From an uncultured Alphaproteobacteria bacterium (GTDB taxonomy: Bacteria; Pseudomonadota; Alphaproteobacteria; Rhizobiales; Rhizobiaceae), in assembly GCA_929200335.1 (NCBI GenBank), contig CAKMZG010000010.1:1-25949 (forward strand): DNA of 25,949 bases. The letters run 5' to 3'. The first letter of the stretch is position 1; each line of letters opens with the position of its first letter. Positions 1 through 25,949 of the stretch are shown in pieces. A model generated the notes under the pieces. That model was not told the origin of the DNA and ran no database searches. It saw only the letters and a program-made list of their open reading frames with translations. The position numbers and the translations under genes are program-made.

Positions 1-1414
1 ATCTAATCTCAAAACTTGCCCCACCCATATTATTTCCGCTCTCAGCTTGTGTTAGTAATTTAATATCACCACCGTGTGCTTCAATAATTTCAGCCGCAAT
101 AGCCAAACCAAGTCCTGTTCCCCCTGATTTGGTTGAGCCTTCAAATGCAGTGAATAGTTTTTCACGTGCTTTTTCTGGAACACCGCGACCAGAATCAGTC
201 AATTGAATTGCAATATCATTTTCATTGCTTTGCGCGGTTAAGACCAAACGCATTTCTTTTAAGTCTGCACTATTCTCACGCATAGCCTGAACACTGTTGC
301 GAGCAAGATTCATTAAAACCCTAAACAATTGCTCGTGGTCACAATAAACCTGCACCGCCTTTGATACTTCATTTTGCCATAAAATATCCTTGGCTTGATC
401 TAAGCCTAGCAACTCAGCAACATTTTCACCGATTTCGTGCAGAGAAACTTGTTTCTTTTGATCTGGGCTTGCCTCTTTTGCCTTACCATATTCCAGCACA
501 TTTTGAGTATAGTCGGTAGCGCGTTCAATGGTTGCAACCAATTTCGGCGCAAAGCTCTGCACCTTTGGATCATCAACTGCATTAAGGCGATCAGAAAACA
601 AAAGGGCTGAGGTTAAAATATTACGCATATCATGGTTGATTTTAGAAACAGCTAGACCAAGATTTGCTAGGCGTTTCTTCTCACCCAACACCGTTTGCAA
701 TTCGCTTTGCATATCACGTAGATGGTTTTGTGCTATGCCAATTTCATCATCGCGATAGGTTTTTGGCATAACTAAATTGGGGGTCTCTGGATCTTGAGAA
801 AATTGCGATATATTATGAGTGATGCGCTGTATTGGGCGGATGATTAACCAACGCATGGACATATAAATTAAGAGTGCTGTAACAACAGCAATAATTAGAG
901 ATAACAAAATAATATTTCTGGCATATACCCACATTGCATCCCGCAATTTTGCGGCATCTAAAACCAGTTCTAATTTGCCCGGCAGAATCTTCATATTGCT
1001 AATAGCACGGATAAATGTATCATCTTCTATGAAGAGATACTTCACCGAACTTAAAATAGAGCCCAAGCGCAATATTCCATCAAAATCAACCTCTTCTTGG
1101 ATTTCTGATGGCATATCTGTTGTAAGAACCAAATTCTTATGATCCCCTTGAAAAACGATAATGGCACGCGCATCAGTTGTCTTTAATACATTCATCTGCG
1201 CCACATCGCTCGGCATGAGATTTGGGTTATCGCTCAACATGACCACGGCAGCCTCTGCCGTATTCATTTTATCTTCCAGCCATGTATTTCTAAAATTGGC
1301 GATAGAGGGTATAAGCACAACAATTTCAACAAGCATCACAAAGAGAATTGTTAAAATTAGAAGTTTGCCAGACAGACCAGCTAAAACGCCTTTAGGTTCA
1401 GTTATTTTACCCAT
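1..1414 (-). CDS. Membrane-bound sensor histidine kinase (2 TM, HAMP, HisKA, HATPase_c); 3' end runs off the left edge
   Basis: Not in the ORF track; translated by hand from ATG at 1414 and open for 471 codons to the edge. MGKITEPKGVLAGLSGKLLILTILFVMLVEIVVLIPSIANFR (TM1), TM2 IILLSLIIAVVTALLIY, HAMP IRPIQRIT...DDEIG, H-box INHDMRNIL, N-box LMNLARNS, G1 DSGRGVP, G2 GGTGLGLAIA. Confidence 0.93.
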   Translation of the reverse strand, partial: MGKITEPKGVLAGLSGKLLILTILFVMLVEIVVLIPSIANFRNTWLEDKMNTAEAAVVMLSDNPNLMPSDVAQMNVLKTTDARAIIVFQGDHKNLVLTTDMPSEIQEEVDFDGILRLGSILSSVKYLFIEDDTFIRAISNMKILPGKLELVLDAAKLRDAMWVYARNIILLSLIIAVVTALLIYMSMRWLIIRPIQRITHNISQFSQDPETPNLVMPKTYRDDEIGIAQNHLRDMQSELQTVLGEKKRLANLGLAVSKINHDMRNILTSALLFSDRLNAVDDPKVQSFAPKLVATIERATDYTQNVLEYGKAKEASPDQKKQVSLHEIGENVAELLGLDQAKDILWQNEVSKAVQVYCDHEQLFRVLMNLARNSVQAMRENSADLKEMRLVLTAQSNENDIAIQLTDSGRGVPEKAREKLFTAFEGSTKSGGTGLGLAIAAEIIEAHGGDIKLLTQAESGNNMGGASFEIR

Positions 1415-1456
1415 CCACTACTCTTCACTAAATACATAGCCCCATTACAGTATTCA

Positions 1457-2911
1457 TTAACCGAATATTCGCAAAAATCCAAGCAACTTACGTAATATTG
1501 GTGATTTAGGAGCATCCGCATAATAGGTAATAGCAGCACGCTTACCTATTTCAGTCATTGTCGGATAAGGCGATACAAAACCTGCAATATCTTTAACCTT
1601 CATACCTTTTGAGATTGCTAAAGCCCACATATTAATCATTTCGCCGGCATTTTGACCAACAATCGAGACCCCTTCAATCTTACCGTTCTTACGGGTGATC
1701 ATTTTAATCAGGCCATCGGTTTTCTTTTCTGCCTGCGCGCGATCATTTTCTGAATAATCCCACCGTAAAATTTTGATGTTATCGCCTAAGACTTTTTTCG
1801 CTGTTTCTTCCGTATGGCCAATATGAGCGATCTCTGGATCTGTATAAGTTGCCCATGGAATCATATGGGTATTTTCACGCGCTGGCAGACGAAACAAAAT
1901 TGCTCTTACCACAAGTCCCGCTTGATATCCCGCCATATGGGTAAATTGCAAGCTACCTGCAACATCGCCAATGGCATAGACGCGCTTATTGGAGGTGCGC
2001 ATTTTATCGCTCACCTTGATACCTCGTCGGGAATATTCAATGCCCGCAGCCTCTAGTCCAAGGCCATTTACATTTGCAGCACGCCCCGTAGCAACCAGCA
2101 AATGTGATCCCTCAATAGCGCGTTCATTTGGAGCTTCATCAGTACCAATGTTCAATGTTACAAGAACACCATCGCCTTGTTTAGCAACTTTAACAACTTT
2201 AGCACCTTCTAGAATTTCTACGCCATCCTCACGGATTTTCTTCAAAGCAATTGCCGTTAGCTCAGGATCATCTTTACCCAAAGCTTTAAAGCCTTCCACA
2301 ACAGTTACCTCAGCACCAAGACGGCGATGAGCTTGCGCCAATTCCATACCGATAGGACCACCACCAATAACAATTAACTTTTTCGGCGCCTCTTTCATAT
2401 CAAAGATAACTTCATTGGTAAGATAATTCACCTCATCCAATCCTGAAATTGGTGGCACAAAAGGCGATGAGCCTGTTGAGATGACAAAACGACGGGCTTT
2501 TATCTCATATTCAATACCGTCTTTACCCGTTGAAACAACCGTATTGGCATCTTTAAATTGGCCAGCACCTTCAATGACATTGACCCCTAAACCTTCAAAG
2601 CGCTCTACAGAATCATGAGGTGCAATAGTGCCGATAACACTATGGATATGATCATGAACTTTGCCAAAATCGACTTTTGGCTCACCAGCATCAATGCCAA
2701 ATTTCTTTGCGTCTTGGATGGATTTAGCATATTTTGCTGCGGCAATAATAGCTTTGGATGGCACGCAACCGTAATTCAAACAATCGCCACCCATTTTACC
2801 CTTTTCAAGCAATACAACATCAACACCAAAAGCGGCCGCTGCGGCTGCAACAGATAGCCCTCCAGAACCAGCACCAATAATGCAAATATCAGGCGTTAAT
2901 TTTACTGTCAT
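1457..2911 (-). CDS. Class I pyridine nucleotide-disulfide oxidoreductase, MerA/dihydrolipoamide dehydrogenase-like, substrate unknown
   Basis: FAD motif IIGAGSGG, redox disulfide GGDCLNYGCVPSK, second Rossmann motif GGGPIGME, ATGR, AIGDV, interface motif PYPTMTE. No lipoyl or NmerA domain and no C-terminal Cys pair. ATG 2911 preferred because GGAA lies upstream; 2923 is the alternative start. Confidence 0.9.
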   Translation of the reverse strand: MTVKLTPDICIIGAGSGGLSVAAAAAAFGVDVVLLEKGKMGGDCLNYGCVPSKAIIAAAKYAKSIQDAKKFGIDAGEPKVDFGKVHDHIHSVIGTIAPHDSVERFEGLGVNVIEGAGQFKDANTVVSTGKDGIEYEIKARRFVISTGSSPFVPPISGLDEVNYLTNEVIFDMKEAPKKLIVIGGGPIGMELAQAHRRLGAEVTVVEGFKALGKDDPELTAIALKKIREDGVEILEGAKVVKVAKQGDGVLVTLNIGTDEAPNERAIEGSHLLVATGRAANVNGLGLEAAGIEYSRRGIKVSDKMRTSNKRVYAIGDVAGSLQFTHMAGYQAGLVVRAILFRLPARENTHMIPWATYTDPEIAHIGHTEETAKKVLGDNIKILRWDYSENDRAQAEKKTDGLIKMITRKNGKIEGVSIVGQNAGEMINMWALAISKGMKVKDIAGFVSPYPTMTEIGKRAAITYYADAPKSPILRKLLGFLRIFG

Positions 2912-2928
2912 TTCATGTTCCATTCTTT

Positions 2929-2965
2929 GTTTTAAAGCTTCACCATAGTTTTAAAGCTTCACCAT
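2929..2965. repeat. Exact tandem 18-bp direct repeat GTTTTAAAGCTTCACCAT x2 (2929-2946, 2948-2965)
   Basis: Read directly from the sequence; copies are separated by one A. Confidence 0.95.
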
Positions 2966-3014
2966 GGCTATAGTTTCTTAATACAACATAGTATCTATTA
3001 TTAATTTCAATAAT

Positions 3015-3043
3015 TTTATATTAGACTTACGACTTCTATTCAA
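3015..3043 (-). promoter_or_regulatory. Putative sigma70 promoter for the oxidoreductase-kinase pair
   Basis: Minus strand TTGAAT-N17-TATAAA, immediately after the DedA stop codon. The region is AT-rich, so a chance match is possible. Confidence 0.5.
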
Positions 3044-3044
3044 C

Positions 3045-3821
3045 CTATTGAGCCTTGCGCTTCTTCCATGCCTTTAGAACAATTGGAATGAGTGCAACGA
3101 AAATCAATGCAATCATAGCACCTATAATTTCTGGCGTAATTGCAGCTTTTAAATCAATAGAACAAGTTCCTGCAGCCCCACATCCTGGATTAGCAGCTTC
3201 TTGAGCAGCAATGATACTATCCAACCCCTCGCCCAAGAAAGCATATGCAAATGTTCCCGGTGCAATGCCGATAAATGTTGCTGCGAAATAAGACGGCAAC
3301 CGCACATTAAACAGCGCTGGTGCAATATTGATCAACCAAAATGGGAATACAGGCACCAAACGCAAGAATAAGAGGTAATTAAAGGCATCCTCTTTAAAGC
3401 CATCAGCTAGCTTAGCAACGCTTTTGCCTGCTTTTTCTTGTAATATACTGCCAAAAGATGTTCGTGCAGCCATAAAGATAATGGATGCCCCAATGGTTGC
3501 TGCCAAAATGGTTATAGAACCACCAATCAACCAACCGAAGAAAAAACCACCCGCTATGGTAAGCAACGATGCCCCAGGAAAAGATAGAGCCACTGCCACA
3601 ATATAAAGACCAGCAAAGGTAAGCAAAGATATAAAGAGATTCTCATTAACATAACTGGCTAAATCAGCACGGTGCTGAATCAATGCAGAGAGCGTAAAAA
3701 ACTTATGCCAGCCCATAGCATAGGCAAAACCCATTAAGCCTAGGATCACAGCAAGAGGTGTAAAGCGTTTCATCAAAGAAACTTTTGTTTTTGGCTCGAT
3801 GTGTTGCGCTTCTTTTTCCAT
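3045..3821 (-). CDS. TVP38/TMEM64 (VTT domain, DedA superfamily) membrane protein
   Basis: Re-entrant motifs ALSFPGASLLTIAGGFFFG and LLFLRLVPVFPFWLIN, then GIAPGT and several hydrophobic helices. ATG 3821 preferred because GGAAG lies upstream; 3875, 3857 and 3836 are alternatives. Confidence 0.9.
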   Translation of the reverse strand: MEKEAQHIEPKTKVSLMKRFTPLAVILGLMGFAYAMGWHKFFTLSALIQHRADLASYVNENLFISLLTFAGLYIVAVALSFPGASLLTIAGGFFFGWLIGGSITILAATIGASIIFMAARTSFGSILQEKAGKSVAKLADGFKEDAFNYLLFLRLVPVFPFWLINIAPALFNVRLPSYFAATFIGIAPGTFAYAFLGEGLDSIIAAQEAANPGCGAAGTCSIDLKAAITPEIIGAMIALIFVALIPIVLKAWKKRKAQ

Positions 3822-3864
3822 ATTTAAGTCTTCCATTTGTGTAGAACCTGTAACCATTTGCGAA

Positions 3865-4746
3865 TTATTTTGCATCGTTCAAGCTCCAATCATAAGCATA
3901 GCTTGAAATCTTAGCATCCTTGATTCGTGCTGCAAGCTCAGGTTTAGCATATTTAAGCCAATGTTTTTTAAGTCTTTTTGACCCACCAAAATCACCCGCA
4001 TACCATTTGTAGATTTTTGACGCTGTTATCTTACCATTTTTAACCGAAATGCCACGCGGGTGATTAACATATGATACCGCGCTTTGTTTCATTAAACCAA
4101 AACGATTAGCGCCTGTATAAGCCCTATTCATCAGATTTGGGCAGGAAAAGGATGCGCAATTTAAAGCATAATGAGACAAAGCGGTTTTAAAGATAGGACG
4201 AATGATTTTATGCTCAATTTCATCCAAGCTCAGATTTTCACCTGAAACTTTCAAAATATCCTTTGCCCAAGGCCCAGAACCAAAGAAAGAGCCTCCAAGA
4301 TTAATTTTCTTTATGGATTTGATTGGATATTTAGAAGCTACTAGCTCCAACGTCTTGGCATTATATAGATTAATCCAATAAGCATGCGCCTCACCTTTTT
4401 TCAAAGCTTTGGCATCTACACCCTGTAGGGTTTTGAGGTAATTGCGAAGCGCACTTAATCCGCCGGACTTCAACCCCTTATAATTAACCCGATTATAACC
4501 ATCGTTGCCCACTTTAACGTATTTTCTCACAAGCTTATCATATGCACTATGATCAACAGATCCTGTCCCTTTTGGGGCAAACGTCTTAGCCAGAGAAGCT
4601 GCATCTGCTTGCCCTGTAGCAATGATAAAAAAGGCTGCAGATAGCGTAAAACCTAATGCAAGTGTTAAGCCTATTTTAGACTTATTATTAATAGGCTTAA
4701 CACTTACTAACGCCCCATCCTGTGTATTTTTAAATTTGTTATTCAT
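3865..4746 (-). CDS. DUF547-family exported protein
   Basis: Signal-like segment (KSK...LALGFTLSAAFFIIATGQADA) and family-like motifs VNY, AYWINLYNA, LSLDEIEH, HYALNCASFSCP, SKIYKWYAGDF, YDWSLN. Start at 4746 or 4761. Confidence 0.85.
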   Translation of the reverse strand: MNNKFKNTQDGALVSVKPINNKSKIGLTLALGFTLSAAFFIIATGQADAASLAKTFAPKGTGSVDHSAYDKLVRKYVKVGNDGYNRVNYKGLKSGGLSALRNYLKTLQGVDAKALKKGEAHAYWINLYNAKTLELVASKYPIKSIKKINLGGSFFGSGPWAKDILKVSGENLSLDEIEHKIIRPIFKTALSHYALNCASFSCPNLMNRAYTGANRFGLMKQSAVSYVNHPRGISVKNGKITASKIYKWYAGDFGGSKRLKKHWLKYAKPELAARIKDAKISSYAYDWSLNDAK

Positions 4747-4972
4747 CTGACTTACCACCATATTTTTGTTAATAGCTGACCTTCATTCTCTTGATGGAAT
4801 AAAAAAACATTCAACACAATTAAAATTCAGAGCACCTCACTCCCATTTGAGATCAGCACACATTCAACTCACGTTTCTGTGATTAGATGGCAAGAAAAGC
4901 CGCTTTTTTCACGCTTTTAATTAAAAACTGCAATAAATTTGTAAAATTAGCTGAAAATCCAGCGCTCATGAA

Positions 4973-5001
4973 TTGACTTAAAGCCTTCAGCTGACTATAG
5001 A
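4973..5001 (+). promoter_or_regulatory. Putative sigma70 promoter of the rpmH-rnpA-yidC operon
   Basis: TTGACT (4973-4978)-N17-TATAGA (4996-5001), a near-consensus match with canonical spacing. Confidence 0.7.
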
Positions 5002-5139
5002 TGCACGAAATTTGATGGCAAATGTCGATCTCATAATTGTGTAGTATAAGAATTGCATATTATAGGAATCGCGTTATAAAGCTGATCTCACATTAAGAAT
5101 ATTCAAACAAGAAGGCCCGCCTAAGCGTGGGAAGATACT

Positions 5140-5274
5140 ATGAAGCGTACATACCAACCAAGTAATCTTGTTCGCAAACGTCGCCACGGTTTCCGTGCAC
5201 GCAAAGCAACTGCATCTGGCCGTAAAATTTTGGCAGCACGTCGCGCGCGCGGTCGCAAGCGTTTATCTGCGTAA
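5140..5274 (+). CDS. rpmH: 50S ribosomal protein L34
   Basis: Below the ORF-track length cutoff. Hand translation [44 protein letters not shown] (44 aa); GGGAAG upstream; precedes rnpA. Confidence 0.99.
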
Positions 5275-5339
5275 GCATTTGCCAATTTTGGCAAAGCAGT
5301 GGCTCGACTATATCCTAGCGAGCCAATCAGTGAGGGACT

Positions 5340-5774
5340 ATGGGCGTATCAATTCCTGAAATAGCCCGAATTACCAAACGCCGTGATTTCGTTGCGGTGA
5401 AAAATGTCGCGCGAGCACATAAGATGCTCGCCCATGGGCGCTCCTTCGTATTACAAGGCGCACCACGCAAAGCCCAAGTAACATCTCAAAAAATTAAAAA
5501 ATCACTAGATCCAATTAACCGCTTTGGCTTTACCGTCACTAAACGTGTGGGTAATTCTGTCGTACGCAATAGAATTCGCCGTAGAATGCGTGAGGCTGTG
5601 CGCCTCCATGCGGGTAAGATCTTGGTCAAACATTCGCTAAAAGCCCATGATTTTGTAATGATTGCCAGAGAAGAGGCACTGCATATCCCTTTTCAACAAA
5701 TGATTGCAGAACTCACATCAGGGCTTGACGTAATTGCAAAAAAAAGCACACAACAGCAAAGAAATCTGTCATAA
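5340..5774 (+). CDS. rnpA: Ribonuclease P protein component
   Basis: RITKRRDF, RFGFTVTKRVGNSVVRNRIRRRMRE (RNR motif), DFVMIAR; lies between rpmH and yidC; GAGGG upstream. Confidence 0.96.
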   Translation: MGVSIPEIARITKRRDFVAVKNVARAHKMLAHGRSFVLQGAPRKAQVTSQKIKKSLDPINRFGFTVTKRVGNSVVRNRIRRRMREAVRLHAGKILVKHSLKAHDFVMIAREEALHIPFQQMIAELTSGLDVIAKKSTQQQRNLS

Positions 5775-5852
5775 GCCTATAATGGGCTGGGGCTCAATAA
5801 TTCTGCCACCTAAAACTGGCAAATATTGAATATATAAACTTGAGAGTAAAAA

Positions 5853-7667
5853 ATGAAATTTGACCGTAACTTCATCTTAGCAATGGTATTGTCTTTAGGC
5901 GTATTTTTAGTTTGGGACTATTTTTATGAAGGCCCAAGACGCGAAGCAGAGCGTCAAGCGCGTGAACAAGAGCAAGCTTTACTGGAAAAATCTGAAGAAA
6001 CTAAGCAATCAGGAAATGCTCAAGGCGCAAATTCTGGTTCAAACTCTCAAGGTGATATTCCTAGTAATAATAATACTGCATCAGCTGCGACCCAATCCGA
6101 TGAAGAAGCATTAAATGCAGCACCACGCATCACTATTGAAAGTGAGAGTGTTACTGGTTCAATTAATTTAAGAGGCGCTCGTTTTGATGATTTGCACCTA
6201 AAAGGTTATCATGAAACAGTTGATCAAAGCAGCCCAACCATCACATTGCTAAAGCCTAGCAATGATGCAAATGCATATTTTGCGGAATTTGGGTTTGTCG
6301 GCAATGAAAAAACTGGCGAAGTGCCAAGCGCTAAAACAATTTGGAAGCTCAAATCAGGCGAAAAACTTTCTCCTGAAACTCCAGTAACATTAACTTGGAA
6401 AAATCCTAAAGGCATTGAGTTTAACCGTGAAATTTCACTAGATAAAGACTTCATGTTCAACATCAAAGACACTGTTAACAATGGCTCTAGCGAGACGATT
6501 GAGCTTAGTAACTATGGCCGTATTACCCGTTATGGTGAAATTAAAACCGAAGGTATTTTCGTACTCCATGAAGGCATGTTAGGCGTATTTGGTGAGGAAG
6601 GTTTTGTTGAACAAGACTATGATGACATTCAAGAAGAGGGTATTCTAAAAAATAAGCCATCAAAAGATGGTTGGATTGGATTTACCGATAAATATTGGGC
6701 AACAGCATTAATACCAAGCACTGAATTTAATTCACGCTTCAATCATTTTACAAATGGCCGTCCGCGCTTTCAAACTGATTTTACAGAAAAACTACCAAGC
6801 ATTGCAGCTGGCAGCACCGCCAGTATTGAGAATCGCTTTTTTGCTGGCGCAAAAGAAGTTGATATTATCAATAGATATGCAGATAGCGGTATCGACCGCT
6901 TTGACCTGATGATCGATTGGGGTTGGTTCCACTTCCTAACAAAACCAATGTTCTGGTTGCTTGACCTCATCTTTAAATTCGTTGGAAACTTCGGTGTCGC
7001 AATTTTAGGCGTAACGGTTATTCTTAAAATTGTATTCTTCCCATTGGCAAATAAATCTTATGCTTCAATGGCACGAATGAAGATTTTCCAACCTCGAATG
7101 ACTGAATTAAAAGAGCAATATGGCGATGACCGCGCTGGTTTGCAAAAAGCAATGATGGAGCTTTATAAAAAAGAAAAGATCAACCCTGCCTCGGGTTGCT
7201 GGCCGATGTTAGTTCAGGCTCCTGTATTTTTTGCGCTTTATAAGGTTATCTATATTACCATTGAGATGCGTCACGCGCCTTTCTTTGGCTGGATTCAAGA
7301 TTTATCTGCACCGGACCCAACCACTATTTTCAACCTATTTGGCCTCATTCCAATTGATATGCCAGCGTTCTTGATGATTGGTGTTTGGCCACTATTAATG
7401 GGTATTACAATGTTCTTGCAAATGCGCATGAACCCAACACCACCAGACCCAACTCAACAAATGATCTTCACATGGATGCCGATTGTATTCACATTCATGA
7501 TGGCAGGCTTCCCAGCTGGTCTTGTGATCTATTGGGCATGGAACAATTTCCTATCGATCCTTCAACAAGGTGTGATTATGAAGAAACACGGTGCTAAAAT
7601 TGAGCTTTGGGATAATTTACGCGCTCTGTTTAAGAAAAAAACAGCCGATGAGGCAAGCTCGGAATAA
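5853..7667 (+). CDS. yidC: Membrane protein insertase YidC
   Basis: N-terminal TM, large periplasmic domain, IDWGWFHFLTKPMF, GNFGVAIL, GCWPMLVQAPVF, WIQDLSAPDP, PAGLVIYW. Confidence 0.98.
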   Translation: MKFDRNFILAMVLSLGVFLVWDYFYEGPRREAERQAREQEQALLEKSEETKQSGNAQGANSGSNSQGDIPSNNNTASAATQSDEEALNAAPRITIESESVTGSINLRGARFDDLHLKGYHETVDQSSPTITLLKPSNDANAYFAEFGFVGNEKTGEVPSAKTIWKLKSGEKLSPETPVTLTWKNPKGIEFNREISLDKDFMFNIKDTVNNGSSETIELSNYGRITRYGEIKTEGIFVLHEGMLGVFGEEGFVEQDYDDIQEEGILKNKPSKDGWIGFTDKYWATALIPSTEFNSRFNHFTNGRPRFQTDFTEKLPSIAAGSTASIENRFFAGAKEVDIINRYADSGIDRFDLMIDWGWFHFLTKPMFWLLDLIFKFVGNFGVAILGVTVILKIVFFPLANKSYASMARMKIFQPRMTELKEQYGDDRAGLQKAMMELYKKEKINPASGCWPMLVQAPVFFALYKVIYITIEMRHAPFFGWIQDLSAPDPTTIFNLFGLIPIDMPAFLMIGVWPLLMGITMFLQMRMNPTPPDPTQQMIFTWMPIVFTFMMAGFPAGLVIYWAWNNFLSILQQGVIMKKHGAKIELWDNLRALFKKKTADEASSE

Positions 7668-7735
7668 TCTGCTCGATTGCAAAGTTCAAGCGCAATGAAA
7701 CACGCTTGATCTTTCATTAAACAAAGGAACGTCCA

Positions 7736-8422
7736 GTGAGCGACTCTAATGATGTAGAAAAAAATGAGCGCCCAGATGAGGACTATGAGCAGGCTCGCCT
7801 GCTCTTTGCACGCACTTGGGTATTCATTCGCTCTGTTCCCACCATGAAGCATTTGCCAGATTTAGGGCCGCCAGAAATTGCTTTTGCTGGTCGCTCTAAT
7901 GTGGGTAAATCCTCATTGATTAATGCGCTGGTTGGTCAGGGCAATATTGCCCGTACATCCAACACACCAGGGCGCACACAAGCGCTTAATTATTTTATTC
8001 CCGATGGTGATTGGCAAGAAACCAATGAATTACCTCCCATGGCGATGGTTGATATGCCCGGCTATGGTTTTGCCAAAGCACCAAAAGCAACAGTGGATGC
8101 TTGGACTAAATTGATCTTTTCCTACCTTCGCGGACGCTCAACCTTAAAGCGGGTTTATCTCTTGATTGATAGCCGCCATGGGGTGAAGAAAAACGACATT
8201 GATGTGATGAAGCTTTTAGATACGGCCGCAGTTTCCTATCAGATAGTTTTAACTAAAACGGATAAGATTAAAGCTTCACAGCTTGAACCCCTTAAAGCCA
8301 AAACGCTCGATGCCATTAAAAAACATCCTGCGGCTTTTCCAGAAGTAATTCTTACTTCCAGCGAGAAGAAGTACGGCTTAGATAGCTTACAGCTGGCTAT
8401 CATGGATGCTATTTCAGTTTAA
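7736..8422 (+). CDS. engB: Ribosome biogenesis GTPase YihA/YsxC
   Basis: G1 [10 protein letters not shown]2 TPGRT, G3 DMPGYG, G4 TKTD; GTG start with AAGGA upstream. Confidence 0.97.
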
Positions 8423-8506
8423 TGCCTATATAACGCACTCTACCTTGCAAAGTTTATCTCCCTTATGGCATGAGTAAATCTACATGATTTATTATAGGGG
8501 AAAGAT

Positions 8507-9124
8507 ATGGAACAAAATAGCGCCTTATTGGTTATTGATGTCCAAAACGATTTTTTACCGGGTGGCAGTTTAGCGGTTGAAGATGGCAATGCCATCATTC
8601 CTCTGATAAATGACATTTCACGCAAATTCCAAAATGTAATTATTACTCAAGATTGGCACACAAACGCTCACCTTTCATTCGCCTCATCCCATGAAGGCAA
8701 GGCGCCATTTGACACAATCGAAATGCCATATGGCACCCAAGTGCTTTGGCCTGAGCATTGTGTGCAGGAAAGCCACGGTGCTGCTTTGGCCAGTGATTTA
8801 AATATCCCCCATACTCAAATGATTATCCGCAAAGGCTATAATCACGAGATTGATAGCTATTCAGCCTTTATGGAAGCGGACAAAACGACCATGACAGGGC
8901 TAACGGGTTATTTGCGTGAACGTGGCATAGATAGCCTATATTTATGTGGATTAGCCACAGATTTCTGCGTGGCTTGGTCAGCTCTTGATGCACGCGCCCA
9001 AGGCTTTGAGTGCCATGTAATTGAAGATGCTTGTCGCGCCATTGATTTGGATGGCTCCCTAAAGGCTGCATGGGAGAATATGCAAAAGGCTGGCGTAAAA
9101 CCTATCCAGTCCAACGATCTTTAA
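8507..9124 (+). CDS. pncA: Nicotinamidase/pyrazinamidase
   Basis: IDVQNDF, DWH..AHLSF, WPEHC, RKG, YSAF, GLATDFCV (catalytic D/K/C plus metal ligands). Confidence 0.93.
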   Translation: MEQNSALLVIDVQNDFLPGGSLAVEDGNAIIPLINDISRKFQNVIITQDWHTNAHLSFASSHEGKAPFDTIEMPYGTQVLWPEHCVQESHGAALASDLNIPHTQMIIRKGYNHEIDSYSAFMEADKTTMTGLTGYLRERGIDSLYLCGLATDFCVAWSALDARAQGFECHVIEDACRAIDLDGSLKAAWENMQKAGVKPIQSNDL

Positions 9125-9207
9125 AATAGCTCTTTATTGATAATAAAATACCCGCTAAGACTATAAAGAACTAACCACAATAAGATTATAACGACAATGA
9201 GATTACG

Positions 9208-10110
9208 ATGACCAATAATAACGCCTCAAATGATTCAGGTGAAATACAAGCTAAACTTTTATCAGAAGCCCTGCCCTATATGCAGCGCTATGAGGCAGCA
9301 TCTATTGTCATCAAATATGGTGGCCATGCCATGGGCGATGCAGCATTAGGTCAAGCTTTTGCCCGTGACGTTGCACTTTTAAAGCAATCAGGCGTTGATC
9401 CAATTGTTGTTCACGGAGGAGGCCCACAAATTGGCTCTATGTTGGAACGCATGGGCATAGAAAGTCAATTTCGCGGTGGACTTCGTGTGACAGATCAAAA
9501 GACCATTGAAGTGGTCGAAATGGTTTTAGCAGGCTCTATTAATAAGAAAATTGTATCTGAATTTAATTCGCAAGGTGCGCGTGCTATTGGTCTCTGCGGT
9601 AAAGATGGCAATATGATGCAGGTAGAAAAATTACGCCGTACAGAACGCGATCAAGACAGCAATATCGAAAGTATTTTAGATCTTGGCTTTGTAGGGGAGC
9701 CAAAAAATGTCGATATTACCGTGCTTGATATGGTAACCAGCGCTGGCCTTATTCCAATCATCGCCCCTGTTGCTTTTGGCGAAGATGGTAATACCTATAA
9801 TGTAAATGCAGATACATTTGCAGGTGCCATTGCATCAAACATGGATGCAGAGCGTCTATTATTTCTCACCGATGTACCAGGCGTATTGGATAAGGAAGGT
9901 AATTTGATTAAAGAGCTATCTGTTAAAGAAGCTAAGAAGCTAATTGCTAATGGAACCATTCACGGCGGCATGATACCCAAAGTTGAAACCTGCTTTGATG
10001 CCATTGAACAAGGGGTTGAGGGTGTTGTTATTTTAAATGGCAAAACGCCTCATGCCGTATTGCTTGAACTTTATACCGAGCATGGCGCAGGCACCTTAAT
10101 CGTTCGATAG
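9208..10110 (+). CDS. argB: Acetylglutamate kinase
   Basis: [48 protein letters not shown]. Confidence 0.97.
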
Positions 10111-10122
10111 GAATTCTTTGAA

Positions 10123-10809
10123 ATGTCCAAAACTCACTTCAGTCATATCAACACATGGATTTTTGATCTTGATAATACGCTTTATCCAAGACATTGCGAT
10201 CTATTTGCACAAATTGATATTAAAATGACGGAATATATCATGGTACTAATGGGACTGCCATTTGATGAAGCGCGGGTGATACAAAAAGACCTCTACAAAG
10301 CGCATGGCACAACCCTTAACGGCCTTGTGATCAATCACCAAATTGATCCCCATGATTATTTAGACAAAGTGCATGATATTGATTATAGCGAAATTTCGGC
10401 TAATCCAGAATTGGGTGAAATAATCAACGCACTACCAGGGCGCAAATTTATATTTACCAATGGGGATCGTCCCCATGCGGAACGTACGCTCAAACAACTA
10501 AACATTAAAGAAGATTATTTTGAGGATATCTTTGGGATTGTAGATGCTAATTTTGAGCCAAAGCCTGCCCGCGCTCCCTATGATGATTTCATCAAGAAAT
10601 ATGACATAGATCCTAAATCTGCATCTATGTTTGAGGATATGCCGCGCAACCTTCAAGTACCAGATGAAATTGGCATGTGCACAGTATTAATTGAACCTAA
10701 TCAAGCAGCTGTTAAAAAATTAGAACCATGGGAATTAATTGGTCATGATGCGCCATACATTCACCACCGCACTGATGACATCAATGATTTTTTACAAAAA
10801 ATTTTATAG
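10123..10809 (+). CDS. HAD-family pyrimidine 5'-nucleotidase-like hydrolase
   Basis: Motif I FDLDNTLY, motif II FTNG, motif III KP, motif IV FEDMPRNL; follows argB. Confidence 0.88.
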   Translation: MSKTHFSHINTWIFDLDNTLYPRHCDLFAQIDIKMTEYIMVLMGLPFDEARVIQKDLYKAHGTTLNGLVINHQIDPHDYLDKVHDIDYSEISANPELGEIINALPGRKFIFTNGDRPHAERTLKQLNIKEDYFEDIFGIVDANFEPKPARAPYDDFIKKYDIDPKSASMFEDMPRNLQVPDEIGMCTVLIEPNQAAVKKLEPWELIGHDAPYIHHRTDDINDFLQKIL

Positions 10810-10816
10810 CCAGTAC

Positions 10817-12214
10817 TTAGACAGGTAATTTTACAGTGGCTTTCAAGCCCCCCATTTGGCTGGTTGAGAACTCAATATCGCCCCCATGAATACGGGCAAT
10901 ATCACGCGCTATTGTAAGGCCGAGGCCCGTGCCTGTTTCATCTTGATTACGTGCCTCATCCAAACGGACAAAGGGTTTAAACACCTCTTCAACCTTATCA
11001 TCAGGAATGCCAGGACCATCATCTTCAATCTTTAAGATAAACCATTCCTCATCTTGATGTGAGGTTACTCGAACCTTATTGGCATAGCGAAAAGCATTGC
11101 TAATGAGGTTGGTCACCAAACGGGTAAAAGCAGCAGGACGTGCTTGAATAACACCGCTCCCCTCACAATAATAATGAAAATCTTTTCCTTTAACTTCTGC
11201 TTCGGAATAAAACCGCTGCATAATGATTTCAATATCAACAGTTGTAGTATCTTCACCACCATCGCCACGAGTAAAATCCAAATAGCCTTCCAACATATTT
11301 TGCATTTCATCTACATCATTTTGCAAATCGCGAACTTCTTGACCATCGCCAACCAGCGCCAATTGTAATTTAAAGCGGGTTAGGACTGTACGTAGATCAT
11401 GACTAACGCCCGCAAGCATGGCCGTTCGCTGTTCAATCTGGCGTTCAATACGTTCGCGCATAATTAAAAAGGCATTGCCCGCACGCCGCACTTCTGTTGC
11501 ACCGCGAGGTTTAAAATCATAATCCGACAATTGACCTTTACCAAAATTATCAGCTGCATTTGCCAATTGCTGAATAGGTTTAATTTGATTAAGTAAAAAT
11601 AAAACTGCAATGATAATTAACACCAATGCGGTGCCAACCATCCAAATCAAAAATATATGCGAATTAGATGCATAGGCTTGATTGCGATAAACATAAACCC
11701 GCAAAATTTTATCGCCCAAATTGATCCGCACTTCTAAAAGATCAGAATCCCCCACTGTATCCAACCAATAGGGTTTTTCAATTCGATCACGCAATTGCTC
11801 CCCCATTACCCGATCAAGTATAGAAAAGAAGGGTTTGGGAGCTGGTGCCGGCAATGGTTCCATTGGCAAAATTGAAATATTAAGTTTCATTCGGTCGCGG
11901 GCGATATCCGTGATGATTTTATAGTCTGCATCTTGTGGGTATTGCTCCACAATATCCACAATCGCAGCAATATCACGCACCACAGATGATGATAAGCGTT
12001 GGGTTACACTCTGCCAGTGGCGCTCCATAAACACAAAGGCAAGCACTGATTGAAACACCACCATAGGTACAATGATAATTAACAGCGAACGCCCAACCAA
12101 GCCTTTTGGTAAGTGCAAGAATGAAAGCCGCGAAAATCTACGCCAAGCAAGACGAAGCCGCTTCAAGACAGGTAAATCTTTTCGATTTTTAATTTTTGCT
12201 AATTTTTGCAGCAA
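10817..12214 (-). CDS. EnvZ-like sensor histidine kinase
   Basis: Two TMs, HAMP, H-box SHDLRTVL, N-box NLISNAFRY, DDGPGI, GTGLGL; TTG start with GGGAG upstream. Confidence 0.93.
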   Translation of the reverse strand: MLQKLAKIKNRKDLPVLKRLRLAWRRFSRLSFLHLPKGLVGRSLLIIIVPMVVFQSVLAFVFMERHWQSVTQRLSSSVVRDIAAIVDIVEQYPQDADYKIITDIARDRMKLNISILPMEPLPAPAPKPFFSILDRVMGEQLRDRIEKPYWLDTVGDSDLLEVRINLGDKILRVYVYRNQAYASNSHIFLIWMVGTALVLIIIAVLFLLNQIKPIQQLANAADNFGKGQLSDYDFKPRGATEVRRAGNAFLIMRERIERQIEQRTAMLAGVSHDLRTVLTRFKLQLALVGDGQEVRDLQNDVDEMQNMLEGYLDFTRGDGGEDTTTVDIEIIMQRFYSEAEVKGKDFHYYCEGSGVIQARPAAFTRLVTNLISNAFRYANKVRVTSHQDEEWFILKIEDDGPGIPDDKVEEVFKPFVRLDEARNQDETGTGLGLTIARDIARIHGGDIEFSTSQMGGLKATVKLPV

Positions 12215-12246
12215 AAAACATCTCCCTTTGACGTCCTCATAGTAAT

Positions 12247-12969
12247 TTATGATTCTACACGTAACCGATAACCAATACCACGTACTGTTTGCAGATATAT
12301 CGGATTAGCTGGATCATTTTCCAACTTACGTCGCAAGCGATTAATTTGCACATCAACAGTCCGTTCATTTGACAGATTATCATCCCCCGTTAAAGCATGG
12401 CGCGGAACCGTCTCCCCCGCACTATTGCTCAAGATTACCATAAAATCAGTTTCCCGCTCAGTTAATCGGATATTTGTACCTTGTTTTAACAGTTCGCGAC
12501 GCACAAGGTTGAAGGTATATTCTCCAAAATTAACCTCATCAATCACAGGTGTATCATCCACCTTTACCCGCTTTAAAATGCTATTAATTCTCAATAATAG
12601 CTCTCTTGGATCAAATGGTTTTGCCAAGTAATCATCCGCTCCAGCTTCTAACCCCTCAATGCGCGCATCAACTTCAGCAAGGGCTGTCAGCATTAATATA
12701 GGTGTATCATTTGTAGCAGAAATTGATCGGGTTAATTCCACACCGCTCTCACCGGGCATCATCACATCAACAATTAGAAGATCAAAGGCAATACCCTGCA
12801 ATTTATTACGCGCGTCCTGCGCATCTTGCGCAAGAGAAACGCGAAATCCATTTTCAAAGAGAAAGCGTGCAATTAAATCACGAATACGCTTATCATCATC
12901 AATGACCAAAATATGTGGCGCAGTATCATCTACGGTCCCATTGCTGGCGTTATTTCCTTGTTGTGACAT
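12247..12969 (-). CDS. OmpR-family response regulator (PetR-like)
   Basis: Receiver IDDD, phospho-acceptor DVMMPGESG, MLTA, KPF; winged helix ERTVDVQINRLRRKLE...TVRGIGY. Confidence 0.95.
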   Translation of the reverse strand: MSQQGNNASNGTVDDTAPHILVIDDDKRIRDLIARFLFENGFRVSLAQDAQDARNKLQGIAFDLLIVDVMMPGESGVELTRSISATNDTPILMLTALAEVDARIEGLEAGADDYLAKPFDPRELLLRINSILKRVKVDDTPVIDEVNFGEYTFNLVRRELLKQGTNIRLTERETDFMVILSNSAGETVPRHALTGDDNLSNERTVDVQINRLRRKLENDPANPIYLQTVRGIGYRLRVES

Positions 12970-13019
12970 TCATCAACTCCAGTTCATACCTCTTGCCAAT
13001 AGATTTTCAAATTAGATTA

Positions 13020-13514
13020 TCAGAGTTTTTGCAAGTGTTCCACCACTGTCAGACTTTCAATCCCAATCAAGTTTTTCAAAAAATTTTCAGCAAATTCACG
13101 ATTTTCTATGCCCACTTTCTGCAATGCTGTCTCAATACGCTTAGATTGTAACTCAGATAATTTTAAGGCCAACTCTCGCCCCTTTAGGGTTGGATACAAC
13201 AAACGTTGACGGCGATCGCGCCTACCAACTTGTTGATCAATATGCCCACTTTCAATAAGTTGACGTAAAACCCGCGCTAGACTTTGCTTGGTTATCTTTA
13301 AAATATCTAAGAGTTCAGCCACCTTTAATCCAGGGTCACGATTAACAAAATGCAAAACACGGTGATGTGCGCGGCCAAAATCATAAGTTTCTAAGATTTC
13401 ATCTGCATCAGCGATAAAATCCCGATAAGCGAAGAAAAACAGCTCAATCAGCCTAAAATCTGGCCCATCTGCTGGGGTAAGTGGTGTTAAAATACGCTTT
13501 TCTAAATCACTCAT
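13020..13514 (-). CDS. MarR-family transcriptional regulator (PetP-like)
   Basis: GRAHHRVLHF, HTH VAELLDILKITKQSLARVLRQL, wing DRRQRLLYPT. ATG 13514 preferred over the track's TTG at 13571. Confidence 0.9.
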   Translation of the reverse strand: MSDLEKRILTPLTPADGPDFRLIELFFFAYRDFIADADEILETYDFGRAHHRVLHFVNRDPGLKVAELLDILKITKQSLARVLRQLIESGHIDQQVGRRDRRQRLLYPTLKGRELALKLSELQSKRIETALQKVGIENREFAENFLKNLIGIESLTVVEHLQKL

Positions 13515-13573
13515 CTTATAACTCGCTTGAAGCCTTTGATAGCTCACATAAGGCTTTATGCCAAAAATCAATA

Positions 13574-13600
13574 AAATATGTCAGTACTATTGACATATTT
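13574..13600. promoter_or_regulatory. Perfect inverted repeat AAATATGTCA-N7-TGACATATTT, candidate operator
   Basis: 10-bp perfect arms at 13574-13583 and 13591-13600, between the divergent marR-like gene and ilvE. The function is inferred. Confidence 0.7.
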
Positions 13601-13617
13601 AACCGATATGTTAGCAC
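13590..13617 (+). promoter_or_regulatory. Putative sigma70 promoter of ilvE
   Basis: Consensus TTGACA (13590-13595), then TAGCAC at 16-nt spacing. The -10 element is weak. Confidence 0.5.
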
Positions 13618-13742
13618 TAATCAATTAATAACAGATGGAAATTTAGTTTTTAGAGCATAGTTCACAACAATTTGCTAATGCTTTGGGTAATTTTCTAGAT
13701 TTAAGCGTCTAACGCGCTACATACAAATACAGGAGTAAGGCC

Positions 13743-14624
13743 ATGGCTGGCGTATCATTTGATCAACTGGAAGGCGAAATTTGGTTTAATGGTGAATTTG
13801 TAAAATGGGCAGATGCAAAAGTGCACGTACTGACCCATGGTTTACATTATGCCAGTTCAGTTTTTGAAGGCGAACGTGCCTATGAAGGTCAAATCTTTAA
13901 ATTACAAGAACATACAGATCGTTTAATTTTTTCAGCTAATGAGTTGGGTTTTGAACTTCCTTATAGTGCTGAGGAAATCAATCAAGCTTGTATTGATACT
14001 GTTAAGCGTCAAGGGCTAACGAATGCCTATATCCGCCCTGTTGCATGGCGCGGCAGCGAGATGATGGGCGTATCTGCGCAATCAAATCGCATTAATCTTG
14101 CTATTGCCGCATGGGATTGGCCTAGCTATTTCTCTCCTGAGGAACGATTAAAGGGTATTCGTTTGACCATCTCTAAATGGAAACGCCCTGACCCTGAAAC
14201 GATCCCATGCCATGCTAAGGCTGCTGGACTTTATATGATTTGCACCCTATCTAAACATGCAGCTGAGGCTGATGGTTATGCTGATGCATTAATGTATGAT
14301 TATCGCGGACTTATTGCTGAGGCCACAGGTGCAAACGTATTTTTCATCAAAGGTAATGAAATCCACACACCAAAGCCTGATTGCTTCTTAAATGGCATCA
14401 CCCGTCAAACCGTTATCGAACTGGCTAAAAAACGCGGCTATGAGATTATTGAGCGCCACATGAAACCAGAAGAGATGGCAGATTATGACGAGTGTTTCTT
14501 AACGGGCTCTGCTGCTGAGGTAACGCCTGTATCAGAAATCGCAGAGTATCGTTTTACCCCTAGTGTGGTTTGCCAAACACTAATGGCTGATTATGATGAT
14601 GCCGTTCGCGCTCACGCTAAATAG
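13743..14624 (+). CDS. ilvE: Branched-chain amino acid aminotransferase (class IV PLP)
   Basis: LHYASSVFEG, AYIRP, PLP lysine in AKAAGLY, EATGANVF, LNGITR, FLTGSAAEV. Confidence 0.93.
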   Translation: MAGVSFDQLEGEIWFNGEFVKWADAKVHVLTHGLHYASSVFEGERAYEGQIFKLQEHTDRLIFSANELGFELPYSAEEINQACIDTVKRQGLTNAYIRPVAWRGSEMMGVSAQSNRINLAIAAWDWPSYFSPEERLKGIRLTISKWKRPDPETIPCHAKAAGLYMICTLSKHAAEADGYADALMYDYRGLIAEATGANVFFIKGNEIHTPKPDCFLNGITRQTVIELAKKRGYEIIERHMKPEEMADYDECFLTGSAAEVTPVSEIAEYRFTPSVVCQTLMADYDDAVRAHAK

Positions 14625-14632
14625 GAGCTAAT

Positions 14633-15280
14633 ATGGGACAACTCAGCGCTGCAATTATTCCTGTTACGGCTTTCCAACAAAACTGCACCCTGCTGTTTGA
14701 TAGCGAAAGCAAAAAAGGTGCTGTGATTGATCCTGGTGGCGATATTGATCGCATTGAAGCTGCTATTAAAGAGGCTGACGTAGAAATTGAAGCCATCTAC
14801 CTTACCCATGGCCATATTGATCATGCCGCAGGTGCTGAAGATTTAAAGGCAAAATTGAATGTCAAAATCATTGGTTCTCATAAGGCTGACGAACCTCTGC
14901 TTCAAGGCCTTGAAGATCAAGCTAAAATGTTTGGTCTCGAAGATGATGTAAAAAACGTCACCCCAGATCAATGGCTAGATGATGGCGATAAAGTCACCAT
15001 TGGCGGTCATGAATTTGATGTATTCTTTCGCCCCGGCCATGCGCCTGGTCATGTTGTTTATTATAATGCAGCCCATAAATTTGCCCACCTTGGCGATGTT
15101 CTATTTCAAGGCTCCGTGGGTCGCACTGATTTACCAGGATCTAATCATCAAGCTTTGATGGATAGCATTAAGAACAAAATTTTGACGCTTCCTGATGATG
15201 TAAGCTTCATCTGTGGGCATGGTGCAGGTTCTACCATTGGTGCAGAGCGCCGCAGTAATCCATTCTTAAAAGGGTTATAA
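14633..15280 (+). CDS. Metallo-beta-lactamase-fold hydrolase (glyoxalase II/YcbL-like)
   Basis: THGHIDH, GHAPGH, GDVLF, GRTDLPG, GHG; AGGAG upstream. Confidence 0.92.
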   Translation: MGQLSAAIIPVTAFQQNCTLLFDSESKKGAVIDPGGDIDRIEAAIKEADVEIEAIYLTHGHIDHAAGAEDLKAKLNVKIIGSHKADEPLLQGLEDQAKMFGLEDDVKNVTPDQWLDDGDKVTIGGHEFDVFFRPGHAPGHVVYYNAAHKFAHLGDVLFQGSVGRTDLPGSNHQALMDSIKNKILTLPDDVSFICGHGAGSTIGAERRSNPFLKGL

Positions 15281-15290
15281 ATCTTTTAAA

Positions 15291-15908
15291 ATGACAGATC
15301 TCACTTCCATCACCGTTATCTTAACAATTTTAGCTACTGCGGTGATGGCTGCAACTGCTGCCATTCAAGCAGCACGTCAAGATTTCGACCCCTTTGGGGC
15401 AACAGTACTTGCTATTGTAACAGCTATTGGCGGCGGGACATTGCGCGATTTGCTCATCGGCTCATCACCCGTTTTTTGGCTTCAAGACAGCACCTATTTA
15501 TATACCGCCATTCCCATTGGGTTAATCACCTATTTCATCGCCAAAGCTTATAATGCCAAAGTTGGTCAACGCTTAATCATCTTACTCTATATTGACGGCA
15601 TTGGGCTTGCACTATTTACACTTGTGGGTGCAAGAGTTGCCCTCAGTCACGATATTTCTGCTATTAACGCTGTAATTTTAGGCTGCATTACAGGGGCAGC
15701 TGGTGGTATGTTTCGTGATATCTTATGCGGCTTACAACCCTCTATCTTAAAACAAGATCTCTATGCAACCGTATCGCTTATTGGCGGCACTATTTATGTA
15801 TTCGGCAAAGACTATATCGCGCTAACCACTGTGTTGATCATTGCATTCTTTGTGATGATTATTCTGCGCTCACTTGTTATCTATAAGAACACCCATAAAG
15901 CACATTAA
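15291..15908 (+). CDS. UPF0126/TRIC-like membrane protein (YadS/YicG type)
   Basis: Duplicated repeats FGATVLAIVTAIGGGTLRDLL and ILGCITGAAGGMFRDIL; about 7 hydrophobic segments. Confidence 0.88.
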   Translation: MTDLTSITVILTILATAVMAATAAIQAARQDFDPFGATVLAIVTAIGGGTLRDLLIGSSPVFWLQDSTYLYTAIPIGLITYFIAKAYNAKVGQRLIILLYIDGIGLALFTLVGARVALSHDISAINAVILGCITGAAGGMFRDILCGLQPSILKQDLYATVSLIGGTIYVFGKDYIALTTVLIIAFFVMIILRSLVIYKNTHKAH

Positions 15909-15926
15909 AACGGCGCGCTCATAACA

Positions 15927-16265
15927 TTACATCAAGCGCTTACCATTAGCTACAGGCTTATCAGTTGCAGCTAAAATAATTGCACCCTCATCATCTTCAA
16001 AGCCTAAAACTAAAACTTCAGACATAACGGGGCCAATTTGGCGCGGTGGAAAATTTACTACTGCCATAATTTGTCTACCAATTAATTCTTCAGGATTATA
16101 ATGCACGGTAATCTGAGCAGAAGATTTTTTAATGCCGATCTCATCACCAAAATCAATCTGCATCTTAATAGCGGGCTTGCGTGCTTCAGGAAAAGGCTCC
16201 GCTTTAACGATAGTGCCAGTTCGAATATCCACTTTCATAAAATCATCAAATAAAATTTCAGCCAT
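15927..16265 (-). CDS. csaA: CsaA-type tRNA-binding/export chaperone (OB fold)
   Basis: VDIRTGTI, ARKPA, KKSSAQIT, VVNFPPRQIG, SEVLVLG; GGGGAG upstream. Confidence 0.92.
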   Translation of the reverse strand: MAEILFDDFMKVDIRTGTIVKAEPFPEARKPAIKMQIDFGDEIGIKKSSAQITVHYNPEELIGRQIMAVVNFPPRQIGPVMSEVLVLGFEDDEGAIILAATDKPVANGKRLM

Positions 16266-16285
16266 GGCTCTCCCCTTAATATCTT

Positions 16286-17107
16286 TTAATCAAGTTTTGC
16301 TAACCCTTTTGAGCGATCACTCGCAGCTTTCACAGCCTTGCTCATCAATTGAGTGAGGCCATCTTCAGCCATCAAAACCTCTAAAGCAGCGGCTGTTGTA
16401 CCGCCTGGCGAAGTTACATTTTTGCGCAATTGATCTGCACCTAAATCAGACTGTTTTAACAATTCTGCTGCACCAATGATGGTTTGACGCGCAAGTTTAG
16501 TTGATAGATCTTCAGATAAGCCAGCATTAACACCAGCCTGCGCCATGGCTTCCACCATATGAAAAATATATGCAGGCCCACTACCAGAAACCCCCGTTAC
16601 AGGGTCAATCAGAGCCTCATCCTCAACCCAATCAACCTTACCTATTGCGCTTAAAAGTCCGCTCACCCAGCCCTTGTGATCATTATTTACATGGCTATTA
16701 CCAACACAAACACTCATGCCCTCACCCACTTGCGATGGTGTATTGGGCATGGTTCTAATGATTGGATTAGTTTCAAAATTTTGCGCAAGACTATCTATGG
16801 TAATGCCAGCGGCAACAGAGACCAAAAGCGTTGAAGGATCAATATATTCACCAATATCATTGAGTATTGGGATCATCACCTGAGGCTTAACCGCAAGAAT
16901 AAAAATATCAACTTCTAATTTATGATCAAGCTTTACAATATTTTTCACTTCATGTTGTTTTAAAAGCGCTAGCATTTCATCACTTGGTTTAGGATCAACC
17001 ACACAGATGCGATCACCCTCAATCCCATCTTCAAGCCAGCCGCGCAACATAGCGCCGCCCATATTGCCAGCACCTAAGAGAGCAATTTTAAAAGCACCCT
17101 TGCTCAT
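16286..17107 (-). CDS. proC: Pyrroline-5-carboxylate reductase
   Basis: GAGNMG, LAVKPQ, RTMPNTP, SGSGPAY, VTSPGGTT. Confidence 0.97.
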   Translation of the reverse strand: MSKGAFKIALLGAGNMGGAMLRGWLEDGIEGDRICVVDPKPSDEMLALLKQHEVKNIVKLDHKLEVDIFILAVKPQVMIPILNDIGEYIDPSTLLVSVAAGITIDSLAQNFETNPIIRTMPNTPSQVGEGMSVCVGNSHVNNDHKGWVSGLLSAIGKVDWVEDEALIDPVTGVSGSGPAYIFHMVEAMAQAGVNAGLSEDLSTKLARQTIIGAAELLKQSDLGADQLRKNVTSPGGTTAAALEVLMAEDGLTQLMSKAVKAASDRSKGLAKLD

Positions 17108-17608
17108 TTATGCCTCACCTACAGTCTCAAATACACAGCATTCCAAGGCTTCTTTGGCATCCTTGCCGGCCCAAGCTAAATATTGAAATGCCTCATAATA
17201 ACGCTCACACGATTCAACACCTTTAGACAGCAGCGCCACAATTAACGCTTCAGTTGCCTCAATACCGCCATTCAACATAATACCATGACGATACATCAAG
17301 CGTTGATCATCTGCCCAAAAATCAAAGTGCCCCATGAGCATTTGCTCATTAATCATGCTAAGAAGTTTACGAAATTCATCATAACGTTTCTCAGGCGCTG
17401 TCATATCAAAGCTGCATACCAAATGTAACGCTTCTTGCTCAACCATCCAAGCAATTGAAACCTGATAGGTTGCCCAAGCACCCGTTATAGAAATAGCGAT
17501 CTCTTCATCACATAGACGCTCAAACAACCAATTCTTCTCAGATACAATCTCTTCGATTGAATCCATAGGATTGTACTGCTCTTCAAATGTCCATTCCAAC
17601 AATGCCAT
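17108..17608 (-). CDS. YbjN-domain (type III chaperone-like fold) protein
   Basis: 166-aa acidic protein with NP.D.IE, INEQMLMGHFDFW, CERYYEAFQ...WAG; its TAA directly abuts the proC ATG. Confidence 0.78.
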   Translation of the reverse strand: MALLEWTFEEQYNPMDSIEEIVSEKNWLFERLCDEEIAISITGAWATYQVSIAWMVEQEALHLVCSFDMTAPEKRYDEFRKLLSMINEQMLMGHFDFWADDQRLMYRHGIMLNGGIEATEALIVALLSKGVESCERYYEAFQYLAWAGKDAKEALECCVFETVGEA

Positions 17609-17649
17609 AATAAACCCAAATTCTCTCTGTGTGTTTCAAATCAAAACAC

Positions 17650-17803
17650 GAATCATTCAATAAAATCAGCATATAACGAGAAAATATAAGAAAAAGATCT
17701 TTGATCATTTTTCCCAAAGGAATCTGTGGATAGGCATTGAATCATTTTAAACAGGAATCAGCGTAACAGACTCATCATTAAGGCTTTTTTGGACTTATCC
17801 ACC
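17650..17803. promoter_or_regulatory. Cluster of five GANTC sites plus two DnaA-box-like 9-mers
   Basis: GANTC at 17650, 17720, 17739, 17755 and 17769; TGTGGATAG at 17725-17733 and TTATCCACC at 17795-17803, each one mismatch from TTATCCACA. The motifs are certain; the function is inferred. Confidence 0.55.
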
Positions 17804-17882
17804 GCTCTAAAAAAAATGAATAAAATCAACTCCAAACGCTAATTTGGATTTATTAAATTTGTACAGAGATATTCTTATGAGA

Positions 17883-18170
17883 TTATTTTTTAGCGGATGA
17901 TTTGCCAGTTTTACCTTCAAGCGCATCAAGACGCGCCTCAAGTTCAACAATTTTGACTTCAAGACGGTCATTTTCAGAACGCGCCCGAATAGCCATCTCG
18001 CGCACAACATCAAAATCTTCGCGCTGCACCAAATCCATATTGGCTAAAAATTTATCAGCCTGCGCACCAAATGCGGTTTCTACTTCGCGCTTAACACCTT
18101 GAGCAGCACCAGCTGCGTCAGTCATTAATTTGGCAAAATCATCAAATATCTTATTGCTACCTTGAGACAT
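17883..18170 (-). CDS. ubiK: UbiK/BMFP-family accessory factor
   Basis: DDFAKLMTDAAGAAQG...DLVQREDFDVVREMA...ARSEN...LEARL coiled coil; AGGA upstream. Confidence 0.85.
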   Translation of the reverse strand: MSQGSNKIFDDFAKLMTDAAGAAQGVKREVETAFGAQADKFLANMDLVQREDFDVVREMAIRARSENDRLEVKIVELEARLDALEGKTGKSSAKK

Positions 18171-18341
18171 GGCTACATCCTGTGATCTGCATATTTTATG
18201 CGTTCGTTTTAAAAAGCCTTATAAAAGCCTTGAAAGGCTATACGTGTTATGTAAGAGCTTATGAAGATAATTGCAACGCGCGAGATGCCACATCTTAAAT
18301 TTAATTAATACGATTGACCAGATCGATATAGAAAGTTAAAA

Positions 18342-19172
18342 ATGCAAATTTTGCCACTCCTGATAAATTACCCAAACATTGATCCAATTTTAATTGAAGT
18401 GGGGCCGCTTGCTATTCGTTGGTATTCGCTAGCCTATATCTGCGGCATTTTAATTGGCTTTTATTATATTCTATCGCTCATAAAAAAGACGACACTCTGG
18501 GGCAACCAATCCCCTCCTCTAAGCCAAGAAAATATTGATGATTTCCTCCTATGGGCAACCCTTGGGGTTGTTTTAGGTGGACGCCTTGGCCATGTGTTAT
18601 TTTATGATTTCAATTATTACCTGCACCACCCACTTGAAATTTTTGCTGTTTGGCAAGGCGGCATGGCCTTTCACGGTGGCGCGCTTGGGGTATTAATTGC
18701 AGCCATATTATTCACGCGCCAAAAAGGCTTATCATTTTTCTCATTGATGGATTTGGTAAGCACCGCATCTTGCATTGGCCTTTTCTTTGGCCGTATTGCC
18801 AATTTCATTAATGGTGAACTATGGGGCAGACCAACCAATGTCGACTGGGCAATGGTTTTCCCAACAGCCGATGCGCAACCACGCCATCCCAGCCAACTTT
18901 ATGAAGCAGCACTAGAAGGCTTACTCCTCTTCATCATATTAAACATTTTAATCTTTGGCTTTAAGAAGTTGCGTCAACCCGGATTCATTGCCGGCACTTG
19001 GCTGATTGGTTACGCCATAGCAAGAATATTCTCTGAATTTTATCGCGTACCAGATTACGTACTTTCCACCTTCCTTGGTGATTGGCTAAGCATTGGCATG
19101 GCATTATCTATCCCTATGATCTTAATTGGGTTGTGGTCAATTTTTACTTCAAAACAACGTATAAAGCATTAA
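18342..19172 (+). CDS. lgt: Prolipoprotein diacylglyceryl transferase
   Basis: IRWYSLAY, GGRLGHV, GGMAFHGG, GRIANFINGELWGR, RHPSQLYEA. Confidence 0.98.
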   Translation: MQILPLLINYPNIDPILIEVGPLAIRWYSLAYICGILIGFYYILSLIKKTTLWGNQSPPLSQENIDDFLLWATLGVVLGGRLGHVLFYDFNYYLHHPLEIFAVWQGGMAFHGGALGVLIAAILFTRQKGLSFFSLMDLVSTASCIGLFFGRIANFINGELWGRPTNVDWAMVFPTADAQPRHPSQLYEAALEGLLLFIILNILIFGFKKLRQPGFIAGTWLIGYAIARIFSEFYRVPDYVLSTFLGDWLSIGMALSIPMILIGLWSIFTSKQRIKH

Positions 19173-19179
19173 AACATCC

Positions 19180-20268
19180 ATGACAGCTTCACTTTCAGAT
19201 CAGATTAAAAAGGAGATCCAGCGAGATGGCGCCATGCCCATTTCAACCTATATGGAGCGCTGCTTGTATGATCCTCATCAGGGCTACTATACCACGCGCA
19301 TAGTATTTGGCACAGAAGGGGATTTTGTTACCGCACCTGAAATTAGCCAAATTTTTGGTGAACTCATTGGCGCATGGGCAATGGACACATGGGTAAAACT
19401 TGGCAAGCCATCACCGTTTAATCTGATCGAAATGGGGCCAGGACGCGGTACGCTAATGAGCGATATGATCCGCAGTTTTAAGACCAATTCAAATTTTTCA
19501 TCTGCCGCGCAAATCAAACTGGTTGAAATCAGCGCAAATCTGAAGGACGCCCAGCAGAGAAAATTAAAAAATTGCGGCTTCAATATTGAATGGCACGAGG
19601 ATATTTCTACCTTACTAGATCAACCCTTTATTATCATCACCAATGAACTGTTAGATGCCCTGCCCTTTGAGCAATATGTAAAAACTCAAGATGGTTGGAT
19701 GATGCGCTGTGTTAATGCAATAGAAAACGATTTTTGCTTTACCACGAACAGCCAACATATTGATGAAAGTAACTTACCCAGTGATGCAGATAATCAACCC
19801 TTAGGCACAATTTTTGAAAAATCTGCCCCCCGCGAAAATTTGATCAAAACAATAGCATCAAAAATCGCAATCCAAACCAGCGCAGCCCTTATGATTGATT
19901 ATGGTCATGACAAATCTGGTTTTGGCGATACATTTCAAGCGCTAAAGGATAATAAATATTGTGAGGTATTAAGCCATCAAGGCCAAGAGGATTTAACCAA
20001 TCACGTTGATTTTGAGGCTCTATCAACCATCGCCGCCACACAAAAAATCAACCCTCATGAGATCATCACTCAAGGAGAATTTCTATTACGCCTTGGGCTT
20101 CTGGAGCGTGCAGGACAATTAGGCCATGGCAAACACCAAGCTCAGCAAAGGGCCATACGCCAAGCTGTTGAGCGCTTAGCCGGCAATGATCCCAATAAAC
20201 ATCAAATGGGCGATTTATTCAAAGCGCTCATCCTATCTCCAAAAGAAATTAGCCTTGCGCCTTTTTAA
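19180..20268 (+). CDS. MidA/NDUFAF7-family SAM-dependent methyltransferase
   Basis: GYY, GDFVTAPEISQIFGE, EMGPGRGTLM, NELLDALP, IDYG, DLTNHVDF, MGDLFK. Confidence 0.9.
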   Translation: MTASLSDQIKKEIQRDGAMPISTYMERCLYDPHQGYYTTRIVFGTEGDFVTAPEISQIFGELIGAWAMDTWVKLGKPSPFNLIEMGPGRGTLMSDMIRSFKTNSNFSSAAQIKLVEISANLKDAQQRKLKNCGFNIEWHEDISTLLDQPFIIITNELLDALPFEQYVKTQDGWMMRCVNAIENDFCFTTNSQHIDESNLPSDADNQPLGTIFEKSAPRENLIKTIASKIAIQTSAALMIDYGHDKSGFGDTFQALKDNKYCEVLSHQGQEDLTNHVDFEALSTIAATQKINPHEIITQGEFLLRLGLLERAGQLGHGKHQAQQRAIRQAVERLAGNDPNKHQMGDLFKALILSPKEISLAPF

Positions 20269-20332
20269 GAATAAATTCATACTCATCAACTAACGAATAC
20301 CCCAATAACTACAGTAGAGATTTTATAGCGCC

Positions 20333-21139
20333 ATGGTTGAAAAGCATAAACCCCAAATTTTCAAAAGCGACAGATTAAGCAAAGTCGGATCCCATATCAA
20401 ACATGGTTTTTTTGGTCGTGGTGGTGGTGTCTCCAAGGGCATTTATCAAAGCCTTAATGTTGGAGTGGGCTCAAATGACGATCAAGTACTGGTTAAACAA
20501 AACCGCGCTCTCGTTGCTGAAAGTCTAGGCGTACCATCAGATCATTTAGTGACCGTTCATCAAGTACATTCAAAAATTGCTGTTAGCATATCTGATCCAT
20601 GGGATGCCAATGCATGGGATAACAATCGCCCTAAAGCAGATGCCATTGTCACCAATATTGAAAATCTAGCCATTGGTGCATTAACGGCAGATTGTGGCCC
20701 CGTATTATTTGCTGATGGCAATGCTAATGTTATTGCTGCCGCCCATGCAGGTTGGCGCGGGGCATTTGGTGGCATATTAGAAAGTACCATTGAAGCCATG
20801 GAAAAATTAGGCTCACAACGCGAGAACATCATTGCCACTCTAGGGCCTTGCATCTCGCAGGAATCCTATGAAGTTGGCGCTGAGTTTTACGAGACCTTCA
20901 TCAAGGAAAATAAAACCAATGCTCAACATTTCATACCGTCTAAAAAAGAAAAATTTCACCAATTTGATTTAAAGACCTATATCGTACAGCGATTAATAAA
21001 TGCTGGCATTCAAGCTGATGCCATGCCACAATGCACATACAAACAAATGGATGATTTTTTTTCATACCGTAAAACTACACATAACAATGAAGCAGACTAT
21101 GGGCGACAAATCTCTTGCATAGCAATTAATTCAATTTAA
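20333..21139 (+). CDS. pgeF: PgeF/YfiH (peptidoglycan editing factor / purine nucleoside phosphorylase)
   Basis: HGFFGR.GGVS, QVHS, ADAIVT, TADCGPV, HAGWRG, GPCISQESYEV, FFSYR. Confidence 0.93.
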   Translation: MVEKHKPQIFKSDRLSKVGSHIKHGFFGRGGGVSKGIYQSLNVGVGSNDDQVLVKQNRALVAESLGVPSDHLVTVHQVHSKIAVSISDPWDANAWDNNRPKADAIVTNIENLAIGALTADCGPVLFADGNANVIAAAHAGWRGAFGGILESTIEAMEKLGSQRENIIATLGPCISQESYEVGAEFYETFIKENKTNAQHFIPSKKEKFHQFDLKTYIVQRLINAGIQADAMPQCTYKQMDDFFSYRKTTHNNEADYGRQISCIAINSI

Positions 21140-21172
21140 AGAGGTTTGTCCACCACTACTAAAGGATTTAGA

Positions 21173-22342
21173 ATGGCATTTCACTTTGATGAAGCTGAAT
21201 TTCAAAACCGCATAGAACAACTTCAAGCTAAAATGGCAGAGGAAAAACTTGATGCAATGCTGCTGTTTGCGCAAGAAAGCATGTATTGGCTAACCGGCTA
21301 TGATACCTTTGGCTCCTGCTTCTTCCAATGCCTTGTATTCAAAGCCGATGGCACCATGCATCTCTTAACCAGAGCACCAGATCTTCGTCAGGCTCAACAT
21401 ACCTCCAGTATAAAAAACATCACCCTATGGATGGATCACTCCCAAGCTGTGCCCATGGTGCGATTAAGCGAAATTCTAGATGGTATGGATTTATTGGGGG
21501 CTTCTATCGGGGTAGAATATAATTGCCATGGATTAAATGCGCACTATGGCCGCTTGCTGGATAATCAATTGTCTAGCTTTGCTCGCTTGAGTGATGCATC
21601 GACTCTTGTTTCAAGTCTGCGCATGATAAAATCAAAGACAGAAATCAAATATGTTAAAAAAGCTGCAAAGCTCGCTGATGATGCTCTTGATGCAGCATTG
21701 GAACTCATCCACCCCGGCGCTAATGAGGCTGATATTCTTGCCGCAATGCAAAGTGCAGTATTCTCACAAGGGGGCGATTATCCAGGAAATGAATTCATCA
21801 TTGGTTCAGGCCATGATGCCCTACTCTGCCGATATAAAGCAGGGCGACGCAAACTCTCCAAGAATGATCAATTAACCTTAGAGTGGGCTGGCGCTTGGGC
21901 GCATTACCATGCCGCAATGATGCGCACGGCTATCATAGGAAAGCCAAGCGACCGCCATTTGGAGCTATATGAAGCAGCACTAGCAGCATTAAAAGCAACT
22001 GAGGAGGCAATGGTTGTAGGAGGAGAGACCCCAAATACATTTGGCGATGTATTCAATGCACATGCCCAAGTTTTGGATAATTTGGGACTTGCAAAATATC
22101 GCCTTAATGCCTGCGGCTATTGTATGGGTGCAAAGTTCGCCCCTAGCTGGATGGACTATCCTATGTTCTATGCGGATAATAGTGTTGAAATTGTTGAGAA
22201 TATGACTCTATTTATCCACATCATCATCATGGATGATGATCAAGATTGCGCAATGACATTAGGACAAAGCTATCTCACCAAAAAAGGCAAGCCGGAATCG
22301 CTTTCACGCCATGGGTTAGAGCTGATTATTTGCCCAGATTAA
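21173..22342 (+). CDS. M24/creatinase-fold protein (DoeA/creatinase-like), metal ligands degenerate
   Basis: Creatinase_N-like start (F..RI...M...LDAMLL...YWLTGY), linker LRMIKS..EI, pita-bread region YHAAMMRT. ATG 21173 has AAAGGA upstream; the track used TTG 21146. Confidence 0.82.
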   Translation: MAFHFDEAEFQNRIEQLQAKMAEEKLDAMLLFAQESMYWLTGYDTFGSCFFQCLVFKADGTMHLLTRAPDLRQAQHTSSIKNITLWMDHSQAVPMVRLSEILDGMDLLGASIGVEYNCHGLNAHYGRLLDNQLSSFARLSDASTLVSSLRMIKSKTEIKYVKKAAKLADDALDAALELIHPGANEADILAAMQSAVFSQGGDYPGNEFIIGSGHDALLCRYKAGRRKLSKNDQLTLEWAGAWAHYHAAMMRTAIIGKPSDRHLELYEAALAALKATEEAMVVGGETPNTFGDVFNAHAQVLDNLGLAKYRLNACGYCMGAKFAPSWMDYPMFYADNSVEIVENMTLFIHIIIMDDDQDCAMTLGQSYLTKKGKPESLSRHGLELIICPD

Positions 22343-22485
22343 ATAAATGACTAAGTAAATGGCTAAATGATTGGCTGAGTGGCTGGTTTACAAAAACAGC
22401 ATTTGTCTATAGAACCATTTTGCCCTACATATTTTGCAACATATGTAGGGCAATTTTTAAAAAGCATTATAATGGTGGGGTTTCC

Positions 22486-23025
22486 ATGCGGGGATTACAA
22501 TTTTTAATTTTAAGTTTAGCACTGTGTTTAATATTACCACTTGCTGGTTGTAACACTGCCCTAAACAGTGGCCTTAACAATGGAGCTCAGACAAACAATT
22601 CCAAGTCCCAACAATCTAGCGAGAATACGCAAGTAGCAACAGCTAACGCAGCTGTGACCGAGGCGCGTTATAAATTACATTTCTTGCCCGTTACAGGTGC
22701 GCCAGCTAACCACGTTTCTACATTATCAAAAGCGCTACAATCCCAAGCCATTCAAAATAAAGTGGTAATGGTGAGCGCTAATCAAGGAGAGCGCTATAGG
22801 GTTAAAGGTTTTTTCTCAGCCTTTGACGATGGCAATGGCACTCTCGTTGTTTATGTTTGGGATATTTTAGACGCCAATAATCAGCGCAAGCACCGCATTA
22901 ATGGCCAACAAAAAATCAACAAATCTTCAAGCTATGCATGGAATGCAGTAGATGCCAGCGTAATAACAAACATTGGCAAAAGCTCAATGCAACGCCTAGA
23001 TGCTTGGGTGAGCAAACAACGATAA
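22486..23025 (+). CDS. Hypothetical lipoprotein
   Basis: ATG 22486 gives MRGLQFLILSLALCLILPLAGC with lipobox LAGC, an N/S/Q-rich linker, then a globular domain (YRVKGFFSA...VYVWDILDA...HRING). Confidence 0.8.
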   Translation: MRGLQFLILSLALCLILPLAGCNTALNSGLNNGAQTNNSKSQQSSENTQVATANAAVTEARYKLHFLPVTGAPANHVSTLSKALQSQAIQNKVVMVSANQGERYRVKGFFSAFDDGNGTLVVYVWDILDANNQRKHRINGQQKINKSSSYAWNAVDASVITNIGKSSMQRLDAWVSKQR

Positions 23026-23098
23026 GCGAAAAAATCATAAATTTTAGAAATTGACTGATGTTTTTATTAAAAAAATGGGTGTAAATTAAAATTGCCCT

Positions 23099-23127
23099 TT
23101 GCAATCTGCGTTAACCGTTGGTAAGAC
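23099..23127 (+). promoter_or_regulatory. Putative sigma70 promoter of prs
   Basis: TTGCAA (23099-23104)-N17-TAAGAC (23122-23127). Confidence 0.45.
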
Positions 23128-23217
23128 ACCCCTGTAATTAGAAGTTTAGAGAAAATCTCAAACACCACTCAACGCCAAAGCGGCTGATGCCGTTACAGCC
23201 AAATGTTGGAAGCAAAC

Positions 23218-24150
23218 ATGAAACTTTTTGCAGGAAACTCCAACCGAATTGTCAGCGAAAAAATTGCCGAATATCTTGGCACACCTCTTGGAAAAGCAGT
23301 CGTACGTCGTTTTGCTGATCAAGAAATTTTTGTTGAAATTCAGGAGAATGTGCGCGGTGAAGATGTCTTCATCATTCAATCCACTTCATATCCAGCCAAT
23401 GATCATCTGATGGAATTGTTGATCATGATTGATGCCTTGCGCCGCTCATCAGCTAGACGTATCACAGCCGTACTGCCTTATTTCGGCTATGCTCGTCAGG
23501 ATAGAAAGCCAGGGCCAAGAACTCCAATTTCAGCCAAACTGGTTGCAAATTTGATTACCAAAGCGGGTGCTGATCGGGTACTAACCCTTGATCTCCATGC
23601 GGGACAAATCCAAGGTTTCTTCGATATTCCAACGGATAACCTTTATGCTGTTCCAGTATTTTCACGCGATGTTAAAGCCCATTACAACTTAGAGAACACT
23701 ATGGTGGTTTCTCCTGATGTTGGTGGCGTAGTTCGTGCACGCTCATTGGCAAAACGCATTGATAGTCTACTGTCTATCGTTGATAAACGCCGTGATAAGC
23801 CTGGTGAATCTAAAGTGATGAACGTGATCGGCGATGTTACAGGTAAGGATTGCCTACTTATTGATGATATCATTGATAGTGGCGGCACACTTTGTAATGC
23901 AGCGGAAGCCTTGCTTGATCAGGGCGCTACATCCGTGACCGCCTATATCACCCATGGGGTGCTTTCAGGAGGAGCCGTATCTCGCATCATGGCCTCAAAA
24001 CTTAAAGAGCTGGTGATTACCGATAGTATTCAGCCTACAAGCGCTGTAAATGCAGCGCCAAATATCCGGGTAGTAACTATCGCCGACCTTTTAGCTGAAG
24101 CAATTAATCGCACAGCCATGGAAAAATCCGTATCAAGTCTATTCGATTAG
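23218..24150 (+). CDS. prs: Ribose-phosphate pyrophosphokinase
   Basis: [53 protein letters not shown]; ATG 23218 has GGAAG upstream. Confidence 0.98.
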
Positions 24151-24197
24151 GCCTAATTCGTTCTTATTGGCGCGGATAAAATATCAATACAAATTAC

Positions 24198-24226
24198 TTG
24201 CCTTGTAGGGGACTATCCCCTATAAG
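24198..24226 (+). promoter_or_regulatory. Putative sigma70 promoter of rplY-pth, spanned by a 12-bp inverted repeat
   Basis: TTGCCT (24198-24203)-N17-TATAAG (24221-24226); inverted repeat CCTTGTAGGGGA-CTA-TCCCCTATAAGG at 24201-24227. Confidence 0.65.
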
Positions 24227-24233
24227 GCCAGCA

Positions 24234-24262
24234 CCACGCCGACACCCCTGGAGGGAGCGTGG
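24234..24262 (+). other. Candidate stem-loop in the rplY 5' leader
   Basis: GC-rich island in an AT-rich spacer: outer stem CCACGC/GCGTGG, inner stem CCC/GGG closing a CTGGA/TGGA loop. Confidence 0.45.
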
Positions 24263-24346
24263 CCAAGATTATGGATATTCTATTTATAATTTTGAATTTT
24301 GGATCATCTGATCCACAACCTTAAAACAAGCACTTAGGAGACTTTT

Positions 24347-24991
24347 ATGGCTAAAAATCTACAGCTTAAAGCCGAAGTGCGTGATCGGGTTGGCAAGGGG
24401 GCCTCTCGGGAACTACGCCGTAATGGCATGATTCCAGCAGTCATCTATGGTGACAAAAAAGAGCCTCTTTCCATCGCCCTACCACGCAAAGAAATGACTC
24501 AATTGATCCAAGCAGGTGGTTTTATGACTCACCTAACTGACATTGAAGTTGGTGGCGAAAAACATACCGTTATCGCGAAAGATGTTCAATTTGAACCAGT
24601 TCGTGACTTCTTGGTACACATCGATTACGTACGTGTAGCTAAAGGCGCTAAACTTGTTGTTGAAGTTCCAGTACACTTTGAAGGCGAAGACAACTGTCAA
24701 GGCCTTAAAGATGGCGGCGTGTTAAACACAGTTCGTCACTCAGTGGAAGTGGAAGCACCAGCAACCTCTATCCCAGAGAGCTTTACAATTAATCTTGAAG
24801 GCTTCAACTTGGGTGATTCAATTAACGTTTCAGCGGTTGATATGCCAGAAGGCGTTGTGCCAACCATTACAGACCGTGACTTCACGATTGCTACAATCGC
24901 AGCACCTGCTGCATTGAAATCTGAAGAGTCTGAGGAAGCTGACACAGCCGCTGAAGACGAAGCAGCTGAAGAAAGCAAAGACGAAGAATAA
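24347..24991 (+). CDS. rplY: 50S ribosomal protein L25 / general stress protein Ctc (long form)
   Basis: GKGASRELRRNGMIPAVIYG, KDVQFEP, HIDY, VEVPVHF, acidic C-terminal tail; AGGAG upstream. Confidence 0.97.
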   Translation: MAKNLQLKAEVRDRVGKGASRELRRNGMIPAVIYGDKKEPLSIALPRKEMTQLIQAGGFMTHLTDIEVGGEKHTVIAKDVQFEPVRDFLVHIDYVRVAKGAKLVVEVPVHFEGEDNCQGLKDGGVLNTVRHSVEVEAPATSIPESFTINLEGFNLGDSINVSAVDMPEGVVPTITDRDFTIATIAAPAALKSEESEEADTAAEDEAAEESKDEE

Positions 24992-25035
24992 GGCTTTGCT
25001 TATTGTCGTAAGACAGATTGAGAAAGGACACCACC

Positions 25036-25770
25036 ATGCTCATTATAGCGGGTTTAGGTAATCCAGGTTCTCAATATGCAGGCAATCGACATAATATTGG
25101 ATTTATGGCGGTGGATGCGATTGCACACCGCCATAATTTTTCGCCTTGGCGCAAGAAATTCCAAGCCGAAATATGTGATGGCACCATTGATGGTGAAAAA
25201 TGCCTCCTCCTAAAACCTCAAACCTACATGAATGAAAGCGGACGCTCGCTTGCTGAGGTTAAAAAATTCTATAAAGTTCAAAATTCAAACATCGTGGTTA
25301 TTCATGATGAGCTGGACATTCCCCCTGCAAAAGTCAAAATGAAAATTGGCGGCGGCCATGGTGGTCACAATGGTCTACGTTCATGCGATGCACATATTGG
25401 CAAAGATTACCGCCGCATGCGTCTGGGCATAGGACATCCCGGTGATAAATCTCGTGTTCACAACCATGTTCTGGGGGATTTTGCCAAAGCTGACCAAGAC
25501 TGGCTGGACGACCTTAATCGCGCCATTGCAGATAATGCTAACCTGCTTACAAAGGGCGATGACAGCACTTTTATGAATAAAGTACATCTGGCAACTCACG
25601 GAAAAGCCACTAATAGCAAAACCACTAGTGGCAAAACTGCAATTGCTGGTGTATCAAAAGCGGCTCCTAAAAAACAAAGCCATATCCGCCAAGCCCGTAA
25701 CCATGCTCAAAAACCTAAACCCACTGGCCCTATGGCAGATATGCTAAAGAAACTACTGGGTAAGGATTAA
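25036..25770 (+). CDS. pth: Peptidyl-tRNA hydrolase with C-terminal extension
   Basis: [48 protein letters not shown]; ATG 25036 has AAAGGA upstream. Confidence 0.97.
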
Positions 25771-25808
25771 CGCGTGTAGTTTAACCTTTTAAATTGGGGG
25801 GCTAAGCT

Positions 25809-25949
25809 TCATTGCACCGAAATTACCTGTCTATTCTTGTCTGCCAATCCAATCAGTAGGTAATTGCCAAAGTTATCGAATTTAAACACCCCGTATTTTG
25901 CTTCTTCATAATATTTTGCATGGCCTTCCTCAAAGAAAAAGGAATCTGG
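25809..25949 (-). CDS. 3' end of a GDYXXLXY-family-like protein (partial, convergent on pth)
   Basis: Hand translation from the right edge: PDSFFFEEGHAKYYEEAKYGVFKFDNFGNYLLIGLADKNRQVISVQ*. This resembles the FFxEG..A..YE.A.YG.F..D..G..LL.GL.D C-terminus of that family as I recall it; only 46 aa are visible. Confidence 0.65.
   Translation of the reverse strand, partial: PDSFFFEEGHAKYYEEAKYGVFKFDNFGNYLLIGLADKNRQVISVQ

Follow-up and report, generated by a model that had tools for sequence, protein, structure and literature searches.

Among described systems, the closest to the locus analysed here is the pairing of COG0398 (TVP38/TMEM64-type) DedA membrane proteins with flavoproteins of the PF07992+PF02852 families (Todor, Herrera and Gross 2023, mBio, PMC10127716). 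The parts of that paper dealing with these proteins associate COG0398 with aerobic metabolism, propose a possible role as lipid scramblases by inference only, and report VTT::reductase fusions, of which COG0398::PF07992+PF02852 is the commonest COG0398 fusion. The function of the pairing is given there as unknown, and its passages on fusions mention neither DUF547 nor a kinase. The same two families are paired in the alphaproteobacterial DNA considered here (the window, 25,949 nucleotides, beginning at base 1 of contig C10), but as separate genes accompanied by DUF547 and an orphan kinase and placed beside rpmH-rnpA-yidC. The kinase-linked, rpmH-adjacent form is new, while the VTT-reductase pairing was already known, though uncharacterised.

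Other systems resemble the locus in architecture. The mer operon distributes a periplasmic dithiol protein (MerP), a membrane protein (MerT) and a cytoplasmic flavoprotein (MerA) over three compartments, and the likeness extends to the CxxxxC pair and the Tyr in place of His, which our reductase shares with MerA, and to the periplasmic Cys pair of DUF547. However, the reductase has neither an HMA/NmerA extension nor a C-terminal Cys pair and scores below the cut-off of the MerA model TIGR02053, and the VTT protein has no conserved Cys, so that the thiol hand-off chain which defines Hg transfer is missing here. RclABC of E. coli likewise combines a MerA-like reductase lacking metal-binding extensions (RclA) with a periplasmic (RclB) and a membrane protein (RclC), but its partner families are DUF417 and DUF1471 instead of VTT and DUF547, and its regulator is RclR instead of a kinase. 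DsbD/CcdA would share the purpose of the locus if DUF547 needs periplasmic reducing power; these proteins rely on two conserved membrane-embedded Cys, whereas VTT has none conserved, and here a dedicated flavoprotein would take the place of thioredoxin as donor on the cytoplasmic side.

The same three families also occur, with an identical predicted topology and DUF547 Cys motif, in modules that combine an NF004991 reductase with a VTT::DUF547 fusion beside TIGR04282/TIGR04283 "arsenosugar biosynthesis glycosyltransferase" genes, as at locus L048. The L048 reductase scores 837.8 bits against the NF004991 cut-off of 620, which the reductase of the window does not reach, and the window differs further by its kinase, its housekeeping position and its single-copy gene. 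ArsS (TIGR04167) and TIGR04283 are absent from the genome of the window, with best scores of 28 bits (cut-off 300) and 22.8 bits (cut-off 182), respectively. The initial annotation had mentioned arsenic- or radical-SAM-related genes near such sets; this link is real for the paralogous module type and does not extend to the genome studied here.

The cassette lies on the minus strand at the beginning of the window. In order of transcription it comprises an exported or signal-anchored DUF547 protein (3865-4761, start at M1 = 4761 or M6 = 4746), a TVP38/COG0398-type DedA membrane protein with a VTT domain, hereafter VTT (longest reading frame 3045-3875, start uncertain between M1 = 3875 and M19 = 3821), a class I, MerA-like flavoprotein reductase, hereafter RED (1457-2911 from the likely start M5 = 2911; longest reading frame 1457-2923), and an orphan sensor histidine kinase, hereafter HK (2-1414), whose C-terminus is truncated by the contig end. 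Intergenic gaps of 43, 133 and 42 bp result from the starts M6 (DUF547), M19 (VTT, which sets the 43-bp gap) and M5 (RED). The cassette diverges from rpmH on the plus strand (5140-5274), which is followed by rnpA, yidC and engB. The initial annotation was accurate on the orientation of the four genes, their gaps, the divergence from rpmH and the Cys motifs, and its Cys counts and coordinates are exact: DUF547 carries Cys202/207, VTT Cys232/238, and RED Cys48/53 plus Cys14.

The four genes are a real, widely conserved and unstudied alphaproteobacterial module. In a sample of 201 Alphaproteobacteria, about one per family, a RED ortholog is present in 106 genomes, and VTT directly adjoins RED at 86 of 111 RED places, in both gene orders. 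The COG0398 and PF07992/PF02852 families are thereby physically linked; in several of the relatives sampled, these genes almost touch or overlap, compared with the 133-bp spacer of the window. RED is found in 46 of 52 genomes bearing DUF547, compared with 60 of 149 without it, and VTT or RED lies within 8 kb at about 20 of 65 DUF547 places, in two different gene orders, with DUF547 either upstream of VTT or downstream of HK. Among the 80 nearest GTDB loci, VTT adjoins DUF547 at 44, nearly all of which have RED too. Since this cassette is found again in many alphaproteobacterial families, the arrangement goes far beyond chance, and the co-occurrence of DUF547, VTT and reductase and the wide distribution suggested initially both hold. 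The DedA-reductase fusions mentioned there are likewise on record in the fusion passages of PMC10127716. Our own candidate VTT::reductase fusions proved to be separate reading frames; two VTT::DUF547 fusions, L130 and L048, were additionally found. About 57% of RED-bearing genomes have no DUF547, which is therefore not essential to the core and is an optional third member of the module. The rpmH-rnpA-yidC-engB neighbourhood is conserved together with the cassette (rnpA, yidC and engB flank it in 42-45 of 59 loci), and, given this conserved place, the linkage could in part be a remnant of old vertical synteny.

The kinase belongs to the module as a fourth conserved member in Alphaproteobacteria, as its inclusion in the originally described cassette implied. 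Its ortholog is single-copy in 95 of the 201 genomes and adjoins RED, VTT or DUF547 at about 69 of the 95 places; where RED is located elsewhere or was not found, HK stays with VTT (G025, G117, G122, G070, G099). Two TM helices of the protein (near residues 18-36 and 168-186) enclose some 130 aa of periplasmic loop; an H-box is present, as is an HATPase_c domain that passes the Pfam cut-off (69.3 bits). The HisKA match of 22.7 bits falls just below its cut-off of 26.9, and the H-box (H-D-M-R-N) is visible in the sequence. No conserved response regulator accompanies HK: no gene downstream of it is conserved across 59 loci, and the contig of the window ends inside HK. The OmpR-type pair at 10817-12969 belongs to a different system.

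RED consists of Pyr_redox_2 plus Pyr_redox_dim by Pfam, with the redox-active disulfide motif CLNYGC (C48, C53) encoded at 2765-2782. All 59 orthologs aligned share C48, C53, K57, Y453 and E458, and likewise the stretch P-Y453-P-T-x-x-E, which aligns with Y-L-T-M-x-E of MerA. MerA is also the closest solved structure, and RED shares with it the Tyr at the His position of the His-Glu dyad. The C-terminal tail is basic, amphipathic and conserved, ends in F/L-G, and contains no Cys in the 40 displayed of the 59 aligned orthologs; Pfam gives no match to an HMA/NmerA domain. None of the curated reductase models accommodates the protein: it reaches 372.3 bits as MerA (TIGR02053, cut-off 454.45), 355.4 bits as dihydrolipoyl dehydrogenase (TIGR01350, cut-off 408.8, with the His of the H-P-T-x-x-E dyad replaced by Tyr453), 195.3 bits as RclA (NF040477, cut-off 740), 211.9 bits as hypothiocyanous acid reductase (NF041853, cut-off 650) and, as its best NCBIfam match, 446.9 bits as the FAD-containing oxidoreductase NF004991 (cut-off 620). 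With Tyr for the catalytic His, no C-terminal Cys and a basic tail, RED fits neither MerA nor lipoamide dehydrogenase. The former assignment as a class I disulfide reductase stands as to the retained CxxxxC pair, but not as to the His of true disulfide reductases, which is absent.

VTT matches VTT_dom (PF09335) with 81 bits (83.8 bits in the genome scan) against a Pfam cut-off of 33.9, and is the only VTT-domain match above that cut-off in a genome rated 100% complete. Its C-terminal basic tail is predicted to be cytoplasmic. The Cys pair CGAAGTC (3162-3182) lies in a periplasmic loop insert before the last TM helix. Among 57 aligned orthologs the pair accompanies this insert in 32 and is absent together with it from 25, and the closest named relative, Hoeflea, lacks the pair; there is no conserved Cys elsewhere in the alignment, where no Cys column reaches even 60%. 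The pair is most likely a structural disulfide. A DsbD/CcdA-type relay through VTT was rejected on the same distribution and on the position of the pair within a periplasmic loop insert. Of the Cys pairs singled out in the initial annotation, those of RED and, in cassette copies, of DUF547 are conserved, whereas that of the DedA protein is not.

DUF547 (PF04784) scores 63.4 bits against a Pfam cut-off of 27 and shows the family motifs W-I-N-L-Y-N and H-Y-A-x-N-C-A-S-x-x-C-P, the latter including the Cys pair CASFSC (4141-4158). N131 and N134 do not vary, and conservation is 90% or more at H197 and P208. A hydrophobic segment at residues 30-48 is followed by A-D-A. The side of the membrane is indicated by L130 and L048, in which an extra TM or lipobox anchor follows the basic C-terminus of VTT; by this arrangement the VTT C-terminus lies inside and DUF547 outside, in agreement with the periplasmic location first assigned to DUF547. 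All 17 cassette copies contain the Cys pair, and its cysteines occur in 73-74 of 87 family representatives, both being lost together in 13, a pairwise loss that also fits a purely structural disulfide. We found no solved structural relative of the DUF547 fold, and its chemistry is consequently not readable from structure. Fusions to thioredoxin-fold proteins exist: P0381 joins DUF547 to a TlpA/AhpC-type domain with a WCGPC motif and keeps only the second DUF547 Cys, and in plants class IV GRX is fused to DUF547 (PMC13621322). Together with the invariant pair in cassette copies, these fusions make a redox role for DUF547 plausible.

We interpret the locus, at about even confidence, as the alphaproteobacterial form of a conserved, uncharacterised inner-membrane module in which a core of VTT and RED acts on a small non-protein substrate, with DUF547 as an optional member and the kinase as sensor. 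The core would consist of the TVP38/COG0398 VTT protein and a dedicated NADH flavoprotein of the MerA/Lpd superfamily, whose basic amphipathic C-terminal tail may dock it to VTT or to the membrane on the cytoplasmic side. The substrate that the CxxxxC/FAD centre of RED would reduce is presumed to be small and non-protein and to be carried or presented across the membrane by VTT; the presumed flow would run from NADH to this substrate. RED would not reduce VTT itself, because VTT has no conserved Cys. Candidate substrates are a metal(loid) of the soft kind, a chalcogen species, or an electrophile that is lipid-soluble or lipid-linked, and the only pointers to this type of substrate are the His-to-Tyr replacement and the neighbours of the paralogous modules. 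The Cys pair of DUF547 probably either acts on that substrate by thiol chemistry or owes its reduced state to it, and the orphan kinase presumably senses the same envelope cue.

A detoxification system like RclABC or mer, in which RED, the membrane protein and the periplasmic protein act against HOSCN, HOCl or Cu, Hg, Se, Te or As and the kinase is the stress sensor, is an unlikely alternative. The three-compartment architecture of MerP-MerT-MerA and RclA-RclB-RclC is paralleled by the module, and the structural proximity of RED to MerA, including the common Tyr, points the same way. So do the paralogous VTT::DUF547 and NF004991 reductase modules, which adjoin TIGR04282/TIGR04283 "arsenosugar" genes, and the finding that TIGR04283 is the commonest neighbour of lone DUF547 genes. 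RED, however, remains under the curated cut-offs of MerA, RclA, the HOSCN-reductase MerA and NF004991, and it lacks both NmerA/HMA and the C-terminal Cys pair, just as VTT lacks conserved Cys for metal hand-off. The missing ArsS and TIGR04283 genes likewise count against this alternative, as does the distribution of the module, which is single-copy, occupies a housekeeping position and occurs in about half of the alphaproteobacterial families, unlike a mobile resistance set.

We consider it rather improbable that RED instead regenerates the reduced form of a small carrier (a low-molecular-weight thiol, a lipid-soluble dithiol or a quinol) which VTT moves to the outer leaflet or periplasm, where a catalytic Cys pair of DUF547 would be re-reduced; this would preserve the idea of the initial annotation while making the wire diffusible. 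The fusions of DUF547 to a thioredoxin domain and to GRX suggest a catalytic Cys in need of re-reduction, the linkage and fusions of the module genes are compatible with such a pathway, and the scramblase activity tentatively ascribed to COG0398 proteins in PMC10127716 could move the carrier. Yet no candidate carrier was identified, the His-to-Tyr replacement in RED argues against classic disulfide reduction, most RED-VTT pairs occur without DUF547, and P0381 is a single protein. In its fullest form, a reducing pathway free of membrane Cys, a membrane-docked RED would recharge a small or lipid-bound carrier, a DedA scramblase would move it to the outer leaflet, the catalytic Cys pair of periplasmic DUF547 would be re-reduced there and the kinase would report the flux. 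We regard this version as decidedly improbable; if true, it would assign a defined task to the COG0398 DedA proteins and be a third way of supplying the periplasm with reducing power, next to DsbD/CcdA and quinone-linked systems.

Cooperation might also be confined to VTT and RED, with DUF547 and the kinase being neighbours by descent, without a common function, in an old rpmH-yidC region. The ancient synteny of the flanking genes, the location of most DUF547 genes elsewhere and the lack of a linked response regulator would be expected in this case. It is nevertheless very improbable in view of the DUF547 adjacency kept in two gene orders, the VTT::DUF547 fusions, the persistence of HK beside VTT in genomes where RED is located elsewhere or was not found, and the tracking of RED by DUF547.

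Scarcely credible, finally, is the protein thiol-disulfide wire of the initial annotation, a DsbD/CcdA-independent relay from NADH via the RED CxxxxC and the DedA Cys pair to that of DUF547: the three proteins are truly linked, each has exactly one candidate Cys pair in the window and that of DUF547 is conserved in cassette copies, but the DedA pair belongs to a lineage-specific insert whose loop is periplasmic by topology and cannot meet a cytoplasmic reductase, RED has neither a mobile C-terminal thiol pair nor the His-Glu dyad of disulfide reductases, and the genome has an ordinary CcdA/DsbD_TM gene. On the conservation seen in the aligned sequences, the wire through DedA already stands refuted as a mechanism of general scope.

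Upstream of DUF547, where cassette and rpmH diverge, the best match to a sigma-70-like promoter lies on the minus strand at 4994-5021 (TTGCCA, 16 nt, TATAGT) and agrees at 10 of 12 positions; it is a consensus match only, and the total of such sites is not above shuffled expectation. Within the 133-bp VTT-RED spacer, two 18-nt direct copies of ATGGTGAAGCTTTAAAAC with a period of 19 (2929-2965, minus strand) were read directly from the sequence, and could serve a regulator as binding site or stem from duplication on a local scale.

The pairing of a DedA-type membrane protein (VTT, of the TVP38/COG0398 type) with a MerA-like class I flavoprotein reductase (RED) forms, in roughly half of the alphaproteobacterial families sampled, a unit that is kept vertically, occurs in single copy and has a dedicated orphan histidine kinase (HK) and, in many families, a periplasmic two-cysteine protein of the DUF547 family. 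In a survey of 201 Alphaproteobacteria, about one per family, reductase orthologs (E <= 1e-90) occur at 111 places in 106 genomes, VTT relatives in 115 genomes, DUF547 in 52, and kinase orthologs (E <= 1e-40) in 95, in every one of them as a single copy. VTT directly adjoins the reductase, in either order, at 86 of the 111 reductase places, and the kinase adjoins the reductase, VTT or DUF547 at about 69 of its 95; adjacencies were counted by eye from coordinate tables, not by script. The kinase stands beside VTT even where the reductase lies elsewhere or was not found (genomes G025, G117, G122, G070 and G099).

The reductase is present in 46 of the 52 genomes with DUF547 versus 60 of the 149 without it, a comparison given without P value because related genomes are not independent. 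Within 8 kb to either side of DUF547, VTT or the reductase was found at about 20 of 65 places; the chance of a given single-copy gene landing in such flanks is well under 1%. Of the DUF547 loci from GTDB species genomes, 44 of the nearest 80 have VTT adjacent (41 with the reductase) and 32 have the kinase too. Two gene orders were seen, DUF547-VTT-RED-HK and VTT-RED-HK-DUF547. The co-occurrence of the three families, which the initial annotation had put forward, is borne out by both gene neighbourhood and genome content. A full cassette of the alphaproteobacterial type, with a reductase of 52% identity, was also seen on contigs labelled as Flavobacteriaceae MAGs (loci L090 and L119); these may be binning errors and not a sign that Bacteroidota carry the module.

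In the window all four genes lie on the minus strand and are Pfam-confirmed: the kinase at 2-1414, its C-terminus cut by the contig end, the reductase (484-488 aa) at 1457-2911/2923, VTT at 3045-3821/3875 and DUF547 at 3865-4746/4761. The coordinates and cysteine inventory of the initial annotation were matched exactly on recheck, and its gaps of 43, 133 and 42 bp are reproduced with the VTT start at M19 and the reductase start at M5. Divergent from the cassette is rpmH, followed by rnpA, yidC, engB, an isochorismatase-family gene and argB; Hoeflea prorocentri has an identical arrangement (yidC-rnpA-rpmH, then DUF547-VTT-reductase-kinase). At 59 loci with reductase orthologs, conservation beyond the cassette extends to rnpA, yidC and engB on the opposite strand and to no other gene; neither a gene conserved downstream of the kinase nor a linked response regulator was found, which bounds the cassette as a unit of four genes. 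Its position beside the rpmH-yidC region is ancient. The window covers bases 1 to 25,949 of contig C10, which belongs to a 2.58-Mb assembly of 311 contigs. The top protein matches have at most 72% identity and come from members of the Hyphomicrobiales (Hoeflea, Ahrensia and Lentilitoribacter among them), so that the alphaproteobacterial host has no close relative among sequenced organisms. Promoter and terminator scans gave site counts not above shuffled expectation. Among sequencing runs, the sequence was found in that of the source DNA alone and in none of RNA. The VTT-reductase spacer of 133 bp is unusually long and AT-rich, its Hoeflea counterpart being about 58 bp, and contains ATGGTGAAGCTTTAAAAC as two direct copies of 18 nt at a distance of 19 nt (2929-2965, minus strand); these may have arisen by recent duplication or could serve as a regulator binding site.

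The residues C48, C53 and K57 are invariant in all 59 reductase orthologs. The motif P-Y453-P-T-x-x-E is likewise invariant and aligns with the Tyr-containing motif of MerA, but differs from the H-P-T-x-x-E dyad of lipoamide dehydrogenase; a C-terminal Cys pair and an HMA domain are both absent. The protein scores under the curated cut-offs of MerA, Lpd and RclA and also of its best NCBIfam match, NF004991. The cassette form belongs to a sister subfamily of NF004991, and the reductase constitutes a distinct subfamily. By the established motif rule, the Glu that follows the second Rossmann strand (V-T-V-V-E) suggests NADH as electron donor. A basic amphipathic tail finishing in F/L-G is conserved at the C-terminus of every ortholog whose tail was inspected. 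For the cassette kinase no NCBIfam equivalog at or above cut-off was found. A complete two-component system, comprising a HAMP-HisKA-HATPase kinase and an OmpR-type regulator and followed by a MarR-family gene, lies at 10817-13571 (minus strand); its kinase is separate from and unrelated to that of the cassette (25% identity).

Fusion proteins of VTT and DUF547 are encoded at two loci, L130 and L048. In each fusion an extra hydrophobic helix separates the basic patch at the VTT C-terminus from the DUF547 domain, and the helix at L048 has a lipobox-like LAGC. Because this helix precedes DUF547, the fusions fit a predicted cytoplasmic C-terminus of VTT and a periplasmic DUF547, in agreement with the window DUF547, where an N-terminal hydrophobic segment is followed by A-D-A. 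A complex prediction for VTT (residues 30-276) with DUF547 (50-298) scored 0.00 and counts neither for nor against binding. VTT-reductase fusions were considered for the 201-genome sample, where many reductase matches have open frames of 700-800 aa, and were discarded. Frame arithmetic and ORF extraction placed VTT and the reductase in different frames, closely spaced, abutting or overlapping in high-GC DNA, and the long open frames were therefore not counted as fusions.

The initial annotation had proposed that electrons pass from NADH through the reductase CxxxxC and a VTT Cys pair to the Cys pair of periplasmic DUF547. Conservation of the pairs was found for the reductase (59/59) and for DUF547 (17/17 cassette copies, in the form N-C-A-S-x-x-C-P), but not for DedA. 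Cys232 and Cys238 of VTT sit in a loop insert just before the last TM helix, and among 57 aligned cassette orthologs, a sample enriched for Hyphomicrobiales like the other ortholog samples used for conservation, the pair is present with the insert in 32 and absent without it in 25. Hoeflea is among those that miss it, and no other Cys column of VTT is conserved. By the inferred topology the Cys-bearing loop would face the periplasm, with the reductase in the cytoplasm, and on that topology it cannot serve generally to conduct electrons from the reductase; the insert looks like a lineage-specific, disulfide-stapled loop. We thus regard a protein-thiol relay through DedA as highly improbable, and the thiol wire is removed as an attractive but wrong mechanism.

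In its own genome, whose assembly has a completeness rating of 100%, the cassette VTT is the sole gene with a VTT domain that passes the Pfam cut-off; a single further match (contig C144, 5799-6092; 32 bits, 145-aa frame) falls below it. To judge from these domain matches, the organism seems to be without a standard COG0586 UndP-flippase DedA. A CcdA/DsbD_TM gene is present. Having a single VTT-domain gene above threshold and a single-copy unit makes this a compact, genetically tractable four-gene system for testing reductase substrate and VTT cargo.

Across the DUF547 family, represented by 87 sequences from clusters at 50% identity, the Cys pair is found in 73-74, and 13 of the 14 deviants lack both Cys. 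Residues N131, N134, W129, Y133, H197, P208, R188, D257, W292 and N295 are stricter than the pair. A confident AlphaFold model was obtained from the 87 sequences (pLDDT 89.5, pTM 0.83). No solved relative of the fold was found (best Foldseek E-value 0.6; best VIA-align wide Z 5.2), a PDB profile search gave no match, and the ESM Atlas returned DUF547 clusters only; the fold therefore tells no chemistry, and a thioredoxin-like fold is not supported by the Foldseek, VIA-align and PDB searches. Two independent fusions to thioredoxin-fold domains make redox-cycling Cys in DUF547 plausible. One is P0381, an exported metagenomic protein of 806 aa in which a TlpA/AhpC-type thioredoxin domain (WCGPC) is joined to a DUF547 keeping the second Cys only, its N-terminal ~390 residues having no Pfam match; the other is the GRX-DEP-DUF547 architecture of plant class IV glutaredoxins (PMC13621322). 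That some relatives have lost both Cys together is just as compatible with a structural disulfide. Further architectures join DUF547 to a TonB-dependent receptor (P0273, 1081 aa), to IalB (P0355, 470 aa) or to a second DUF547 (P0244, 565 aa), some of which may stem from metagenomic gene calls that were run together. Loci L035, L052, L057 and L060 carry DUF547 genes in tandem as well.

The unit comprises a conserved VTT-reductase core with, in Alphaproteobacteria, a conserved kinase, and a periplasmic DUF547 as an optional, sometimes fused member. The reductase is of the thiol-FAD type but has neither an acid-base His nor a thiol tail, and VTT is a membrane protein without conserved Cys. Because of these features we favour a three-part mechanism, to which we give an even chance of being correct. 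The reductase would be a membrane-docked NADH enzyme with its C-terminal tail as anchor, its substrate would be small, non-protein and carried or presented by VTT, and DUF547 would handle the same species in the periplasm. The tail is read as an anchor by analogy with NDH-2, which has amphipathic C-terminal anchors. The substrate may be a metal(loid), chalcogen or oxidant, by mer- or Rcl-like logic, or a lipid-soluble carrier bringing reducing power to DUF547.

According to Todor et al. 2023 (PMC10127716), COG0398 DedA proteins are most often fused to reductase domains (PF07992+PF02852), which these authors take as the main clue to their function, and COG0398 genes are reported essential in two alphaproteobacterial models, Caulobacter and Dinoroseobacter; the DedA-reductase association appears there solely as a fusion statistic, without function. 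A literature search found no functional study of bacterial DUF547 or of the four-gene module. The kinase-linked, rpmH-adjacent, single-copy alphaproteobacterial form was not found described in full-text literature or in the available text of PMC10127716, and would be a new form of the already known DedA-reductase pairing.

Arsenic-related neighbours, likewise mentioned in the initial annotation, belong to a paralogous type of module, linked to arsenosugar genes at L048, but not to the window's own genome, in which ArsS and TIGR04283 were not found. Where DUF547 genes lie away from VTT and the reductase, their commonest neighbour, at 16 of 73 loci, is a small GT2 that scores above the TIGR04283 cut-off. 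A second, paralogous module is located in another alphaproteobacterium (locus L048, G138:C5, 2057-9835). It contains the VTT-DUF547 fusion with its lipobox-like anchor, a reductase passing NF004991, a gene of 726 aa with three domains (AglJ-like GT2, TIGR04282 and TIGR04283), and a large polytopic membrane protein that matches no family.

Follow-up and report, generated by a model that had tools for sequence, protein, structure and literature searches.

A MerA1 orthologue of the Rhizobiaceae belongs to a distinct, DedA-linked clade of class I disulfide reductases

A reductase clade apart from MerA and Lpd

The window (the whole stretch of DNA analyzed here, 25,949 nucleotides from an uncultured alphaproteobacterium of the Rhizobiaceae) encodes a reductase that is orthologous to S. 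meliloti 'MerA1' (50% protein identity) and lies within a distinct clade of class I disulfide reductases, of which DedA membrane proteins are conserved partners. Judged from its sequence, the enzyme is a member of a large branch that consists of neither mercury reductases nor lipoamide dehydrogenases, and on balance we favor the view that it is a membrane-docked, NADH-using dithiol reductase that works with DedA on a putative acceptor. The locus contains the following elements.

Positions 2-1414, minus strand: sensor histidine kinase, truncated at the edge of the window, that has a periplasmic domain between its membrane spans (two transmembrane helices); probably the orthologue of CenK.
Positions 1457-2911, minus strand: reductase gene (open reading frame) orthologous to S. 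meliloti 'merA1'; its product is a class I flavoprotein disulfide reductase from the DedA-linked clade.
Positions 3045-3875, minus strand: DedA/VTT (TVP38-type) membrane protein of 276 aa (Pfam VTT_dom); conserved partner gene.
Positions 3865-4761, minus strand: DUF547 protein (Pfam) with an N-terminal signal or anchor and the invariant CxxxxC motif HYALNCASFSCPN.
Positions 4994-5021, minus strand: best sigma-70-like site, TTGCCA-16-TATAGT, upstream of DUF547, a 10/12 match to consensus only.

All of the sequence features listed for this gene in the original prediction are present, the one correction being that they lie on the minus strand; the plus-strand translation of 1457-2911 has stops throughout. 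The stop codon of the reductase (TAA) occupies 1457-1459, and the start at 2911 yields a protein of 484 aa, in agreement with the database call and with the starts of homologues. Residue numbers here are counted from an upstream in-frame ATG at 2923, which yields 488 aa and makes the ATG at 2911 Met5.

The protein contains Pyr_redox_2 (E 1e-59) and Pyr_redox_dim (E 9e-28) domains according to Pfam, which, together with two GxGxxG motifs and a CxxxxC near the FAD, place it among the class I pyridine nucleotide-disulfide oxidoreductases. Its AlphaFold2 model (pLDDT 94.5) matches Lpd and MerA with Foldseek TM values of 0.87-0.90 at 34% identity or less. In phylogenetic inferences with FastTree (156 rows) and IQ-TREE (77 rows, 13 of which are bona fide MerA), the family forms a clade with supports of 99 and 100 (SH-aLRT), respectively, separate from MerA, Lpd, RclA-like, SthA, and Gor sequences. 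The family (55 rows) and MerA (13 rows) each occupy one side of a branch with an SH-aLRT of 100 in the IQ-TREE topology, and the RclA-like clade stands apart from the family with a support of 99.

The reductase also falls short of every NCBIfam equivalog cut-off, which agrees with the original view of it as distinct: it scores 372.3 bits against 454.45 for MerA (TIGR02053), 355.4 against 408.8 for Lpd (TIGR01350), 195 against 740 and 212 against 650 for the RclA and HOSCN reductase models (NF040477 and NF041853), and 244 against 465 for SthA. The best-scoring model, NF004991 (PRK06370.1-3), gives 446.9 bits against a cut-off of 620, with a match that extends to position 504 of the 509-position profile. 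Elsewhere, the source genome encodes two LpdA, which score 579 and 581 bits (cut-off 409), and one Gor, and no MerA was found in it at E<=1e-130.

We find the family in 160 of 301 sampled alphaproteobacterial genomes, many of which carry a true MerA at a separate locus, and outside this class in records named Tatlockia, Edwardsiella plasmid, and Thermodesulfobacteriota. Its members go by the names E3 component, dihydrolipoyl dehydrogenase family protein, and merA1 or mercuric reductase, much as had been anticipated in the warning that such a protein was likely to be mis-annotated. Our literature search for a characterized member returned expression data and a remark on domain fusion, and no biochemistry.

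Catalytic and cofactor motifs

Five stretches of the reductase bear on its chemistry and location.

Positions 2765-2782, minus strand: redox-active disulfide C48-LNYG-C53 within GGDCLNYGCVPSK, aligning with the CxxxxC of Lpd, Gor, MerA, and RclA.
Positions 2600-2617, minus strand: family-specific motif HDSVER (residues 103-108), from conservation and alignment to MerA 5x1y.
Positions 2294-2308, minus strand: VTVVE (residues 206-210), the end of the second Rossmann beta-strand, from alignment; E210 is Lpd-like.
Positions 1550-1570, minus strand: interface motif PYPTMTE at residues 452-458, where alignment puts Tyr453 at the site of the catalytic His.
Positions 1460-1501, minus strand: basic amphipathic C-terminal helix PILRKLLGFLRIFG (residues 475-488), putatively membrane-targeting, from hydrophobic moment, charge, model, and relatives' tails.

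The only cysteines in the reductase are C14, C48, and C53, and thus there is no C-terminal Cys pair; similarly, the FAD GxGxxG motif already begins at residue 17, so there is no NmerA domain. Both absences had been noted at the outset, as had the Tyr of PYPTMTE, which aligns with a His in Lpd, Gor, and RclA and with a Tyr in MerA and SthA. Tyr453 is kept in 127 of 144 family representatives and in 98% of those with both cysteines. The acidic residue said to end the second Rossmann strand is E210, which aligns with Glu in Lpd and RclA, Ala in MerA, and Val/Tyr in Gor; across the 144 representatives, this position is E in 83 and D in 20. It predicts that the cofactor of the reductase is NADH rather than NADPH.

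In the alignment to 5x1y, HDSVER occupies the position of the MerA substrate-pocket Tyr, the pocket location being taken from homology, and D104, S105, and R108 are invariant in 36 family sequences. One or both redox cysteines are missing in 32 of the 144 representatives (22%), such that dithiol chemistry is not universal to the family; among 100 alphaproteobacterial orthologues sampled, 99 retain the pair. D104 is found in 92% of Cys-bearing versus 19% of Cys-less members, and D104, K57, and T328 disappear together with the cysteines.

RclA, the HOSCN reductase 'MerA', and PRK06370-type enzymes are likewise MerA-like orphans that lack the C-terminal Cys pair, and they act on small oxidants or metals. 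However, RclA and the two 'FAD-containing oxidoreductases' that we tested keep the His and belong to another clade (support 99), and the RclA/PRK06370-type enzymes have neither the amphipathic tail nor a DedA partner.

Conservation of the DedA partner

The DedA protein in the window is 41% identical to the S. meliloti TVP38/TMEM64 protein, and its gene is separated from that of the reductase by a spacer of 121 nt. A same-strand adjacent DedA gene occurs in 74/80 loci of our first set. As this set was chosen by a pattern containing the Cys motif, it is uninformative on Cys loss, and we therefore re-sampled 100 alphaproteobacterial loci without such bias, with adjacent DedA on the same strand in 73 and absent in 27. 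An intact adjacent DedA accompanies none of 8 Cys-less relatives versus 73 of 99 Cys-bearing ones, a raw count that includes shared ancestry and behind which there may be only two or three events of joint Cys and DedA loss.

Fusions place the two proteins in a single chain. Three VTT-reductase fusions (P0128, P0139, and P0174) are 47-52% identical to the reductase and fall inside its clade, as does the DedA-reductase fusion protein of an Edwardsiella plasmid. Overall, the reductase halves of TVP38/TMEM64-FAD oxidoreductase fusions share the clade, 36-52% identity, and the PYPTxxE motif with the enzyme described here, the difference being that DedA and the reductase are separate genes in the window. 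Such DedA-reductase fusions have been mentioned before, and this reductase type is the commonest fusion of COG0398 DedA proteins (Todor et al. 2023, PMC10127716). A Tatlockia protein of 711 aa is a natural fusion as well. Reading frames at the reductase locus that stay open for 700-800 aa were considered as alphaproteobacterial fusions and rejected, as 0 of 100 loci had a DedA domain in the reductase frame.

A DsbD/CcdA-like thiol relay via DedA cysteines was also considered and rejected as a general mechanism: the CX5-12C loop of DedA is an insertion present in 29 of 74 partners and missing from that of S. meliloti, and 17 of the 74 have no cysteine at all. Complex prediction with the reductase (alignment A1) and DedA (alignment A2) gave a score of 0.00, which counts neither way on binding.

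A basic amphipathic tail

The C-terminus, which had been described as resembling an amphipathic helix, does so by two measures: the helical hydrophobic moment of the reductase peaks at residues 475-485 (0.72, 99.6th percentile), and residues 475-487 are helical in the AlphaFold2 model (pLDDT ~91). Across the family, the last 16 residues have a mean net charge of +3.8. Tyr453 and the basic amphipathic tail are thus family hallmarks and not chance features. Short basic amphipathic C-terminal helices serve for membrane docking in NDH-2, sulfide:quinone oxidoreductase, and MinD-type proteins, and the likeness is limited to this anchoring device, as these belong to other flavoprotein subfamilies or are unrelated. 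From the conservation of the tail, we infer that the reductase is membrane-docked. The three metagenomic TVP38 fusions keep a basic tail of the LxRxL type, while that of the Edwardsiella fusion is basic but divergent. Because a tether would be redundant in a DedA fusion, the tail may have another role, such as protein binding or reaching the active site of the partner subunit, as the tails of MerA and TrxR do.

The downstream kinase and the rest of the locus

The kinase gene begins 42 nt past the reductase stop. Over 441 aa, its product shares 43% identity with the kinase encoded at the same position in S. meliloti by a gene of 1521 bp, which is the published length of S. meliloti cenK (SMc01716). 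Given this identity, the shared position, and the matching gene length, the gene downstream of the reductase is probably cenK, and the S. meliloti order is SMc01718 (TVP38), merA1, and SMc01716 (cenK). A kinase lies directly downstream of the reductase on the same strand in 69/80 loci of the first set and 49/100 of the re-sampled loci. The alphaproteobacterial DedA-reductase pair probably shares an operon with CenK, and an operon with an envelope sensor kinase suggests that the pair acts in the homeostasis of the envelope or membrane. In all seven Cys-less representatives examined and in the relative at locus L125, the kinase, the tail, and the motifs for nucleotide binding are retained, although DedA has been lost or survives as a remnant of 120 aa. 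In R. sphaeroides, RSP_1057 and RSP_1058 adjoin cenK (RSP_1056) and appear as 'Detoxification' genes in RpoH regulons; they are possible counterparts of the reductase and DedA genes, and we draw no evidence from them.

The DUF547 gene overlaps the start of DedA by 11 nt and is a minority accessory of the family (23/148 and 14/100 loci), and VTT-DUF547 fusions exist. Its AlphaFold2 model (pLDDT 84) had no Foldseek match at E<=0.001, and its best VIA Z of 5.2 was to generic helical proteins. The site at 4994-5021 is a possible operon promoter, and sigma-70-like sites are as numerous in the region as in shuffled sequence. The locus sits beside rnpA-yidC, a housekeeping position. No mer or 2-oxoacid dehydrogenase genes occur among the Pfam-scanned ORFs of the window, as the original prediction had it.

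Proposed mechanism and alternatives

In the mechanism that we favor, a reductase homodimer would pass reducing equivalents from NADH (Glu210) via FAD to the C48/C53 dithiol, and the basic amphipathic helix would dock it beside DedA at the inner membrane, on the cytoplasmic side. There, it would act on an acceptor carried or exposed by DedA at the membrane. As the enzyme has a MerA-like Tyr in place of the acid-base His and the HDSxER pocket motif tracks the cysteines, a small thiophilic or membrane-borne compound would be a likelier acceptor than a soluble disulfide.

The names given to relatives suggest two other functions, and the sequence indicates that the protein is neither an Hg(II) reductase nor the E3 of a 2-oxoacid dehydrogenase. 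The resemblance to MerA (TIGR02053; Tn501/Tn21, Lysinibacillus 5x1y) extends to the class I fold, the CxxxxC, the interface Tyr instead of His, a C-terminal extension past the dimerization domain, and a layout in which a cytoplasmic reductase is paired with a membrane protein. MerA 5x1y is moreover the best PDB sequence match (2e-78), and merA1 transcripts of E. medicae rise with HgCl2 in one strain (PMC7840509). That the protein is a real mercuric reductase, as the rhizobial name merA1 implies, nevertheless strikes us as very improbable. All 13 bona fide MerA examined carry a C-terminal Cys pair (SCCAG, SCCA, or SCCAV) that the reductase lacks, its tail being a basic amphipathic helix instead of a metal-carrying arm; Ser105 stands at the second pocket Tyr of MerA; and the cofactor determinant is of the NADH type, in contrast to the NADPH type of MerA. 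The missed TIGR02053 cut-off, the separate clade, the true MerA elsewhere in many genomes, and the housekeeping position without mer genes in the window argue in the same direction. We give equally little credence to a third dihydrolipoamide dehydrogenase, even though the protein shares with Lpd the fold, the NAD-specificity Glu, and the CxxxxC, Lpd structures head its Foldseek list, and database names for its relatives point that way. It has Tyr for the His of the His-Glu dyad (HPTxxE) and an extra C-terminal helix, scores below the TIGR01350 cut-off, belongs to a separate clade, and lies outside any dehydrogenase operon or E1/E2 context in a genome that already has two LpdA well over the cut-off.

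Two further alternatives concern what the flavoprotein does at the membrane. It could be a flavin-level oxidoreductase that passes electrons from NADH to quinone or another lipophilic acceptor, with an anchor in the style of NDH-2 or SQR, auxiliary cysteines, and a catalytically unrelated DedA. The C-terminal helix as a family hallmark is consistent with this, as are the Cys-less 22% of representatives, which retain both dinucleotide-binding motifs, and the diaphorase and quinone reductase side activities of class I enzymes such as Lpd. We nonetheless think it unlikely, since decay in the Cys-less members extends to Lys57 on the flavin side and to D104 and T328 in the pocket, giving these members the look of pseudoenzymes and not of active flavin-only reductases, while the Cys pair persists in nearly all sampled alphaproteobacterial orthologues and the fusions argue for the relevance of DedA. 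Alternatively, the alphaproteobacterial protein might be chiefly a regulatory, NAD(H)/FAD-binding accessory that reports the cytoplasmic or membrane redox state to CenK. The frequent placement of a same-strand kinase directly downstream and the kinase, tail, and nucleotide motifs that persist in the Cys-less relatives despite the loss or decay of DedA speak for it. We hold this, too, to be doubtful, because the family and its fusions also occur outside the alphaproteobacteria, with no CenK-like kinase annotated in the one such locus examined, and the two genes may be neighbors only through a common promoter and synteny inherited next to rnpA-yidC. Expression of R. sphaeroides cenK is reported to be independent of CenKR, which also counts against a regulatory role but is silent on a link at the protein level.

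A more speculative version, which we consider improbable, has the reductase as a coupling device between the DedA lipid/solute transporter and the CenK envelope sensor. The full form would apply NADH and the dithiol to a membrane-borne acceptor from DedA, while the tail and the nucleotide-binding body would also feed a cytoplasmic redox input to CenK. The role at CenK would persist in lineages that have shed both the cysteines and DedA, leaving a 'pseudo-reductase' beside cenK. If so, a disulfide reductase fold would be an accessory of a two-component system that is essential in Caulobacter, and there would be a tie between COG0398 DedA proteins and envelope signaling.

Implications

The family is mislabeled at scale, not only across the more than half of sampled alphaproteobacterial genomes that carry it but also in Legionellales, Enterobacterales plasmids, and Thermodesulfobacteriota, and the merA1 label has been taken at face value by at least one rhizobial Hg-tolerance study. 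The position upstream of cenK, together with the joint loss of cysteines and DedA with the kinase kept, gives rise to two hypotheses, both of which link redox chemistry at the membrane to the envelope pathway of CenKR. The reported essentiality of a COG0398 DedA in Caulobacter could be a polar effect on cenK. DedA proteins are now regarded as lipid transporters, and no substrate has, to our knowledge, been assigned to the TVP38-type bacterial branch. As this reductase is the commonest fusion partner of TVP38-type DedA proteins, its acceptor would provide a biochemical handle on that branch.

Sequence and fold of the reductase

The reductase and its neighbors form a run of four minus-strand genes in the window:

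2–1414, minus strand: sensor kinase, starting 42 nt beyond the reductase stop codon and continuing past the window end
1457–2911, minus strand: reductase (P0001), where the plus-strand reading is full of stops
3045–3875, minus strand: VTT/DedA protein of 276 aa, directly upstream of the reductase
3865–4761, minus strand: DUF547 protein with a signal/anchor, overlapping the DedA start by 11 nt

Translation from the ATG at 2911 gives a reductase of 484 residues; a start at another in-frame ATG, at 2923, would add four, and residues are numbered from the latter (488 aa), with Met5 corresponding to the start of homologues and of the database call. In the 121-nt spacer between the DedA and reductase genes, a 19-bp unit (GTTTTAAAGCTTCACCATA on the + strand) is perfectly repeated in tandem (1.9 copies, 2929–2965), abutting the upstream side of the reductase start; a regulator might bind these direct repeats, or they may simply have arisen by recent duplication.

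The protein consists of Pyr_redox_2 (1e-59) and Pyr_redox_dim (9e-28) domains. An AlphaFold2 model with 36 relatives as input (pLDDT 94.5, pTM 0.91) retrieves Lpd and MerA structures in Foldseek (TM 0.87–0.90) at identities of ≤34%, and thus no solved structure comes from the reductase's own group. The sole cysteines are C14 and the redox pair C48-x4-C53, in agreement with the noted lack of a C-terminal Cys pair, and the FAD motif begins at residue 17, leaving no NmerA domain, as also noted. Alphaproteobacterial MerA sequences above the TIGR02053 cut-off (loci L205–L213) are mostly 473–501 aa without NmerA and all keep the C-terminal pair (SCCAG, SCCA or SCCAV); therefore, the missing pair discriminates, whereas the missing NmerA does not. 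In an alignment with reference enzymes drawn from annotated records, PYPTMTE spans residues 452–458, and Tyr453 indeed replaces the His of E. coli Lpd, Gor and RclA; the LpdA and Gor of the same genome also carry His there, and MerA and SthA carry Tyr. The VTVVE strand, read in the original prediction as pointing to NADH, ends in E210, where Lpd and RclA also have Glu; this position is Ala in MerA and Val/Tyr followed by Arg in Gor. MerA 5x1y has a second pocket Tyr, whereas the reductase has S105 at the aligned place. The proposed amphipathic C-terminus is likewise recovered: the helical hydrophobic moment of the protein peaks at residues 475–485 (0.72, 99.6th percentile), a segment also predicted to form a helix. 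We take this tail to resemble MinD-type membrane-targeting helices and NDH-2/SQR anchors.

A clade separate from MerA and Lpd

The claim that the reductase is distinct from MerA and Lpd is upheld both by profile scores and by phylogeny. It reaches no NCBIfam equivalog cut-off; the generic NF004991 is the top-scoring model (447 vs a cut-off of 620). Its own genome (2.58 Mb, 311 contigs) encodes four dimerization-domain proteins: the reductase, two clear LpdA (579 and 581 bits vs a cut-off of 409) and one clear Gor (673 vs 606). MerA at E ≤ 1e-130 was not found in this assembly and is present in 27 of 301 sampled alphaproteobacterial genomes; in many genomes, a true MerA and a family member coexist at different loci. 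As already noted, no mer or 2-oxoacid dehydrogenase gene occurs among the Pfam-scanned ORFs of the window, which include rnpA, yidC, yihA, pncA, argB, a two-component pair, ilvE, proC, lgt, prs, L25 and pth.

In a FastTree phylogeny of 156 rows, the reductase falls in its own clade (support 99) with 140 cluster representatives, S. meliloti MerA1 and an Edwardsiella fusion. An IQ-TREE phylogeny of 77 rows, including 13 MerA, places the family on one side of a branch with an SH-aLRT of 100, with supports of 100, 99 and 90 for the MerA, RclA-like and Lpd clades. Neither tree resolves the branching order among these four clades.

An exhaustive search of 1.84 billion representatives gave 150 best matches, all scoring at least 340 bits, a level that MerA and Lpd fall far short of. 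Most full-length matches carry PYPTxxE and a basic tail of the LVRFLRRFG type, and family-specific conserved positions include G113, D394 and HDSxER (103–108), a motif that would line the substrate pocket. Some relatives are simply called "FAD-dependent oxidoreductase"; others bear the labels "dihydrolipoyl dehydrogenase family protein", "E3 component" or merA1, the mis-annotation that had been anticipated. The chromosomal merA1 of E. medicae (Smed_0084), by name the counterpart of S. meliloti merA1, has been taken as mercuric reductase from expression data alone (Front Plant Sci, PMC7840509). One record named Symbiodinium microadriaticum merA (P0298, 1318 aa) joins DUF547, VTT, reductase and kinase ATPase domains in a single predicted "protein", in the order of the four window genes; most probably, a bacterial operon in that assembly was given a single gene model of eukaryotic style.

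Association with DedA and a CenK-like kinase

A same-strand DedA gene adjoins the reductase in 74 of 80 alphaproteobacterial loci. Because this set was chosen by a pattern containing the Cys motif, 100 further loci were drawn from a search of 301 genomes (160 with a match at E ≤ 1e-90), and DedA adjoins in 73 of these (59 upstream, 14 downstream). VTT–reductase fusions (P0128, P0139 from a Tatlockia MAG, P0174 and one Edwardsiella plasmid protein) are scattered over different places within the family clade. No other fusion is reported to be as common among COG0398-type DedA proteins, and no function is offered for it (Todor et al. 2023, PMC10127716); as the reductase follows the DedA C-terminus, it would be cytoplasmic, at the membrane. 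On the basis of transposon data, COG0398 DedA was reported to be essential in both Caulobacter and Dinoroseobacter (PMC10127716). Should the gene precede the essential cenK there, as it does in locus L059 of a Caulobacterales MAG, polarity on cenK could explain this; the contig of L060 breaks off immediately before the reductase.

The kinase is directly downstream of the reductase in 69/80 and 49/100 loci. The S. meliloti record has the order yihA, yidC, rpmH (divergent), TVP38/TMEM64, NAD(P)/FAD oxidoreductase and a 1521-bp kinase gene; in the literature, SMc01718 (TVP38), merA1 and SMc01716 are one putative operon, and cenK is SMc01716, of 1,521 bp. The window DedA, reductase and kinase are 41%, 50% and 43% identical to these counterparts (the kinase over 441 aa). 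Given this identity, the shared position, and the match of S. meliloti gene length and SMc numbering to cenK, the window kinase is probably a CenK orthologue, the sensor of the CenKR envelope system. It stands here as an orphan kinase, with no response regulator in view because the window ends inside its gene. In R. sphaeroides, RSP_1057 and RSP_1058, numbered beside cenK (RSP_1056), are classed as "Detoxification" and, from their position in Table 1, seemingly belong to the RpoHII-specific and RpoHI-specific regulons (PMC3441632); they are candidates for the reductase and DedA of that species.

The DUF547 gene occurs in only 14/100 and 23/148 loci. Its motif HYAVNCASxGCPNL is near-invariant, natural VTT–DUF547 fusions exist (P0301, P0302), and its AlphaFold2 model (pLDDT 84) does not convincingly resemble any solved structure. 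Both cysteines of the window DedA form a CX5C pair (residues 232–238, window 3162–3182) within an insertion that only 29 of the 74 partner DedA proteins share; 17 of the 74 lack any cysteine. Loci with a DUF547 gene carry the insertion more often (odds ratio 4.1, p = 0.005, uncorrected for ancestry). The two may be a lineage-specific periplasmic add-on and cannot be the general mechanism.

Joint loss of cysteines and DedA

One or both redox cysteines are missing in 32 of 144 family representatives, which retain both dinucleotide motifs (GxGxxG) and the tail. In these, K57, D104 and T328 have decayed too, and Tyr453 drops from 98% to 53%; these residues are therefore part of the dithiol chemistry. 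Among seven such proteins examined, six have no neighboring DedA gene and one has a 120-aa VTT remnant, while the kinase is directly downstream in all seven and five lie opposite rnpA-yidC or rpmH-rnpA-yidC. The single Cys-less locus of the 100-locus set follows the same pattern. Overall, DedA adjoins 0/8 Cys-less and 73/99 Cys-bearing reductases (Fisher p = 6e-5), although these cases share ancestry and may come down to just two or three events. In our reading, this joint loss argues that the task of the dithiol lies in the partnership with DedA, and that something else, namely the tail or the nucleotide-binding body, is retained for a reason tied to the kinase or operon. Seven positional orthologues (L096, L098, L099, L125 and L201–L203), which have lost the redox cysteines and several pocket residues and have no DedA gene, still immediately precede the kinase, with rpmH-rnpA-yidC opposite in most cases. 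Their tail and both GxGxxG motifs are intact, and they look like "pseudo-reductases" under selection.

Possible function

The reductase fold and superfamily are textbook knowledge, and the DedA–reductase fusion is already in print; as far as our searches reached, the definition of the clade and its signature, the synteny with cenK and the concerted loss of cysteines and DedA are new. With its separate clade and missing C-terminal pair, the reductase is most improbably a true MerA, and we give a true E3 equally little credence. A flavin-only reductase of the quinone type is a minor possibility, and a mainly regulatory role towards CenK, to which the kinase synteny might point, is about as unlikely; both are compatible with a dithiol reductase partnered by DedA. 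On balance, we lean towards the family member in this organism being a membrane-docked, NADH-using dithiol reductase that would act with DedA on a non-classical acceptor.
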